A stretch of 64,000 nucleotides of DNA from Spirochaetia bacterium (GCA_965203905.1 CBDBDQ010000005.1:2112001-2176000); one strand, 5' to 3'. Positions 1 through 64,000 are shown, counted from the stretch's first letter. Notes: generated by a model from the sequence alone, not told the origin. Translations and numbers: made by a program.

Positions 1-1217
1 TTCCAGCGCGACCCCGCCTCGTCGATCACGTCGATCGCCTTGTCGGGCAGGCGCCGGTCGTGGATGTGGACCGCCGCCAGCTCGGCGGCGTCGCGCAGTG
101 CGCGTTCGCTGTAGCGCACTTCGTGGAACGCCTCGTAGCGCTCCCGGAGACCGCGCAGTATCAATACGGTGTCATCCACCGACGGCTCCGCCACCACGAT
201 CTTCTGGAAGCGCCGCGACAGGGCGTGATCCTTCTCGAAGTGGCGCCGGAACTCCTCGTAGGTGGTGGCCCCGATGCAGCGCAGCTCGCCGCTGCCGAGC
301 ACCGGCTTGAGCAGGTTGGAGGCGTCCATGGTGCCTCCCGAGGTGGCGCCGGCGCCGACCACGGTGTGGATCTCGTCGATGAACAGTATCGCGTCGCGGC
401 GTTCGCGCAGGGCGCCGAGCACGCCCTTGATGCGCTCCTCGAAGTCGCCGCGGAACCGGGTGCCGGCCAGCAGCGCACCCAGATCGAGGGCGATGATGCG
501 CATCTCGCGGAACATCGCCGGCACCTCGCCGGCGGCCATGCGGCACGCGATCCCTTCGACAATCGCGGTCTTGCCGACCCCGGCATCGCCCACCAGCACC
601 GGGCTGTTCTTGTGCCGGCGTCCCAGGATCTGCAGGGCGCGGTCGACTTCCGTGCCGCGGCCGATCAGTGGATCGAAGGCCCCTTCGGCGGCGCGCGCCG
701 TCAGATCGGTGGTGAACCGTTCCAGCATCTGCGCCCGTGAGCCCTTGCGGGTTTCCTCGCGCGGCTTTGCCGCCGTGGAGCCGGCGGGGGCCACTTCGCC
801 GTGGGAGATCACCTCCAGCACGTCGACGCGGGAAACACCCTGCTCCTGGAGGAAGTAGGCGGCGTGGGAGTCGGCTTCCAGCAGCAGCGCGGCGAGCAGG
901 TCGCCGGCATGCACCTGCTCCCGCTCCGCGCTGCGCGCCTGGTGGATCACGCGCTGCAGCAGGCGCCGAACGGTGCGCGTCATCTCCAGCTCATAGGGAC
1001 TCTCTCCCGGTACCGTCTGCAGCCGGTCGCGGAAGAAGGTCTCCAACCGGGTGCGCAGTTCGCGCGTCTCGCCACCGCAGGCACCGATGATCGCAGCCCC
1101 GTCGTCGTTGTGCAGCAGGGCGTACAACAGGTGTTCCAGGGTGACGAACTCGTGGCGCCGGACTTCCGCCTCCCGGAACGCCGCGGCCAGGGACAGCTCC
1201 ACGTCACGACTCAACAT
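1..1217 (-). CDS. clpA: ATP-dependent Clp protease ATP-binding subunit ClpA (5' part; runs off window)
   Basis: Manual minus-strand translation: MLSRDVELSLAAAFREAEVRRHEFVTLEHLL (Clp_N), Walker A GDAGVGKT, and LFIDEIHTVVGAG. Lies directly downstream of clpS. Confidence 0.93.
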   Translation of the reverse strand, partial: MLSRDVELSLAAAFREAEVRRHEFVTLEHLLYALLHNDDGAAIIGACGGETRELRTRLETFFRDRLQTVPGESPYELEMTRTVRRLLQRVIHQARSAEREQVHAGDLLAALLLEADSHAAYFLQEQGVSRVDVLEVISHGEVAPAGSTAAKPREETRKGSRAQMLERFTTDLTARAAEGAFDPLIGRGTEVDRALQILGRRHKNSPVLVGDAGVGKTAIVEGIACRMAAGEVPAMFREMRIIALDLGALLAGTRFRGDFEERIKGVLGALRERRDAILFIDEIHTVVGAGATSGGTMDASNLLKPVLGSGELRCIGATTYEEFRRHFEKDHALSRRFQKIVVAEPSVDDTVLILRGLRERYEAFHEVRYSERALRDAAELAAVHIHDRRLPDKAIDVIDEAGSRW

Positions 1218-1220
1218 CGC

Positions 1221-1547
1221 TCAGGCCTCTTGTAGTGAGCAGCGTAGCGGGAATTCATGCTCGCGCGCCAGCCGATGTACGTGCTCGATCTTCATCTCCG
1301 CCGTCTCGCGCGTGTACACCCCGCAACGACCCGCGCCGTGGCGATGAATCGCGAGCATGATCTGCGTCGCCTCGGAGGGCGACTTGTGGAACACCCCTTC
1401 GAGCACGCTCACCACGAAGTCCATGGTGGTGTAGTGGTCGTTGTGCATGATCACCTCGAACAGCGGCGGCTCGCGCACCTCCACCCCGGTGCTCGGGTCG
1501 TCGAATACCTCCGGAGACCAGGGAGCAGTGTGTTCCGCGTCGCTCAT
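1221..1547 (-). CDS. clpS: Clp protease adaptor ClpS
   Basis: C-terminal part of ORF 1221..2402: PPLFEVIMHNDHYTTMDFVVSVL...HEFPLRCSLQEA. ATG at 1547 overlaps the upstream stop (ATGA). Confidence 0.95.
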   Translation of the reverse strand: MSDAEHTAPWSPEVFDDPSTGVEVREPPLFEVIMHNDHYTTMDFVVSVLEGVFHKSPSEATQIMLAIHRHGAGRCGVYTRETAEMKIEHVHRLAREHEFPLRCSLQEA

Positions 1548-2656
1548 GGGGCAGGGTCGAATTCCGCGAACAGCGGGAGCTGGGCGGCGTCGGTCCGGGG
1601 ACGGCGAAACAGGTCGGTGCGCAGGCGCAGGCGTTCGGCAGTGACCCCGTGGCGGCGGCAGGCGCCGGCGAAGAGCTGCTCGATCAGCTTCGCGAACGGC
1701 CCCTGGCCGCGCATGCGGCTGCCGAACGCGGCCTCGTTGAGCGCCCCGCCGCGCAGGTTTCGCACCCGCTCCAGCACCTTGCGCGCCTGGTTGGGCCGGT
1801 GTTCCTGCAGCCAGGCGCTGAACAGCGGCGCCACCGCCAGCGGCAGCCGCAGGGTGACGTAGCCGGCATGGGTGGCGCCGGCCCGGCTCGCAGCCGCGAT
1901 GACATCGGGAATCTCGTGATCGGTGAGCCCGGGGATGACGGGCGCCACCAGGACGATCACCGGAACGCCGGCCTGCGTGAGCCGCGCTACGGCGTCCAGG
2001 CGCCGCTGCGGTTGACTGGTGCGCGGCTCCAGCACGCGGCTCAGCGCGGCGTCGATGGTGGGCAACGACACGCATACCGCCGCCAGCCCCTGGCGTGCCA
2101 GCTCCCCCAGCAGGTCGACGTCGCGCGTCACCAGGTAGTTCTTGGTGATCACGTGCACCGGGTTGCGCGCCTCGCACAACACCTCCAGGCAGCCGCGGGT
2201 GAGGCGCAGGCGGCGCTCGACCGGCTGGTAGGGATCGGTCACCCCGCTCAGTCCGAGTGCCTGCGGACGCCAGCCGGGCCGCGCCAGCTCCCGGCGCAGC
2301 AGTTCGGGAGCGTGCTCCTTGACCAGGATCCGGGTCTCGAAGTCCAGTCCCGCGGACAGGCCCAGGTACTCGTGGGTGGGCCGCGCGAAGCAGTAGGCAC
2401 AACCGTGCTCGCAGCCGCGGTAGGGGTTGATGGAGGCGTCGAAGTTCACGTCGGGGCTGTCGTTGTAGGTGATGATGCTGCGCGAGCGGTCGCGCAGCAG
2501 CTCGGTGCGCGGGCGCTCCGGCGCCTCGCCGGCATCCGCCTGCGCCTGCAGCGCCTCCGGATCGGGCACGTAGTCGATGCCGTCGAAGCGGTTGCCGGGA
2601 TTGGCTACCGCGCCACGCCCCCGCACCACGCGCCGGCTCAATGCGTCCCTCCGCAC
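1544..2656 (-). CDS. PA0069/SplB-like radical SAM protein
   Basis: SINPYRGCEHGCAYCFARPTH (CxxxCxxC) and GVTDPYQPVE motifs. Confidence 0.9.
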   Translation of the reverse strand: MRRDALSRRVVRGRGAVANPGNRFDGIDYVPDPEALQAQADAGEAPERPRTELLRDRSRSIITYNDSPDVNFDASINPYRGCEHGCAYCFARPTHEYLGLSAGLDFETRILVKEHAPELLRRELARPGWRPQALGLSGVTDPYQPVERRLRLTRGCLEVLCEARNPVHVITKNYLVTRDVDLLGELARQGLAAVCVSLPTIDAALSRVLEPRTSQPQRRLDAVARLTQAGVPVIVLVAPVIPGLTDHEIPDVIAAASRAGATHAGYVTLRLPLAVAPLFSAWLQEHRPNQARKVLERVRNLRGGALNEAAFGSRMRGQGPFAKLIEQLFAGACRRHGVTAERLRLRTDLFRRPRTDAAQLPLFAEFDPAP

Positions 2657-3282
2657 GCGCGGCCTGCGCCGGTCGCCAACGCGGCGGCCGCTTGCTCTAC
2701 GGCGCGCCAGTAGGTGTCATGCTCGACCGCAAGCACGCGCCGCGCCAGGGTTTCGGGCGAGTCGTCGGCGTGCACCGCGACCTCGCGCTGCAGCAGGATC
2801 GATCCGGCGTCGTACTCCTCGGTGACCCAATGCACCGTGACCCCGGTCTCGCGCTCGCCCGCCGCCAGCACCGCGCGGTGGGGTGCCAGGCCGTACATGC
2901 CGGCACCGCCGTGGCGCGGCAGCAGCGCCGGGTGGATGTTCAGAATCCGGCCCCGCCAACACCGTACCAGCTCCGCCGGCAGGCGCTTCAGATAGCCGGC
3001 CAGCACGATCAACTCGACGCCGTGGCCGCGGAGGATCTCCCGCAGGCGGGCGGAGAGCATCTGCGGCCGGGGATGGGTGCGGCTCGACACGTGGTAGCAC
3101 GGGAGCCCGCGGCCGCGCGCCAGCGCCATCACTCCTGCGCCGCTGTTGTTGCCGATCAGGCAGCGGTAGTCGGGCCGTACCGTGCCGGTGTAGCGGTGAT
3201 CCAGCAAGGCGGCGACGTTGCTGCCGGAGCCGGACGCGAACAGTGCCACCGGCAGCGTGGAGACACCGCGTCGCCCGTCCAC
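2638..3282 (-). CDS. purN: phosphoribosylglycinamide formyltransferase
   Basis: FASGSGSN, LAGYLK, NIHPALLP, GVTVHWV..YDAG motifs. Start codon is uncertain (GTG 3282). Confidence 0.9.
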   Translation of the reverse strand: MDGRRGVSTLPVALFASGSGSNVAALLDHRYTGTVRPDYRCLIGNNSGAGVMALARGRGLPCYHVSSRTHPRPQMLSARLREILRGHGVELIVLAGYLKRLPAELVRCWRGRILNIHPALLPRHGGAGMYGLAPHRAVLAAGERETGVTVHWVTEEYDAGSILLQREVAVHADDSPETLARRVLAVEHDTYWRAVEQAAAALATGAGRACGGTH

Positions 3283-3295
3283 CGTCGCGCTCCGC

Positions 3296-6001
3296 TCAGG
3301 TGCGGGCGGCGAACTCGGCGGCCCGTACCTGGAACTGTCCGGCGGCCAGGGACTCATCTTCCACCAGCTCGAAGCCCTCGGCCCGCACCGCGCTGATCAC
3401 GTCGCCCGCCACCGCCTCCGCGACGCGGACTGTGCTCGGATGGGCGGCGAGCCGGATCGAGTCGACCGCCCGCGCCACCGACACGGCGGCCTGCGTCTTG
3501 TGCCGGTGGATCGCCGCCAGGCACGCCTTGGCGACGGCAAAACTGTCGCCGTCGGCGGGCTCCCCGAGGGGGCCGAATTCGGCGGCCGCGGGCCACGCGG
3601 CACGATGCACCGAGCAGGCGGCGGGAAGCGGGCCGGCCCCGTCGCTGCCGTCCTGTTGCGCCACTATGCGCGGCGCGTAGTCCCACGACCACACCTCCTC
3701 GGTGATGTACGGCAGCACCGGCGCGAACAGGCGCACCAGCACGCGCAAGGCGAAGTCCAGGGCGGCCACGGCCGAAGCGCGCGCCGCTGCGCTCACGTCG
3801 CCGCTGCCCTTGGCCCGATTCTTGGCCAGCTCGATGTAGGAGTCGGTGAAGTTGTCCCAGAAGAACTCCTCGGTGTGGGCCAGGGCGGTGGCGTAGTCGA
3901 AGTCGTCGAACGCCACGCTCGCCCGCTGCACCAGGGCGCGGAGCTGTTGCAGGAAGGCACGGTCCAACTCCTCGCTCACCGCTTCCGCAACGGGGCGCTC
4001 CCCCAGCTCGGCGTGGGCGGCGGCTACGATGGCGGTCACGAACTTGCCCGCGTTGTACAGCTTGGTGACCAGCCGGCGGCCGATCTTGAACACCGACTCG
4101 TCGTAGGCGGTATCCACCCCCAGCCGGGCGCTGGCCGCCCAGTAGCGCGCCGCGTCGGCATGGTGGGTGTCGATGATCTGCTGCGGAGTGACCGTGTTGC
4201 CGCGGCTCTTGGACATCTTCTTGCGGTCCGGGTCGAGGATCCAGCCGGAAATCAGGGCGTGACGCCAGGGGATGGTGTCGAAGTGCAGGTGCGCCTTGGC
4301 GATGGTGTAGAACGCCCAGGTGCGGATGATGTCGTGCGCCTGGGGCCGGATGTCCATTGGCGACAGCCGTTCGTGGCGCTCCGGATCGAGGATCCAGCCG
4401 CTGCCGATCTGCGGGGTCAGGGAGCTGGTGAACCAGGTGTCGAACACGTCCGCCTCGGCGGTGAATCCATTTGGCCGGTCGCGTTGCCCGGGCTCGTAAC
4501 CGGGCGGCGTGTCGCTCAGCGGGTCCACCGGCAGCGCCTCCAGTGGCGCCAGCAACGGCCGCTCGTAATTCGGCGTACCACGCTCGTCGAGGGCGTACCA
4601 CACCGGAAACGGTACGCCAAAAAAACGCTGGCGGCTGATGCACCAGTCGAACTGCAGGTTCTCGGTCCAGTTGACGTAGCGGCTCAGCATGTAGCCGGGG
4701 TGCCACTGGATCTCGCGGCCGCGCTCGATCAGCTCCCGGCGCTTGTCGGTGAGGCGCACGAACCACTGCCGGGTGGTGATGAACTCCAGCGGCCGGTCGC
4801 CCTGCTCGTAGTAGCGCACGGTGTGCTCGATGGGGCGCGGCTCGCCGCGCAGGGGCGGCCGGTCGCCGGCGGCGGCGGCGCCCGCGTCGCGGAGCTGGGA
4901 AACGATGGCGGCGCGCGCCTGGCGCAGGTTCTTGCCGGCCAGCTCGGAGTAGTAGCGGTTGGCTGCGTCGGGGTCGGCGCTGTCCCACACGCCGCTGCCG
5001 AAGGTGACCGGCTGCAGGCGACCGTCGCGGCCGACGACCTGGCGCAGCGGGAGCCCCTGCTCCTGCCACCACTGCACGTCGGTGGTGTCGCCGAAGGTGC
5101 ATACCATCAGGATGCCGGTGCCCTTCTCGGGGTCCGCCAGCTCGGTGGCGAAGATCGGCACGCGGGCGCGAAACAGCGGGGTGACGGCGCGTTGCCCGAA
5201 CAGATCCCGGTAGCGGGCGTCGTCGGGGTGGGCGGCGACGCCGACGCAGGCGGCGAGCAGCTCCGGGCGGGTGGTGGAGATCACCAGTTCCCGTCCGCTG
5301 CCCTCCGCGGCGAAGGCGATGTCGTGGTAGTGGCCGGCGGTGGGCCGGTCCTGCACCTCGGCCTGGGCCACGGCGGTACGGAAGTCGACGTCCCACATGG
5401 TGGGCGCCTCGGCCGAGTACAGGTGGCCCTTGCGGTATAGGTCCAGGAAGCTGTACTGGGCCAGGTGGCGGCTGGCGTCGTTGATGGTGGCGTACTCTTC
5501 GTTCCAGTCCACCGACAGGCCGATGGTCTGCCACACGCCCATGAACGCACGCTCATCCTCCCGCGTGACCAGCGCGCACAACTCGATGAAGTTGCGCCGC
5601 GACACCGGCCGCGGCGGTGACTTGAACGCCTTGCCGGTAGCCATCGACAGCTCCAGGCCGGGCTCGTAGGGGTGGCTCGGGTCGCAGCGCACGTGGAAGT
5701 AGTTCTGCACCCGGCGCTCGGTGGGCAGCCCGTTGTCGTCCCAACCCATGGGGTAGAACACGTGCTTGCCGAGCATGCGCTGGTAGCGGGTGACGACATC
5801 GGCCTGGGTGTAGCTGAACACGTGGCCGACGTGCAGCGAGCCGGACACGGTGGGCGGCGGCGTGTCCACCACGAACGCCTGGTCGCGGCGGTGGTTCGGA
5901 TCGTAGCGGTACACGCCGGCGGCCTCCCACCAGCGGCGGAAGTGCTGCTCCCGGCTCGCGGCGTCGTAGTGGCGGGGTAGCTTGCTGGGGTCGAAGGACA
6001 T
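3296..6001 (-). CDS. valS: valine--tRNA ligase (short form lacking the C-terminal coiled coil)
   Basis: DTPPPTVSGSLHVGH (HIGH motif), DWCISRQR, KMSKS. Confidence 0.95.
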   Translation of the reverse strand: MSFDPSKLPRHYDAASREQHFRRWWEAAGVYRYDPNHRRDQAFVVDTPPPTVSGSLHVGHVFSYTQADVVTRYQRMLGKHVFYPMGWDDNGLPTERRVQNYFHVRCDPSHPYEPGLELSMATGKAFKSPPRPVSRRNFIELCALVTREDERAFMGVWQTIGLSVDWNEEYATINDASRHLAQYSFLDLYRKGHLYSAEAPTMWDVDFRTAVAQAEVQDRPTAGHYHDIAFAAEGSGRELVISTTRPELLAACVGVAAHPDDARYRDLFGQRAVTPLFRARVPIFATELADPEKGTGILMVCTFGDTTDVQWWQEQGLPLRQVVGRDGRLQPVTFGSGVWDSADPDAANRYYSELAGKNLRQARAAIVSQLRDAGAAAAGDRPPLRGEPRPIEHTVRYYEQGDRPLEFITTRQWFVRLTDKRRELIERGREIQWHPGYMLSRYVNWTENLQFDWCISRQRFFGVPFPVWYALDERGTPNYERPLLAPLEALPVDPLSDTPPGYEPGQRDRPNGFTAEADVFDTWFTSSLTPQIGSGWILDPERHERLSPMDIRPQAHDIIRTWAFYTIAKAHLHFDTIPWRHALISGWILDPDRKKMSKSRGNTVTPQQIIDTHHADAARYWAASARLGVDTAYDESVFKIGRRLVTKLYNAGKFVTAIVAAAHAELGERPVAEAVSEELDRAFLQQLRALVQRASVAFDDFDYATALAHTEEFFWDNFTDSYIELAKNRAKGSGDVSAAARASAVAALDFALRVLVRLFAPVLPYITEEVWSWDYAPRIVAQQDGSDGAGPLPAACSVHRAAWPAAAEFGPLGEPADGDSFAVAKACLAAIHRHKTQAAVSVARAVDSIRLAAHPSTVRVAEAVAGDVISAVRAEGFELVEDESLAAGQFQVRAAEFAART

Positions 6002-6162
6002 GATGGCTATCAAGATACCACCACAGGTGGCGTCTCACGGTCGCGGAAAAGCGCGACCCTTGTCAATTCCCGCAGCGCGGCAGCGAGTCACGGGAGCAAG
6101 GGCTGGCTACCACTGATCGGTTGGCCACCGTATCATGGCGCGTGATACAGGTTGCTGCGCCG

Positions 6163-6916
6163 GTGAACGAGGCTCCACCATACCGGATCACCCCGGAAAT
6201 AGTGTCCCTGATCGAACGGATCGGCGAGGGAATCGGGCGCGCCGAGGCTGCCGGCGTCGCTCAGGACCTCCGGCTGCGGCGCATCAACCGCATCCGAACG
6301 ATCCAGGGCTCACTGGCGATCGAGGGAAACACGCTGAGCGAACGGCAGGTGGCCACCCTGCTCGACGGCAAGCCGGTCGTGGCCCCGTTGCGGGAGATCC
6401 AGGAGGCGCGCGACGCCATCAAGGCATACGACCGGTACGAAGGATGGGCGCCGGACAGTCGGAGCGACCTGCTGAGTGCGCACCATGTTCTGATGGCCGG
6501 TCTGCTGGATGCGTCCGGGCCGCTACCGCCGTGGCGAGGTGATGGTCGGGGGAGCTGAAGGGGTGCAGCACATCGGCCCTCCAGCCGCCCGTGTACCGGA
6601 GTTGATGGCCAACCTGCTGCAATGGGTTGGCAGCACCGAGGAGCATCCGCTGATCGCCGGTTCGGTGTTCCACTACGAGTTCGAGTTCATCCATCCGTTC
6701 GAGGATGGGAACGGGCGGATGGGGCGGCTGTGGCAGACGCTGATCCTGACCCGCTGGCGGGACCTGTTCGCCCATCTTCCGGTAGAGAGCATGGTTCATG
6801 CTCATCAGAGCGCGTACTACGACGCCATCCGGCAGAGTTCGGCGGCGGGCGAGAGCACGACCTTCATCGCCTTCATGCTGGAGATGATCCGGCTGGCCGT
6901 AACCGAGCAGACCTGA
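6163..6916 (+). pseudogene. Fic family protein, frameshifted near 6514
   Basis: The N-terminal part (PPYRITPEI...TIQGSLAIEGNTLS) is in ORF 6121..6558 and the C-terminal part with HPFEDGNGRMGR is in ORF 6509..6916. Removing one base (GAT GCG t CCG GGC CGC) fuses them. Confidence 0.85.
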
Positions 6917-6946
6917 ACCGGCTGGGTGAGCGGGATTCCGATAACG

Positions 6947-7149
6947 ATGACCTTTTCCGAGTGATCGAAGCGATCGATCGGTTGTCCCACGATGAACAGG
7001 AAGCTCTCCTGGATATTGTACGGCGCCGCGTGTCCGAGGCACGTCGATCGCGTCTGATCCGGGCGGTCCGGGAAGCTCGACGAGATTATTCCGCGGGCGA
7101 CTTCCGCGTCGCCACTCCCAGTGAACTGGCACGTGATATATCCGAATGA
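6947..7149 (+). CDS. small putative antitoxin upstream of a RelE/YafQ-like toxin
   Basis: VIEAIDRLSHDEQEALLDIVRRRVSEARR...; stop overlaps the toxin ATG (ATGA). ATG 6947 (MTFS..) is out of frame by one base (GAG/GTG); otherwise the start is GTG 6961. Confidence 0.6.
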
Positions 7150-7370
7150 ACCATGTGCTGATCAGCACAAGGAGATTCGAACGAGACGCCAGGAACCTGA
7201 CCACGAGACGTCCACAGGTTCGTGCTGACTTCGAGTTCACCTTGGGCTTGCTGGCGGAGGATGCGTTTCACCCCGGTCTCAAGACCCACAAGCTGAAAGG
7301 AGCGCTCGAAGGATCGTATAAGCCTGCAGCGTCTATTGACAGAACAGACTCTCACCAAGAATCCGGCTAA
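7146..7370 (+). pseudogene. RelE/YafQ-like mRNA interferase toxin, apparently 3'-truncated
   Basis: RRFERDARNL...DAFHPGLKTHKLKGALEG is typical of the family, but the usual C-terminal ..YDLRIVF segment is absent after ~7320. Confidence 0.7.
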
Positions 7371-7388
7371 GCCATCGGTACAGCCGGT

Positions 7389-7445
7389 TCAGATAGTGCC
7401 TGACAGGATCGGATGGAGCGGATGGTCCCACGGGCCGCCGACCGT
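7389..7445 (-). repeat. detached alternative 3' end of the PhyH gene (TVGGPWDHPLHPILSGTI*)
   Basis: Near-identical to 12040-12082, with third-position differences, and encodes the same peptide TVGGPWDHPLHPIL. Confidence 0.85.
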
Positions 7446-7462
7446 CTACGAGGTTCTTCGGA

Positions 7463-8088
7463 TCACCGTCCCGGCCGGTAGTCCCTGGGATCAAGACAAG
7501 CATCGTAGAAGTGCTGGCCCATCGGGAACCAGTCAGTGCGGTCGATCCCTCGTGTCGAGGTCGCGCCCGGCCCGCGCGGAAACGCAGACGCCACCTTCAG
7601 CCATCGGGCGACGCTCCGCGAGATATCGCGGACTTCTCCTGCGACCTCGGACAGATCCTGGTCCTGACTGAACATGATCGCCACATCCAACTCGGCGTTG
7701 CGGGCCATGCGTACAACATCAAGCCCGAGCCACAGGTCGATCCCCTTCTCGCGATCCACGGGGATCTCGTGGACCAAGCCGTCGGGCAGCCGCACACGTT
7801 CCACCCGATAGCGCAGACACCGGATGGTGACGACGATACCGGCCCGTCGCATGGCCGTCAGGCGACGTGTCCAGTAGCCGTGCCACATGGGAGCCCTGTC
7901 CACGGTTGGAGTGCCGGTGTAGAAACGGACACCGTGATTGACCCAGCCTCGATCGGCGCACACGGCGTCGGCGAGCTTGCGCGGATCGTAGTTGGGATGG
8001 TGGTGGCCGAACGCGTCCTTTGCGTGTCGGAAGGTTCTGCCCGTCGATGAACGAAACGGCACGCTTGATTTCGGGGCTCGGCGGGCAT
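7463..8088 (-). pseudogene. NYN (LabA/DUF88, PIN-like) domain ribonuclease with two 5' frameshifts
   Basis: Pieces MPAEP / EIKRAVSFIDGQNL / FRHAKDAF...REKGIDLWLGLD...IMFSQDQDL lie in three frames. The NYN acidic motifs are present. Confidence 0.8.
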
Positions 8089-8092
8089 GTGG

Positions 8093-8138
8093 GAAAAAAA
8101 ACCCCGCCGGGGCCTTCCGGCAAGTCCGACGGGGGCTT
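8093..8138 (-). terminator. structured leader with intrinsic terminator upstream of the NYN gene
   Basis: Minus strand AAGCCCCCGTCGG-ACTT-GCC GGAA GGC-CCCGGCGGGG-T8: a 9-bp stem, an inner GNRA hairpin and a U-tract. Confidence 0.7.
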
Positions 8139-8148
8139 ATTGTCAAGT

Positions 8149-8178
8149 AGTATAGACGCGCCGGAGGCGGGCTGCCAA
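8149..8178 (-). promoter_or_regulatory. sigma70-like promoter for the NYN leader
   Basis: TTGGCA-18 nt-TATACT on the minus strand. Confidence 0.5.
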
Positions 8179-8312
8179 TCTGCTGTGCGTGCGTGGCAGG
8201 ACTATCCCACGCTACGCGACAAGCCGGCTGCAATCGCTACTCCCGTTGCCCTCGACCGACGCCCAACTGCCCAACCGCACAACCGAGCAACTCGCACCCT
8301 GGCGAGCGCCGA

Positions 8313-9899
8313 TCACGTGGCCCCGTCTGGCGGCGACCCGTCCTCCCGATGCCGGAAGCGGTGGTGGGCTCGACAGCGTAGGCGCAAGTTCCCGGGCTCG
8401 GCGCTGCCGCCGAGCGCAAAGGGAACGATGTGGTCGAGCTCCAGCAGGAAGCGGGACCCGCAGCGCCGTCCGCTGTGCGGATCGACGTAACTGCAGCGGC
8501 CACCGTCGCGGCGCCACACCTCGCGCTTCACTGGTGCCGGGATGTAGCGGGATCGACGCGCCCGGTGGGGCGGCTGCGCACTGCCTCCGGACGGGCCGGA
8601 TGCCTCGCGCTGCGGCCGCGAACGGCCATCGAGTTGGGCTGCTCCTGCCCGCAGCGCCGCCCCTGCCCGCTTCGCCGGCGAAGGAGCGTGGCGACCGCGA
8701 TCCGCCGCTCCCGGCGCGGTCGGCATGCTCTGGTCCGCCGGCGGCGTCGGTACGGAGGCGCGGGACCCACGATCTGTCACCGACTTCGCTGCCGAAGTAG
8801 CGGTACCGGTCGCCACCGCTGCTGGCTTGGCACTCACCGGCGTGCTGCTGCCGCAAGTCTCGCACCCCGACGGCGGCGCGGGCGGCGCTGCCACCGCCGA
8901 GGTGCCGGCGTGGCCAATCCCGCGCGCGGGTTCCTCTGCGGACAGCGCTCCCGGCGCCGGGGTGCTGCCACCGGCGATCGTGCCCTCCGGCGGCGGCACT
9001 GCGGGGTGCTCTTGCGCGCCCCGCTTCGCCGGCGAAGTCGTCCCGTCTGCCGGCCCTTCCTGTTCCTTTGGCTCCGGCGCCTGGCCCGCTTTCGCCTCCC
9101 GGCGCCCACCTCTGCGCCCGCGCGGCGGCCGCCCCGGGTCGTAGCGCTGCAGGCCGTCCTGCACCAGCCGCTCCACCAGTTGCCCCAGCGTCAGGTGCGG
9201 GTCCACGTGCGACAGCAGTACCCGTAGCTGCTCGATCCCGCACTGACACGCGGCGTCGATCACTACCTTCAGCTCCCAGCGGCCCTCGCCCAGCGCCCGC
9301 ATGCGATCGGCCGGTGGCGCCAGCTCGGGAGCCACCCCGGCCAACAACTGCTTCACCTCGCGGGTGCTCTTGCCGCTCGCCTGCGCCACCAGCTCCTGCC
9401 GCTGCGCCGCGTCCAGCGCCGGCAGCGGTCGCGCTGGCGCCGCTGCCCCGGGCCCGGAAGCCCCCGCCTCCAGCGTCGTCCCCGTGCCGAGCGGCAGCAG
9501 CTCCGGTGCCGCGGGTGCCGCGCCGTAGTCCGCGGCGGCGGTCGCCGTGCGCTGCAGGAGATCGAAGGTGTTCTGCAACTGCGCCGCCGCGCTCAGGGAG
9601 AGCGAGCCGTCCTGCAGCCGCTCGCGTGACCCGGCGGTCTCGGAGCACAGGCGCATGGCCTTTATGCGACGCCAAGCGGCACCCTCGCTGTAGCCCAGCT
9701 CGCGGACGGCGTAGTCGAACAGGCTGGAGAACCCGAGGCGCAGGTGGAGGTGGCGGGCGTGGATCTCGCGCAGGTGGTCGAGGACGGCGAGCTGCAGCGC
9801 CTGCTCGTGCAGGACGAGGGACTTGGTGTGTGCCAGCAGCACCTGGTCGGGGAGCCCGGAGAGCGCGGAGGCGAAGCCGGAAGCGGTCGCGGCATCCAT
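8313..9899 (-). CDS. HNH endonuclease with DUF222-like N-terminus and low-complexity linker
   Basis: GFSSLFDYAVRELGYSEGAAWRRI at the N-terminus; C-terminal RDGGRCSYVD..RC..LELDHIVPFALGG...NLRLRCRAHH. Confidence 0.85.
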   Translation of the reverse strand: MDAATASGFASALSGLPDQVLLAHTKSLVLHEQALQLAVLDHLREIHARHLHLRLGFSSLFDYAVRELGYSEGAAWRRIKAMRLCSETAGSRERLQDGSLSLSAAAQLQNTFDLLQRTATAAADYGAAPAAPELLPLGTGTTLEAGASGPGAAAPARPLPALDAAQRQELVAQASGKSTREVKQLLAGVAPELAPPADRMRALGEGRWELKVVIDAACQCGIEQLRVLLSHVDPHLTLGQLVERLVQDGLQRYDPGRPPRGRRGGRREAKAGQAPEPKEQEGPADGTTSPAKRGAQEHPAVPPPEGTIAGGSTPAPGALSAEEPARGIGHAGTSAVAAPPAPPSGCETCGSSTPVSAKPAAVATGTATSAAKSVTDRGSRASVPTPPADQSMPTAPGAADRGRHAPSPAKRAGAALRAGAAQLDGRSRPQREASGPSGGSAQPPHRARRSRYIPAPVKREVWRRDGGRCSYVDPHSGRRCGSRFLLELDHIVPFALGGSAEPGNLRLRCRAHHRFRHREDGSPPDGAT

Positions 9900-10480
9900 G
9901 GCGTAAATATAATCATGGTTGAGAAATGACCGGTTGCGGCAAGTCCCGGGACGGGCACCTGGAAGGGCTCAGGCCGGCGCTGGCGGGGTGCTGACGGGCC
10001 TGGAGGGCGTGGCGGGATGTTCGAAGGGTCGGAGGGGCCGGAACGTGCGGCAGGAGGCCGTTATGAGCAGCGCCAAACCCGTCAAGTGCTCAGCGAACTT
10101 TTTTTGGCACTTTTTCGCAGAATCCTGCGAATCCTGCCCCGCGGCGCCGACGTGGCAGCAATGCAGCGGCGGAGACCGGCGTTGCGGGGAGGCGGCTCCC
10201 CGTTCATTTCTGGACACATCGTACAGCGAACGAGCCACGCATCCTGAAGGCCGCGATCTGGCAGGCACCAGGGCCATCACCGCCGCTCGGCCACTACCCT
10301 CAGAACGTTCCTGCCTACACGGGATGCAGACGGTTCAGCATGGGATGGCCCTGGTGCGTGGACGTGCGTGGGCGTGCCAAGCAACTCGTGATGACTTCGA
10401 GTTTGATTCTATTACGACGCGCCCGCGCTGGCGTCATAATACTTCAGCCGCTTCGGGTCAGCGATCTCCCGCCAGGATTG

Positions 10481-12038
10481 GGGTGCATTCCGCCAGTGTG
10501 GTGCGGTCAGGCAGCCTCGAGCTGGGTCTGGGTGGATTCTGGGGTGGGCGATGAGGGAAGCAGGCTTGCGTAGTCGTCCCAGAAGCGACGGCTCACCACG
10601 GAGGCGCGGAGCTGGAGCATCTCCTTGGCTCCGTCCAACGACCACGACATGCCACTCTGCTTCATGCGCTTGGCGACCACGTTCTTGCAGGCTCCCTCGA
10701 CTACCCCGCTGCCGATCGGCAGACCGCACGACCGATACAGCGGGTAGTCCATGCGCTGCTGGTTGGCCGTGAAGTAGTTGATCTCGCCCTGGAGCTCGTA
10801 GCACTGCTGCTTGCTGTAGCGCCCACTGGCGTGCAATTCCTGCAGTTCCTTGATTACGGCGGCCACGCACCCCTGGCGCAGCAGGCTGCGCCAGCGCTTG
10901 AAGGATCTCTTGAACTGCTCGCTGCCCTCGCCGTACAACAGCCTGCTGATCTTCCCCAAGTGATCGCAGGCATGCCAGAAATCGAGGATCTGCCACACCT
11001 TCTGCCCGGGTTCGGCCAACTGTGAGATCCGCTCCCATATCCAATGCGCTCCATCGCCCAGAATCACCAGCACCAGCGCTGCCGGGTGAGCGCTGCGCCG
11101 GCTCATTTCCACCTCGATCCGGGGGAAGAACTCGTCAGCATGTTCGATCCCGGTGACATAGGAGGTCTTGGTGCAGTGCGCTACACCCTCCCGGTCCACC
11201 TTCACGGCTGATACCGTGGCTACCTTGGAGTCCCGAAACACGCGATCGTAACTCTTTTTCCCATCTTCAGTTACCCGCTCGTTCGCGCGCGTCGCCACCT
11301 TCCCCGCGTCGATGCCCATGACCATCGTCTCGGTGATCTTCTCGCGCGCCGCCACCGGCTTGTCGGCACGCTCGGCAATCTCCCTCTGGCGTTGCTGCTC
11401 CAACCCGTCAGCGACCGCCCGCACCATCTCGAACGCCTTGTTCATCGATACCAACTCGCGCCCGTCGGGCCGCAACACCTCGTGAAATTGCTCCAGCCCC
11501 TGCTGGTAGGAGTGTTCGGCACAGAACCGCGCCATGAAGTACTGGCACCCAGGCGTGTACCCGCCCGCGATACCCAGTTGCTCTGCCCGCGGCACCCACC
11601 CCTTGCCGCTGCCACCGAGCGGCGCATAGTAGGCGCGCACCAAGGTGATCAGACCAAACAGCCCGTGGATCGCCTTCTGCCGTTTCCCGACAAAGCGGTA
11701 CCGCACCTCGCCGCGGGTGGCCCGCGCACCGACATACCCATCACCGAGTTGCTTACCCCAGCGCTGCATCGCGGCGCGCCCCAGCTCGATCAGCGACTTC
11801 AGCAAACACAACTCGGCCGTCAGCAGGTCTCGGTCCCTGCTGTCGGGGCTTAGATCGACTCCGTACGCGGTCTTGCAAAAACGGAGCAACTCCGTTACCA
11901 AGGTCTCACTCATTTTAGTCCCCTCCCAGAGACGGGTAGATGCTTACCACATCATCGAATCTCTGGGAGGGGGTCTCTCTATTAACTCTATTTCCCGTAC
12001 CACAGATGCCGCAGGTGCCACAGAGAAAGAATGCACCC
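10481..12038 (-). mobile_element. ISKra4/ISLre2-type insertion sequence
   Basis: Terminal IRs GGGTGCATTC (10481-10490 and 12029-12038); direct repeat CCAGGATTG at 10472-10480 and 12039-12047. Confidence 0.9.
10507..11913 (-). CDS. DDE transposase (ISKra4/ISLre2, UPF0236-like)
   Basis: GIDAG, LGDGAHWIW, LDFWHA and PIGSGVVEGACK motifs. Confidence 0.88.
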   Translation of the reverse strand: MSETLVTELLRFCKTAYGVDLSPDSRDRDLLTAELCLLKSLIELGRAAMQRWGKQLGDGYVGARATRGEVRYRFVGKRQKAIHGLFGLITLVRAYYAPLGGSGKGWVPRAEQLGIAGGYTPGCQYFMARFCAEHSYQQGLEQFHEVLRPDGRELVSMNKAFEMVRAVADGLEQQRQREIAERADKPVAAREKITETMVMGIDAGKVATRANERVTEDGKKSYDRVFRDSKVATVSAVKVDREGVAHCTKTSYVTGIEHADEFFPRIEVEMSRRSAHPAALVLVILGDGAHWIWERISQLAEPGQKVWQILDFWHACDHLGKISRLLYGEGSEQFKRSFKRWRSLLRQGCVAAVIKELQELHASGRYSKQQCYELQGEINYFTANQQRMDYPLYRSCGLPIGSGVVEGACKNVVAKRMKQSGMSWSLDGAKEMLQLRASVVSRRFWDDYASLLPSSPTPESTQTQLEAA

Positions 12039-12831
12039 CCAGGATTGGGTGCAGCGGATGGTCCCAGGGGCCGCCTACCGTCATTTCGTCCTGGGCGCCG
12101 GCGGCGTCCTTTTCGCCGGTGAAGGTCACGTAGTCCGGGATGTAGATGATCGCGAAGGCGCGCCGCGGACCAGCCGTGCGGTTCGGCCCGGCGTAGTGGA
12201 AGGTGCAGCCGTGGTGGAAGGTGACACTGCCGGCGGCCATCTCCATGGACACCGGCTCCGCCACCGAGAACCCCCGCTCGTGCATGCGGTCGATGATGCT
12301 TTCCCCCTCCACGGTGAGCGAGATCGGTTCCTGGCGGCCGTAGCGGTGCGAGCCCGGCACGAAGTGCAGACAGCCGTTGTCCAGGTCGACGTCGTCCACC
12401 GCGATCCAGGCCGAGAACGAGCCGACCGGGTCCATGCACCAATACGGCGCGTCCTGGTGCCAGTTGGTTGCCCGGCTGGTCTGACCCGGCGGCTTGACCA
12501 TGGCGTGATCGTGGTAGATGCGCACGTGGCGGCAGCCTGACAGGCGCCGGCCGGCCTCGGCGAGCTGCGCATGGAACGCGAACCTCTTGGCGGCGGGATA
12601 GTCGGTCCACAGGTTGACCATCTGATTGAACACGCGTTCGTATTCCTGCGAAACCCGCCCGCCGCTCTCCGCGCCCCTGATGCGCTCGCGCTTCCGTGCG
12701 ATCGCGTGATCGATCACCTCGCGCAGCGCGCTCATCTCGGCGCCGGAGAAGAAGCCCTCGTACCGGATGTAGCCCTGCTCCTGGAAGAAGGAGATGTCCT
12801 GCGCCGTCACCCGGTCCGACCGATCCGGCAT
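11944..12831 (-). CDS. phytanoyl-CoA dioxygenase (PhyH) family 2OG-Fe(II) oxygenase; native end displaced by the IS
   Basis: WHQD, SAWIAVDD..DNGCL and FHHGCTFHYAGPN motifs. The native tail AGDR* lies at 10458-10471, beyond the IS. Confidence 0.9.
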   Translation of the reverse strand: MPDRSDRVTAQDISFFQEQGYIRYEGFFSGAEMSALREVIDHAIARKRERIRGAESGGRVSQEYERVFNQMVNLWTDYPAAKRFAFHAQLAEAGRRLSGCRHVRIYHDHAMVKPPGQTSRATNWHQDAPYWCMDPVGSFSAWIAVDDVDLDNGCLHFVPGSHRYGRQEPISLTVEGESIIDRMHERGFSVAEPVSMEMAAGSVTFHHGCTFHYAGPNRTAGPRRAFAIIYIPDYVTFTGEKDAAGAQDEMTVGGPWDHPLHPILGVHSFSVAPAASVVREIELIERPPPRDSMMW

Positions 12832-14180
12832 CAGCGCTGCGGCAGATGGCGCAGAGCGGCGCCGACTTCGTCCAGCAGGCGCTCGACGTGGCGGTCCTCC
12901 ATCGGCAGCGGAACGTTGCCGCCGCGGCGGGTCACGATGCCGCGGTTCACGAGCCGGAAGTAGAGCCAGCGCTGGAGGCCGGCGTCGTCTTGCGCCGCCT
13001 CGCGGTAGTTGCGCGGCGGTTGCGGCAGGAAGTAGAACTGGAACAGCGACCCGGCGGTGACCACGCAGCCGGGCACGCCCGCCGTGTCGAACACCTGCTG
13101 CAGCCCGTCGCCGAGCCGGCTGGTGCGCTGGTGGATGGAGCGGTAGGCGGCGTCGGTCATGGTGCGCAGCGTCGCCAGGCCGGCGGCCATGACGATCGGA
13201 TTGCCGTTGTAGGTGCCGGACTGGGGAATCGCCGGCGCCCCGGCCGTGGGATCGTACAGCGCCATGATGTCGGCACGGCCGCCGAAGGCGCCGCCGGGGG
13301 TACCGCCGGCCACCACCTTGGCCAGGCAGGTCAGGTCCGGCTGCACCCCGAAGGTCCCCTGGGCGCCCCCCGAGCCGGCGCGGAAGCTCACCACCTCGTC
13401 GAAGATCAGCACGATGCCCAGCTCACGGGTGAGGCGGCGCAGGGTCTCCAGGAAGCCGGGCGCCGGCAGAGTGAGCCCGGCCGCGGTGGACAGTGGGTCG
13501 ACGATCACCGCCGCCAGGCGATCGGCGTGCTCGCGGATCAGCGCGGTGCACGCCTCGCGGTCGTTGAACGGCAGTACCAGCACGTTGGCGGCGGTCCCCG
13601 GGGCGAGTCCCGCTGAAGCCGGGACCGGCAGCGGCCGCGCGGCCGGTCCGAGCGCGGGACCGACCGGAGGCAGGTAGCTGATCAGCGCCGGATCGTCGAT
13701 ACCGTGGTAGGCGCCCTCGAACTTGGCGATTATCGGCCGCTCGGTAAAGGCGCGCGCGGCGCGCAGGGCACCCAGCACGGCCTCGGTCCCCGAGCTGCAG
13801 AAGCGCAGCCGCTCCAGCGAAGGGATGCGCTGTGCCAGCAGTTCCGCCAACTCCAGCTCCAGGGGACAGGGCGCGAAGTAGGCGCTGCCGCGGCCGGCGT
13901 GCTCCGCGATCGCCGCCACCACGGCGGGATGGGCATGGCCCAGAATCAGGGCGCTGGCGTTGTTGACGAAGTCCAGGCGGCGGTTGCCGTCGACGTCGAC
14001 CAGCTCCACCCCCTGCGCATGGTCGATGTAGACCGGAAACGGATCCACGAACACGCCGGTCCTGGTGTTGCCCCCGGGCAGCACCGACTGCGCGCGCCGG
14101 AACAGGTCGTGGGACGCGGCGTTGCGGGCACGGTACTCCGCGACCAGAGACTCGAGGGTAACTGCGGTGGCGGTGGGCAT
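12831..14180 (-). CDS. class III aminotransferase (glutamate-1-semialdehyde aminomutase-like)
   Basis: LPGGNTR, SSGTEA, FEGAYHG, LIFDEVVSFR, DLTCLAK motifs; GGAGG RBS before ATG 14180. Confidence 0.88.
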   Translation of the reverse strand: MPTATAVTLESLVAEYRARNAASHDLFRRAQSVLPGGNTRTGVFVDPFPVYIDHAQGVELVDVDGNRRLDFVNNASALILGHAHPAVVAAIAEHAGRGSAYFAPCPLELELAELLAQRIPSLERLRFCSSGTEAVLGALRAARAFTERPIIAKFEGAYHGIDDPALISYLPPVGPALGPAARPLPVPASAGLAPGTAANVLVLPFNDREACTALIREHADRLAAVIVDPLSTAAGLTLPAPGFLETLRRLTRELGIVLIFDEVVSFRAGSGGAQGTFGVQPDLTCLAKVVAGGTPGGAFGGRADIMALYDPTAGAPAIPQSGTYNGNPIVMAAGLATLRTMTDAAYRSIHQRTSRLGDGLQQVFDTAGVPGCVVTAGSLFQFYFLPQPPRNYREAAQDDAGLQRWLYFRLVNRGIVTRRGGNVPLPMEDRHVERLLDEVGAALRHLPQR

Positions 14181-14309
14181 GGACACCTCCTGGCTCGGTG
14201 CCGAGCATGGCACGCCGCAGCGGCGGCAGTCTACGCCGTGGCGCGGCCGGCAGCGGCCGGCCGGCGGGACGCCGCTGCACGACCGGCAGCTTCGTGGCAT
14301 GATTGCCGC

Positions 14310-16370
14310 ATGATCGATCCGGGGAAACTGCAGAACGATTTCTCGGCCTACGTCGGCCGCGGCCGGGAGGAGGCGGCGGCGCTGGAGGAACGGCGCGCCG
14401 AGCTGCGGCGGGAGCTGGACGGGCGCCTGTTCGAGCGTCCCGGCGGAGAGTGGTACCGGGGCGCGTGTGTGGAGGCGTTCCTGTTCATGTTCGACACCCG
14501 CTTCTACGATCGCGTCGCGCGCCACTACCGCATCGAGGAGATCCTGGACGACGGCGAGCGCGAGTTCGGCGGCTACGACTTCGTGCTGCTGTGGCAGTCC
14601 TATCCGCGGCTGGCGATCGACGGGCGCAACCAGTTCGACCTGTATCGCGACATGCCCGGTGGACTGCCGGCGCTGCGCGAGCTGGTGCAGCGTGCGCACT
14701 CCCGCGGGGTGCGCGTGTTCGTGAACTACAACCCGTGGGACACCGGCACCCGGCGCGAGCCGAAAGGACGTTCCGACGGCGAGGCGCTGGCCGGGATCAT
14801 CGCGGCGATCGGCGCTGACGGGGTGTTCCTGGACACCATGGCGATGGATCAGCCGGGATTCCGCGAAGCGCTGGAGCGGGCCAATCCCGACATCGTGTTC
14901 GATCCCGAGGGGGTTCCGCCGCTCGGCGGGCTGCACTCGGTGGCCGGAAGCTGGCTGCAGCGGCGCCTGGTGGCACCGCCGGAGCTGATGACCATGCGCT
15001 GGCTGGAGCCGCGCTTCTCGTTCCGGGCGATCCTGCGCACCGCGCTGGACCGTCAAGAGGTGGTGCAGGCGGCGTTCTTCCACGGCTGCGGGCACGTGGT
15101 GTGGGAGAACATCTTCGGTTGGTGGAATCCGTGGTCGGCGCCGGATCGCGCGCTGCTGCGGCGTTGCACGTGGCTGTTGCGCGAGCACGCGGCGGCGTTC
15201 CAGGACCTGCAGTGGCAGCCCTACGTGGCGACGTTGGCCGCGGACGTGTACGCGCACCGCTGGCAGGACGGTGCGACCGTGGTGCACACGCTGCTGAACA
15301 CCGGCGCGGACACCAGCAACGGTCCGGTGCTGGAGGTGGCCGCCGCCGACGCGGCCGGCGCCCCCCTGCGCCACTACGACGTCTGGAACGGACGCGAGCT
15401 GGCGCCGGCCGAGCGCGACGGCGCGGGGGTGGTCTCGGTCCCGCTGCCGCCCGGCGGGGCCGGCTGCATCGTGTCGGCGCCGGAGGGAGTCGCGGTGCAC
15501 TTTCCTCCCGCGGAAACGGCCGGGCAGGCGCGCGACGAGGACTACCGCGCGCGCGTCACCGTCGCCGATCACCGGCCGCGTCCGGTGGCGCCGTCGGCCC
15601 CGGTCACGGCCGGGTCCGAGCCGGCCGACATGTGCCGGCTGCCGGGTGGCCCGTACAACATGCACGTGCGCCACAATGTCGCCGCGGTGATGGAGGGGGC
15701 GTGCTACGGCGGCCAGGACAATCACCACAACACCTACCACCCGCCGCAGTCGTTCGACCTGCGCCCCTACTGGATCGACCGCACCGAGGTCACCAACGCC
15801 CAGTATCGGGCGTTTCTGGAGGCTGCCCGCTACGTTCCGATCGAGCCGCACAACTTCCTGCGGCACTGGCAGCGCGGAGACGCGCCTGCTGCAGAACCGT
15901 GGCGCTGGCAGATACCGGCCGGCAAGGAGCGCCATCCGGTGGTGTGGGTGGACCTGGAGGATGCCCGCGCCTACGCCCGCTGGGCGGGCAAGCGGCTGCC
16001 GCGGGAAGAGGAGTGGCAGAACGCCGCCGGCCGCGGCCTGTGGCCGTGGGGCGACCTGTTCGACCCCGCCCGCTGCAATGGCGACAGCGGCGACACCACC
16101 CCGGTGGACCAGTTTCCCGCCGGCGCCAGCGACTGCGGCTGTCTCGACCTGTGCGGCAACGTCTGGGAGTGGACCGAGAGCGAGCGCGACGACGGGCATA
16201 CGCGCTACGCCATCGTGCGTGGCGGCTGCCACCTGGTGGTGGTGGGCAGCAAGTGGTACCGGGCCAGTGGGGCGCAGCCCAATGACGTCCACGAGAAGGT
16301 GCTGCTGCTGTATCCCGGCATCGACCGTTGTGCGACCGTTGGCTTCCGTTGCGTGAAAGATGAAGCCTGA
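14310..16370 (+). CDS. FGE-sulfatase (SUMF1/EgtB/PvdO) domain protein with large N-terminal domain
   Basis: TEVTNAQY, HPVVWV, KRLPREEEWQ, DLCGNVWEWT, GFRC motifs. Confidence 0.82.
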   Translation: MIDPGKLQNDFSAYVGRGREEAAALEERRAELRRELDGRLFERPGGEWYRGACVEAFLFMFDTRFYDRVARHYRIEEILDDGEREFGGYDFVLLWQSYPRLAIDGRNQFDLYRDMPGGLPALRELVQRAHSRGVRVFVNYNPWDTGTRREPKGRSDGEALAGIIAAIGADGVFLDTMAMDQPGFREALERANPDIVFDPEGVPPLGGLHSVAGSWLQRRLVAPPELMTMRWLEPRFSFRAILRTALDRQEVVQAAFFHGCGHVVWENIFGWWNPWSAPDRALLRRCTWLLREHAAAFQDLQWQPYVATLAADVYAHRWQDGATVVHTLLNTGADTSNGPVLEVAAADAAGAPLRHYDVWNGRELAPAERDGAGVVSVPLPPGGAGCIVSAPEGVAVHFPPAETAGQARDEDYRARVTVADHRPRPVAPSAPVTAGSEPADMCRLPGGPYNMHVRHNVAAVMEGACYGGQDNHHNTYHPPQSFDLRPYWIDRTEVTNAQYRAFLEAARYVPIEPHNFLRHWQRGDAPAAEPWRWQIPAGKERHPVVWVDLEDARAYARWAGKRLPREEEWQNAAGRGLWPWGDLFDPARCNGDSGDTTPVDQFPAGASDCGCLDLCGNVWEWTESERDDGHTRYAIVRGGCHLVVVGSKWYRASGAQPNDVHEKVLLLYPGIDRCATVGFRCVKDEA

Positions 16371-17289
16371 GGTCGTCGTAATCGGCAGCTACCTGGTGGC
16401 GCTGGTGATCGAGGTGGAGCGTTTCCCCACGGTGGGCGAGACGGTCCACGGCCACGGCTACTTCGAGACCCACGGCGGCAAGGGTTCCAACATGGCGGTG
16501 CAGGCGGCGCGCCTGGGGGCGCGCACCAGCTTCGTGGGACGGGTAGGGGACGATGCCCGCGGCCGGGCGTTCGCCGACCTGCTGGCCACCGAGGGCGTGG
16601 CCGCGGAGCACCTGCAGGTCCAGGCTGACACCGCCACCGGCGTCGGCTTCATCCTGCTGGGGAGCGACGGCCAGAACATGATCGCCATCGACAGCGGCCC
16701 CAACGCCCTCTTCTCGGCCGCCGACGTGGAGTGTGCCGCGGGCCTGATGCAGCCGCCGGCGACGGTGCTGACCCAGCTAGAGATACCGCTGCAGACCGCC
16801 CTGCGCGCCATGCAGGTGGGGCGGGCGGCGGGTTGCATCACGATCCTCAACCCGGCCCCGGCACAGGACCTTTCGCAAGAGGATCTGTCCAGCGTGGCGG
16901 TGATCACCCCCAACGAGACCGAGGCACGGGTCTGCCTGGGGCTGGGTGCCGCCGAGCGCGCCGACGAGGAAGAACTCGGCCGCCGGCTGCTGGAGCGCGG
17001 CTGCGGCGCCGCGCTGCTCACGCTCGGGGAGCGCGGCTGCCTGTGCGTCACCGCGGACGGCGCCGAGCACGTGCCCGGCTTCGCGGTGTCCCAGGTCGTG
17101 GACACCACCGGAGCCGGCGACGCCTTCAACGCGGGCCTGGCGGTGGCCCTGGCCGAGGGGCGTCCGCTGGCGGAGGCGGCCCGCTTCGCCAACGCGGCCG
17201 CCGCGCTCTGCTGCACCGCACTCGCCACCCTGCCCTCGTATCACACCCGCCAGCAGGTCGAAACGTTCATGAAACGCTGGACAGGTTAA
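16360..17289 (+). CDS. ribokinase / PfkB family sugar kinase
   Basis: GGKGSNMAVQAARLG, TPNETE, DTTGAGDAF motifs. Confidence 0.9.
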   Translation: MKPEVVVIGSYLVALVIEVERFPTVGETVHGHGYFETHGGKGSNMAVQAARLGARTSFVGRVGDDARGRAFADLLATEGVAAEHLQVQADTATGVGFILLGSDGQNMIAIDSGPNALFSAADVECAAGLMQPPATVLTQLEIPLQTALRAMQVGRAAGCITILNPAPAQDLSQEDLSSVAVITPNETEARVCLGLGAAERADEEELGRRLLERGCGAALLTLGERGCLCVTADGAEHVPGFAVSQVVDTTGAGDAFNAGLAVALAEGRPLAEAARFANAAAALCCTALATLPSYHTRQQVETFMKRWTG

Positions 17290-17348
17290 GTCGATTGGCG
17301 GGCCGGTCCGAGTGTCGGCACTTCCGCCGCGTTCCTGTTACAGATACG

Positions 17349-17678
17349 TCAGATGGAGCCTGATGCGACGCCGCGTTGGACCTTCCGGGCGGCGACATGG
17401 ATCGTTACTTCAAGGCTCCGGTCCAGGCCCCCCAACATCCTGATCAGCCGGTCCAACGTAAAGCGGGCGAGATCCGCGTTACGCACGCGCGAGAAATCGG
17501 CCGCGGCAAAGCCGGTCCTGTCGGCTGCCACCCGCACGGAGATCCTGCCCTGATCCAACACCGCGATGATCCTTGCCGCAAGGACTGCCTTGGCGTGCTT
17601 GAGATCGGCGTCCGGATCATTCAGGTCGCGGAACAGATTCCCGCTGCCTTGAACCAGTTCGTAGTCAGATTCGCTCAT
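17349..17678 (-). CDS. XRE/HigA-type HTH antitoxin
   Basis: GSGNLFRDL..PDAD...AADFSRVRNA.LARFTLDRL; ATGA-coupled to the upstream toxin. Confidence 0.85.
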   Translation of the reverse strand: MSESDYELVQGSGNLFRDLNDPDADLKHAKAVLAARIIAVLDQGRISVRVAADRTGFAAADFSRVRNADLARFTLDRLIRMLGGLDRSLEVTIHVAARKVQRGVASGSI

Positions 17679-18025
17679 TGCTCCATGTTCCTTCTGAGCC
17701 AAGCTATTCGATCGCGGATGAGGCTGATATCCGCTTTCGGAGTTTTGATTCCGCTCTTCGACTTCTTGAGGAAAGCGTGCACGACCCACAGCGCTCCCGA
17801 AATCTCAGATACGTAAACTGTGCGATAGGCGTCGGTCCGGTAGCGCACGGCAATCTCCATCACGCGAGGTCCAAGACCCTTCATTGGCTTCGCGATGTCC
17901 GCTTTTTCACCTTCGGCGGCAATCGTGAGTGCCGTACTGATGCGATCCCGGACACCTTCCGGAAATCTCTCGAAATCCTTGCGAGCTGCCCTGATCCACC
18001 CTATGGGCCGCGTGTCGGGGACCAC
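17675..18025 (-). CDS. RelE/HigB (Gp49-like) toxin
   Basis: KPMKGLG..VMEI...DAYRTVY...VVHAFLKKS. Confidence 0.85.
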   Translation of the reverse strand: MVPDTRPIGWIRAARKDFERFPEGVRDRISTALTIAAEGEKADIAKPMKGLGPRVMEIAVRYRTDAYRTVYVSEISGALWVVHAFLKKSKSGIKTPKADISLIRDRIAWLRRNMEQ

Positions 18026-18030
18026 TATTG

Positions 18031-18058
18031 ACAGTGTTGTCAGATTTAACAACACTGT
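18031..18058. promoter_or_regulatory. palindromic operator of the higBA-like pair
   Basis: Perfect inverted repeat ACAGTGTTGT-N8-ACAACACTGT next to a minus-strand TTGACA. Confidence 0.65.
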
Positions 18059-18143
18059 GTCAAGCCAAGACCTGCCAAGCCCAGCCCAGCCTGCCGGTCT
18101 TTCGCTTCTTGCATAGCACTGGATGCTTCAACGGAGGGACTGC

Positions 18144-18980
18144 ATGATGAAACTTGGATTCACTACCCTCGGGTGCCCGGACTGGCCCTACGCGACGATC
18201 GTGGCACGGGCGCGGGAGTACGGCTTCGACGGGTTCGAGATTCGCGGGATGATGGGGGAGATGGACTTGCTCAAGGTGCCGGAGCTGCAGCCGGGGCGGC
18301 GCGGGGAGACGCTGCGCATGGCCGCCGACGCCGGCCTGGAGATCATGATGTTGATGACCGGCTGCCAGTTCTCGTCGGCCACGGCCGGCGAGCGGCAGGC
18401 CAACATCGACGAGGCCAAGGCGAACATGGATATGGCAAGCGCCATGGGGATCGACAAGATCCGCCTGTATGGCGGCCGCATCGCACCGGAGGTGGATCGC
18501 GATGCCGCCTACGGCTGGGTGGCGGAGGGCCTGTGCACGGTGGCCGAATATGGCGCCACCGTGGGCGTGGCGGCGGCGGTGGAGACCCACGACCACTTCG
18601 TGGACACCTTCCTGGTCAAGGAGATCGTCGCCCGCGTGGATCATCCCTTCCTCAAGGTGCTGTGGGACGTCCATCACCCGTGGCGCCTGTTCGGGCAGAC
18701 TCCGCGGCAGTGCTGGGACAACGTCGGGCCGCAGGTGGTGGACACCCACTTCAAGGACTCCTACGTCACCGACGGCGAGCAGGACGGCTACCGCTACTGT
18801 CTGCTGGGAGAGGGGGACGTGCCGGTGCCCGACACGCTGCAGGTGCTGCACGCCGGCGGCTACGACGGCTACCTGACGCTGGAGTGGGAGAAGGCGTGGA
18901 AGGATTACCTGCCCGATCCTTCCGTGGGGTTTCCGCAGTACGTGCAGCAGATGCGCCGCTACCTGGCGCAGCTCGACTGA
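18144..18980 (+). CDS. sugar phosphate isomerase/epimerase (AP endonuclease 2 TIM barrel)
   Basis: FTTLGCPDW, VETHD, LWDVHH, HFKD, LTLEWE motifs. Confidence 0.85.
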   Translation: MMKLGFTTLGCPDWPYATIVARAREYGFDGFEIRGMMGEMDLLKVPELQPGRRGETLRMAADAGLEIMMLMTGCQFSSATAGERQANIDEAKANMDMASAMGIDKIRLYGGRIAPEVDRDAAYGWVAEGLCTVAEYGATVGVAAAVETHDHFVDTFLVKEIVARVDHPFLKVLWDVHHPWRLFGQTPRQCWDNVGPQVVDTHFKDSYVTDGEQDGYRYCLLGEGDVPVPDTLQVLHAGGYDGYLTLEWEKAWKDYLPDPSVGFPQYVQQMRRYLAQLD

Positions 18981-18988
18981 GGGCGGCC

Positions 18989-19852
18989 ATGCGACTGGGT
19001 GTAGTGGGAATCCTGCCGGGCGACCCGCGCGAGGTGCGCCGCGAGCACCTGGAGCGGGTGCGCGCGCTGGGGGTGTCGGCGGCCTGCTTTCATGCGCCCG
19101 GCGAGGTGCTGTTCGCCGTGACCTCCGCGGAGCTCGGCGCCTGCCGGCAGCGCTACGCTGACGCCGGCCTGGAGCTGGCGCAACTCGGCGTCGGCTACGG
19201 CGAGTGCCTGTTCGATCCCGACGCCGCGGTGCGCACCGGGATTCAGCGCAAGATCGCCCGCGGCCTGGAGGCGGGGCGCGAGCTGGGCGCGGGGGTGGTG
19301 CTGATCCGCACCGGCAGCCTGAGCCCCACCGGCTCCTACAGCCCCTCGCCGCGCAACCACGAACCGGAGTGCCTGGAGACCTTGATCGGCGAGTTGCGCA
19401 CGGTGGCCGCCGCCGCCGAGGCCGCGGATTTGACGGTGGTGGTGGAGACCCACAACCTGACCATCCTCGGCACCCCGGAGATCAACCGCCGGGTGATCGA
19501 CGCCGTCGGCTCGCCCCGGCTGCGCGTGGTGATGGACTACGTCAACCACTTCCAGTCATGGGCGCAGGCGTGTTCCAGCACCGCCCGGATCGACCACATC
19601 TTCGACCTGATGGGGCCGATCTCCGCCGTTGCCCACATCAAGGACCTGGCGCCCGTCGACGGCTTCGTGGTGCACCTCGACGAGGCCGCTCCCGGCGAGG
19701 GATGCCTGGACCTGGCCACCGCGGTACGGCGTTGGCAGGCGCTGCGCCCCGACGGCTACATGCTGGTGGAGCACTTGCCGGACGAGCGCATCCCCGGCGC
19801 CGTGGCCAACGCGCAGCGCATCGCCGCCGCCGCCGGCGTGCCGATCAATTAG
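18989..19852 (+). CDS. sugar phosphate isomerase/epimerase TIM barrel
   Basis: VVETH, MDYVN, AHIKD, LVEH motifs; ATG 18989 lies inside ORF 18173..19852. Confidence 0.8.
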   Translation: MRLGVVGILPGDPREVRREHLERVRALGVSAACFHAPGEVLFAVTSAELGACRQRYADAGLELAQLGVGYGECLFDPDAAVRTGIQRKIARGLEAGRELGAGVVLIRTGSLSPTGSYSPSPRNHEPECLETLIGELRTVAAAAEAADLTVVVETHNLTILGTPEINRRVIDAVGSPRLRVVMDYVNHFQSWAQACSSTARIDHIFDLMGPISAVAHIKDLAPVDGFVVHLDEAAPGEGCLDLATAVRRWQALRPDGYMLVEHLPDERIPGAVANAQRIAAAAGVPIN

Positions 19853-19864
19853 CGAGTCGCCGGC

Positions 19865-20983
19865 ATGCGCATAACCTCCGTCACGCCGATCCTCAGCGAC
19901 CAATTTCTCCTGGTGCGGGTCGCTACCGACGAAGGAATCACAGGCAACGGCGAAGCCGGGCTGTGGGCCAGCCACGAGGTGGTGGCGCGCGCCATCGATT
20001 CGCTCGCCGAGTACTTCGTGGGCCAGGATCCGGCCCGTATCGAGCACCATCACCAGGCGGTCTCCCGCGCCAGCCACTTCATGGGCTCGGTGTCGAGTGC
20101 CGCCCTGAGCGCCATCGACGTGGCGCTGTGGGACATCGCCGGCAAGGTGGCGGGACTGCCCGTGCACCGCCTGCTGGGCGGGCCCTGCCGCGATCGCATC
20201 AAGGTGTTCGAGAACGTGGCCGGCGACAGCGTGGAACAGCGCGCCGACCACGCCCGCGCGCTGGTGGAGCAGGGCTTCGTCTCGCTGCGCACCCAGCCTT
20301 TCTTCACCGGCTGGGAGGCGACGGACAGCTCCAGTGCCGTAATCGGGACGGCGGTGGCGATCGTGGCGGCAATCCGCGACGCGATCGGCGACCGCGCCGA
20401 CCTGGGGGTGGAGATCCACCGCAATCTGACGCCCGACGAAGCGATCACGCTGGGCCGCGAGCTGGCCCCGTTTCGCCTCACTTACTACGAGGACCCGTTG
20501 CCGCCGCAGAGCGAGGACGCCCTGGAGTACGTCGCCCGCCACGTTGACGTGCCGCTCGCGGCCGGGGAGCGCAGCTACAGCCTGTACCAGTTCGCCGAGC
20601 TGCTGGAGCGCGGCATTGTCGCATTCGTGCGCGCGGACCTGTCATTGGCCGGAGGCATCACCCAGGCCCGGAAGATCGCCGCGCTGGCGGAAGCGCGCTT
20701 CGTGCGCTACTTCCCGCACCTGATGGGCAGCGCGGTGAACACCATGGCCTTCGCCCAGATCGACGCCGCCATCCCCAACTACTTCGTGCAGGAGGCCAAC
20801 ATCAAGCAGGGGCCGGCGCTGGAGTTGGTCGACGAGCAGCCGCGGGTGGTGGACGGCTACCTGCAGCTACCGCAGCGTCCGGGGATCGGCATCGAAATCG
20901 ACGAGGCGGCGGCGGCCCGGCTGCCATTCCAATCACGGACGGTGCTCGCGGCGCGACACGCCGACGGCTCGGTGCGCCACTGA
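19865..20983 (+). CDS. mandelate racemase/galactonate dehydratase-like enolase-superfamily protein
   Basis: SAIDVALWDIAGK, YEDP, AAGER motifs. Confidence 0.88.
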   Translation: MRITSVTPILSDQFLLVRVATDEGITGNGEAGLWASHEVVARAIDSLAEYFVGQDPARIEHHHQAVSRASHFMGSVSSAALSAIDVALWDIAGKVAGLPVHRLLGGPCRDRIKVFENVAGDSVEQRADHARALVEQGFVSLRTQPFFTGWEATDSSSAVIGTAVAIVAAIRDAIGDRADLGVEIHRNLTPDEAITLGRELAPFRLTYYEDPLPPQSEDALEYVARHVDVPLAAGERSYSLYQFAELLERGIVAFVRADLSLAGGITQARKIAALAEARFVRYFPHLMGSAVNTMAFAQIDAAIPNYFVQEANIKQGPALELVDEQPRVVDGYLQLPQRPGIGIEIDEAAAARLPFQSRTVLAARHADGSVRH

Positions 20984-21073
20984 GCGCACCGTCCACCGGC
21001 GCGGCCACGCCCGCAACGGCGTCGATAGCGCGGCTATCGAGCAGCCTTCCCGGAGTCGACCAGTCCGAGTCAG

Positions 21074-21493
21074 CTATCCGGATAATGTAAACGACCCATC
21101 AGTGCCGTTATAGATCAGGACGAGCTGTTTCAATACGTCTCGCCCGATCAAGGCGACGATTCCCTGTGTCTCGAGGTTGGCTCCAAACGCGCGGTGAGCA
21201 TTGATTTCTCCAAGACCTTGCACCTGGATCTGCCCGGCAAAAATCGGCACGATCTGTTCCGCGTGGGTGGCCGACGCCATTTTTCCGCTGCCTACCGTCG
21301 GCAGTAGCGCCTTTTCCGCGGCCGCGCGATCGATACACGTTGTCCTTGCTCCGGTGTCGATCAGGGCGAGTCCTGCAACTGGCGTCGCTTGATGTGCTCC
21401 TTTCGTCTGAGCTATTGGATACAAGACGACCGGGATAACCGGGCCCCTGTGCTCTAAGCTATCAATGGATAATCTAGCATTGAAGACAGGCAC
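21074..21493 (-). CDS. retropepsin-like (clan AA) aspartic protease
   Basis: ALIDTGA...ALIGRDVL. Confidence 0.8.
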   Translation of the reverse strand: MPVFNARLSIDSLEHRGPVIPVVLYPIAQTKGAHQATPVAGLALIDTGARTTCIDRAAAEKALLPTVGSGKMASATHAEQIVPIFAGQIQVQGLGEINAHRAFGANLETQGIVALIGRDVLKQLVLIYNGTDGSFTLSG

Positions 21494-21751
21494 TCAGAAC
21501 AACCCAAGTGTAAGCGCAGGAACAACCAGTGTCTCGTCGTCGTCGGGCCGGTGGACAGACCTCACGAGAAAAGGGCCTACGCCAAGCGCCTCAGCACCAG
21601 CTCGAACACCATCGTCGTACGTCTCGAACGCACCGATCACACTCTCACCCTGGATTACCAGGTACTTACCGGGGTACTTTGCGGCTAGCTCGGCTTGGTT
21701 GGTTCTCAGGAATTCTTTCTCCACCCTAAGCGGATCCTGCGTTTCGCTCAT
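21494..21751 (-). CDS. small DUF5678-like protein paired with the aspartic protease
   Basis: ELAAKYPGKYLVIQGESVIG; GGAGG RBS; abuts the protease start. Confidence 0.7.
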   Translation of the reverse strand: MSETQDPLRVEKEFLRTNQAELAAKYPGKYLVIQGESVIGAFETYDDGVRAGAEALGVGPFLVRSVHRPDDDETLVVPALTLGLF

Positions 21752-22067
21752 GGTCTCGTCCTCCAGCGTACTCCCTAACCTATTACAATCGTATGCGGTG
21801 TCAACATGCGCGGCGACGCAACGTAGCGTCACGCGCCAAATCGCCATTAGGCGGTTCTCTGGCTATGCCGTTGTCTGCGTAAGGTCAAGCCGTTAAGCGG
21901 CACGCTCGCCCAGAGTCCAGCACGTTTATGACATACCAGAACCCTGTGGCGAGTAGGCGAGCGACGAGCAAGGGAAGCCCGCCGGTGGACGCATGGGCCC
22001 GTGTTATGAAAACGCCGGCGTACCGCGGGAGCCGCCGCACGCCGGCATGGTGTGCTCTACGCGACTC

Positions 22068-24416
22068 TCAGCGGGCGGTGACCGGCTCCGGTTCCCGTTC
22101 CGCTGCGGCGGTGCCGTTGCCGGAGGCGGCGACCTGGCGCGTGGCCTGTGCGTCGTGCAGCGCCTTGAGCACCCGCGGCGGTGACATCGGCACGCTGTAC
22201 AGGCGCACGCCGACGGCGTCGTAGATGGCGTTGGCGATTGCCGCCAGCGGCTGCACGATGGCGTTCTCGCCCACGCCGCGCACGCCGTAGGGGTGGCGTG
22301 GGTTGGGGACCTCGACCACCACCGTGTCGATCATCGGCAGGTCCAGCGCCACCGGCATGCGGTAGTCCAGGAAGCCGGCGTTTTCCATCACGCCGTTCTC
22401 GTCGAACAGGTACTCCTCGTTGAGCGCCCAGCCGATGCCCTGCACGGCGCCGCCCTGCATCTGGCCTTCCACGTAGCTCTTGTGGATGGCGCGGCCGGCG
22501 TCCTGCGCCACGGTGTAGCGGATCACGTCCACCTTGCCGGTTTCCGGATCCACCTCCACGTCGCAGATGTGGGTGCCGAGCGCCGGCGCCGCGCCCTTGG
22601 CATTCACCGAAGCGTCCGCAGCCAGCGGTCCGCCGGTCTGCGATGCCTTGTCCGCCAGGTCCTTGAGGGTGAGCGGCGCCTCGGTGCCGTTGACCCCCGC
22701 CTTGAGATGGGCGGCGCCGTCGCGCCACTCGACGTCGTCGGGCTGCACGTCCCAGATCTCCGCCGCGCGGCGGCGGGCGTCGGCAATCAGGTTCTGCGCC
22801 GCGTCGTGCACCGCCACCGCGGCCGCGTAAGCGGTGCTGCTGCCGCCGGTGACGCCGTTGAAGCCGATGGCGTCGGTGTCGCCGATCGAGGGCCGCACGC
22901 TCTCCACGTCGATGCCCAGCTCCTCGGCCAGCACCATGGCGTGGCCGGCGCGGGAGCCGCCGATGTCGGGGCGGCCGGTCACCAGCGTCACCTTGCCGTC
23001 CGGCAGCACCGCGATGTGCGCGGTTGCGTCGCCGCCGCCGTTCATCCAGAAGCCGGAGGCGACGCCGCGGCCCTGGTTCGGTCCCAGCGGCGCCTTGTAG
23101 TGGGGGTGGTCGATGCACGCCTGCACCGTCTCCACCATGCCGATCTCGGGGAACACCGGACCGTAGGGCGCCTTGGTGCCCTTCTTGGCGGCGTTCTTGA
23201 GGCGGAACTCCAGCGGGTCCATGTTGATCTGCTCACAGATCTCGTCGATCACGATCTCGCTGGCGTGGGCGGCGTTGGGCGCGCCCGGCGCGCGGTAGGC
23301 GTGCGACTTGGGCTTGTTGACCAGCACGTCGTAGCCGACGATGCGGAAGTTGGCCACGTCGTAGGGGGCGATGAGCGCCATCATGGCGGCGCCCACCGCG
23401 GAGCCCGGGAAGCCGCCGGCCTCGAACCACAGGTCGCAGTCGACCGCGGTGATGCGGCCGTCGCGGGTAGCGCCCATCCTGATGCGGGTGTGGCTGCCGG
23501 GGGCCGGGCCGGTGCCGCGGAACACCTCGTCGCGGGTCATCACCATCTTCACCGGGTGCCCGGTGCGCTGCGCCATCAGGATCGCCATCGGCTCCAGGTA
23601 GACCGTGGTCTTGCCGCCGAAGCCGCCGCCGATCTCGGCCGGGATCGCCCGGATCTGGGAGGGTTCGAGGGCCAGCACCTGGGCCGCGGCGTCGCGGATC
23701 GAGAAGTGCCCCTGGCTGGATACCCACAGGGTGATCTCGCCGCTCTCGGTGGCGCGCGCCATGCAGGCGTGGGTCTCGATGTAGCCCTGGTGCACGGTGC
23801 CGCTGTCGAACTCGTGCTCGATGATCACGTCGGCGGCGTCGAAGCCCTGCTCCAGGTCGCCGCCCTCGAAGGTGTTGGTCGAGGCGACGTTGGAGGGCGC
23901 GGCGTCGGCCTCGCCGTTGGTGCGTTGCGATTCGTCGATCAGCGGCGCGTCGGGGGCGCACGCCTCCATCACGTCCAGCACCACCGGCAGCGGCTCGTAC
24001 TCCACCTTGATCAGCTTGAGCGCCGCGTCGGCCACCGCCGGGCTGACCGCGGCCACCGCCGCCACCGCGTGGCCGTGGTAGCGCACCTTGTCGCGCGCGA
24101 TCACGTTGTGGGCGGTGTCCTTGATGCTGGCCGGCGCCTCCGCGTCGATATGACCGTCGCCGTCGCTGACCTCGGGGAAGTCGGCAGCGGTGATCACGTC
24201 CTTGACCCCTTCCAGGGCGCGCGCCGCGCTGGTGTCGATCGACTTGATGCGGGCGTGGGCGCAGGTGCTGCGCAGCGCCTTGCCGTGCAGCATGCCGGGC
24301 AGGGAGAAGTCAGCGCCATACTGGGCGCGTCCGGTGACCTTGTCGACGCCGTCGTGGCGGACCGGGCGCTTGCCGATCCAGCGGTAGTCGGGCTTGGAGG
24401 TGGTGGTATCGCTCAT
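22068..24416 (-). CDS. xanthine dehydrogenase family molybdopterin-binding subunit
   Basis: KVTGRAQY, IGGGFGGK, AYRAPG, VEGQMQGG, RGVGE motifs. Confidence 0.92.
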   Translation of the reverse strand: MSDTTTSKPDYRWIGKRPVRHDGVDKVTGRAQYGADFSLPGMLHGKALRSTCAHARIKSIDTSAARALEGVKDVITAADFPEVSDGDGHIDAEAPASIKDTAHNVIARDKVRYHGHAVAAVAAVSPAVADAALKLIKVEYEPLPVVLDVMEACAPDAPLIDESQRTNGEADAAPSNVASTNTFEGGDLEQGFDAADVIIEHEFDSGTVHQGYIETHACMARATESGEITLWVSSQGHFSIRDAAAQVLALEPSQIRAIPAEIGGGFGGKTTVYLEPMAILMAQRTGHPVKMVMTRDEVFRGTGPAPGSHTRIRMGATRDGRITAVDCDLWFEAGGFPGSAVGAAMMALIAPYDVANFRIVGYDVLVNKPKSHAYRAPGAPNAAHASEIVIDEICEQINMDPLEFRLKNAAKKGTKAPYGPVFPEIGMVETVQACIDHPHYKAPLGPNQGRGVASGFWMNGGGDATAHIAVLPDGKVTLVTGRPDIGGSRAGHAMVLAEELGIDVESVRPSIGDTDAIGFNGVTGGSSTAYAAAVAVHDAAQNLIADARRRAAEIWDVQPDDVEWRDGAAHLKAGVNGTEAPLTLKDLADKASQTGGPLAADASVNAKGAAPALGTHICDVEVDPETGKVDVIRYTVAQDAGRAIHKSYVEGQMQGGAVQGIGWALNEEYLFDENGVMENAGFLDYRMPVALDLPMIDTVVVEVPNPRHPYGVRGVGENAIVQPLAAIANAIYDAVGVRLYSVPMSPPRVLKALHDAQATRQVAASGNGTAAAEREPEPVTAR

Positions 24417-24476
24417 CTGGTTGCTCCTTCAGCGCGCACAGTGTAGGCAAATCCGCTCACAACGACAATCCTGCAA

Positions 24477-25304
24477 TCACCAGCGGATGATGCGGCGCCG
24501 GCGCTGTTGGAACACGGTCTCGCCGGCGAAGCCCATGGCCTGCAGGCGCGCTGCCACCGCGGCGAATCCGTGGCCGATCTCGTGGCTGCGGTGGGCGTCG
24601 CTGCCGATGCTCACCTCGCGCCCGCCGAGCTCGCGGTAGCGCTGCAGGATCGGCCAGTCGGGGTAGGCCTCCGCCTCTTCGCGCCGCAGCCCGGCGGTGT
24701 TGATCTCGGGCACCACGCCGGCGCTGATCACCGCCTCAAGGATCGGGTCCAGCAGTGCCGGCTCCACGGCGCCCAGCGGCGTGTCCCAGTAGCTGAGCAG
24801 GTAGCGCTTGACGTAGTCGAGGTGGCTGATGATGTCGAACGGACAGCTCCCGGCGGCGGCCAGGTCGCGGCACAGCTCGGCCACTTCCCGCAGTGCGGCC
24901 AGGTAGTGGCGGCGCATCTCCGCGACGCCGAGCTGCTGCCAGCGCCGCCGCAGGTGCAGCGGCCGGCCGCCGCACCAATGCACGCTCAGCAGCACCACGT
25001 CGAAGGGGTGCCGGTCGAGGTAGTCCAGGGTCTCCTCCACCAGCGTCGGCTGGTAGTCCACCTCGATGCCGAAGCCGATGGTCAGCGGCGGCGAGAAGCG
25101 GCGCCGCAGGTCGGCGATCGTGGCCGCGATGGCGTCGTAGTCCCATTGGCACTGGTCGCGCTCGCTGGGGTGCATGTCGTAATGCTCGGTAAACGTGAGA
25201 CCGGTCAGGCCGGCGGCCAGGGCCTGTTCGCAGTTGGCCGCCGGATCCGCCTTGGAGTCGACCGAGTGGCGCGAGTGCAGGTGCTGGTCGTGAAGCTTCA
25301 CCAT
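24477..25304 (-). CDS. PHP-family histidinol phosphate phosphatase (HisK/HisJ-like)
   Basis: DQHLHSRHSVDS, FTEH, EINT, GSDAH motifs. Confidence 0.82.
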   Translation of the reverse strand: MVKLHDQHLHSRHSVDSKADPAANCEQALAAGLTGLTFTEHYDMHPSERDQCQWDYDAIAATIADLRRRFSPPLTIGFGIEVDYQPTLVEETLDYLDRHPFDVVLLSVHWCGGRPLHLRRRWQQLGVAEMRRHYLAALREVAELCRDLAAAGSCPFDIISHLDYVKRYLLSYWDTPLGAVEPALLDPILEAVISAGVVPEINTAGLRREEAEAYPDWPILQRYRELGGREVSIGSDAHRSHEIGHGFAAVAARLQAMGFAGETVFQQRRRRIIRW

Positions 25305-25377
25305 TTCCAATCCTGGAGTATATTACCCGGACACGGTGTGCCGGCGCCGAGCGGGACGGCGCGGGCCCGCGTTTCCA

Positions 25378-27654
25378 ATGAAGGTAGAGCACTACAGCCT
25401 GGTCTGCGACATCGGCGAGCTCAGCGCGCTGTTCCACGAAGCGCTCGACCTGAGCACGTTCCTCCAGCGCACCGCCACGATGGTAGCGGAGCATGTCGAT
25501 GCCGAGGTGTGCTCGATCTACCTCTACGACCCCTCCAGCCGCGAGCTTACCCTGAGCGCCACCCACGGGCTCAACCGCGAGCTGGTGGGGAAGGTGCGCC
25601 TTAAGCTGGGCGAGGGGCTCACCGGCGTGGCGCTCAAGGAGCTCCGCTACATCGTGGAGCCGGTGGCCAGCGCGAGTCCCTTCTACCGCCACGTACCGCA
25701 CCTCAGGGAGGAGGAGTTCGATTGTTTTCTCGCGGTGCCGCTGCTGCGCGGCATTACCCGGGTCGGCGTGCTCGTGGTGCAGCGCCGCAAGAACCGCCAG
25801 TTCACCCGCATGGACGTGCAGGGGCTGCGCGCGGTGGGCGCCCAGCTCACCGGTGCGATCGAGAACGCGCGCCTGCTGCTGGGCTCGGCGCCCACTCCCA
25901 GCGAGGGCGACGACTCGCCGCTGGAGTCGATTGCCACCTTCGAAGGCCAGGTGGCTTCCGGAGGGTTGGCGCGCGGCCCGAGCCTGCGGCTGGACCGTGA
26001 AGGCCAGTACGATTCGCTGGCCGTCGCCGAGTACCCCCCAAACCTGACCCTGGATGATTTCCGCGCCGCCATCGGCGCCACCGAGGAGCAGTTGGAGGAG
26101 ATGCAGGCGCAGGTGGGCGAGCGGCTGTCCGACGTCGCCTCCCTGATTTTCTCCTCCCATCTCCTGATTCTCAAGGATCCCGGCTTCACCGAGGCCGTCG
26201 AGCGCCTGATCGGGGAGGGCGTTCCCGTACCCCAGGCAGTGCTGAGGATCTCCAACGAATACATACACCGGTTCCAGTCCAGCAACGTGGGTTTCGTGCG
26301 CGAGAAGGCCAACGACGTGAAGGACCTGGTCACCCGCCTGCTGCACAACATCAGCGACGCCGAGGCCGAGGCCACCGAGTGGCGCGGGCGCATCGTGATC
26401 GCCCGCGAGTTCTTCCCGTCGCAGCTCCTGCGGCTGTCGTCGCAGCAGGCGGCCGGCGTGGTGCTGGTCACCGGTGGGGTCACCTCCCACGTCGCCATCC
26501 TGGCGCGTTCCCTGGTGGTGCCGCTGGTGATCGTCGACGACCCGCGCCTGCTGGCGCTGGCGCCCGGAACCGACATTCTGCTGGATGCCGACCACGGCCG
26601 GGTGTACGTCCGTCCGAGCGAGGCGGTGCTGGCCCACTTCGGCGCCCGGCTCGCCGCGCAGCAGGCGCCGGAGCCGCGCGGCACCATCGAGCCGCAGACC
26701 GCCACCGCGGACGGCACCGTGGTGCGGCTCATGGCCAACGTCAACCTGATGAGCGACGCCGACCTGGCGCGCCAGCTCGGCGCCGAGGGGGTCGGCCTGT
26801 ACCGCACCGAGTTTCCGTTCATGGTGCGCCGCGAGCTGCCTACCGAAGAGGAGCAGTACGCCCTGTACCGCGACCTGGTGGCGCGCTTCCCGCACGGCGA
26901 CATCCTGTTCCGCACCCTCGACATCGGCGGCGACAAGGTGCTCTCCTACTTCCCCGACATGCGCGAGCAGAACCCGTTTCTGGGGGTGCGCTCCATCCGC
27001 TTCAGCCTGCGCAACCGCGACATCTTCACCCAGCAACTGCGCGCCATGCTGCGCGCCAACCGCGGCCGCAAGCTGCACGTGATGTTCCCCATGGTCTCCT
27101 CCATCGAGGAGTTGCGCGCCGGCCGCTCCGCGGTGGAGCAGTGCGCCGCCGAGTTGCGCGAGGAAGACCATCAGATCAGCACCGAGGTGGCGGTCGGCGC
27201 GATGGTCGAGGTACCCTCCATGGTACCGATGATCGACGACTTCGCGCGCGAGGCGGACTTCCTCTCCATCGGCACCAATGACCTGATCCAGTACCTGCTG
27301 GCGGTGGACCGCACCAACGAGAAGGTGGCTCACCTCTACCTGCCGCACCACCCGGCCGTGCTGCGCACCCTGCATGCGCTGGTCACGGCGTGCACCCGTC
27401 ACGGGGTGGAGGTGTCGGTGTGCGGTGACATGGCGCACCAGGCCCAGTACCTGCCGTTCCTGGTCGGCATCGGGGTGCGCAGCCTGAGCGTGGAGCCGAT
27501 CTACCTGCCGGCGGTGCAGGCGGCCATCTCCGGCATCGAACTGGTGGCCGCCGAAGCCCTGGCCGAACGCATGGTGGCCGCCACCACGGTGGAGGAGGTG
27601 GCACAACTGCTCCCCGTCGAGGAGCTGGACACCGAAAACCTGCTGTGGGTGTAG
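25378..27654 (+). CDS. ptsP: GAF-domain phosphoenolpyruvate-protein phosphotransferase (EI-Ntr-like)
   Basis: N-terminal GAF domain; TSHVAILAR, GVGLYRTE, NPFLGVRSIR, SIGTNDL, VCG motifs. Confidence 0.9.
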   Translation: MKVEHYSLVCDIGELSALFHEALDLSTFLQRTATMVAEHVDAEVCSIYLYDPSSRELTLSATHGLNRELVGKVRLKLGEGLTGVALKELRYIVEPVASASPFYRHVPHLREEEFDCFLAVPLLRGITRVGVLVVQRRKNRQFTRMDVQGLRAVGAQLTGAIENARLLLGSAPTPSEGDDSPLESIATFEGQVASGGLARGPSLRLDREGQYDSLAVAEYPPNLTLDDFRAAIGATEEQLEEMQAQVGERLSDVASLIFSSHLLILKDPGFTEAVERLIGEGVPVPQAVLRISNEYIHRFQSSNVGFVREKANDVKDLVTRLLHNISDAEAEATEWRGRIVIAREFFPSQLLRLSSQQAAGVVLVTGGVTSHVAILARSLVVPLVIVDDPRLLALAPGTDILLDADHGRVYVRPSEAVLAHFGARLAAQQAPEPRGTIEPQTATADGTVVRLMANVNLMSDADLARQLGAEGVGLYRTEFPFMVRRELPTEEEQYALYRDLVARFPHGDILFRTLDIGGDKVLSYFPDMREQNPFLGVRSIRFSLRNRDIFTQQLRAMLRANRGRKLHVMFPMVSSIEELRAGRSAVEQCAAELREEDHQISTEVAVGAMVEVPSMVPMIDDFAREADFLSIGTNDLIQYLLAVDRTNEKVAHLYLPHHPAVLRTLHALVTACTRHGVEVSVCGDMAHQAQYLPFLVGIGVRSLSVEPIYLPAVQAAISGIELVAAEALAERMVAATTVEEVAQLLPVEELDTENLLWV

Positions 27655-28608
27655 TTACCCGCTGACCACGTTGCGCGGCGTGCCGGCGATGAAGGCGCGG
27701 ATGTTCTCCACGCTCTCGTCGATCAGCGTCTGCCGCGCCTCGCGGGTGGACCAGGCGCTGTGCGGGGTGATGATGATGTTGGGCGCCTCCAGCAGCGGGT
27801 TGCCGGCGCTGGGTGGCTCCTCCGTGAGGACGTCGAAACCGGCCCCGGCCAGGCGGCCGGCGTGCAGCGCCGCGGCCAGCGCCGCTTCGTCGACGATGCC
27901 GCCGCGCGCCGTGTTGATCAGGTAGGCGGAAGGCTTCATCCGCGCCAGCGCCGCGGCGTCGATCAGGTTGCGGGTCTCGTCGGTGAGCGGGCTGTGGACG
28001 GTCACGAAGTCGGACTCGGCCAGCAGCTCGTCGAGCGGGGTGTTGGCGTAGGGGCTGTCGTGGATGGGAAAGGCGTCGTGCGCCAGGATGCGCATGCCGA
28101 AGCCCTCGGCGATGCGCGCCACGCCGCGGCCGATCACTCCGAAACCGATGATGCCGATGGCCAGCCCCTTGAGCTCGAAGGTGGGGTAGCGCAGCAGCGT
28201 GAACGAAGAGCTGCGCTGCCAGTCGCCGCGGGCCACGTCGGCGGCGTAGCGGTACGCCTTGGTGGCGAGGTTGAGGATCAGCGCAAAGGCGTGCTGCGGC
28301 ACGGTGTCGCCGGCGTAGCCGGCAACGTTGCTCACCGTGACGCCGGCGCCACGGGCGGCTTCCAGGTCGACGTTGTTGTAGCCGGTGGCGCTCACCGCCA
28401 CCAGGCGCAGGTCGTCCAGCGCCTCGAACACGGCCGCGGTGATCAGCGCCTTGTTGACCACGATCACCTCGCTGGCGGCGCCGTGCTCGATGATCTCGGC
28501 CACCGAGCCGTTGGGCAGGCTGTGATACTCGCCCAGCGCCTGGAGACCGGAGAAGTCGATGTCTCCGTTCAGGCTGATGTCGGTATCATCCGCGAACAGG
28601 ATGCGCAT
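27655..28608 (-). CDS. D-2-hydroxyacid (glycerate) dehydrogenase
   Basis: ATGYNNVD, GFGVIG, INTARG, TPHSAW motifs. Confidence 0.88.
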   Translation of the reverse strand: MRILFADDTDISLNGDIDFSGLQALGEYHSLPNGSVAEIIEHGAASEVIVVNKALITAAVFEALDDLRLVAVSATGYNNVDLEAARGAGVTVSNVAGYAGDTVPQHAFALILNLATKAYRYAADVARGDWQRSSSFTLLRYPTFELKGLAIGIIGFGVIGRGVARIAEGFGMRILAHDAFPIHDSPYANTPLDELLAESDFVTVHSPLTDETRNLIDAAALARMKPSAYLINTARGGIVDEAALAAALHAGRLAGAGFDVLTEEPPSAGNPLLEAPNIIITPHSAWSTREARQTLIDESVENIRAFIAGTPRNVVSG

Positions 28609-28664
28609 GGGTGGCGATCCTCCTGTATCTCCTGCTTCCGGTCAACGAGCCCGCATCAGTCGCA

Positions 28665-29714
28665 TCAGTCGTCAAAAATCACCTCCCTGCCGCTGGCCGC
28701 CGAGGAGTAGATCGCGTCCAGCACCCGCTGCACGGTCAACGCCTGCTCCAGGGTGACGCAGGCCTCCTCGCGCCCCAGGATCAGGTTCACGAAGTGGTGG
28801 AAGCGGTTGGCGTGCGGGTAGGTGAGCGCGCCGGCGTCCGGTGAATCGATGATGTGGTAGCCGTCGGCCTGCTGCCGGTAGAGCCGTTCGCCGTAGGTGT
28901 CGACGGCTCCCTCGGTGCCGTAGAGCTCGACGTTCATGGCACTGCGCTGCTCGGAGTGCATCGCCCACACTGCGTCGAGCACCACGCTGGCGCCGCTCTT
29001 GAGCTTGATGATGGCGGTGGCGAAGTCGTCCACGTCGAAACGTGCGTCGGGTCGCTCCGAGAGGCCCCAGCCGCCCTCGCCCCTGCCGCGCGGCCCGAAC
29101 TCGGCGTACGTGGCCCCGGATACGGAGTGCACCGCGAAGTCGCCGAGCTCGTAGAGGGCGTCGTCCAGCATGTGCACGCCGATGTCGAGCAGGCCGCCGC
29201 CGCCGGAGTGCTGCTTGCGGGTGAACCAGCTCCCGATCCCGGGGATGCCGGTGCGCCGGCGCCAGTACGCCTTGCAGTGGTAGGGCCGGCCGATGCGTCC
29301 CTGCTGCACCAGTTGTCGGGCGCGCTGCACCGGCGGCGCGAAGCGCTGGTTCATGCCCAGCATGAAGTGCTTGTCCGACTGCCGCGCCGCCGCGGCCAGC
29401 GGCGCCGCGTCCTCCAGGCTGAGCGCCAGCGGCTTCTCCTGCAGCACGTGCTTGCCCGCCTCCAGCGCCAGGGTGCTGATCGGCGCGTGCAGGTAGTTCG
29501 GCACGGCGATATACACCGCATCCACGGTATCCAGCGCCACCAGCTGCTCGGCACTCTCCAGCACCGTGCTCACCCCGAAGCGGGCCGCGAACGCGGTCAC
29601 CCGTTCGCGGCTGGGGTCGGCGACGGCGACCAGCTCCGCGTCGGGGTTCTCGATGATGGCGGCGGCGCCGCCGGCGGCCACCCCACCGGTGCCAATGATC
29701 CCAAACCGAATCAT
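28665..29714 (-). CDS. Gfo/Idh/MocA oxidoreductase
   Basis: GIIGTG, HVLQEKP, GGGLLDIGVH motifs. Confidence 0.9.
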   Translation of the reverse strand: MIRFGIIGTGGVAAGGAAAIIENPDAELVAVADPSRERVTAFAARFGVSTVLESAEQLVALDTVDAVYIAVPNYLHAPISTLALEAGKHVLQEKPLALSLEDAAPLAAAARQSDKHFMLGMNQRFAPPVQRARQLVQQGRIGRPYHCKAYWRRRTGIPGIGSWFTRKQHSGGGGLLDIGVHMLDDALYELGDFAVHSVSGATYAEFGPRGRGEGGWGLSERPDARFDVDDFATAIIKLKSGASVVLDAVWAMHSEQRSAMNVELYGTEGAVDTYGERLYRQQADGYHIIDSPDAGALTYPHANRFHHFVNLILGREEACVTLEQALTVQRVLDAIYSSAASGREVIFDD

Positions 29715-29793
29715 GCCGCTACGTTAGCCGCCGTTGCCCACCGTGCCTACCATGGTGGCTCGCCTTTCGTCCCCGGCGTAGTACTATGGGCCC

Positions 29794-31047
29794 GTGCTCG
29801 GGGTGATGAAGCTGGAGAACAGCGTTCGGCACTACGCCTGGGGCTCGAAGACCGCGTTGGCGCGACTGCAGGGGCGGCCGGCGGCGCAGGAGCCGGAGGC
29901 GGAGCTGTGGCTCGGGGCGCACCCCCAGGGGCCGTCGGCCGTGAAGGTGGCGGGGCGCCGCGTGACGCTCGACCGGCTGGTGGCGGAACGGCCCGCCGAG
30001 ACGCTGGGGCCGGTGGCGCAGCCCTTCGGGGGTGTGCTGCCGTTCCTGCTCAAGGTGCTGGCCGTGGCCGAGCCGCTGTCGATCCAGGCGCATCCGACGC
30101 TGGCGCAGGCGGCGGCGGGATTCGCCCGCGAGGAGGCGGCGGGACTAGCCGTGGATGCGGAGCAGCGCAGCTACCGCGACCGCAACCACAAGCCGGAGGT
30201 GGTGGTGGCGCTGGAGCCCTACTGGCTGCTGAGCGGTTTTCGCCCCTACGAGGTGATTGCGCGCCGCCTGGGCGCGATCGGCGTGCCCGCGCTGCAGGCC
30301 GCCGTCAGCGCCCTGCAGGCGACCCCGGGGGCCGCAGCGCTACGCGCGCTGGTGGCCGCGGCGCTGCGCCTGGACGCCGGGCGGCGGGCCGACCTGGTTG
30401 CCCGCGCCGTGGCCCATGCCGGCGGCCCGGCGCAGGAGAGCGCCGCGACCGCGGCCGGCGCCGCGCCGGCAGCCGACGCGGCGGCCGCGGCGCGCTGGGT
30501 GCAGCGGCTGGCTGCTCAGTACCCGGATGACCCCGGCGTGCTCAGTCCCTGGCTGCTGAACCTGGTGCCGCTGGCGCCCGGCGAGGGGTTGTACACCGGG
30601 GCCGGCACGTTGCACGCGACCCTGCGCGGCACCGGAGTAGAGCTGCAGGCCAGTTCGGACAACGTGCTGCGCGGCGGTCTGACTCCCAAGCACGTGGACG
30701 TGCCGGAGCTGCTGCGGGTGGGATCTTTCGCGCCCGCCGACGCCGCGGTGCTGCGGCCGCCGCCCGTGGCCAACGGCGAGCGCCACTATGCCACGCCCAC
30801 CGCCGAGTTCGCGCTGTCGTCGGTCGCTCTCGGCCAGTTGCCGCCGGAGACCCCGTTCGCCGTTGCCACCGGCGGACCGGAAATCCTGCTGCTGCTGCAT
30901 GGCGACGGCGTGGTGCGTGACCCTGCCGGGCGTGAGGTTTCGTGCCGGCCGGGCGAGTCGCTGTTCGTGCCTGCCGCCGTCCCGCGTTATGAGGTGCGTG
31001 GAACGGGGCTCATGTTCCGGGCCCGGGTACCCCAGCCGAGACGGTAG
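29794..31047 (+). CDS. manA: mannose-6-phosphate isomerase, class I
   Basis: YAWGS, AELWLGAHP, PLSIQAHP, NHKPE, SDNVLRGGLTPK motifs. Confidence 0.93.
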   Translation: MLGVMKLENSVRHYAWGSKTALARLQGRPAAQEPEAELWLGAHPQGPSAVKVAGRRVTLDRLVAERPAETLGPVAQPFGGVLPFLLKVLAVAEPLSIQAHPTLAQAAAGFAREEAAGLAVDAEQRSYRDRNHKPEVVVALEPYWLLSGFRPYEVIARRLGAIGVPALQAAVSALQATPGAAALRALVAAALRLDAGRRADLVARAVAHAGGPAQESAATAAGAAPAADAAAAARWVQRLAAQYPDDPGVLSPWLLNLVPLAPGEGLYTGAGTLHATLRGTGVELQASSDNVLRGGLTPKHVDVPELLRVGSFAPADAAVLRPPPVANGERHYATPTAEFALSSVALGQLPPETPFAVATGGPEILLLLHGDGVVRDPAGREVSCRPGESLFVPAAVPRYEVRGTGLMFRARVPQPRR

Positions 31048-31053
31048 TAGCGC

Positions 31054-32028
31054 TCAGCCCTCGGCCAGGCCGGCGACCGTCTCCGGGTTGACGCAGTAGC
31101 GCGGGCGCCTGCCCGCCAGTACCGCCGCCATGTCCTGCGCCATCGACACGTAGATGCGCTGCATCGCTCCCGGCGTGAGGCCGAGCACGTGCGGCGAGCA
31201 GATGCAGCGCTCGTGGCGGAAGATCGGGTGGCCCAGGTCGGGCGGCTCCGGCTCGAAGGTGTCCAGGGCCACCGCCCGCAGGCGCCCGGACTCCAGCGCC
31301 CGGTGCAGGATGTCGAGGCCGTCGATCAGGCCGCCGCGGCCCAGGTTGATCAGCACCGCGTCCGGTTTCATCAAGGCGAGGGAGGCGGCGTCGATCAGGC
31401 CCTCGGTTTCCGGGGTCAGGGTGGCGTGCAGGCTCACCACGTCCGCCTGCGCCAGCAGCTCCTCCAGTGGCAGCAGCGTGACGCCGGCGGCGCGCGCGTC
31501 CTCCGCGTGCACGAACGGGTCGCTGGCCACCACCTTCAGGCCGAGCGGCAACGCCAGCGACGCCAGGGTGCGGCCGATGTTGCCGAAGCCTACGATCCCC
31601 AGGACCGTGTCCTCCAGGTCGCGGGTGATCAACTCGTAGCGGGCGCCCCAGTTGCCGGCACGCACCTGCCGGTCCCAGTGGAACACCTCCTTGAGCAGCA
31701 CCAGGGCGAAGGTGAGGGCGCCCTCCGCCACCGAGCGCGCGTTGGCACCGGGGGTGTTGATCACCGGGATGCCGCGCGCGCTGGCCGCACCCACGTCGAT
31801 GCTGTCCACGCCAACCCCGGTGCGGCCGATCACCCGCAGCTCCGGCGCGGCGGCGATCACCGGACCGGTGATCCTGGCCTCGCCACGGCAGACGATGGCC
31901 ACCGCGTCGGCGGCCAGGCGGACGAAGGTCGCCTCCTCGATATCGGGGGTAACCACCAGCTCGCCGAAGGGACCGAGCTCCCGTTCCACGACTTCCCCGA
32001 CCGGCCCGGTGATCATGATGCTCGCCAT
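31054..32028 (-). CDS. D-isomer-specific 2-hydroxyacid dehydrogenase (SerA-like)
   Basis: GRTGVGVD, GFGNIG, SPH motifs. Confidence 0.87.
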   Translation of the reverse strand: MASIMITGPVGEVVERELGPFGELVVTPDIEEATFVRLAADAVAIVCRGEARITGPVIAAAPELRVIGRTGVGVDSIDVGAASARGIPVINTPGANARSVAEGALTFALVLLKEVFHWDRQVRAGNWGARYELITRDLEDTVLGIVGFGNIGRTLASLALPLGLKVVASDPFVHAEDARAAGVTLLPLEELLAQADVVSLHATLTPETEGLIDAASLALMKPDAVLINLGRGGLIDGLDILHRALESGRLRAVALDTFEPEPPDLGHPIFRHERCICSPHVLGLTPGAMQRIYVSMAQDMAAVLAGRRPRYCVNPETVAGLAEG

Positions 32029-32032
32029 GGCG

Positions 32033-32806
32033 CTACTCCCCGTTGCCGCGGAAGGGCGCGAACGCCGCGGCCAGTTGCGCCATGCCGGTGGACACCAGGC
32101 CGCCGTCGGAGCCCAGGGCGATGAAGCTGAAGCCGCGCTCCAAGGTGGCCGCCACCTGATCCGGCCGTTGCAGCAGGATACCGGCCGCCTTGCCCGCCGA
32201 CCGCGCCCCGGCCACCACCTGTTCGAGCGCCGCCAGGAACTCCGGATGGTCGAACTGGCCCCCGACCCCGAGGCCGATGGAGAGGTCGAACGGCCCCACG
32301 AACAGCACGTCGACCCCGTCCACGGCGGCGATGGCGGCGGCGTTCTCCACCGCCTGGCGGGTCTCGATCTGGACCACCGTTAGCAGGCCGTCGTTGGCAG
32401 TCTCCAGGTATTCGTCCCGCTCCCTGCCGAACCCGTTGGCGCGGATCATGGTTGCGGCGCCGCGCACCCCGTCCGGGAAGTAACGCATCGCGGTGGCGGC
32501 GGCCTGCGCCTCCTCGGCGCTGCTGACCCAGGGCACCATCACCCCGGCCGCGCCGGTGTCGAGCACGCGTTTGAAGCGCCACGGCTCGTTCCAGGCGATG
32601 CGCACGATGGCCGGCGTGGCGGCCGCGCTGGCCGCCTGGAGCTGGTGCACCAGCTCGCTCTGATCGCCGGCACCGTGCTCCAGGTCGAGGAGCAGCCAGT
32701 CGAAGCCGGCGTTGCCCGCCATCTCGGTGGTGATGTGAGATCCAATGTTGCAGAAGGTGCCGGCCAGCAGCTCGCCGGCCAGCACCCGCTCGCGAAGATA
32801 CCGCAT
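32033..32806 (-). CDS. HpcH/HpaI aldolase family protein
   Basis: FDWLLLDLEH, VQIET, FVGPFDLS motifs. Confidence 0.9.
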   Translation of the reverse strand: MRYLRERVLAGELLAGTFCNIGSHITTEMAGNAGFDWLLLDLEHGAGDQSELVHQLQAASAAATPAIVRIAWNEPWRFKRVLDTGAAGVMVPWVSSAEEAQAAATAMRYFPDGVRGAATMIRANGFGRERDEYLETANDGLLTVVQIETRQAVENAAAIAAVDGVDVLFVGPFDLSIGLGVGGQFDHPEFLAALEQVVAGARSAGKAAGILLQRPDQVAATLERGFSFIALGSDGGLVSTGMAQLAAAFAPFRGNGE

Positions 32807-32845
32807 GGGCGGTAGTTATCCCCGAATGGCCGCGCCGGTGCTACC

Positions 32846-34147
32846 CTATACGGTCGCGTCCTCGCCGCGGGCGTGCGCCAGCTCGCGGGCGCTGGGATTG
32901 ACCGAGGGCCGGAACGGCACCTCGCACACCTGTGCCCGGTCCGGCTTGCCCGGCTCGCTGGCGTACTCGTCCGGCAGCCACACGGTGACTGCCGTGCCGA
33001 CGGCGGAGAGCGCGACCGGCATCCACCCCATCGCGATGTTGCAGCCGAGCTCCGGCGCGTACCACGGCGAGGTGAGATACCCGACCGGGTCACCGCCCGC
33101 GGCATCCGACACCAGCCAGAAGTCGGAGGCGTAGTCGTCGATCGGCTTGCCGCCCATGGTCATGCCCACCATCGTCATGGCGAACGGCGGGCGGCCGGCG
33201 TCGACCTGTTCGCGCACGCGCTCCAGCGCCGCCTTGCCGATGTAGTCCGCCTTCTTCCTGCGCGGCACCTGGTAGGCCAGGTTGCACTGGAACGGCAGCG
33301 TCTCGTGGTCGATGTCCTGCCCCCACGACATGATGCCGGCCTGGATGCGGCGCTGGTGGCCGGGCGCGATCACCGAGAGCTGGTGCGCCTTGCCCGCCTC
33401 CAGCACCGCGTACCACAGCTTCTCGGCGTGCAGGGTGGCGTCGCGCAGGTAGATCTCGTAGCCCTTCTCGCCCGAGAATCCAGACTGGGAGATCACCACC
33501 GAGCAGCCGGCGATCTCGGTCTCCATGATGCCGTAGTAGGGGATGTCGTGGATCCCCGCGCCCACCAGGTCGGTCATCAGGGCCAACGACTTCGGTCCCT
33601 GGATCTGCACCGGACACACGTCGATCTCGTCGATCGCGACGTCCATGCGCATGCCGACGTTGACCCCCTGCAGCCAGTACAGCAGATCGGAGTCCGCGAG
33701 CGAGAACCAGAACTCGTCCGCGGACAGGCGCAGCAGCACCGGGTCGTTGAGAATGCCGCCCTTTTCGTTGCACAGGATGACGTACTTGGCATGCAGCGGC
33801 TTGATGCGGGTGGCGTTGCGGGTGATCACGTAGTCGACGAACCGCTCCGCATCGGGTCCCTGCACCCGGATCTGTCGTTCCACCGCCACGTTCCACATGG
33901 TGACGTGGTGGGTCAGCGCCTCGTGCTCCGCGGCGGCGCCGCCGTCCTCGGGGCGGACGTAGCCGCGCGGATGGTATACCCGGTTGTACACGGTGGCGCG
34001 CCAGCAGCCCGCCTCGTGCGACAGGTGCCAGTAGGGCGACTTGCGCACTCGGGTCGAGATCAGCAGCTCGGTGGGCGTGCGGCCGCTCTGGCGCAGGTTG
34101 ATGGGTACGATGCGGTCGGACTGGTCGACGCTCTGCGGTTGACTCAT
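32846..34147 (-). CDS. GcvT/DmdA-like THF-dependent aminomethyltransferase/demethylase
   Basis: STRVRKSPYW..TVYNR, GGILNDPVLL, QGPKS, SGFSGEKGYE motifs; ATGA-coupled to the HD gene. Confidence 0.85.
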   Translation of the reverse strand: MSQPQSVDQSDRIVPINLRQSGRTPTELLISTRVRKSPYWHLSHEAGCWRATVYNRVYHPRGYVRPEDGGAAAEHEALTHHVTMWNVAVERQIRVQGPDAERFVDYVITRNATRIKPLHAKYVILCNEKGGILNDPVLLRLSADEFWFSLADSDLLYWLQGVNVGMRMDVAIDEIDVCPVQIQGPKSLALMTDLVGAGIHDIPYYGIMETEIAGCSVVISQSGFSGEKGYEIYLRDATLHAEKLWYAVLEAGKAHQLSVIAPGHQRRIQAGIMSWGQDIDHETLPFQCNLAYQVPRRKKADYIGKAALERVREQVDAGRPPFAMTMVGMTMGGKPIDDYASDFWLVSDAAGGDPVGYLTSPWYAPELGCNIAMGWMPVALSAVGTAVTVWLPDEYASEPGKPDRAQVCEVPFRPSVNPSARELAHARGEDATV

Positions 34148-34740
34148 GAATGCTCCCTCGGGGCCAGGCGGTACGGCTCGCGCGCGAACAGCCGGCGCAC
34201 CATCGGCTCGAAGAACTCCAGCGGCAGCGACTCGTAGGCGGGGTCGAACGCGGCCTGATCCCAGCGGTGGCAGAAGTCCACCGCATCCTGGTACCAGGGA
34301 TGGTCGCGGTACTTGTCGCGCGCGTTGCGGTCGCGGCCATGGAAATGGGCGTAGTAGACGAGCTGGAACAGACCGTGGTGGCGCACGATCCAGTAGGTCT
34401 TCTCGGTGACGTAGGGGCGCAGAATCATGGCGGACAGCTCGCCGTGGCTGTGCGGGGCCAGCAGGTCGTCGATGTCGTGCAGCAGCGCGGCTACCACCAT
34501 CTCCTCGTCGGCACCGTCCCGATAGGCGCGGGTCGCGGTCTGCAGCGAGTGTTCCAGGCGGTCCACCTGGTAGCCCGCCAGCGAACCGGACAGCGCACGC
34601 AGTTGCGCCAGCACCCGGTCGGCGAGACCGGCGGCAAACTCCTCTTCGAACCGCGCCAGCAGCTCGTAGTCCTCGCGGGTGCCCTGCGCCATGGTGGTGA
34701 AGCTCACCGTCGGAGCGCTCGGTGCCGTGTCGCCTTGCAT
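34144..34740 (-). CDS. HD domain metalloenzyme
   Basis: LEHSLQTA, ALLHDI, HH and WDQ motifs; GAGGAG RBS before ATG 34740. Confidence 0.85.
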   Translation of the reverse strand: MQGDTAPSAPTVSFTTMAQGTREDYELLARFEEEFAAGLADRVLAQLRALSGSLAGYQVDRLEHSLQTATRAYRDGADEEMVVAALLHDIDDLLAPHSHGELSAMILRPYVTEKTYWIVRHHGLFQLVYYAHFHGRDRNARDKYRDHPWYQDAVDFCHRWDQAAFDPAYESLPLEFFEPMVRRLFAREPYRLAPREHS

Positions 34741-34966
34741 GCTGCTCCTCCCTGGCATGCTGTTTATGCCGGATCGAGGCGCTGGTCAATACGCTGAACG
34801 ACGTGCCTGGCCGCGTGCTGCGGCGCACCGCGACCAGCGTAAAAAAAACGCTTGACAAGCAAGTTGCACTTCATTAGATGGGGTGTATATTTCTCGCTTC
34901 TTCATGCTGCACATCGCTGGGGTCCCGGCACCCCACATCGGTCGCGACGGATTGAGGTGATCGAGT

Positions 34967-36082
34967 ATGGAGCACTCCATCAGCAGCGTCGTTCAGAACG
35001 GCGATACCCTGGCGGCGGTCTGGCACGGCGGGTCGGAGACCAGCCTTCCCTACCTGTGGCTGCGCGACAACTGCGGTTGCAGTGAGTGCCGCGTGGTGCA
35101 GACCACCGAGAAGCGGTTCCACATTTTCCGCGTGCCGCGGGAGCTGCGCCCGCGGCGGGTGACGATCGAACGTCCCGGCCGCGACGACGAGGAACTCAGC
35201 ATCGTCTGGCCGGATGGCCACAGCACCTGCTATCGGTCGAGCGACATCCACCGCCTCATCAGCCGGGAGCGCGACGAACTGCAATACTGGGACGGCCGCT
35301 TCCAGCCGCGCGAGTTCGACTGGCGCCGGTTCCTGGACCATGACCTGACCGCGGCCGACCTGATCGAGGAGTTTCTGCGGACCGGAGCATGCGTTCTGGT
35401 CGACGCTCCCACCGAGCCCGACTCGTCGGAACAACTGGCGCGGCGGCTGGGTCCCGTGCGCGAGGTGGTGTTCGACCGCATCCACAACGTCGTGGTCGAC
35501 CCCAAGGGATACAGCATCGCCCATACCGACCTGCCGATCGCGCCGCACAACGACTTCACCAGCTACAACTGGCCCCCGAGCGTGCAGGTGTTGCACATGC
35601 TGGCGAACGAGTGCGAGGGCGGAGCTTCTTCGATCGTGGATGGCTTCAGCATCCTGGAGGGGCTGCGCCGCGACCATCCCGACAAGTTCGCGGTGCTGTG
35701 CGCGGTGCGGGTCCCGTTCCGCCTGTCCAGCGCTCACGACGAGAGCTACGCGGTCAATCCCATGGTCGAGTTGGACGGCACCGGCAACGTCAGGATGCTG
35801 CGCTTCAATACCCAGCAGATGAAGGCCATCCCCCTGTCCGAGCCGCGCCTGGGCGAATTCTACGCCGCCTACCACGAGCTCTCCACGCGCGTGAACGCCA
35901 CTGCTGCCCAGGTTTCGTATCGGCTGGAAGGCGGGCAGATACTGCTGCTCGCCAGCCACCGCGTGCTGCACGGCCGCAGCGCGCTGCGCTCCGGTGGCAA
36001 GCGCCACCTGCAGGACGCCTACTTCGAGCACGACAACGTGCGCAACCACCTGACCCTGCTGCGGCGCAGCGGCCGGATCTGA
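34967..36082 (+). CDS. gamma-butyrobetaine hydroxylase-like TauD/TfdA 2OG-Fe(II) dioxygenase
   Basis: N-terminal WLRDNCGCSEC zinc site; PHND (HxD); RVLHGR. Confidence 0.88.
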   Translation: MEHSISSVVQNGDTLAAVWHGGSETSLPYLWLRDNCGCSECRVVQTTEKRFHIFRVPRELRPRRVTIERPGRDDEELSIVWPDGHSTCYRSSDIHRLISRERDELQYWDGRFQPREFDWRRFLDHDLTAADLIEEFLRTGACVLVDAPTEPDSSEQLARRLGPVREVVFDRIHNVVVDPKGYSIAHTDLPIAPHNDFTSYNWPPSVQVLHMLANECEGGASSIVDGFSILEGLRRDHPDKFAVLCAVRVPFRLSSAHDESYAVNPMVELDGTGNVRMLRFNTQQMKAIPLSEPRLGEFYAAYHELSTRVNATAAQVSYRLEGGQILLLASHRVLHGRSALRSGGKRHLQDAYFEHDNVRNHLTLLRRSGRI

Positions 36083-36092
36083 GATCCGGCCC

Positions 36093-36204
36093 CGCGCAAC
36101 GAAGGCCGGGACCGTGGTCCCGGCGACACCCGGCGGCTACGTGCACCGCGTCAGGTAGAAGTGGATCCGCTCAACGAAGGCCGAGACCGCAGTCCCGGCG
36201 ACCC
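36093..36204 (-). CRISPR. CRISPR mini-array: two 37-bp type I-G-like repeats and one 38-bp spacer
   Basis: CGCGCAACGAAGGCCGGGACCGTGGTCCCGGCGACAC (36093-36129) and CGCTCAACGAAGGCCGAGACCGCAGTCCCGGCGACCC (36168-36204), with an internal palindrome; 95 bp downstream of the cas operon. Confidence 0.8.
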
Positions 36205-36299
36205 GTCCCGTCACAGTGGATCAGCGCGCACCGTCGGGGGCGGTCCCCGAAGTGCTCGAGCGCCGCGATGGCGACGACGAACGTGTCCGGATTCATCTC

Positions 36300-37199
36300 T
36301 CAAACCCGTCCAGCCCCGAATCCGCGCGTGGTGTCCGCCGTGGCCCTCGGCTTGAACTGGACGCTTTGCCAAGCCGCGTGTACGCCGACGCGCGCCCAGC
36401 CGCTCTTCCTGTGCGGTTCCCAAAGGTCGAGCAGGGCGTCGATGGCGGGGCAGTCCAGGGAAGCGCTCCACGTCGGCCACATGAAGCGGTGCTCGCGTCT
36501 GCTCCCCGGAATCCTGAGCCAGCCCCGCTGGACGACCGATGGGTAAGCGGAACCGCGGACACTGCGGTCGGTGCCCGTGCCGCGCACGGGCAGGAGCGCA
36601 AGCGCGTAGAACGCGAGCACTTCGACCACCGGGTCGACCGACATGGCGGAGGCATCCGACTGGGATCCCATTCTGGTCAGGTCGAAGCCCAGCCCGTTGT
36701 CCTTGACCCGCTGCGCTGTTCCAAAGAGCGAATCCTTCAGGCGATCGACTGATGGTTCGACTTCGCGGTGAACCTTCAGCAAGCGGTGGTGCAGCCACTT
36801 GATGGTTCCCGGTCCGGCGGGGTCGAACGGGGCGTGAGCCACCTCGCGGTTCTGGTCCACGGAGAGATCCGTCATGGTCGACGACAGGGTCCAGGAGTGC
36901 CGGTGGCCGCGGCTGGCACGGGCTCTGGCCACGAACGCATCCACGGACACCTTTCTGGGCAACGGTGGCGGCTCCTTCCACCGCTCGGCAATCGGCATGC
37001 TGGCCAGTTCTCTCTGGTCCGGCCATGCGGCTGCCAGGGCTGCAACGGGATCGGTCTCGTCAGCGCACAGTACTGCCGTCGGAGTGCGCTCCGTGGTCCA
37101 GCGCAGCCGAATCCGCGAATCCAGTACGGTAGTCCCGACCGCGGCCAGCCAGGCGTTGAGCCACGACGCGGGCAGCCCGGGACAGATCACTTCGACCAT
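36300..37199 (-). CDS. csb3: type I-G large subunit Cas8u/Csb3-like (short)
   Basis: Last gene of the csb1-csb2-cas3 operon, translationally coupled; PGLPASWLNAWLAAVG N-terminus; DPVVEVLAFYALALLPV. Assignment rests largely on position. Confidence 0.65.
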   Translation of the reverse strand: MVEVICPGLPASWLNAWLAAVGTTVLDSRIRLRWTTERTPTAVLCADETDPVAALAAAWPDQRELASMPIAERWKEPPPLPRKVSVDAFVARARASRGHRHSWTLSSTMTDLSVDQNREVAHAPFDPAGPGTIKWLHHRLLKVHREVEPSVDRLKDSLFGTAQRVKDNGLGFDLTRMGSQSDASAMSVDPVVEVLAFYALALLPVRGTGTDRSVRGSAYPSVVQRGWLRIPGSRREHRFMWPTWSASLDCPAIDALLDLWEPHRKSGWARVGVHAAWQSVQFKPRATADTTRGFGAGRV

Positions 37200-40003
37200 C
37201 AGCGCAGCTCCAGCTCGGTCACGTGCGATCCGGCCGACACCGCGTGGTCGGCGCGCCGTACGATCGCCTCGATCAGGGCCAGGCCCCACGGTCCGTAACG
37301 GGCGTTGAGGCGTGAAAAACGAGCGGGCTGACTCCAATCGATGATGGACAGGTCAGCACAATCCTCCACCATGGCACCCTCGAACTCCGCGGAAACCGTC
37401 TGCCGCGTGTGGTCATCCGCCGGCGGCACCAGGGGCCGGCCGGAACCGTGATGGCTGACCACGAGATGGAGCAGCAGGTCGGCAAGCAAGGGGTCCATCC
37501 GCTTGCGACCGGTCGCGATCCAGCGCTGAACCAGTCGCGCAGACAGCGCTTCATGCCGGCCGCCCTCCGGCCACCCCGCCGCGAGGCGCGCCGCAGTCCA
37601 CTGGCTGCGTGGCATCTGTGACCTGGCCACCGGGAGCGCCTGCTTCGCATCCGGATCGAGCCATCCTTGAAAGCGTGCATCCGCCTTCCCAAGGTCATGC
37701 GAGCGACCGGCGCGCTCGATCACGGCCGCCAGCTCGGGCGCGATGCCGACGCGCTCAGCGATCGCGCGAGCCCGCACCCCTACCGCCACTCCGTGGTCCT
37801 CCAATGCGACCGCCGTGCCGGCGCGTGACGTCTCGTCGAGTTCGTCGCTCGGCGGCTCGCGTGCCGCCCCCCGGGGAAGCCGTGCCACCTCGTTCCGCGC
37901 GCTGACGACGCGCGGTTCCAGGGCATGCACCAGGGAGCTCCATTCGGCCGCCTCCCATCCCGCCGGTGTCACCTCGGAGATCGCCTCCAGGATCTCCGAG
38001 ATGGCCGCGGAACTGGCGGCCTCATCGGGGTCATCATCGTCGTCCACGACACCGAGTGCGCGGTTGACCAGCGCTCCAACGGAGATACCGCACAACGACC
38101 GAATCGCAGTGGCGTCCAGGGGCAAGCCATGCTCGGCAATCGACGCGTCGGCGACCGGCGACGACGACTGCGGATCCCACCCGTACGCGTCCATCAGGCC
38201 GCGATCGGACGGCACAACGACAACATCGCCCGGTCGAAGCTCGTCACGGTGTGCCGTTTCTACCGTCACGCCGTCGGCGCCGAGGCGACGCGGCCTCTCG
38301 TACGCGTCGAACGCTGCGCGTGCCTCGGTCAACGGCACGTCGACGGCCTCGCGGTCGATGGCCCTGGGCCAGAGCAACTCGCCGTCGTCCGGGACGAACA
38401 CGCGCCAGATCAGCGACACCGTGTGCTCCGGGGCTGCGATCCCGGAGAAGTAGGGTTCCACCGGCGCCTCGCCAGCGGGCGGAGTAGTGGTCTTTACCCA
38501 CTCCCACAGCAGGCCGGGCAGGACCTCGGGCGCCCGGCCGGGATCGTCGCCCGGTGGTCCGAGCATCTTCGCGACCGTCCGTGGCGCAAGGTTCGCCTCG
38601 CCGTCGGCTGCACGGCGGACCGTGGCCTGGAGTCTCCGGAGCACCGCCGCCGGTTCCCGCCCGTAGACCGGCCACCCGTCCCGCTCGTCGCTTCGCGCGC
38701 GCTTGTTCCCGGGCGGCGGCAGATGCACGTAGACGGCGCGGGCGTGGGGGAATCGCCCCAGGCGATTCAACCGGCCGAGACGCTGCGTAAGGGAGCGCAC
38801 GCCGCACGCTTCCGTGACCAGGAACTCGGCGTCAACGTCGGCGCCCACCTCCAGGGTCTGGGTGGCGACCACGACGAGATGACGCCGGCGTACCGTTGCC
38901 GCGTCGCGGGCCGACGGCATGCCATGCACCGGATCGAGAATGCGTTGCCGCGTGCGTTCCGCTTCCCGCTCCCGGGCGCGGCCGGTCAGCAGAAGAATCT
39001 CCGCCCAATCTTCCGGGTTCATGCGGCACAGCCGGCGAAATGCGTCGCGGGCGGTGGCGGGCGTGTTGGCAAACACCACGCAGGACGCGGCGCCGGGCGC
39101 CCGTACGAGCAACGAATGTGCGGCCTCGGCGAGCCGTTGCCCGGGCGCGCCCGACTCGACTCGCAGCGCCATCGGCTTGACGGCGTCGAGGCGCTGCCGC
39201 ACCACGGGATGAGCCGCGTCGTCCGCGTCGAGATCGAAACGCGCTGCGCCGGAGGTAGTGCCGGTGGCAGTCAGCGCCACCACCGTGGGCCGTGAACGAG
39301 CGTGGCCGAGGATCGGCTCCGCTCCGGGACTGCACTCGGCAAGTGCGGGCACCAGCGCCATGAGGTGGTGCGCCAGGTGCGCCTCGTCCACGAGCACCAG
39401 ACTGTCGGCACCGGCCATGGCCGCGGCGATCGGGCGCATCGACCGGGAACAACCGTAGCCGCGAAACAGGAGTTGCGATCCATACATCGGAAGCGTCGCC
39501 AGCACGATCGCCGGCTGCGACGGATCGACCGTGCTTGGCGGCGAAACGCCCCCGCGAAGCCGGATGACTTGGAGTGGTTGGGCGGCCGGATCTGCCGCGA
39601 GCGAGCACAAACGGTCTGCGACGCCAGTGATCACGTTTGCTGCCGAGCCACTCAGCCCGAGCTGTTCCGGATCGCGGAGCGCGCTCCTGATCGCCTCCGC
39701 GTGGTCGGCGGTCGAATCGACCAGCTGGCGCCGGCTCACCAGCCACCAGATCCGGGTGGGCGCGGTGCGCCCGGCCGGTGTGCGGTCGGCCTGGGACGCA
39801 AGCCACCAGGTGGCGACGTCCAGACAGGCGGTCTTGCCAAGCCCGGTGGGCACGCCGACTTCGGCCGGCCACCGCTCGGAAGCGGCGACCTGGGCGGCCA
39901 GACGCGACTGCCACGGGAACGGGTCGCGGCCGTTGAGCGCCCGATAGAAGTCGGCAAACGCGGGCATGGATGGGAGCGCCCGCCGATCAGGTGTCTCCGC
40001 CAT
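37199..40003 (-). CDS. cas3: type I-G Cas3 helicase with C-terminal HD nuclease
   Basis: PFPWQ, PTGLGKT, DEAH, ATQTLEVGAD, QRLGRLNR; C-terminal LEDH, HDLGK, RHE, SHHG. Confidence 0.92.
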   Translation of the reverse strand: MAETPDRRALPSMPAFADFYRALNGRDPFPWQSRLAAQVAASERWPAEVGVPTGLGKTACLDVATWWLASQADRTPAGRTAPTRIWWLVSRRQLVDSTADHAEAIRSALRDPEQLGLSGSAANVITGVADRLCSLAADPAAQPLQVIRLRGGVSPPSTVDPSQPAIVLATLPMYGSQLLFRGYGCSRSMRPIAAAMAGADSLVLVDEAHLAHHLMALVPALAECSPGAEPILGHARSRPTVVALTATGTTSGAARFDLDADDAAHPVVRQRLDAVKPMALRVESGAPGQRLAEAAHSLLVRAPGAASCVVFANTPATARDAFRRLCRMNPEDWAEILLLTGRAREREAERTRQRILDPVHGMPSARDAATVRRRHLVVVATQTLEVGADVDAEFLVTEACGVRSLTQRLGRLNRLGRFPHARAVYVHLPPPGNKRARSDERDGWPVYGREPAAVLRRLQATVRRAADGEANLAPRTVAKMLGPPGDDPGRAPEVLPGLLWEWVKTTTPPAGEAPVEPYFSGIAAPEHTVSLIWRVFVPDDGELLWPRAIDREAVDVPLTEARAAFDAYERPRRLGADGVTVETAHRDELRPGDVVVVPSDRGLMDAYGWDPQSSSPVADASIAEHGLPLDATAIRSLCGISVGALVNRALGVVDDDDDPDEAASSAAISEILEAISEVTPAGWEAAEWSSLVHALEPRVVSARNEVARLPRGAAREPPSDELDETSRAGTAVALEDHGVAVGVRARAIAERVGIAPELAAVIERAGRSHDLGKADARFQGWLDPDAKQALPVARSQMPRSQWTAARLAAGWPEGGRHEALSARLVQRWIATGRKRMDPLLADLLLHLVVSHHGSGRPLVPPADDHTRQTVSAEFEGAMVEDCADLSIIDWSQPARFSRLNARYGPWGLALIEAIVRRADHAVSAGSHVTELELR

Positions 40004-41405
40004 CACCATCTTCCACCGGTACGCACAGACCCAACCCGCGCTGTCTGCCGGCGCCTATCACCACCGGTCCGGCAACCGGTTCCGTGAACCACAGTTGCAC
40101 GTGGGAGTAGGGCAGTCCGGTTCTTCCGGGCCGGTTTATCTCCACGGGTGCGAGATCGACCGCGCCGTGCACCAGTGGAGCGCGCGCTGACCGGAACCGT
40201 ACGGGCGCCGGCAGGCCGGCGTGTTCGCACCAGCGCGACACTTGCGCAAGATCCAGACGGCCGCGGCGCTCATGCAATGCGGGGAATGCCGTCGCCCAGC
40301 AGCGCGACGATCGCGTCCAGCGAGCCGGGTTCGCGGCCATGGGCCGCTGCTCGTTGTCCCGAGGCAAGACCGGCACGTCGAGACCGCGACCGCTCAAGCG
40401 GCGTATCGCAAGCGCGGAGTCACGCGCCCGCCGGCGCGTTACCGCGTCGCAGCCGGGCGGAAGCCACAGTGCCAGGCCATGAATCCGTCCCCGCGATCGC
40501 GCGTACCCCACGTCGGGCAACGCCAGGTATCGAGCCAGGTCATAGCCGCTGCCGTTGCAGCCGTGCCCATGCAGAACGGGCGGAGGCTCGCCGTGGATCC
40601 GCTGATGTCGGCTCAGCAGCGCATCCTTGAACAGCGTGACCAGTGGCGTCACGCGTCGTCCCGATATGGCCTTCTTCAGAATGAGCCACGCCACCACCGT
40701 GCCGGCTTGTTCCGGAGTCGCCGCATTCGGCGAACGGTACGAGAGCTGATGGCGGAGGGCTGGAAACTGGGCGCGGGAGACATCGGCACCGCGCTCGGTC
40801 CACCGGTCGTACATCGAGTCCAGGATCCGCACGTCGCCTTTCTCGGGAACACTGATTGCTACATCCCCGGCAGCGTCCGGCACAAAGAGCTCGCCGACTA
40901 CGGACCAGTCGGGGATGCTCGTCCGCACGCGCATGCGTACCGGCGAATCTGCCGCTCCCAGGTATCCGACACGCGCCGCGCGTCGCCGGAGGCTCTCGAT
41001 TGTCTCCGGCGGCGCATCGGCTTCCCAGGAGTAGAGAACCTCGGGATGGCGCGGCGTGACTCGGACTCCCGGCCGTACCGGTGTGCCCTTACGCCCAGGG
41101 TATTCCTGATGGGTCGACCGCTCGGGGCTACCCTTATGCTCTACCACGAAGCGCGGCCGCAGCACTTGATGCCACGGCAGCGTGTGAGCATGGATCTTCG
41201 GTGGGGGAAGCTGCTCGAGCCACTCCAGCTCGGAGCCGTCTGTCACCAGACATCGCTCCCGGGTCCCGTCCGCCGCGACCATCGCTGCGAGAACGCGGGA
41301 GGGGGCCGGGGGCCACTCGCCGCGGGTCAGGCTGCCCGTGTTCGCGGTGCCATCGGGATCCGCGCGAAACGTGCCCTGCAGCAGCTCGACCGAGATCGCG
41401 AGCAT
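39987..41405 (-). CDS. csb2: type I-G Cas5/Cas6 fusion Csb2
   Basis: EWPPAPSR, YLGAADS, and a C-terminal Gly-rich loop GPVVIGAGRQRGLGLC. Confidence 0.9.
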   Translation of the reverse strand: MLAISVELLQGTFRADPDGTANTGSLTRGEWPPAPSRVLAAMVAADGTRERCLVTDGSELEWLEQLPPPKIHAHTLPWHQVLRPRFVVEHKGSPERSTHQEYPGRKGTPVRPGVRVTPRHPEVLYSWEADAPPETIESLRRRAARVGYLGAADSPVRMRVRTSIPDWSVVGELFVPDAAGDVAISVPEKGDVRILDSMYDRWTERGADVSRAQFPALRHQLSYRSPNAATPEQAGTVVAWLILKKAISGRRVTPLVTLFKDALLSRHQRIHGEPPPVLHGHGCNGSGYDLARYLALPDVGYARSRGRIHGLALWLPPGCDAVTRRRARDSALAIRRLSGRGLDVPVLPRDNEQRPMAANPARWTRSSRCWATAFPALHERRGRLDLAQVSRWCEHAGLPAPVRFRSARAPLVHGAVDLAPVEINRPGRTGLPYSHVQLWFTEPVAGPVVIGAGRQRGLGLCVPVEDGDGGDT

Positions 41406-42601
41406 CAGCCGTCGAGGTCCGGCCAGGTGGCTCGGATGGCCGTGCTCAGGTTGTCCTTGGGCGTGAGAACGAGGGCCGGTTGGTCCCAGCCGTCGAGCGG
41501 AACACCGGCCGATCCAGCGTGGTTCACCGCCGTCCGTAGCACCATGAGCGTCGCATCGGCGTCGCCGATCGTGCACGCTTCATCGCCACTGCTCCCGAGC
41601 CAGGTTGCCCGCACCGTCTTGGGACGCAGCTCGGCGCCGGAGCGCAGCGCGAACCCGCGCCCGAAGGCAAGCACGTGGGCGTGGAGCCCCAGCGCGACGA
41701 GGAGCGCACGAGCGGCGGCGTCCGCATCGGCGGAGTGGCCAGGGCCCAACGTGATCCGTCTCAGTTGGGCAAACGAGACCGTCGCACGCTGGGTCACCCG
41801 AGCGAACGAGACGGCGGCGGCGGCAGCTTCGTCGCCCATGAACGGCACCTGCCCATGGCCGATCTCGGAGAGCTTGTCCTTCTTGCCTCCTTTGACCTCC
41901 ACCTTGCCGATATCCCATTCCATCCGGTCATCAGGATTGGAAGTAATGGCCTCGTTGGTGTTCAGATTCAGTGCGTCACCCTTGAGACCCAGCACCCGCG
42001 TGGCGGTCGCAGCCGGGCTCCATCCCACGATCTCGGAGACCCACGCTCGCGCGTGCTTGGTGTTGTGCCGCTTTTTCCCCAGGTGAGACTGCCAGAATCC
42101 GAACAGCAGCGCCTGCGGAAACCAGGCCATGAGCGGACCGCACGACTGAGCCGTGGCTCCGAAGATCGCGCGTCCAAGGTCGGTCCGGGTGAAGTCGGCA
42201 TCACCAAGGCGGGCATCCCGCAGATACGCATCGGAATTGCGATGCGGGAACTCCAGGCTCGAGAGCCGGCGCGGCAGATGGGCCGGCAGGTTGGCCACGG
42301 CGGACAGGTCCAGCACCAGTTCGGGCACTCTGGTCGACTCCCGGTGCAGGCGGATCGCCTCCTCCAGGCGGTTCGCCTGCGACGGAACGTTGTCGATCAC
42401 GATCACCGGCGTCGGCGTCTCAGCGCCGGGCGAGGCCCAGCGCCGGTCCATCTGATACGTTCCTCCCTCGTAAACGGCCGGCTTGACCGTACCACCAGGA
42501 CCGGACAGAGGCTCCAGATCCGTGTCGATCCGAATGCCGTCGTCGAATGAGTCGTCGGCGCAGGCTGCAACAAGGGTATCGAGACTGATTGCTCTGGCCA
42601 C
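41405..42601 (-). CDS. csb1: type I-G Cas7 (Csb1)
   Basis: LEP..GPGGTVKPAVY, IDNVPSQANRLE, PHR..DAY, ALLFGFW, SEIGHG motifs; GGAGG RBS before GTG 42601. Confidence 0.92.
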   Translation of the reverse strand: MARAISLDTLVAACADDSFDDGIRIDTDLEPLSGPGGTVKPAVYEGGTYQMDRRWASPGAETPTPVIVIDNVPSQANRLEEAIRLHRESTRVPELVLDLSAVANLPAHLPRRLSSLEFPHRNSDAYLRDARLGDADFTRTDLGRAIFGATAQSCGPLMAWFPQALLFGFWQSHLGKKRHNTKHARAWVSEIVGWSPAATATRVLGLKGDALNLNTNEAITSNPDDRMEWDIGKVEVKGGKKDKLSEIGHGQVPFMGDEAAAAAVSFARVTQRATVSFAQLRRITLGPGHSADADAAARALLVALGLHAHVLAFGRGFALRSGAELRPKTVRATWLGSSGDEACTIGDADATLMVLRTAVNHAGSAGVPLDGWDQPALVLTPKDNLSTAIRATWPDLDG

Positions 42602-42807
42602 GCGGCCACCTCCGGAGAGTTGATCACTAGATCGGATGTTGATTCGCGGAACGGTGGACGAGTTCGTGAGACCGTGCACGAATTCGCCGATTCGCGAATC
42701 TGCTGCCGTGTAGTCGCGAAAACGCGAATCGTGGGTACGTCGGTATGCCGGCAAGCTTGACGAAACTCGTCGCGACCCTGCCAATGGCCGTCGTGAGAGA
42801 GCCAAGC

Positions 42808-45336
42808 GTGAACGTATCCGTTGATATGCCGGCGCGGGCGCGGATCGTGGTGATCGGCGCCGGCATCGTCGGCAACTGCCTGGTGGGGCACCTGGCGGAG
42901 CTGGGCTGGGATGAGCTGGTGCTGATCGACAAGGGGCCGCTGCCCGATCCGGGCGGGTCCACCGGGCACGCGTCGAACTTCATCTTTCCGACCGATCACA
43001 ACCGCGAGATCGCGATGCTGACCCTGGAGAGCCAGCGCCAATACGAGGCGCTGGGCGTGAACACCACCTGCGGCGGGGTCGAGGTGGCGCGCACCGAGGA
43101 GCGCATGGAGGAGCTGCGCCGGCGCATGACCTCGGCGCGTTCCTGGGGGATCGAGGCGGAGCTGCTGACGCCGGACCAGGTGGTGGCACGTATTCCGTTC
43201 GTGGACGGCGCCGTGATCAAGGGCGGCTTCTGGATGCCGGCGGTGTCGGTGGTGGACTCGGTGCAGGCGGGCACCGTGATGCGCGAACGGGCGCTGGCCA
43301 GGGGCGCGCTGACCGTGCTGGACAACACCGAGGTGACCGGGCTGGAGCTGGAGCGGCGCCGGTTCGGCCGTCCGCGCATCCGCGCCGTCGTGACCGGCGG
43401 CGGCACCATCGAAGCGGAGCAGGTGGTGATCGCCTGCGGCGTGTGGAGTCCGCGCATCGCCGCCATGGCCGGGGCCAGCATCCCCCTCACCCCCGCCGTG
43501 CACCAGATGGCGGACATGGGACCGGTCGACCTGCTGGCCAGGACCGGCAACGAGATTGGCTACCCGATCGTGCGCGACATGGACGTGTTCATGTACGAGC
43601 GCCAGAGCCACGAGGCGATGGAGGTGGGTTCCTACGCCCATCGCCCGATCCTGGTGCGCCCCGACGACATCCCCTCGCTCGCCGAGGCGGAGCGCTCGCC
43701 TACCGAGATGCCGTTTACCGGCGCCGACTTCGCGCCCCAGCTTGGCCACGCGCGCGAGATCATGGGCGAGCTGCTCGCCGGCACGGAGATGCAATACGCG
43801 GTGAACGGGCTGCTGTCGCTGACGCCGGACACGCACCAGGTGCTCGGCGAGACCGCGGAGGTGGAGAAGCTGTGGTCGGCGGCGGCGGTGTGGATCAAGG
43901 AGGGGCCGGGCACGGCGCGCCTGATCGCGGAGTGGATCACCTACGGCTACCCCCGCCTGTGCGATCCCCACGCCTCCGACATCACCCGCTTCTACGCCCA
44001 CGAGCGCACCGAGCAGCACATCCGCGGGCGCTGCGACGAACACTTCAACAAGACCTACGGCATCGTCCACCCGCGCGAGCAGTGGGCGTCCGAGCGCGGC
44101 ATGAACCGCGCCCCGTTCCACGACCGCACCACGGCCCTGGGCGCCGAGTACCACGAGGCGCGCGGCTGGGAGCGCCCGCAGTGGTACGCGTCGAATGCCG
44201 ACCTGGTGGAGCGTTACGGCGTCTCCGACCGGCCGCACGAGTGGGACCGGCGCTGGTGGTCGCCGATCAGCACCGCCGAGCACCTGCACCTGCGGGAGAA
44301 GGTGGGGATCGTCGACCTCAGCGCGTTCCAGATCTTCGACCTCTCCGGACCCGGCGTGGTGCCCTGCCTGGAGCACCTCACGGTCAACAAGTGCGACCGC
44401 CCGGTGGGCAGCTCGATCTATACGCCGCTGCTCACCCCGGACGGCGGCATCCGCGCCGACCTCACCATCCAGCGCCTGGCGGCGGACCGCTTCCGCGTGG
44501 TCACCGGCGCCTTCGACGGGGCGCGCGACGAGGTGTGGTTCCGGCGCCACCTGCCGGCGGACGGCTCGGTGCAGTTCGAGAACCTGTCATCGGCGCTGTG
44601 CACCATCGGCGTGTGGGGACCGGAAGCGCCCGCGCTGCTGGCCGGCATCACCGGCACCGGCCTGGCGCAGGCGGACTTTCCGTACGGCACGGTGCGGGAG
44701 GCGATCATCGACGGCGTGCCCGTGACCATGCTGCGCATCTCCTACGTCGGTGAGAACGGCTGGGAGATCACCACCCGCATGCAGCACGGCGTGCGCCTGT
44801 GGGACGCGCTGTGGCAAGCGGGCCGCCCGCTCGACGCCCGCCCGGTGGGCATCGGCGTGTACGGCACCACCGGGCGCATGGAGAAGGGCTACCTGCTGAT
44901 GGGATCCGACCTCACCGCCGAGTACTCGCCGGTGGAGGCCGGCCTGGCGCGGCCGCGCGTGAAGCGGGACGACTTCATCGGCAAGCAGGCCTACCTGAAG
45001 GCTCGCGCGACCGCTCCCGCCGCGCGGATGTGCGCGCTGACCATGGACGACCACACCGGCGCCGCCGGCAGCGCGCGCTTCCCCACCGGCGGCAACGAGC
45101 CGATCCTGACCGCGGACGGCTCCCGCATCGCCGACGCCCACGGCCGCGAGTCACGCGTCACCTCCGCTGGCCTGGGGCCGTCGGTGGGCAAGTACCTGCT
45201 GTTCGCCTACCTGCCGCCGGTGCACGCGGCACCCGGAACCCGCCTGCAGGTGTTGTACATGAACGAGCCCTTCCCGGTGACGGTAGCCGCCGGCCTGGCG
45301 ACGTTCGATCCCGCCGACACGCGCATGAAGGCATGA
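42808..45336 (+). CDS. FAD-dependent oxidoreductase with GcvT C-terminus (dimethylglycine oxidase/dehydrogenase-like)
   Basis: VIGAGIVG, GGSTGHAS, GWERP, RISYVGENGWE motifs. Confidence 0.9.
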   Translation: MNVSVDMPARARIVVIGAGIVGNCLVGHLAELGWDELVLIDKGPLPDPGGSTGHASNFIFPTDHNREIAMLTLESQRQYEALGVNTTCGGVEVARTEERMEELRRRMTSARSWGIEAELLTPDQVVARIPFVDGAVIKGGFWMPAVSVVDSVQAGTVMRERALARGALTVLDNTEVTGLELERRRFGRPRIRAVVTGGGTIEAEQVVIACGVWSPRIAAMAGASIPLTPAVHQMADMGPVDLLARTGNEIGYPIVRDMDVFMYERQSHEAMEVGSYAHRPILVRPDDIPSLAEAERSPTEMPFTGADFAPQLGHAREIMGELLAGTEMQYAVNGLLSLTPDTHQVLGETAEVEKLWSAAAVWIKEGPGTARLIAEWITYGYPRLCDPHASDITRFYAHERTEQHIRGRCDEHFNKTYGIVHPREQWASERGMNRAPFHDRTTALGAEYHEARGWERPQWYASNADLVERYGVSDRPHEWDRRWWSPISTAEHLHLREKVGIVDLSAFQIFDLSGPGVVPCLEHLTVNKCDRPVGSSIYTPLLTPDGGIRADLTIQRLAADRFRVVTGAFDGARDEVWFRRHLPADGSVQFENLSSALCTIGVWGPEAPALLAGITGTGLAQADFPYGTVREAIIDGVPVTMLRISYVGENGWEITTRMQHGVRLWDALWQAGRPLDARPVGIGVYGTTGRMEKGYLLMGSDLTAEYSPVEAGLARPRVKRDDFIGKQAYLKARATAPAARMCALTMDDHTGAAGSARFPTGGNEPILTADGSRIADAHGRESRVTSAGLGPSVGKYLLFAYLPPVHAAPGTRLQVLYMNEPFPVTVAAGLATFDPADTRMKA

Positions 45337-45407
45337 ACCGCGGTTGCCGGTGTCGCAAAGTGCCGTCACGATATAGGCAAGTTGTGGAGCGGTTCGAAGG
45401 TGATCAA

Positions 45408-45851
45408 GTGGCCGTGTCTCGGAGCGTGGCGGAGGCCGTGGCGTTCATCTTGGGCGGAGTCGCCGGCATCGGCCTGGAGGTACATTCGGATGCCGAATTG
45501 GCCGACGCCGTGGCTGCCGGCTTCGACGTGAAGGCGATCGACGCGCTCAAGCAGAGGGGCGTTACCGGTGCGGAAGTGAACTCTCTCATCATCAAGCCGC
45601 GTACCCTGTCGCACAGGCGGGCGAATGGAGGCAGGCTGACGGTCGATGAGTCCGATCGCGCCGCACGGGTGGCGCGGGGCCTGGTGCTCGCGGAGAGAAC
45701 CTTCGCCAACCGAGAAAAAGCAAGCCGCTGGATGCACCGAAATCTCGGCACGCTCGGCGGTCGCACGCCGATGGAACTGCTCCGCACGGATGCCGGCGCC
45801 CGCGCCGTCGAGAGTCTGCTGGCGCGAATCTCCTGGGGCGCGGCGGCCTGA
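45408..45851 (+). CDS. Xre/MbcA/ParS-type antitoxin (orphan; no RES toxin follows)
   Basis: RTLSHRR..LTVDESDR..R, KASRWM..LGGRTPMELLRTDAGARAVESLL. Confidence 0.82.
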   Translation: MAVSRSVAEAVAFILGGVAGIGLEVHSDAELADAVAAGFDVKAIDALKQRGVTGAEVNSLIIKPRTLSHRRANGGRLTVDESDRAARVARGLVLAERTFANREKASRWMHRNLGTLGGRTPMELLRTDAGARAVESLLARISWGAAA

Positions 45852-45876
45852 TGTGCTTACCGAACGCCGTACAGCT

Positions 45877-46614
45877 CTACTCACCTATATTCGGCGGCTC
45901 ATCAATCATTTCGATCCAACTCAAGAGCTCATTCCTCCGGCTCTTCAATCGCTGCTTCACCTCGTCCCTAAAGTCATCCTCCCCAAGAGAGAGCCGACCA
46001 AGAGTGCTTCCAACATCATGCCACCAAGGAAGCAAGCTTGTCTGATCGAAAGAGTTCTCAATGTAACCTCGTAGCTTTCTGACGATACCTTTCAACTCAT
46101 CGTGAGCCTTCCAAGAGGCTTCTTTTGCCTTCTCTTTCTTCGTCTCGTCATCGTACGATACTGTTGAATGAATCTCATCATACGCCGGATCCAAGACTAT
46201 GACCATCGCCTTCAGCATGTCAATTACAATTGTTGAATTACTTTCAATACAGAACAAATGCTCTGATTGTCTGTCCACACGAGAAATTAGATCTGCCGAT
46301 TCACCAGTCCTCGCTACAACATCGTCGGAGGTCGTATCATACTTACTTCTTCGAGAATGCCACAACGTCCAAAAAAAGACACCAACAAAAATCAAGAACA
46401 GTGCGTCGAAGATTCGCTCTCCCCAGTCCAACTGGCTCACAAAAAGCAACAGACGAGCAATGAGCGACTTCCAAGCAGAAATGTCATCGGAGACGCTTGC
46501 TAATCCCAGAAGGTCAATAAGATTCTGGGCACGCGCAAGAATGCCCGAAGTTATGCCGCCGGATCCTGAAACCCATTGTAGTCTTCGCAGCCACTTTTTA
46601 CGGGCAGTTCGCAT
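45877..46614 (-). CDS. hypothetical membrane-anchored protein
   Basis: 245-aa ORF in lower-GC DNA with a hydrophobic segment IFDALFLIFVGVFFWTLW. Confidence 0.55.
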   Translation of the reverse strand: MRTARKKWLRRLQWVSGSGGITSGILARAQNLIDLLGLASVSDDISAWKSLIARLLLFVSQLDWGERIFDALFLIFVGVFFWTLWHSRRSKYDTTSDDVVARTGESADLISRVDRQSEHLFCIESNSTIVIDMLKAMVIVLDPAYDEIHSTVSYDDETKKEKAKEASWKAHDELKGIVRKLRGYIENSFDQTSLLPWWHDVGSTLGRLSLGEDDFRDEVKQRLKSRRNELLSWIEMIDEPPNIGE

Positions 46615-47022
46615 TCGGTAGCCTCAGAGAGCTCCTCTATCTGCGTTGATGCTCATATAGGAAGCCTTGTGGAGAGACAGAGACGACTACTCTCGTAGCA
46701 CCGGTACGTGATTCGCACGAACCGGCACAGAGACTGCCGGATTCAGCGTGTCGGTCTATTGAATGCAAAGGGAATACGCACATGTGCCATCATAGTGTCG
46801 TCAGCTCGGCACCACAGCGCGCGAGAGTATAGTCCATCGCCGATTGGTGGTTTCCGTGTAATACCGGCAATTAAGTCCGCGCAAGTGGCGAATCTAGGAA
46901 TCCGGCACCGCATGAGGTGAGACCTTGACCGTCCGTGATCTTGCCACTTGTGGCGTCGAAGTGTCGATAATCTGGAGAATCCGTTCTACTTATCCAATCC
47001 GTATACGGTTGAGTCCAAATGC

Positions 47023-48204
47023 TCATTTGCCGTTCTTCAACCTGAATGCGGAAACCACTTCCTGTTTAATCAATCCCCTATGACCCTTTCGTTTGGGTGC
47101 AAGCGTTCTACTTTGGATTCTGTCTTCGAATCGGTCGAACAAGCGAAAGTTCATACTCTCCAATATCTGGTTTAGTGCGTCCCATGTGAGGATTCTTCGT
47201 CCTCCCACAAGGTTATCGCCACAGACTAGTATTAGGGTGCCATCCGGCGCAAGTAAATCCTTAAACGAGAGGAATGCCATCTCCATATCCCGAAAATACC
47301 GATGGACAATAGCCGCACGTTTCATACATTGAATTTCAAGTTCTCTTAGTTGAGGAACCAGTTCTCTTCTATGCTTCGACTGTTCATCATAAACTAGAGA
47401 AGTACTAACACCTCGCTCTGTACCTATGAACTCCCGAATAATGCAGTCCACACGGAACGGCAACAAGCCCTCGAGCATGTAGAGCTCAAGTTTCGCGTTT
47501 CTAAAGTAATCCTGAGCATTGACGTACGGAGGGGAGGTGATGACATGTGAACACGTAAACGAATCCCTATGGGACCGCGCCGCATCAATGACACTGATGT
47601 GATGCACACTTGGGCCAACGTCTTGCGGGTCTCCGTAGAACCTCGAGAGTTCACTAAGGACGCTCTGAAGGACGATCATAGGATCAAAATGCTTCCCTTT
47701 TCGTACCCTCCGCGCTTCCTGTGAAATAAACGGCTTAGGGCTACGCTGGTCGGACCGTGAACACGGGCGGACGGAGAGCCCCATCGATAGGAGCACTCCA
47801 CGCCCCGCTGCCGTATCATTGAGTCCCATCTCCGACGCTACGAACCGGATCTGCTGGAACTTCCGTAGTGTGGCGGGTGTGAACCAATATCTCGCATTAC
47901 TCCAGGCTAGGGGCAGTTCTTTGCTCGAATGAGCGCGACATACGAGATCGTCGCAAAGCCGCCTTGCTTCGTCAGCGTCGAACCCCTCAATCTTTACCTG
48001 CGATAGGAGAACGCCAAACGGATTGATGTCCATCCCAGAGACCTTAAGGCTCTCTTTGCGGGCGGCGTAGAGTACCGCTCCGGATCCGCAAAACGGATCG
48101 ACCAAGTGGCTCGCATCACTAGCATACCGAGTGACGAGTGTTCGCGCGAGATGTGAAACCATCTTTCCTGGATAGCGGTCTATGCGCGCGGGTGGAGATG
48201 TCAT
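47023..48204 (-). CDS. DNA amino-methyltransferase (N4-C/N6-A)
   Basis: RYPGKM, motif I DPFCGSG, motif IV TSPPY; ATGA overlap with the upstream gene. Confidence 0.85.
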   Translation of the reverse strand: MTSPPARIDRYPGKMVSHLARTLVTRYASDASHLVDPFCGSGAVLYAARKESLKVSGMDINPFGVLLSQVKIEGFDADEARRLCDDLVCRAHSSKELPLAWSNARYWFTPATLRKFQQIRFVASEMGLNDTAAGRGVLLSMGLSVRPCSRSDQRSPKPFISQEARRVRKGKHFDPMIVLQSVLSELSRFYGDPQDVGPSVHHISVIDAARSHRDSFTCSHVITSPPYVNAQDYFRNAKLELYMLEGLLPFRVDCIIREFIGTERGVSTSLVYDEQSKHRRELVPQLRELEIQCMKRAAIVHRYFRDMEMAFLSFKDLLAPDGTLILVCGDNLVGGRRILTWDALNQILESMNFRLFDRFEDRIQSRTLAPKRKGHRGLIKQEVVSAFRLKNGK

Positions 48205-49142
48205 TCTGGGCAAAAAATTATCCATCTGTTCCCAATACCGCGGGAATAGTAATGGAGATTATGTCGCAATACCTGCGAGTAGATCAAAGAAGGGGGGTCC
48301 GTACACTCGCGGATGTAGGTGTACGCTCCCACTGCTTGGGGCTTGGGTCCAAGGGGACACACGGCACGACGAAAGTCCGAATACACGCGGACATCACCCA
48401 AGACGCGACTCAGAACCCTAATCGTCGAACTAGGATCAATAGCATCAGCACGATCCACACAGGACTGGTCATCAATCGTAGCCACAAGGTTGCGATTGAG
48501 ACGTTCCGTTCGGCCCTTCCACTCAGGACGGAACGGCGGGTCTGGCACGATGAGCGTCGTGCGCTTCGGCTGGAGAATCTCATACGTTGAAAGTGCGCGG
48601 TCGCCTTCGTATCCCAAGAGCATCACAGCGTGAAGTGGCCGGCTCGGGTTGGCAGATGGAGCAAACCCCGGGAGCAGCGTCACGGATGACACGCCGAACG
48701 AAAGGGGCAATCGCCCTTTGATCTCATACTCTTCGGGTTCGCTGTATACTATCCAAAGACGATCCCAGAGTCCACAATCGTCAAGAAGTCGTAAAAGAAG
48801 GAGGAGAGTGCGTTTCGACATCACCGAGATATCCACAACTACCGGGCGACTTCCACTCTCTCGCAAGACGGATCGAAGAGGGCGGTGTCCATCGGCCGAT
48901 GTCTCCGTGATGCAACTCAAGGAAAGCTCCACGACCGGCGATCGCGCTTCTAACATGGATAGTAGCGTCATTCGATGCTCGTAACCCGAAGGTGTCTCCT
49001 CTTCGTACCCGAACAAAATGGTCTTCTTGGGAACCCAATCTTCACAATCTCCCAAGATCCCGAGACATCGCGGCTCGTGACTTGAGCACACCAACAGCAG
49101 GCAGTCCTGTGGAAGTAACTCTTGATCAAATACCGCCTTCAT
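48201..49142 (-). CDS. conserved hypothetical protein, possibly tandem CARF-like Rossmann fold
   Basis: VVVDISVMSK, IVYSEP, LLGYEGDR and PLGPKPQ repeated-fold motifs; coupled to the ATPase and MTase genes. The fold call is an inference. Confidence 0.6.
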   Translation of the reverse strand: MKAVFDQELLPQDCLLLVCSSHEPRCLGILGDCEDWVPKKTILFGYEEETPSGYEHRMTLLSMLEARSPVVELSLSCITETSADGHRPLRSVLRESGSRPVVVDISVMSKRTLLLLLRLLDDCGLWDRLWIVYSEPEEYEIKGRLPLSFGVSSVTLLPGFAPSANPSRPLHAVMLLGYEGDRALSTYEILQPKRTTLIVPDPPFRPEWKGRTERLNRNLVATIDDQSCVDRADAIDPSSTIRVLSRVLGDVRVYSDFRRAVCPLGPKPQAVGAYTYIRECTDPPSLIYSQVLRHNLHYYSRGIGNRWIIFCPE

Positions 49143-51464
49143 AAGCCCTACGACCCATTCTCTCCAAATGGAAGTTGTGCACTGAGATCAGATCGGTGCC
49201 TACGTTGGGACCAACTTCCTACGAGAAGACTCTTTGTCGTCCTACGATTCTCTTTGTCCAACAGCCCCAACAACTGAGAGCACCCCACCGTAGTTCTCCA
49301 TCTCAATCGTGGACTGATCTCAAGTGTCGGCGCAAAAATACGTGAAATATTGATCTCCAGTGGCTGTGGATCTTCCACATGCTTTGGTCGTATACCCGAT
49401 CGTCCTTCAAGAACTTGAAAAACCCCTTCCTTAATCCCTATACCGATCATCTTTCTTAGCAACTCGTAGTCGCTCTCCAACAGCATCTGAGGATCTCTAA
49501 TGGCAAGGCGTGCCGCTTCAGGCTCGCTTGAGTGGTGAAGCAACTTTTGTCTAAGACAATCCCCTAAATCAAGCAGAAAATCCTTAAGCTTCTCACCATA
49601 CGTCTCTATATTCCGGCTAAGTGTTGCCAAATTATGTACCGACACGACATGAACAGCCTCCGATTGAAACTCCGGATCTATCGAGAAAAAATCACTCATC
49701 TCATTCGACTGCAAGTGATATGCCATGAGAAGGACCTCTTGAAAGTAGCGAATGACTCCAGAGCTAATAAATGCCAACTCCTTGTACCCAGAGAACCGCT
49801 TCTTTGTCCGCCTCCCAGGGCTACCATAGAGCTGTCGGTAAATTGCCGCCTCGCGATAGTAGGACAACTTCGCATCCTGAGTACGTACGTCCCAAGAATC
49901 AAACTCCCGCCGATCAATCCGAAGGAGCCGAAGTGTCTCTTCAACGACTTTCTCTCGGGGAATTTCGTCGTCACTGCTCTCTGGAAGAAGCCTCGCAAGC
50001 GTCGCTGGAGCGCCTTCTCGCGTTGTAAGAAGTTTTCCTACCATGTTCTCAAGGAGCCCGATGTATCGCTCGAAGTCAGAGTCATTCTCTACCGAGTAGA
50101 TCAGCGTCACCCTATTGTAATCATGCGTCTCCTGGAGCTCTTGTCCTTCGGTAGTGTCCGAGACTTCTTGACTCCCTATCTTTCGCGCTACTTTGACAGA
50201 GATCGTAGGCGGCCCGAGCTTAATGAGACTGTTGACCACAACTTTCTGATATGAAAGGAGGTTCTCATACTCATCTAACAGAATCGTGATTTGACTACGC
50301 GACAACGACCGAACATTCCTTCGAACTAGGTTTACGACCCGTCTAAAGGTCGCGAGTCCGAAGGACGCGAACGGAATGGAGGTAGCCTCATCGTAGATGA
50401 ACTTCCTGCGGACGAATTCCGCCAGTTTGAGGTGCATATCTGCGAAGTGCTCTAGCAGATCCTCAAAACGTTCAAGCGTGCTCTCGGTCTGTGGAGATAG
50501 AACACCGGCTATCGACCGTACCAATGTCCCCTCAGAACGGCTCCCGAGTTCTAGTCTATTGGCACGCGTGCAATGGGAGATCTCTGACACCATACTCTCA
50601 ACAACACCAAGATAGAATTCCTGAGCGAAGACATCAGTCAGTTGTGCGAGTGTCTTGGAGTCGAACGGTACCGAGAGATCGTCGACCTTAAGAGAGGTAC
50701 CAGCATTGCAGAAGGCACCCCGTTCAAGGCGAACGTAGCAACCAAAGAGCTGACGAAGAGTCTTCGGTGAATCCGAGCGAGCGGAAAGAATACGAGCCCT
50801 CAGAGATAGCAAAAGCATAGTCTTTCCGGTGCCACGGGAACCTTCAAGAAAACAAGGTTTCATCTCCTCGAGAACTCGTATCTTAGCTGCATCTGGCGGA
50901 GAGAATGATGAGGCCAACAGTGTTGGGTTATCCTCTTCAAAGTACTCGGCCCGAACCCGCCAGAAGGGGTTTAAGGAGTCCTCCTTTAGTGCTGCACTGA
51001 TAGTTGATGTGTCTGAGATTGTGTCAGAAATCTGAGAGCACAGTTGCTCGAGCGTATGTTGGTAGTGCTCATCGTCAACACTCCCATATACGTGGGTGCC
51101 TATAAGTGGAGGTAGCTGAACAGACCCATACTTGAGGACGATAACGCTTCCGCCATCTTGGCTGACACGATTCCATAACGCGGCGGATATCTCAAGTCTT
51201 TGCCAATTGGCGCCATGGGTGTTCTTTGAATAGATGACGATTATGGTGTGAGAATTGGCAATTGCTTCGTTCATAAATTCTATTGAACTAAACCGCTTCG
51301 CGGTAGGGGTGGCGTCGGCCGTGTCGAGGCGCGGAGCCCTTCCCAAACACAATCCCTACATGGTGTCTGGACTCTACTAACGGGAGATGGGTGGTTGCCC
51401 CCGGAGCGTAGCGCCGCTCCGGAGGCTGATGGACCACGCGTCTCTACACGAGGAGGAGTCCATC

Positions 51465-52307
51465 ATGACACCACTGCGCCAGAGAATGATCGAAGACATG
51501 CGGGTGCGCAACCTGTCCCCGCACACCATCGAATACTACGTCCGCCAGGTCGCGTTGTTTGCCCGCTACTTCAACCGCTCTCCGGAGCTGCTCGGGCTCG
51601 ACGAAATAAGGGCCTATCAACTGCACCTGGTGCAGGAGCGAGAGCTGGCTTGGGGTAGCTTCAATCAGGCAGTCTGCGCCCTCCGCTTCCTGTACCTCAA
51701 GACCCTCGGCAAGGACTGGCACATCGAGTCCATCCCGTTCGCCAAGCAGCCCAAGAAGCTGCCGCTGGTCCTGAGCCAGGACCAGGTACGCTCGCTACTC
51801 GAAGCGATCACCAACCCGCAGCACCGCGTCATCGCCATGACCCTGTATGCCGCCGGGCTGCGGGTTTCCGAGGCCGTCTCCCTGAGGGTCACAGACATCG
51901 ACAGCAAGCGGATGCTGCTGCATGTCGTGCAAGGCAAGGGCCGCAAGGATCGTTTGGTGACGTTGTCGCCGCTCCTGCTGTACCACTTGCGCTGCCACTA
52001 CCAACGCTATCGGCCGCGCTACTGGCTGTTTCCCAGCAGGACCTATCCCGACCGCCACATCACCAGGGACGCGGTGGCCAACGCCATCGCCGCGGTGCGC
52101 CACGTCGTCGCCGGCAAGCCCGTATCCCCGCATACCTTGCGCCACTGTTTCGCCACCCATCTGCTGGAATCCGGCACCGATCTGCGCACCGTCCAGGCGC
52201 TGCTCGGACACGCCTCGATCAGGAGCACCGTGATCTACACCCACGTCACCCGCAAGCGCATCAGCGCGGTCGAGAGCCCGCTGGAGTCGTTGCCACCGCT
52301 GCGCTGA
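51465..52307 (+). CDS. tyrosine recombinase/integrase
   Basis: MTPLRQRMIEDM N-terminus; YAAGLRVSE, KGRK, HTLRHCFATH, LLGH, Y motifs; GAGGAGG RBS. Confidence 0.93.
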   Translation: MTPLRQRMIEDMRVRNLSPHTIEYYVRQVALFARYFNRSPELLGLDEIRAYQLHLVQERELAWGSFNQAVCALRFLYLKTLGKDWHIESIPFAKQPKKLPLVLSQDQVRSLLEAITNPQHRVIAMTLYAAGLRVSEAVSLRVTDIDSKRMLLHVVQGKGRKDRLVTLSPLLLYHLRCHYQRYRPRYWLFPSRTYPDRHITRDAVANAIAAVRHVVAGKPVSPHTLRHCFATHLLESGTDLRTVQALLGHASIRSTVIYTHVTRKRISAVESPLESLPPLR

Positions 52308-52314
52308 GCTCCCA

Positions 52315-53529
52315 GTGCAGCAGCCCCCGTTCGAGGTGGCCGACGTCATCCGTACCCTGGCTGCGGCCGATGGTCGGGTGCCGGGGTTGCGGGTGTCGCA
52401 GGCTCAACAGCGCGTCCTCGGCGACCTCGCAGCCTGTCGTACCGCCAAGCTTGGTGGCCACGTCGATGCCTGCGATGCCTGCGGTGAGCTACGCGTATCG
52501 TACAACTCCTGCGGCAATCGCCACTGTCCCAAGTGCCAGGCGCAGCAGCGCGCGAAGTGGCTCGAAAACCGTTGCCAAGATCTGCTGCCGGTCCCCTACT
52601 TCCACGTCGTTTTCACCCTGCCGGCAGAGCTGGCGCCGCTGGCACTGCAGAACCAACGCGAAATTTATGGCGCCCTGTTCGCTGCCGCCGCCGCTACCCT
52701 CAGGACCATCGCTGCCGACCCCAACCATCTCGGTGCTCAGATCGGCTTCATCGCCGTGTTGCACACCTGGGGTCAGACCCTGGTGCACCATCCCCATCTC
52801 CACTGCGTCATCCCGGGTGGCGGGTTATCCCCCGACGCTGCCTCCTGGATCTCCTGCCGTGACGATTTCTTCCTCCCGGTCCGGGTCCTCTCACACCTCT
52901 TTCGCGGCAAGATGCTGGCCGCGCTCCAGCAACGCTTCGCTGCCGGTCATCTCCACTTCCACGGTGCTGTTGCTGAGTTGGCAGATCCCGCTCGCTTCCG
53001 AACGTTGTGCCGGCAACTGCGCCGCAAACGGTGGGTGGTGTACTCCAAGCCGCCCTTCGGCGGGCCCCAGCAGGTGCTCAAGTACCTGGCTCGCTACACC
53101 CATCGTGTCGCCATCGCCAACCGCAGGATCACGGCTGCCGATTCGGACTCCGTGAGCTTCCGTTACCGCGACTATGCCCGTGGCCGCCGTCACCGGGTGC
53201 TGAAACTCGACACCGTGGAGTTTCTGCGTCGCTTTCTGCAGCACGTCTTGCCCAACCGTTTCGTCCGTATCCGCCACTACGGCTTTCTCGCCAATCGTGC
53301 ACGTAAGGAAAAACTTCCGCGGTGCCGCTATCTGATTGCCCAAGCCTCCGGCCAGGACCTGATCACTGCGCCTGATCTCTCAGTTTCTCTCGAACCTCCC
53401 GGCGACGATCATCAACGCTGTCCGGTGTGCCACGCAGGAACCATGCGCCGCATCCAGGACTTCTGCTCTCAACCCACCTGGGAGTATGAGTACCTGCCTG
53501 GTCGCCGCGCTCCCCCCGAGGCCGCATGA
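52315..53529 (+). CDS. IS91-family (Y2 HUH) transposase with N-terminal zinc-binding domain
   Basis: YNSCGNRHCPKC, HVVFTLP, HPHLH (HUH), YLARY, RIRHYG motifs. Confidence 0.92.
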   Translation: MQQPPFEVADVIRTLAAADGRVPGLRVSQAQQRVLGDLAACRTAKLGGHVDACDACGELRVSYNSCGNRHCPKCQAQQRAKWLENRCQDLLPVPYFHVVFTLPAELAPLALQNQREIYGALFAAAAATLRTIAADPNHLGAQIGFIAVLHTWGQTLVHHPHLHCVIPGGGLSPDAASWISCRDDFFLPVRVLSHLFRGKMLAALQQRFAAGHLHFHGAVAELADPARFRTLCRQLRRKRWVVYSKPPFGGPQQVLKYLARYTHRVAIANRRITAADSDSVSFRYRDYARGRRHRVLKLDTVEFLRRFLQHVLPNRFVRIRHYGFLANRARKEKLPRCRYLIAQASGQDLITAPDLSVSLEPPGDDHQRCPVCHAGTMRRIQDFCSQPTWEYEYLPGRRAPPEAA

Positions 53530-53849
53530 CTCCATCTCCAGAACACCATCCGTTCGATCTCATCACGCATCCCTTCGCGCCGCCGTGCCGTTGCTCCTGC
53601 GCACCCGTGCGCGGCGCCGGCCGCGAGCTCCCCGTCAGCCGCTCGTCGCTGCCTCATCGCTTGGCGCTGTCACTCAGCTCCCCGTTCTGCTCCGCGAGCC
53701 CGCGCCTGCCCGGGCACCCCCAGCACTCCGCCGCCACCGGGATACCGGCGTTCCAATCTCCATAGGCGCGCGGTTTAGTTCAATCAACCCTATCCGAACT
53801 GGCCCCGGCCACGCGGCAACGGCCAGCGTTCGCCGTTCGCGCGGCCAGC

Positions 53850-53891
53850 TCGGATAGACTCCTTCTCATTTCGGATAGACTCCTTCTCATT
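53850..53891 (+). repeat. 21-bp tandem duplication at the element's right end
   Basis: TCGGATAGACTCCTTCTCATT occurs twice (53850-53870 and 53871-53891). Confidence 0.9.
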
Positions 53892-54542
53892 ATGTCGTGA
53901 CCGAACTTCAGTTCATGCAAATCGATGTAGACGTCATGACCTGCCATTCTCAAGTCATCATGGAGTCTCGTAGCAATCTCTGCGTCTTCGTCAGCGTGAG
54001 AGATGAAAATGTGCTTCAGTTTCTCGGGCTCCTCAGTCGTGTGATTTGAGTGTTGAACAGATCGCGGAAGGTGCGCGGATACTCCCTAAGTGCTAGGAAT
54101 CGTCTGCGAATCGTTCGGTTGTGGTGTCGAATCTCTGCAGTCGGCGATTCCTCCCTCCGGTTGGAACGGCACCATAGTGGCTGGCCTGGTACTGAAAGAG
54201 GTGTAATGGTCGCATCAGTTACACCCCGTAGGATTAGTGACCGATCTATGGAGTTGTCGGTGAAGCTATGGGAGAGGTTGAGATGAGCGTTATAGCTTGG
54301 TGCTCGTCCAGCATGTATTGGCAGGGTGCCAAACATCAGATTTCGTGAAGAACGTTAACTCGCAAGGATGTTGGTCTGCGTGCTTCCTCGCGCCAGTGCC
54401 GACCATGATCGGTGCAGTTCAAGCTTGATCTCCTCAATGGAGCGAGAGTCATAGACGTCAAGACTCTTCACCTTCGGTACATCACGGTCGCCAAGGGGTC
54501 ACGGACGAGGGACTCGCTGATGACACCGTAGCACGATTCTGA

Positions 54543-56354
54543 CTAGTGCGTCCCGGCGGCGTGGACGTATTCCAGGCTCTGGTGGCGGAAGTAGGTGTTG
54601 TACAGCTCCGCGTAGTGGCCGCCGGCCCGGAGCAGGCTGTCGTGGGAGCCCTCTTCGATGATGCTGCCGGCGCGCAGCACCACGATGCGGTCGGCCTGTC
54701 TGATGGTGGACAACCGATGCGCGATGACGATCGCGGTACGCTCGTTCAAAAGCTCGTCCAGACCCTCCTGGATCAGCGCCTCGGTAAGGGGATCGACGCT
54801 CGCGGTGGCCTCGTCGAGGATGATCACGGAGGGGTCCTGCAGCAGCACCCGTGCCAGCGCCACGAGCTGGCGCTGACCCAGTGACAGGTTGCGGCCGCGT
54901 TCGGCCACCTCGGTGCTCAGGCCGTCCGGGAGGGTGGCGATCCAGTCGCCGGCTCCCACCCGCTGCGCCGCCGCCGCCACAGCGTCGTCGTCGGCGTCGT
55001 TCCTGCCGTAGCGGATGTTGTCCAGCACGCTGCCGTTGAACAGGAACGGCACCTGGGTCACGAACCCGAGCTGGGAGCGAAAGCTGGCCAGATCCAGGGA
55101 GCGTACGTCGCGCCCGTCGACCAGGATCTGCCCGCCCTGGAATTCGTAGAAGCGCGCCACCAGCTTGGTGATGCTCGACTTGCCGGAGCCGGTGTGTCCC
55201 ACCAGTGCCAGCGTCTCGCCGGGGTGGACGCTGAGCGAGAAGTTCTCGAATACCTGCTCCCCCTCCTTGTAGTGGAAGGTGACGTTGCGTAGCTCGATGG
55301 CACCGCTCAGCTCCGCCACCGGTTCGGCACCGGTCTGCGTCACCTGGGGATCGGCGTCGATCAGCGCGAACACCCGCTCGCCGGCCGCCAGGCCGAGCTG
55401 GAACTGACTCCAGAAGGAGGCGATGGAGGTGAGCGGAAACCACAGCAGCCCGATCCCCTGTAGGAACAGGTACCAGTCGCCGATGGTCAGGCCGCCGTGC
55501 TCCGCGCGCAGCCCTCCGCTGTAGGCGAGGATCGCGGTACCCAGCCCGGAAACCGTGAACAGCACCGGGAAGATACTCGAGAACACCACCCCGGAACGCC
55601 AGCTCAGCCGGAACGACTGCCGGTTGACGCCCGTGAACTGCTCGTACAGGACCTGTTCCTTGCGGAACGACTTGGCGATGTTGATGCCGCTCACCGTCTC
55701 GTGCACGTGGGCGCTCACCTCCGCCACCGCGCGCCGCGACTGGGTGACCACGTCCCGCGCCAGACGCCGAAAGCCGAGTGCCACCCCGACTACCACCGGC
55801 ACCAGCGCCAGCGCGATCAGGGTCAGCATCGGGTCGACGGTGAACAGATAGGCGAAGATCAGCAGCACCATGGTGACCTGGCTGAACACTTCCATGGTGA
55901 GGGTCACCACTTCGGAGAACGCCTGGGTGTCGGCGGTCACCCGGCTCACGATGCTCCCGGTGGGATACTGGTCGTAGAACGACAGGTCGTGGCGCATCAG
56001 CGCATTGAAGGCGTCGCCGCGCAGGCGCAGCACGACGCTGCCGATGGCGCGGGCGCCGAGCAGGCGGCGCACCACGTTCAGCCCCCAGCTTCCCGCGTTC
56101 AGCAGCGCGATCGCTACCACAATGGCGGCGATGGTGCCGGAAGCGGCATCGGCGTCGGCCACCAGGTCGATGGCGCGCGACATCACTACCGGCAGCGCCG
56201 TGGTCAGCAGGGATCCGGCGGCCACCGCCAGCGACACGATCAGCATGCGCCGCCCCTCGGCGCGGAAGTAGGTGAAGATGCGGCCCACCAGCTCGCGGTC
56301 GCCGTAGGTGCGGTCGTACTCTTCGGCGGCGATGCCGTCCATGAGGAAGCCCAC
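54543..56354 (-). CDS. ABC exporter, fused permease/ATPase
   Basis: GHTGSGKS, LSLGQRQ, ILDEAT motifs. Confidence 0.92.
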   Translation of the reverse strand: MGFLMDGIAAEEYDRTYGDRELVGRIFTYFRAEGRRMLIVSLAVAAGSLLTTALPVVMSRAIDLVADADAASGTIAAIVVAIALLNAGSWGLNVVRRLLGARAIGSVVLRLRGDAFNALMRHDLSFYDQYPTGSIVSRVTADTQAFSEVVTLTMEVFSQVTMVLLIFAYLFTVDPMLTLIALALVPVVVGVALGFRRLARDVVTQSRRAVAEVSAHVHETVSGINIAKSFRKEQVLYEQFTGVNRQSFRLSWRSGVVFSSIFPVLFTVSGLGTAILAYSGGLRAEHGGLTIGDWYLFLQGIGLLWFPLTSIASFWSQFQLGLAAGERVFALIDADPQVTQTGAEPVAELSGAIELRNVTFHYKEGEQVFENFSLSVHPGETLALVGHTGSGKSSITKLVARFYEFQGGQILVDGRDVRSLDLASFRSQLGFVTQVPFLFNGSVLDNIRYGRNDADDDAVAAAAQRVGAGDWIATLPDGLSTEVAERGRNLSLGQRQLVALARVLLQDPSVIILDEATASVDPLTEALIQEGLDELLNERTAIVIAHRLSTIRQADRIVVLRAGSIIEEGSHDSLLRAGGHYAELYNTYFRHQSLEYVHAAGTH

Positions 56355-58207
56355 TAGCGCACCTCCCCGTTGGCCGCGATCGCCGGTGCACTGCCGTTTG
56401 CCACGGTAACGGCGTCCGGCGCGCGCAGCGGCGGCAGCTCGATGTCGTAGTGGCTGAAGATGCGCCGGTAGACCGGCGAGGTGGCCAGCAGCTCGTCGTG
56501 GCTGCCGGCGGCCGCCAGCCTTCCGCCGGCCAGCACCAGGATGCGGTCGGCCCAGCGGATCTGGGACAGGCGGTGGGTGATGATCAGGGTGGTGCGCCCC
56601 TGCTGCACGCTGCGCAGGGCACGCTGGATCTCATCCTCGGTGGCGCTGTCGATGGCGCTGGTGGAGTCGTCCAGGATCAGGATGCGGGGATCCTTGAGGA
56701 AGGCGCGCGCCAGGGCCAGCCGCTGGCGCTGGCCGCCGGACAGGGTCACGCCGCGCTCGCCGATGGTGGTGTCGTAGCCGTCCTGGAACGCCGTGATGAA
56801 CTCGTGGGCGGCCGCGGCGCGGGCGGCGGCTTCGATCTCCGCCCGGCTGGCGCCGGGACGGGCGAAGGCGATGTTCTCCGCCACGGTGCGGGAGAACAGG
56901 AATACGTCCTGCTCGATGTTCGCCACCTGCGAGCGCAGGCTGGTCAGGTTCCACTGCCGCAGGTCGATGCCGTCGACGGCGATGCGGCCGGCGCCGGGGT
57001 CGTAGGTGCGGTTCACCAGCTGCGTCAGGGTGGTCTTGCCGGAGCCGGTCTGGCCGACGATGGCCACCGTCTCGCCGGCCTCGACCTGCACGTCGATGTC
57101 GGCCAGCACCTCTTGGTTGTCGCGGTAGCCGAATGAGACCCCCTCGAAGGCGATGGCGCCGCGCACCGGCGCCTGGTGCCCGCCGGTGTTCTGGTCCAGC
57201 TCGGTGGTGGCGGTGAGGACGTGCAGGATGCGGCGCGTCCCGGCGAGCCCGTTCTGCACCATCGAGAAGGTGAACGCGGACATGAAGGTGGGGATGCGCA
57301 GCAGATTCATCAGCCCCACCAGCGCGATCAACTGGCTCAGCTCGATCCTGCCGGCGCGCAGCAGCCCGATGCCGTGCAGCAGGGCCAGGGCGATCGCGGC
57401 CCCGTAGAGCAGCATCGGCAGGTACAGCGCTTCGATCCGGCCCTGGCGTACGAACAGGTCGCGGAAGATGGCGGCGGCGCCGTGGAACCGCTTGCGTTCC
57501 CAGGTCTCGCGCACCGCCGCCTTGACCACCTCGATCCCGGAGACCGCCTCTTCGGCCGCGGCCGTGACGTGGCCGTACTGGATGCGCTGATTCATCAGCA
57601 CCGGCCCCAGCCGGCGCACGTAGTCGCGCACCGTCACCCCGAAGGCCGCCGCGTACAGCGTCGGCACCAGCAGCAGCGACGGATCGAGCAGGGCGATGTA
57701 CGTCAACGGCGCCGCGAACCCCAGCACCATGTCGGAGACGAACAGCAGGCCGGGGTGGATCATCTGGTTGAGATGGCGGGTGTCGTCGGTGGCGCGCGCC
57801 ACCAGGTCGCCGACCCGCTGGCGATTGTGGTAGGTCTGGCTCTTTCCCAGGAGATTGCGGTACAGCTCGTCGCGGGCATCGCGCTCCAGCCGGTGGCCGA
57901 GGGTCACCGCGCACAGGTTGTTGGCCAGCGCGAACAAGGAGTCGCCCAGCAGCACCACCAGCACCAGCAGCGCCGCCGCGAACAAGGCCGCGCCGCCGGC
58001 GCCGTCGATCACCACCTGCGCCACCCGTCCCACCATCACCGGTCCCAGTCCGAACAGCGACCAGGCGACGATCGAGAAGGTCACCGCGCCGCCGAGCAGC
58101 CAGGGATGGCGCCGCAGGTGGGAGAACACCCAGCGCCACGGCGAGCGGGTGTCGTAGGTGCGGCCGTCGCGCACCGCGGCCCCGGCGGCCGTGAACTCCG
58201 AGATCAC
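56354..58207 (-). CDS. ABC exporter, fused permease/ATPase (heterodimer partner with degenerate site)
   Basis: GQTGSGKT, LSGGQRQ, ILDDST motifs; start probably GTG 58207. Confidence 0.92.
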   Translation of the reverse strand: MISEFTAAGAAVRDGRTYDTRSPWRWVFSHLRRHPWLLGGAVTFSIVAWSLFGLGPVMVGRVAQVVIDGAGGAALFAAALLVLVVLLGDSLFALANNLCAVTLGHRLERDARDELYRNLLGKSQTYHNRQRVGDLVARATDDTRHLNQMIHPGLLFVSDMVLGFAAPLTYIALLDPSLLLVPTLYAAAFGVTVRDYVRRLGPVLMNQRIQYGHVTAAAEEAVSGIEVVKAAVRETWERKRFHGAAAIFRDLFVRQGRIEALYLPMLLYGAAIALALLHGIGLLRAGRIELSQLIALVGLMNLLRIPTFMSAFTFSMVQNGLAGTRRILHVLTATTELDQNTGGHQAPVRGAIAFEGVSFGYRDNQEVLADIDVQVEAGETVAIVGQTGSGKTTLTQLVNRTYDPGAGRIAVDGIDLRQWNLTSLRSQVANIEQDVFLFSRTVAENIAFARPGASRAEIEAAARAAAAHEFITAFQDGYDTTIGERGVTLSGGQRQRLALARAFLKDPRILILDDSTSAIDSATEDEIQRALRSVQQGRTTLIITHRLSQIRWADRILVLAGGRLAAAGSHDELLATSPVYRRIFSHYDIELPPLRAPDAVTVANGSAPAIAANGEVR

Positions 58208-58290
58208 CCGCGCACCCTGACCGTGATACCGGGCACCAGGAATTCGGGGTGGCGAGCCTTGGGCTGACTCGGGACGTGGTTCACCAGAGT

Positions 58291-58767
58291 CTATTCGAGC
58301 CGCTGGAGCAGAAACGTCCCCTCGCCCCATCCGGACTGTGTCGTCTCTCGGAGCATGGTTCTGGTCTCCGCAATCTTGAACTCGCAACGATGGGTCCCAT
58401 GGTCGAAGCCCTCGAAGGTCAGCCGACAGTCAGCGACAAGATCGCTGCGTCCGTCGTACGCGAACCTGATCGATACCGTGGCGCTGCTGAAGGAGCCTCT
58501 GCGGTATGACCAGCTCAGTGCCTGGTTGAGTGCGGAATCGAACGCTCGGCTGGCGTCCTTGAAGTGGTAGGTCACACGAATCGGCACGGCATAGACCTGC
58601 GAGTCCGGGTACCCTGCCAGCGGACCTCCGAACGAGTCGTTGGTCAGGATCAGCGTCTGGCCGTTCAGAGAACCTGGAGCGTACTCCGTCCGTATTACCG
58701 ATACCTTGCAGCCGGCGAGCGTCAGCAGCAAGGCAACGAGCGCGATGCCTGCATGGCGAATCTTCAT
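58291..58767 (-). CDS. hypothetical lipoprotein
   Basis: MKIRHAGIALVALLLTLAGC: signal peptide with LAGC lipobox; GGAGG RBS. Confidence 0.72.
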   Translation of the reverse strand: MKIRHAGIALVALLLTLAGCKVSVIRTEYAPGSLNGQTLILTNDSFGGPLAGYPDSQVYAVPIRVTYHFKDASRAFDSALNQALSWSYRRGSFSSATVSIRFAYDGRSDLVADCRLTFEGFDHGTHRCEFKIAETRTMLRETTQSGWGEGTFLLQRLE

Positions 58768-58904
58768 AGTGGGCCCCTCCGGAACTTCTCTGCATGACTC
58801 CAAGCTCGGCGGCGGCAGCGACTCATGCAAACGTGGAACGCGATTGATCGACGCTGAGCGTGTCACCGCTCAATCGTACAACAAGTGAGCAGAATATACC
58901 TCGG

Positions 58905-60266
58905 TCACCGCATCCAGGGCGTGGCAAGGGACCGCCGCGTACGGCTGCGGACGATGGCGTAGGCGGCGATTGCGGCTACGCCCGCCAGCAGCGGCACCAC
59001 CAGTGTGGACAGCGCGCGCTGCAGGCCGGCGCTGTCCGCCAGCAGGCCTATCGCGGAGGCGCCGACACCTCCAGGCAGCCAGCCCAGTCCCATCACCAGG
59101 CCGCCGGCGAGGCCGATGTTCCGCGGCCACGCCTCCTGCGCCATGATGATGACCACCGGATAGGTCATCCCGATCAGGCAACCGATGGCGGCGGTGAGGA
59201 GCAGCACTACAGCCGGTGCGCCGCCCGGTCCCACCGCCAGCAGGGCACCGTTGGCGAACACCAGCAGCGCGGCGGCGGCCAGCACCACCTGCCAGCGTCC
59301 GACCCGGTCGGAGAGCGCGCCTCCCAGCAGGCTGCCCGCCGGCAGGCTGCCCACCAGCACGAACAGCACCTGCGCCAGGCCGGTGCGGGCGCCGGCGTAG
59401 GAGTCGATCCACAGCGGCAGGTAGGTGGTCAGCGACACCTGGTACCAGGCCCGCGCCATGGCGAACAGCACGATCAGCGCGAGTGCGGTCCCGGCGGCGC
59501 GGGTGCCGACGGTGGGCGCCACGTCCGCGGCGTGGGTGGCGTTGGACTCGGCTGCCGGGGTGGGCGGCCCCGCCACGGTACGCTGTTCCGTGCTCCGCCG
59601 GCGCGTCCGCCCGGCGCTCGCGGGGGTCGCGCCGCGGCCCGGGATCAGCCACAGCAATGCCGCCGTCACGAGGGCCAGCGGCACGGCTACCAGGGTGCCG
59701 CGCAGCCCCTGCCACCCGATCACCGCCGCCATCAGCAGGGGGCTCAGGGCGGCCCCCGCGTTGCCGCCCACCGAGAAGATCGACATCGAGGCGCCGCGGC
59801 GCCGGCTGTGCGCCACCGACGCCACCACCGAGCCGGCGGGGTGGAACAGTGCCGAGCCCAACCCTCCCAGCGCGACCGCCACCAGCAGCGGCCAGAAGCG
59901 CGGCACCAGCCCCACGGTGCCGTAGAACAGCCCGCACCACAGCACCGCCAGCAGCACCAGGCGGCTGGCATCGAAGCGTTTCACCACCAGGCCCAGCAAC
60001 GGCTGGGGCAGGGTCATCCCCAGCGTCGCCACCAGGGTGACGGTGCCGACCTGGGCGAACGAAAAGCCCGCCTCGGCCACCAGCACCGGGTACACGATCG
60101 GCAGGAAGTTGGAAACCAGCTCGATGCCCAGGTGCCCGGCGGCGGCAAACAGCGACACCGAGACCATGGCGCGCGTGGCGGTGCGGGTGGACGTGGTATC
60201 GGGAACGGCCGCAGAACCGGTCGAGGGCGGCATAACGCTGATGCTCGCGCGCTTGCCCGCCGCCAT
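58905..60266 (-). CDS. MFS transporter (Fsr-like)
   Basis: Multiple TM segments; GSALFHP, SIFSVGGN, LSDRVGR motifs. Confidence 0.88.
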   Translation of the reverse strand: MAAGKRASISVMPPSTGSAAVPDTTSTRTATRAMVSVSLFAAAGHLGIELVSNFLPIVYPVLVAEAGFSFAQVGTVTLVATLGMTLPQPLLGLVVKRFDASRLVLLAVLWCGLFYGTVGLVPRFWPLLVAVALGGLGSALFHPAGSVVASVAHSRRRGASMSIFSVGGNAGAALSPLLMAAVIGWQGLRGTLVAVPLALVTAALLWLIPGRGATPASAGRTRRRSTEQRTVAGPPTPAAESNATHAADVAPTVGTRAAGTALALIVLFAMARAWYQVSLTTYLPLWIDSYAGARTGLAQVLFVLVGSLPAGSLLGGALSDRVGRWQVVLAAAALLVFANGALLAVGPGGAPAVVLLLTAAIGCLIGMTYPVVIIMAQEAWPRNIGLAGGLVMGLGWLPGGVGASAIGLLADSAGLQRALSTLVVPLLAGVAAIAAYAIVRSRTRRSLATPWMR

Positions 60267-60363
60267 GCAAGCGGTGCGCGATATTCATGTAACACGCGTA
60301 AGCGTTCAGGCGACTTCGTTGCTCACCGCGGCGGTTCACCGTTATCATAGTCGGGAAGTAGGT

Positions 60364-60770
60364 ATGCGCGCGCCTCGACGCAAACGTCCAATGAAACGGC
60401 CATGTACGTACCACCCAACACGGATCTCGACAGTTTGTCGGAGAACGTGCATTACGTGGGCAGTCCCGAGCACAAGGATATTCCGAGCTTCGCGGGCCAA
60501 CCACGCCTACGTGCCGACGCGTCGTGCTGTCCGCGAAACCTTGCCGATGTCAAGACGCTGACGGAATGGCTTCGCACTGCCATCAAGCAAGGAGCTATTG
60601 GACTGCCGTGGGAGGGTCTATTCCCAAGATATGTGTGGTACAAACACGGAGATACCGTCTTTGAGCGGCGGTTGGTGAATCGTGGAAGTGGCTCCTACAA
60701 GGGGTATCCCCTTGCCGGAGATGAGTGGCCGCAGGGAATTGAGTTGAAGTATGGCACAGCTTCGGTCTGA
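60364..60770 (+). CDS. small hypothetical protein (putative toxin/nuclease); possible 5' frameshift near 60399
   Basis: YVGSPEHK...FPRYVW...YKGYPL. ATG 60364 (MRAPRRKRPMKR) is one base out of frame with ORF 60402..60770. Confidence 0.6.
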
Positions 60771-62064
60771 AATTGAGTGGATTGACTCCGAGGGGATCAG
60801 GGGGCCGGAATTGTCTGCCACGTGGGCATCAGTACGTATTCTGGCAGGCGACTCGGCCATTACCTGGATCCATGACGCGCGGGCACAGACGACACGTGAG
60901 CATGTTTTCGTGCCGCTCTATCCGCTTGCCGAATGGCTGGCGACCAATTGGTGGTTCCTCCACCATGAGGGCAGAAACCCGCTCAAGGAAGAAGATCCGC
61001 AGTTTCTCCGCCGCCACACCGTTGCCGCCGGCCGAGAGGGATATGCGTATCCCAATCTGACGATGCTCTCTTCAGGTAGTTGGACGCATCTGACATGGAA
61101 GCGTGAACGAACTCCATGGAGCGGGATCGAATTCCTTGCTGAAGGGGAGACGCGCGTCGAGAGTGAGCGGTTTCGTGGATGGTGCGCCGATCTCATCGAC
61201 CAGGTGGTGCGACGGCTCGATGCGCTAAGCGTCGAAGGAACCCTTCTGCAAGAAGAGTGGTCTGCAATCCAAGCGGCCGATAGCGATGAGTTTGCCTTCT
61301 GCTCGACCGCGGCGCAACTCGGTTGGGATCCCTATGCGGTAGACGAATCTCGGCAAACCTTGGTTGTCAGGCTGGCTGAGCAGTTGCAGGAAGCGGTCTT
61401 TGATGAAGCGGTGTCAGCCCTTGATCCGAAGTTGTTGCAGGAAGGTTGCACGGCCATTACCGATGCGATTGCCGACTCCAGGTTACATGGTATTCTTCTC
61501 GAAAGGTTCCATCGGAAGCATGAGGATATCCCTTTCGAAGACCCTGCGATGAACGGCTATCCCTGGGACGTGGGCTACCGCTGGGCACAGGCGTTGCGCC
61601 GCAAGCTGGAGTTGGATGGCACCCCGATTCCCACGCTCAAGGCGCTCGTGGAGAGTATCGGCGAAGCCCCGACGGTTTTCGAGACCAAGCTGCCTATCGA
61701 GAGCCTGCAGCGAGCGACATTGATCGATGGGGTAATCACGCGAACCGATCAACAACAACCGGCCCTGGGCTTCCGTCACCTGGAAGAACCGGCTGCGCAG
61801 TTCCACCTGTGTCGCGCCCTGGCTGAGGTGCTGACATCGCCTAGCACGGATACGTTGCTTACTCGGGCTCACTCCGAGCGGCAACAGAGGAATCGTGCCT
61901 TCGCCGCCGAGTTCCTGGCTCCTTCGACTGGTTTGCAGCAACGGCTGAAAGGTCGTCGTGTCGTGGATGGCGACGACATTGATGAACTTGCCGGTACCTT
62001 CGGCGTCTCTTCTCTCGTTGTAGAACATCAAATCCGCAACCATCAATTGGCGAAGATCATCTAA
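60751..62064 (+). CDS. protein with C-terminal ImmA/IrrE-like domain lacking HEXXH
   Basis: QFHLCRALAE replaces the usual RFT.AHE.GH; RQQRNRAFAAEFLAP...ELAGTFGVS. Confidence 0.7.
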   Translation: MAQLRSEIEWIDSEGIRGPELSATWASVRILAGDSAITWIHDARAQTTREHVFVPLYPLAEWLATNWWFLHHEGRNPLKEEDPQFLRRHTVAAGREGYAYPNLTMLSSGSWTHLTWKRERTPWSGIEFLAEGETRVESERFRGWCADLIDQVVRRLDALSVEGTLLQEEWSAIQAADSDEFAFCSTAAQLGWDPYAVDESRQTLVVRLAEQLQEAVFDEAVSALDPKLLQEGCTAITDAIADSRLHGILLERFHRKHEDIPFEDPAMNGYPWDVGYRWAQALRRKLELDGTPIPTLKALVESIGEAPTVFETKLPIESLQRATLIDGVITRTDQQQPALGFRHLEEPAAQFHLCRALAEVLTSPSTDTLLTRAHSERQQRNRAFAAEFLAPSTGLQQRLKGRRVVDGDDIDELAGTFGVSSLVVEHQIRNHQLAKII

Positions 62065-62152
62065 TGGATCTGCTGCAGATTAGGATCACATAACGCCCTC
62101 CGCCCAATGCCATGGCAACGGCCGGGCTGGCGGCGTACACTGGGCTACGGTT

Positions 62153-62572
62153 ATGGCATCCAAGGATCATCAGGTCGCGGTGCTCGGCGCCAGTCGCAAG
62201 CAGGAGCGCTATTCCAACCGGGCGGTGCGGGCGCTGAAGCAGCACGGCTACCGCGTGGTGCCGGTCAACCCGGCGCACGAGGAGGTGGAGGGGCTTGCGG
62301 CGGCTTCCAGCCTGGCCGAGGTGCGCGGGCCGCTGGACACGCTCACGGTCTACATCGGTCCGCGCCACATCGGGCCGCTCATCGACGACATCGTCGCGGC
62401 CCGTCCGCGGCGCGTGATCCTCAACCCGGGCACCGAGTCGACAGAGTTGGCGCGCACCCTGGACCGGCACGGCATCCCCTGGCTGGAAGCCTGCACGCTG
62501 GTGCTGCTTGCCACCGGCCAGTTCGAGTCGGCGCTGGCACCCGCCGCCGGCGCCCGGGAGGTGACGCCGTGA
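62153..62572 (+). CDS. CoA-binding protein
   Basis: VAVLGAS, VPVNP, ILNPG, ACTLV motifs. Confidence 0.88.
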   Translation: MASKDHQVAVLGASRKQERYSNRAVRALKQHGYRVVPVNPAHEEVEGLAAASSLAEVRGPLDTLTVYIGPRHIGPLIDDIVAARPRRVILNPGTESTELARTLDRHGIPWLEACTLVLLATGQFESALAPAAGAREVTP

Positions 62573-64000
62573 GGGAGAGCGTATTTGCCAGCAGCAAGCA
62601 GGAAGCGCTCGGCGAGCGCGGCATGGTGGCGACCAAGCACCGGCTTGCCAGCGCCGCCGCGCTGGAGATGCTGCACGGCGGCGGCAACGTGATCGACGCC
62701 GCGGTGGCGGCGGCCTTCGCCGTGGGGGTGGTCGAGCCGGCGTCGAGCGGCATCGGCGGTGGCGGCTACCTGGTGTACCAGGTGGGGGAGCGCGGCGGGG
62801 TGTTCGGGTTCCCGATGCGGGCCCCGCTGGACGTCACACCGGACCTGTACCGCCTCACCGGCGCGCCCGCGGTCGGCGCCTTCGGCTGGCCGGGCGTGGA
62901 GGACGACGCCAACCTGGAGGGCCCCCGCTCCGTCGCCGTCCCCGGCGCCGTCGCGGGACTCACGGCCGCACACCGCGCCCTCGGACGGCTGCCACTGGAC
63001 GAGGTGGTGGCACCCGCCGTGGAGCTGGCGCGGAGCGGGTTCGCGCCGGAGTTCCACGACCTGATGGCGTTTGCCGGGCAGACAGGCAAGCTGACCCGCT
63101 ATCCGGAGCTGCGGAGCGTGTTCCTGCCCGGCGGCGAGCTGCCGGCCGGCATTCAGATTCCCGGTCCCGGCTACCTTCGCGGCGAACGGGTGTGGGCGGA
63201 ACCGGCCAAGATCCGCCAGCCCGACCTGGCCGACACCCTGGAGACGATCGGTATCGAGGGAGCGGACGGCTTCTACCGGGGCGGCGTCGCCAACCGCCTG
63301 GTGGATGCGGTGCAGGGCGCCGGCGGCAAGCTGAGCCACGCCGACCTGGAACGTTACCGGCCGTTCCACTGGCACGTCGGCGATTCCTCGGACGGCCCGC
63401 CGCTGGAGGTGCGCTACCGCAACCTGCGGGTGCGGGTGGCGCCGTTCGCCAGCGGCGGCATCACCAGCGCCATGACCCTGCAGTTGCTGGACCAGACCGA
63501 CCTGGCCGCCTGCGGTCACAACACCGCCGAGGCGCTGCACCGCTACATCTGCGCGGCACGCCTGGCCTACGCCGACCGCTTCGCCTTCCTGGCCGACCCG
63601 GAGAGCGCCGACGTACCCTGGCGCGGGCTCATCTCCCCGGCCTACGCGGCGCGCCGCTGGAGCACCGTGGGCCGCAAGGCTCCGCGCCGCGTCAAGCCCG
63701 GCGATCCGTGGCAGGAGGAGGGCCGGCACGCCCCGCGCCGCGCCCCCGGCAGCGCCCCCGCCTACCAGGACGGGACCACCCACCTGTGCGCGATGGACGG
63801 CGCCGGCAACGCCGTGTCGCTGACCAACACGCTGATGGCTGGGTTCGGCTCGGGGGTACTGGCCGCCGGCACCGGCGTGATTCTCAACAACGGCATGATG
63901 TGGTTCGACCCGGTGCCGGGCCACGTCAACTCGATTGCGCCGCGCAAGCTGCCGCTCAACAACATGTCGCCGCTGCTGGTGCTCGACCAGCACGGCGCGC
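62569..64000 (+). CDS. gamma-glutamyltransferase family protein (3' end off window)
   Basis: Manual translation from GTG 62569: GGNVIDAAVA, SGIGGGG, GTTHLCAMD, NNGM.WFDP. Confidence 0.9.
   Translation, partial: MRESVFASSKQEALGERGMVATKHRLASAAALEMLHGGGNVIDAAVAAAFAVGVVEPASSGIGGGGYLVYQVGERGGVFGFPMRAPLDVTPDLYRLTGAPAVGAFGWPGVEDDANLEGPRSVAVPGAVAGLTAAHRALGRLPLDEVVAPAVELARSGFAPEFHDLMAFAGQTGKLTRYPELRSVFLPGGELPAGIQIPGPGYLRGERVWAEPAKIRQPDLADTLETIGIEGADGFYRGGVANRLVDAVQGAGGKLSHADLERYRPFHWHVGDSSDGPPLEVRYRNLRVRVAPFASGGITSAMTLQLLDQTDLAACGHNTAEALHRYICAARLAYADRFAFLADPESADVPWRGLISPAYAARRWSTVGRKAPRRVKPGDPWQEEGRHAPRRAPGSAPAYQDGTTHLCAMDGAGNAVSLTNTLMAGFGSGVLAAGTGVILNNGMMWFDPVPGHVNSIAPRKLPLNNMSPLLVLDQHGA

Follow-up and report, generated by a model that had tools for sequence, protein, structure and literature searches.

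A stretch of Spirochaetia DNA of 64,000 nucleotides (the window) carries a compact cassette in which a TIR-bearing ATPase, a tandem CARF-like protein and a DNA methyltransferase are encoded by three tightly coupled genes. This three-gene cassette is widespread and is probably an anti-phage system. The copy in the window is inactive: an IS91-family insertion cuts its TIR domain in two so that the effector cannot be made, and the value of this copy is therefore that of a pointer to a family, not of a working system. The family is small in footprint (~4.4 kb) and comprises hundreds of natural variants. The explanation that we find best, and hold to be reasonably likely, is that of a horizontally mobile immune cassette which is present here as an inactivated copy.

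The first gene, on the minus strand as are the other two, lies in two pieces. Its N-terminal piece (53892-54019, which contains KHIFISH) matches PADLOC TIR models, with a best E value of 5.3e-10, and the TIR_2 profile at positions 1-42 (E 2.1e-8, on 53871-54085), while profile positions 42-121 are found at the start of 49148-51280. The longer piece (49148-51284) thus holds the remainder of the TIR domain and, following it, an ORC-CDC6-like AAA+ ATPase matching PF24389 (E 1.4e-55; 189.6 bits, cut-off 27). Its Walker A motif reads GSRGTGKT, with an arginine in the P-loop, its Walker B motif LLDEYE, and the ATPase is 47% identical over 680 aa to an intact homologue of 757 aa at one of the related loci (L002). 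All 38 full-length ATPases match PF24389, with TIR_2 found in 35 of them and SEFIR in 3; both Walker motifs are invariant among the homologues, and the TIR glutamate (WQRLE) is retained in at least 90%. Best PDB matches of the fold model were the TIR-NLR RPP1, BREX BrxC, Avs5, RdrA and archaeal ORC. Judged by its sequence, the effector is a TIR domain with a catalytic-type glutamate, carried at the N terminus of the ATPase in the manner of a TIR-NLR. An earlier note, made from the DNA alone, had called both the TIR domain with this glutamate and the Walker A/B ORC/CDC6-like ATPase, and the TIR_2 and PF24389 matches bear it out.

The insertion (51285-53891, plus strand) encodes a tyrosine recombinase (51387-52307; PF00589/PF13495) and an IS91 transposase (52315-53529; PF04986/PF14319; NF033538, 8.6e-132). 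The ends of the element lie at ~51285/6 and 53868-53891, as judged from two further full-length copies that the genome carries at 91% identity; a tandem duplication covers its final 21 nt (53850-53870 and 53871-53891). Within the TIR domain, the break falls exactly at Pfam profile position 42. Deleting 51285-53891, as the earlier note had done in rebuilding the protein, restores the frame: the two pieces of 128 and 2137 nt add up to 755 codons, and the repaired junction (GAC ATA/ATA GAA) has the 7-residue G...N spacing of the homologue consensus. The same note had considered the copy probably inactivated, which the break in the TIR domain substantiates. The CARF and methylase genes are intact despite the insertion. 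At 54019, the codon is CTG, not ATG, GTG or TTG; homologues have methionine at this position (MxxxFISHA), and GAGGAG lies 9 nt upstream.

Only 5 nt separate the ATPase stop codon from the second gene (48201-49142, minus strand), which encodes a tandem CARF-like protein of 313 aa of the CARF6 type, without an effector domain. The protein matches ten PADLOC CARF6 models, the best at 4.6e-22. As defined in PMC4012209, a CARF domain has a Rossmann-like core of six strands, of which strands 5 and 6 form a hairpin; its signature consists of a polar S/T that ends strand 1 and, directly following strand 4, [DN]x[ST]xxx[RK]. The AF2 model (pLDDT 81.5) has two halves, each a (beta-alpha)4 unit plus hairpin, such that the CARF core topology is predicted twice, in residues 15-156 and 172-310. 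S20 and S21 come after strand 1, and D104-I-S-V-M-S-K110, after strand 4, fits the second part of the signature; none of 29 CARF-like sequences departs from D104 or K110, and at least 90% retain S106. On these residues, the protein retains the signature of the nucleotide pocket, with ligand binding being putative. With Foldseek, the top PDB match of the model was Thermus thermophilus Csm6 (E 1.2e-5, probability 1.00, TM only 0.29), with KaiC nearly level; the family profile gave no sequence match to solved structures. Recognition of the protein as CARF-like from its repeated motifs was correct, given the CARF6 models and the CARF signature.

The third gene (47023-48204, minus strand) overlaps the end of the second, its ATG and the upstream TGA running together as ATGA, so that the 5-nt gap and the overlap which had suggested tight coupling are both present. 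It encodes an amino-type DNA methyltransferase of 393 aa (PF01555, PF02086) with motif I DPFCGSG and motif IV SPPY, as anticipated from the SPPY motif. Both motifs are retained in at least 90% of 56 sequences. Full-length matches to PADLOC MTase_II (1.3e-24) and a match to phrog_18146 (7.5e-35) were also seen. A longer ORF could start at 48225; homologues align only from about residue 8, and the 393-aa form of the window is itself present in a public collection. No nuclease domain was found in the island by Pfam, and no nuclease or other gene recurs in the flanks of related loci, apart from ThyX clusters in 6 loci and one near-duplicate locus pair. The absence of a restriction nuclease alongside, observed earlier in the window, thus extends to the family.

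Conserved linkage of the three genes had been named beforehand as a test of the operon. Using the CARF-like protein as bait, we surveyed 82 related loci down to ~30% identity, near-duplicate loci being included in all counts. Of the 62 loci with room for it, 57 have the ATPase upstream of the CARF gene; the methylase is located downstream in 64/69, and both flank the CARF gene in 43/52; the linkage is thereby confirmed. At all five loci lacking the ATPase, the CARF match is incomplete at its N terminus. Two loci (L065 and L071) have an intact ATPase and CARF gene and no methylase in the DNA at hand, and the methylase is not obligatory in this cassette class. ORFs flanking other loci match models of Hma, type I/III restriction, DISARM, PARIS and Gabija, in a tally made without background control or ORF counts. 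In one subclade of low GC, the cassette is surrounded by housekeeping genes (thyX, cofD, spoU-type), an unusual setting for a mobile defence island. Of 400 other genomes in the phylum, one has the CARF-like gene, in the form of a weak partial match, and the protein had no match in 72,556 plasmid and 50,697 phage records.

In the window, the cassette is carried by a horizontally acquired low-GC island of 8.7 kb (45854-54548), delimited by its GC profile and by collinearity with a genome of the same genus (G407). The flanks have 62-76% GC, compared with 45-57% at 46000-51500 and 54000-54500, in agreement with the clearly lower GC initially noticed for the gene trio. The related genome is collinear with the window to 45853 and resumes at 54549, with only 554 nt between; by this alignment, the island is absent from it. 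The island took the place of the toxin gene of a toxin-antitoxin pair and consists of four genes plus the insertion. The fourth gene, a 245-aa ORF with one hydrophobic stretch (45877-46614, minus strand), matches no Pfam family above cut-off. The earlier note had listed it as a membrane-protein gene following the operon; because it has no relative in the 82 related loci searched, we regard it as cargo outside the conserved cassette and not as part of the system.

Pairs of the same ATPase and CARF-like protein also occur on plasmids of Yoonia sp. SS1-5 (NZ_CP151764.1) and Paraburkholderia sp. FT54 (NZ_CP134198.1), where all genes are annotated "hypothetical". These sister cassettes share with ours an ATPase of PF24389 (3.4e-89 and 5.4e-116), a full or near full-length CARF-like partner directly downstream (hhalign 98.7% and 98.6%) and the lack of a nuclease. 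They differ in that the effector is a separate HD-CE (PF24391) or PRTase-CE (PF24390) gene, whereas here TIR is fused to the ATPase N terminus; TIR is therefore one of several interchangeable effectors within a broader class. In Yoonia, HD-CE occurs alongside a DNA methylase in the operon, as in the window, but this is a C5-methylase and comes first in order, while our amino-methyltransferase comes last; for Paraburkholderia, the gene table, which is incomplete, lists no methylase beside the pair. The cassette in the window has all features of the class, i.e., a PF24389 ATPase, a CARF6 protein of ~310 aa downstream, an effector (the fused TIR) and a methylase in the operon. Effector (TIR, HD-CE, PRTase-CE) and methylase type are exchangeable around a fixed ATPase-CARF core.

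The ATPase-CARF class is already catalogued, in Pfam, where the ORC-CDC6-like ATPase has its own family numbered beside those of the "conflict effectors" HD-CE and PRTase-CE, and in the PADLOC CARF6 models. These families probably go back to Makarova 2020 and Nicastro 2023; in the literature searched apart from these two, we found neither a system name nor an experiment for any class member. NCBIfam (June 2026) has no system-specific model at cut-off, and in PADLOC 2023 the only matches are to the generic models for CARF6, MTase_II and TIR, in keeping with the earlier failure to recognize a named system. The operon had also been called undescribed, which overstates the case given the Pfam family, the CARF6 models and the sister cassettes.

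Comparison with known systems revealed partial likenesses. TIR-NLR and bacterial STAND proteins (plant RPP1, Avs, bNACHT), for which oligomerization is the established mode of activation, share the N-terminal TIR, the STAND/ORC-type NTPase and a helical C-terminal region, and the RPP1 tetramer is the top fold match (E 1.8e-5; overall TM low, 0.16-0.22). Unlike these proteins, the ATPase has no LRR/TPR repeat sensor, a separate CARF subunit and methylase being present instead, and no PADLOC Avs/NLR model was matched at E 0.1 or better. BREX likewise couples a DNA methylase to an ORC/Cdc6-type ATPase with no classical restriction nuclease, and BrxC structures 9zdx and 9zll are among the matches of the ATPase model (E 1.5e-4 to 7e-4); however, the cassette lacks PglZ, BrxA, BrxB and BrxL, and BREX lacks TIR and CARF. 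We rejected identity with BREX as there was no PglZ match, the single PglX match was weak (E 0.029) and on the ATPase, and the methylase matches MTase_II. Type III CRISPR and CBASS (Cat1 CARF-TIR, TIR-SAVED) also combine a CARF-class sensor with a TIR NADase, and the modelled TIR matches those of Cat1 and SPARTA. In contrast to these, the island encodes no Cas10 or CD-NTase cyclase, CARF and TIR reside on different proteins bridged by the ATPase, and the methylase has no counterpart.

Thoeris shares a TIR with conserved glutamate, with weak similarity to ThsB models, but here TIR is fused to the ATPase and there is no ThsA partner (SIR2/SLOG or Macro). Its scores (PF08937, 18.8 bits against a cut-off of 21.2; NCBIfam Thoeris model, 27.3 against 220) and the lack of a ThsA-like gene led us to discard it. 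MADS, the methylation-associated defence system (mad1-mad8), was set aside on weak single matches only, mad8 on the ATPase (5.2e-5) and mad2 on the methylase (2.3e-4), and type II restriction-modification for want of an endonuclease beside the methylase or a nuclease domain in the island.

Structure prediction supports binding of the CARF-like protein to the ATPase. Models of the complex reached an ipSAE of 0.72, 0.68 and 0.72 in three runs, compared with 0.00 for the best of 3 controls; the runs had at least 92% of contacts in common, with partner pLDDT of at least 79. In calibration, the ipSAE mark was reached by 58/80 solved complexes and 2/110 mismatched pairs, counts that hold only roughly here since the analysis's own alignments were used. 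The predicted docking surface for CARF has two parts, an invariant motif in the linker that joins TIR to the ATPase and a helical insertion within the AAA+ core; this interface supplies specific residues for testing.

As the most likely mechanism we propose, with moderate confidence, an abortive-infection switch resembling NLRs, in which the CARF subunit is the sensor and methylation marks self. At its core would be the ORC/Cdc6-like (STAND-type) AAA+ ATPase, bound by the stand-alone tandem-CARF subunit. An infection cue acting at the CARF pocket, possibly jointly with DNA seen by the ORC-like module, might release ATP-dependent oligomerization; the TIR domains thus brought together would destroy NAD+ and stop growth of the infected cell. 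The co-transcribed methylase may mark the host chromosome, allowing self to be told from invader. The coupling of self/non-self methylation to ATPase-driven TIR activation and nucleotide sensing put forward in the earlier note is plausible. It is possible, if unlikely, that the ATPase instead scans DNA and fires TIR at sites without the methylase mark, in a restriction-like manner, with CARF merely tuning or resetting it. The coupling of methylase to ATPase without a nuclease speaks for such gating, as do the model matches to BrxC (E 1.5e-4) and DNA-bound archaeal ORC1 and a preprint that argues for ORC-CDC6-like components sensing invader DNA. The swap of methylase family (amino-type here, C5 in Yoonia) likewise fits the notion that any self mark will do. 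Yet gating of this kind leaves the most conserved CARF pocket without a job, and the ATPase-CARF loci without a nearby methylase, L065 and L071, should then be self-toxic.

CARF is a nucleotide-sensing fold, and stand-alone CARF proteins can be ring nucleases. The cassette encodes no candidate signal synthase other than TIR. An internal loop, where activated TIR makes a Thoeris-like, NAD-derived signal that the tandem CARF binds or degrades, serving as amplifier or off-switch, and the methylase is a passenger, would draw on both points and on the weak ThsB matches, and still seems to us very unlikely. The ThsB Pfam score is below cut-off with no ThsA-like partner nearby, the methylase linkage (64/69 loci) is too consistent for a passenger, and the sister cassettes pair the same CARF with HD-CE or PRTase-CE, so that its ligand cannot in general be a TIR product. 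We give equally little credence to a reading in which the cassette, rather than conferring immunity, serves a mobile element as an addiction or epigenetic module, with the methylase as antidote and the TIR-ATPase as a post-segregational killer stabilizing the island. Such a module is suggested by the displaced toxin gene, by the plasmid-borne sister cassettes and by the insertion in the presumed toxic gene beside an intact methylase, a pattern that may resemble decaying restriction-modification systems. Against it, the CARF-like protein is missing from the plasmid and phage records searched, and neighbours at other loci are mostly defence genes by the uncontrolled tally; addiction and defence are, moreover, compatible with each other.

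To our knowledge, every CARF pathway has a dedicated cyclase upstream, and every methylation-based defence has downstream of it either a nuclease or large machinery of the BREX/DISARM type. The cassette has neither; here a nucleotide-sensor fold and an NLR-like switch are the direct partners of a DNA methylase. A more speculative version of the abortive switch, which we consider improbable, is that the methylase writes a private chromosomal mark, that the onset of host DNA degradation by a phage frees methylated (deoxy)nucleotides or short oligonucleotides, and that the tandem CARF pocket recognizes these, upon which the CARF-bound ATPase oligomerizes and fires the effector of the given cassette, TIR in this case. 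A precedent for tying a methylase to a small-molecule sensor is PUA-Cal-HAD, where, according to the preprint (bioRxiv 10.64898/2026.01.15.699771), an abortive effector is under the control of a sensor that binds nucleotides, and the signal stems from host DNA methylation, m6-dAMP being freed as phage degrades the chromosome. As described there, the proteins are unrelated to ours (PUA-like sensor, calcineurin-CE, HAD effectors), host Dam methylase is used in place of an own enzyme, and dNTPs rather than NAD+ are depleted. If true, such an alarm would give all three genes a role, account for the missing nuclease and signal synthase, and explain the swap of unrelated methylase families; versions without a methylase could use a resident host enzyme. 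Identifying what CARF binds would reveal either a novel type of ligand for this fold or a novel means of reading DNA methylation status.

The earlier note had proposed that the three minus-strand genes of the cassette, which encode a TIR-bearing ORC-CDC6-like ATPase, a 313-aa CARF-like protein and an SPPY DNA methylase, belong together, and the comparison with related loci bears this out. In the window, only 5 nt separate the stop of the ATPase gene (734-aa ORF, 49148-51352, minus strand, its first 24 codons coming from an insertion) from the start of the CARF-like gene (48201-49142, minus), the TGA of which is in turn overlapped by the methylase ATG at 48204. The methylase gene spans 47023-48204 on the minus strand (to 48225 if the longer ORF is chosen); the public protein collection holds its 393-aa form, with the start at 48204. 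Clustering at 90% leaves 268 relatives of the CARF-like protein, every one of them 'hypothetical', and among 50% representatives there are 771 relatives at E ≤ 1e-3, 162 at ≤ 1e-10 and 37 at ≤ 1e-30. A pattern scan of genome contigs with the single protein gave 2 loci from 131 candidate stretches, a yield limited by the method, and metagenome contigs scanned with alignment A1 yielded 99 relatives among 149 stretches, 80 of which were kept; one locus, L007, was dropped because its sequence is the same as that of L001. Searching the window's proteins by phmmer against six-frame ORFs of the collected loci, we found that the ATPase is encoded upstream, on the CARF strand, in 57 of the 62 loci offering 600 nt of room or more; a downstream methylase is present in 64 of 69, and both genes in 43 of 52, these counts including the near-duplicates L028/L029, L052/L053, L063/L064 and L033/L034. 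The gene order ATPase-CARF-methylase is kept down to about 30% CARF identity.

The exceptions are few. Where the ATPase is missing (L033, L034, L058, L080 and L082), the CARF match begins at residue 34 or later, and these five loci look like decayed copies. The methylase gene of L041 is inverted and lies 680 nt downstream, L042 and L066 lack a methylase and have partial CARF matches, and in L065 and L071 the ATPase and CARF are both intact while the available DNA contains no methylase. No conserved fourth gene was found in the flanks of the loci, ThyX in one subclade excepted. In this low-GC subclade (L061, L062, L065, L067, L069 and L074), whose CARF proteins are 58-77% identical to each other, a gene for the thymidylate synthase ThyX directly adjoins that of the methylase or overlaps it; the thyX gene is placed upstream of the ATPase in L067 and directly after CARF in L065, where the methylase is missing. 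The adjacency may be a matter of shared synteny or may point to a functional connection with pyrimidine methylation. Three rare single-member proteins, P0269 (C-terminal part of the ATPase plus CARF, 747 aa), P0146 and P0037 (CARF plus methylase, 643 and 457 aa), may be true fusions or products of read-through, and were set aside as evidence because overlapping genes may yield frameshift or gene-calling products.

The long protein matches the Pfam family PF24389, 'ORC-CDC6-like', at 1.4e-55. We aligned 38 of the 43 listed ATPase ORFs, leaving aside the truncated or split L001, L072 and L077 and the duplicates L053 and L064; all 38 have PF24389, 35 have TIR_2 and 3 have SEFIR. Invariant features are Walker A (G-x-R-G-x-G-K, including the P-loop Arg), Walker B (L-x-D-E-x-E) and a linker motif, N-P-F-x(5)-E-x-F, while the TIR Glu is retained in at least 90%. 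The invariant Walker A Arg fits the description given by Makarova et al. For L002 (5731-10128), an intact locus with a 757-aa ATPase homologue, the structural model (pLDDT 86.9) has its best PDB matches in the plant TIR-NLR RPP1, BREX BrxC, Avs5, RdrA, archaeal ORC1/ORC2 and Cdc6, and its N-terminal part matches many TIR domains; overall TM is low, as expected because the chain is multi-domain. The modelled architecture is that of a TIR-NLR. Outside the window, the organism's own genome has a weak PF24389 match at C5:1669241-1669447 (32.7 bits, profile 2-60) in an 825-aa frame, which may encode another ORC-CDC6-like/STAND protein. The methylase matches PF01555 and PF02086; its whole length also aligns with a PADLOC type II methylase model (1.3e-24), and it belongs with a phage methylase family at 7.5e-35. 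DPFCGSG and TSPPY are retained in at least 90% of 56 methylases.

The 313-aa protein fell into no Pfam, NCBIfam or PHROGs family at the thresholds applied and had no match in the searched plasmid and phage collections; in the ESM Atlas, it falls solely in 'hypothetical protein' clusters. It does match ten PADLOC CARF6 models, the best at 4.6e-22 over positions 9-293 of 308. Its AF2 model (pLDDT 81.5, pTM 0.86) repeats one topology at residues 15-156 and 172-310, each half consisting of four beta-alpha units followed by a beta hairpin, and both halves match the CARF core as defined in Makarova et al. 2014. In the signature given there, strand 1 is followed by a polar S/T and strand 4 by [DN]x[ST]xxx[RK]; the corresponding residues here are S20/S21 and D104-I-S-V-M-S-K110. 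Across 29 sequences, D104 and K110 do not vary; with distant members added, the D stays invariant and the S is retained in at least 90%. In the second half, an invariant Lys (PLG-x-K-PQ) comes soon after the fourth strand. The top fold match in the PDB is Csm6 (E 1.2e-5, probability 1.00, but TM only 0.29), with KaiC next, and a search of the family's sequence profile against solved structures found nothing. We regard the protein as a stand-alone tandem CARF lacking an effector domain, its membership in the CARF superfamily being well but not conclusively supported.

A complex of L002 ATPase residues 140-757 with the L002 CARF protein, predicted from our own alignments, reached ipSAE values of 0.72, 0.68 and 0.72 in three runs, against 0.00 for the best of 3 controls. 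The runs have at least 92% of contacts in common, with partner pLDDT of at least 79. In calibration, 58 of 80 solved complexes reached the mark compared with 2 of 110 mismatched pairs, a rough guide here since own alignments were used. On the ATPase side, the predicted interface includes the invariant NPF...E.F linker (142-162), a loop at 227-243 and helices 250-278 and 318-342 of the AAA+ core insert; on the CARF side, it includes the conserved 152-173 loop. The prediction supports binding between ATPase and CARF. Of 16 invariant CARF residues (alignment A5), only G153 is in the listed interface, and the placement of most of them elsewhere in the model is consistent with a separate conserved pocket.

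A tblastn search of plasmids with the window ATPase returned two records, both of them cassettes with a separate effector gene. In Yoonia sp. SS1-5, the order is C5-cytosine methylase (PF00145), HD-CE (PF24391), ATPase (3.4e-89) and a 323-aa protein with a full-length match to the CARF profile (hhalign 98.7%, 2.7e-16). In Paraburkholderia sp. FT54, it is PRTase-CE (PF24390), ATPase (5.4e-116) and a 313-aa CARF-like protein (98.6%, 6e-16), and no methylase is listed beside it in the gene table, which is incomplete. Since these sister cassettes share the ATPase and CARF but differ otherwise, the fixed core is the ATPase plus the tandem CARF, around which effector and methylase family vary. 'CE' means 'conflict effector' in a preprint (bioRxiv 10.64898/2026.01.15.699771), which cites Nicastro et al. 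2023 for the term; the consecutive accessions PF24389, PF24390 and PF24391 suggest a common source. The earlier note had put the combination forward as a candidate undescribed operon. We found neither a system name nor an experiment for it, but its parts are already catalogued, and the word has to be softened to that extent. Our literature search found no text on the trio of TIR-ATPase, CARF and methylase, and the supplements of Makarova 2020 and Nicastro 2023 could bear on its novelty.

The computations show that the operon is conserved and that each of its three proteins keeps its catalytic motifs intact; they also show an NLR-like architecture, a CARF signature, a predicted ATPase-CARF interface and swappable effectors. 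We propose that the CARF subunit would act as the small-molecule sensor of the ATPase switch; oligomerisation of the ATPase would lead to NAD+ cleavage by the TIR domain and to abortive infection, with the methylase supplying the self mark. As to the trigger, the ORC-like module may sense unmethylated invader DNA, a reading that we hold only tentatively. An unlikely alternative trigger would be methylated nucleotides that are set free from the marked chromosome of the host itself when a phage attacks, for which PUA-Cal-HAD, described in the same preprint, offers a precedent. A product derived from NAD by the TIR domain itself seems more doubtful still, because the sister cassettes, which have no TIR, retain the same CARF.

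The neighbourhoods of the related loci were scanned with PADLOC models at E ≤ 1e-6, using 131 ORFs of 180 aa or more that flank 43 loci, after removal of duplicates. The flanking ORFs match HmaA/B/C, type I and III restriction enzymes, DrmA/DrmD, DpdE, BrxH, AriA, GajA, mad3 and others; as PADLOC matches without a per-ORF tally or background rate, these defence neighbours lend qualitative support only. One subclade's cassettes sit among housekeeping-type genes. Among 400 other genomes sampled from the phylum, one had a weak partial match to the CARF-like gene.

In the window, GC content is 45-57% at 46000-51500 and 54000-54500 compared with 62-76% in the flanks. The window is collinear with a same-genus genome (G407) up to 45853 and from 54549 on; in G407, the two collinear stretches are only 554 nt apart, and this interval encodes a 159-aa RES toxin (8.4e-22 to the PDB entry 'Toxin Res') straight after an Xre/MbcA-type antitoxin. 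The antitoxin is kept in the window, with PF20432 and PF09722 at the end of the ORF at 44799-45851, and the toxin is absent there. Since G407 has both genes and the window the antitoxin alone, the 8.7-kb island replaced the toxin gene, leaving an orphan antitoxin. The Xre/MbcA/ParS-type antitoxin gene is at 45360-45851 (plus strand) of the window, and the region compared in the same-genus genome is L103:1935-2902. A promoter and terminator scan of the island was uninformative, with 7 promoter-like sites where 4.8 were expected and 4 terminator-like sites where 6.8 were expected. The island also holds a 245-aa ORF (45877-46614, minus) that has a single hydrophobic segment and lies 408 nt downstream of the methylase; it has a weak FixQ-like match below the cut-off, and no relative of it was found in the related loci searched.

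The window's ATPase gene is interrupted by an IS91-family element that carries a tyrosine recombinase (51387-52307) upstream of the transposase (52315-53529; NF033538, 8.6e-132). Two further full-length copies and two partial pieces, 90-93% identical, occur in the same genome, and alignment of the copy ends places the element from about 51285/6 to ...CTCCTTCTCA. Its last 21 nt are tandemly duplicated in the window (53850-53870 and 53871-53891). The sequence past the second repeat resembles the flanks of the other copies, and therefore 51285-53891, the span given in the earlier note and adopted here, is taken as the element plus the duplication. The other copies (L084, L085, L086 and L087) are bounded on both sides by a ~28-nt sequence (TACTTCACATAATCCCGCACTTTACATT) in inverted orientation, an arrangement suggestive of a preferred target or a nested repeat.

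Rejoining 128 nt (53892-54019) with 2137 nt (49148-51284) gives 755 codons, and the frame across the joint, GAC ATA | ATA GAA, yields G-HDIIEFM-N with the 7-residue spacing of the homologue consensus. Positions 42-121 of the TIR_2 profile match at the very start of the ATPase ORF and positions 1-42 on 53871-54085 (minus), and therefore the TIR domain is cut exactly in two, so that the effector cannot be made from this copy. That the copy is probably inactivated, as had been suspected, agrees with this split. The presence of a TIR domain with the Glu of WQRLE and of Walker motifs was likewise confirmed, the window ATPase retaining NPFWRVRAEYFE, GSRGTGKT, LLDEYE and WQRLE. As the remainder of the cassette shows no decay, the insertion is evolutionarily recent. 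The codon at 54017-54019 (minus), 9 nt after GAGGAG, is CTG where homologues have Met (MxxxFISHA), and there is no ATG, GTG or TTG between the upstream stop at 54086-54088 and KHIFISH; behind a good Shine-Dalgarno sequence, the CTG at 54019 represents a rare start codon or else a second lesion. In contigs from two samples of the organism, we found no joint skipping the insertion. Both samples' contigs run into the element: the right junction is bridged by one X1 contig, and the left junction is entered by 27-30 nt in one contig each, short of the 31 nt that we required for bridging. Another copy with the TIR-ATPase gene damaged but CARF and methylase spared is found in a Betaproteobacteria MAG (L001, same as L007; 1233-3670), where the ATPase is reduced to its last ~180 residues and preceded by a 409-aa ORF without a Pfam family.
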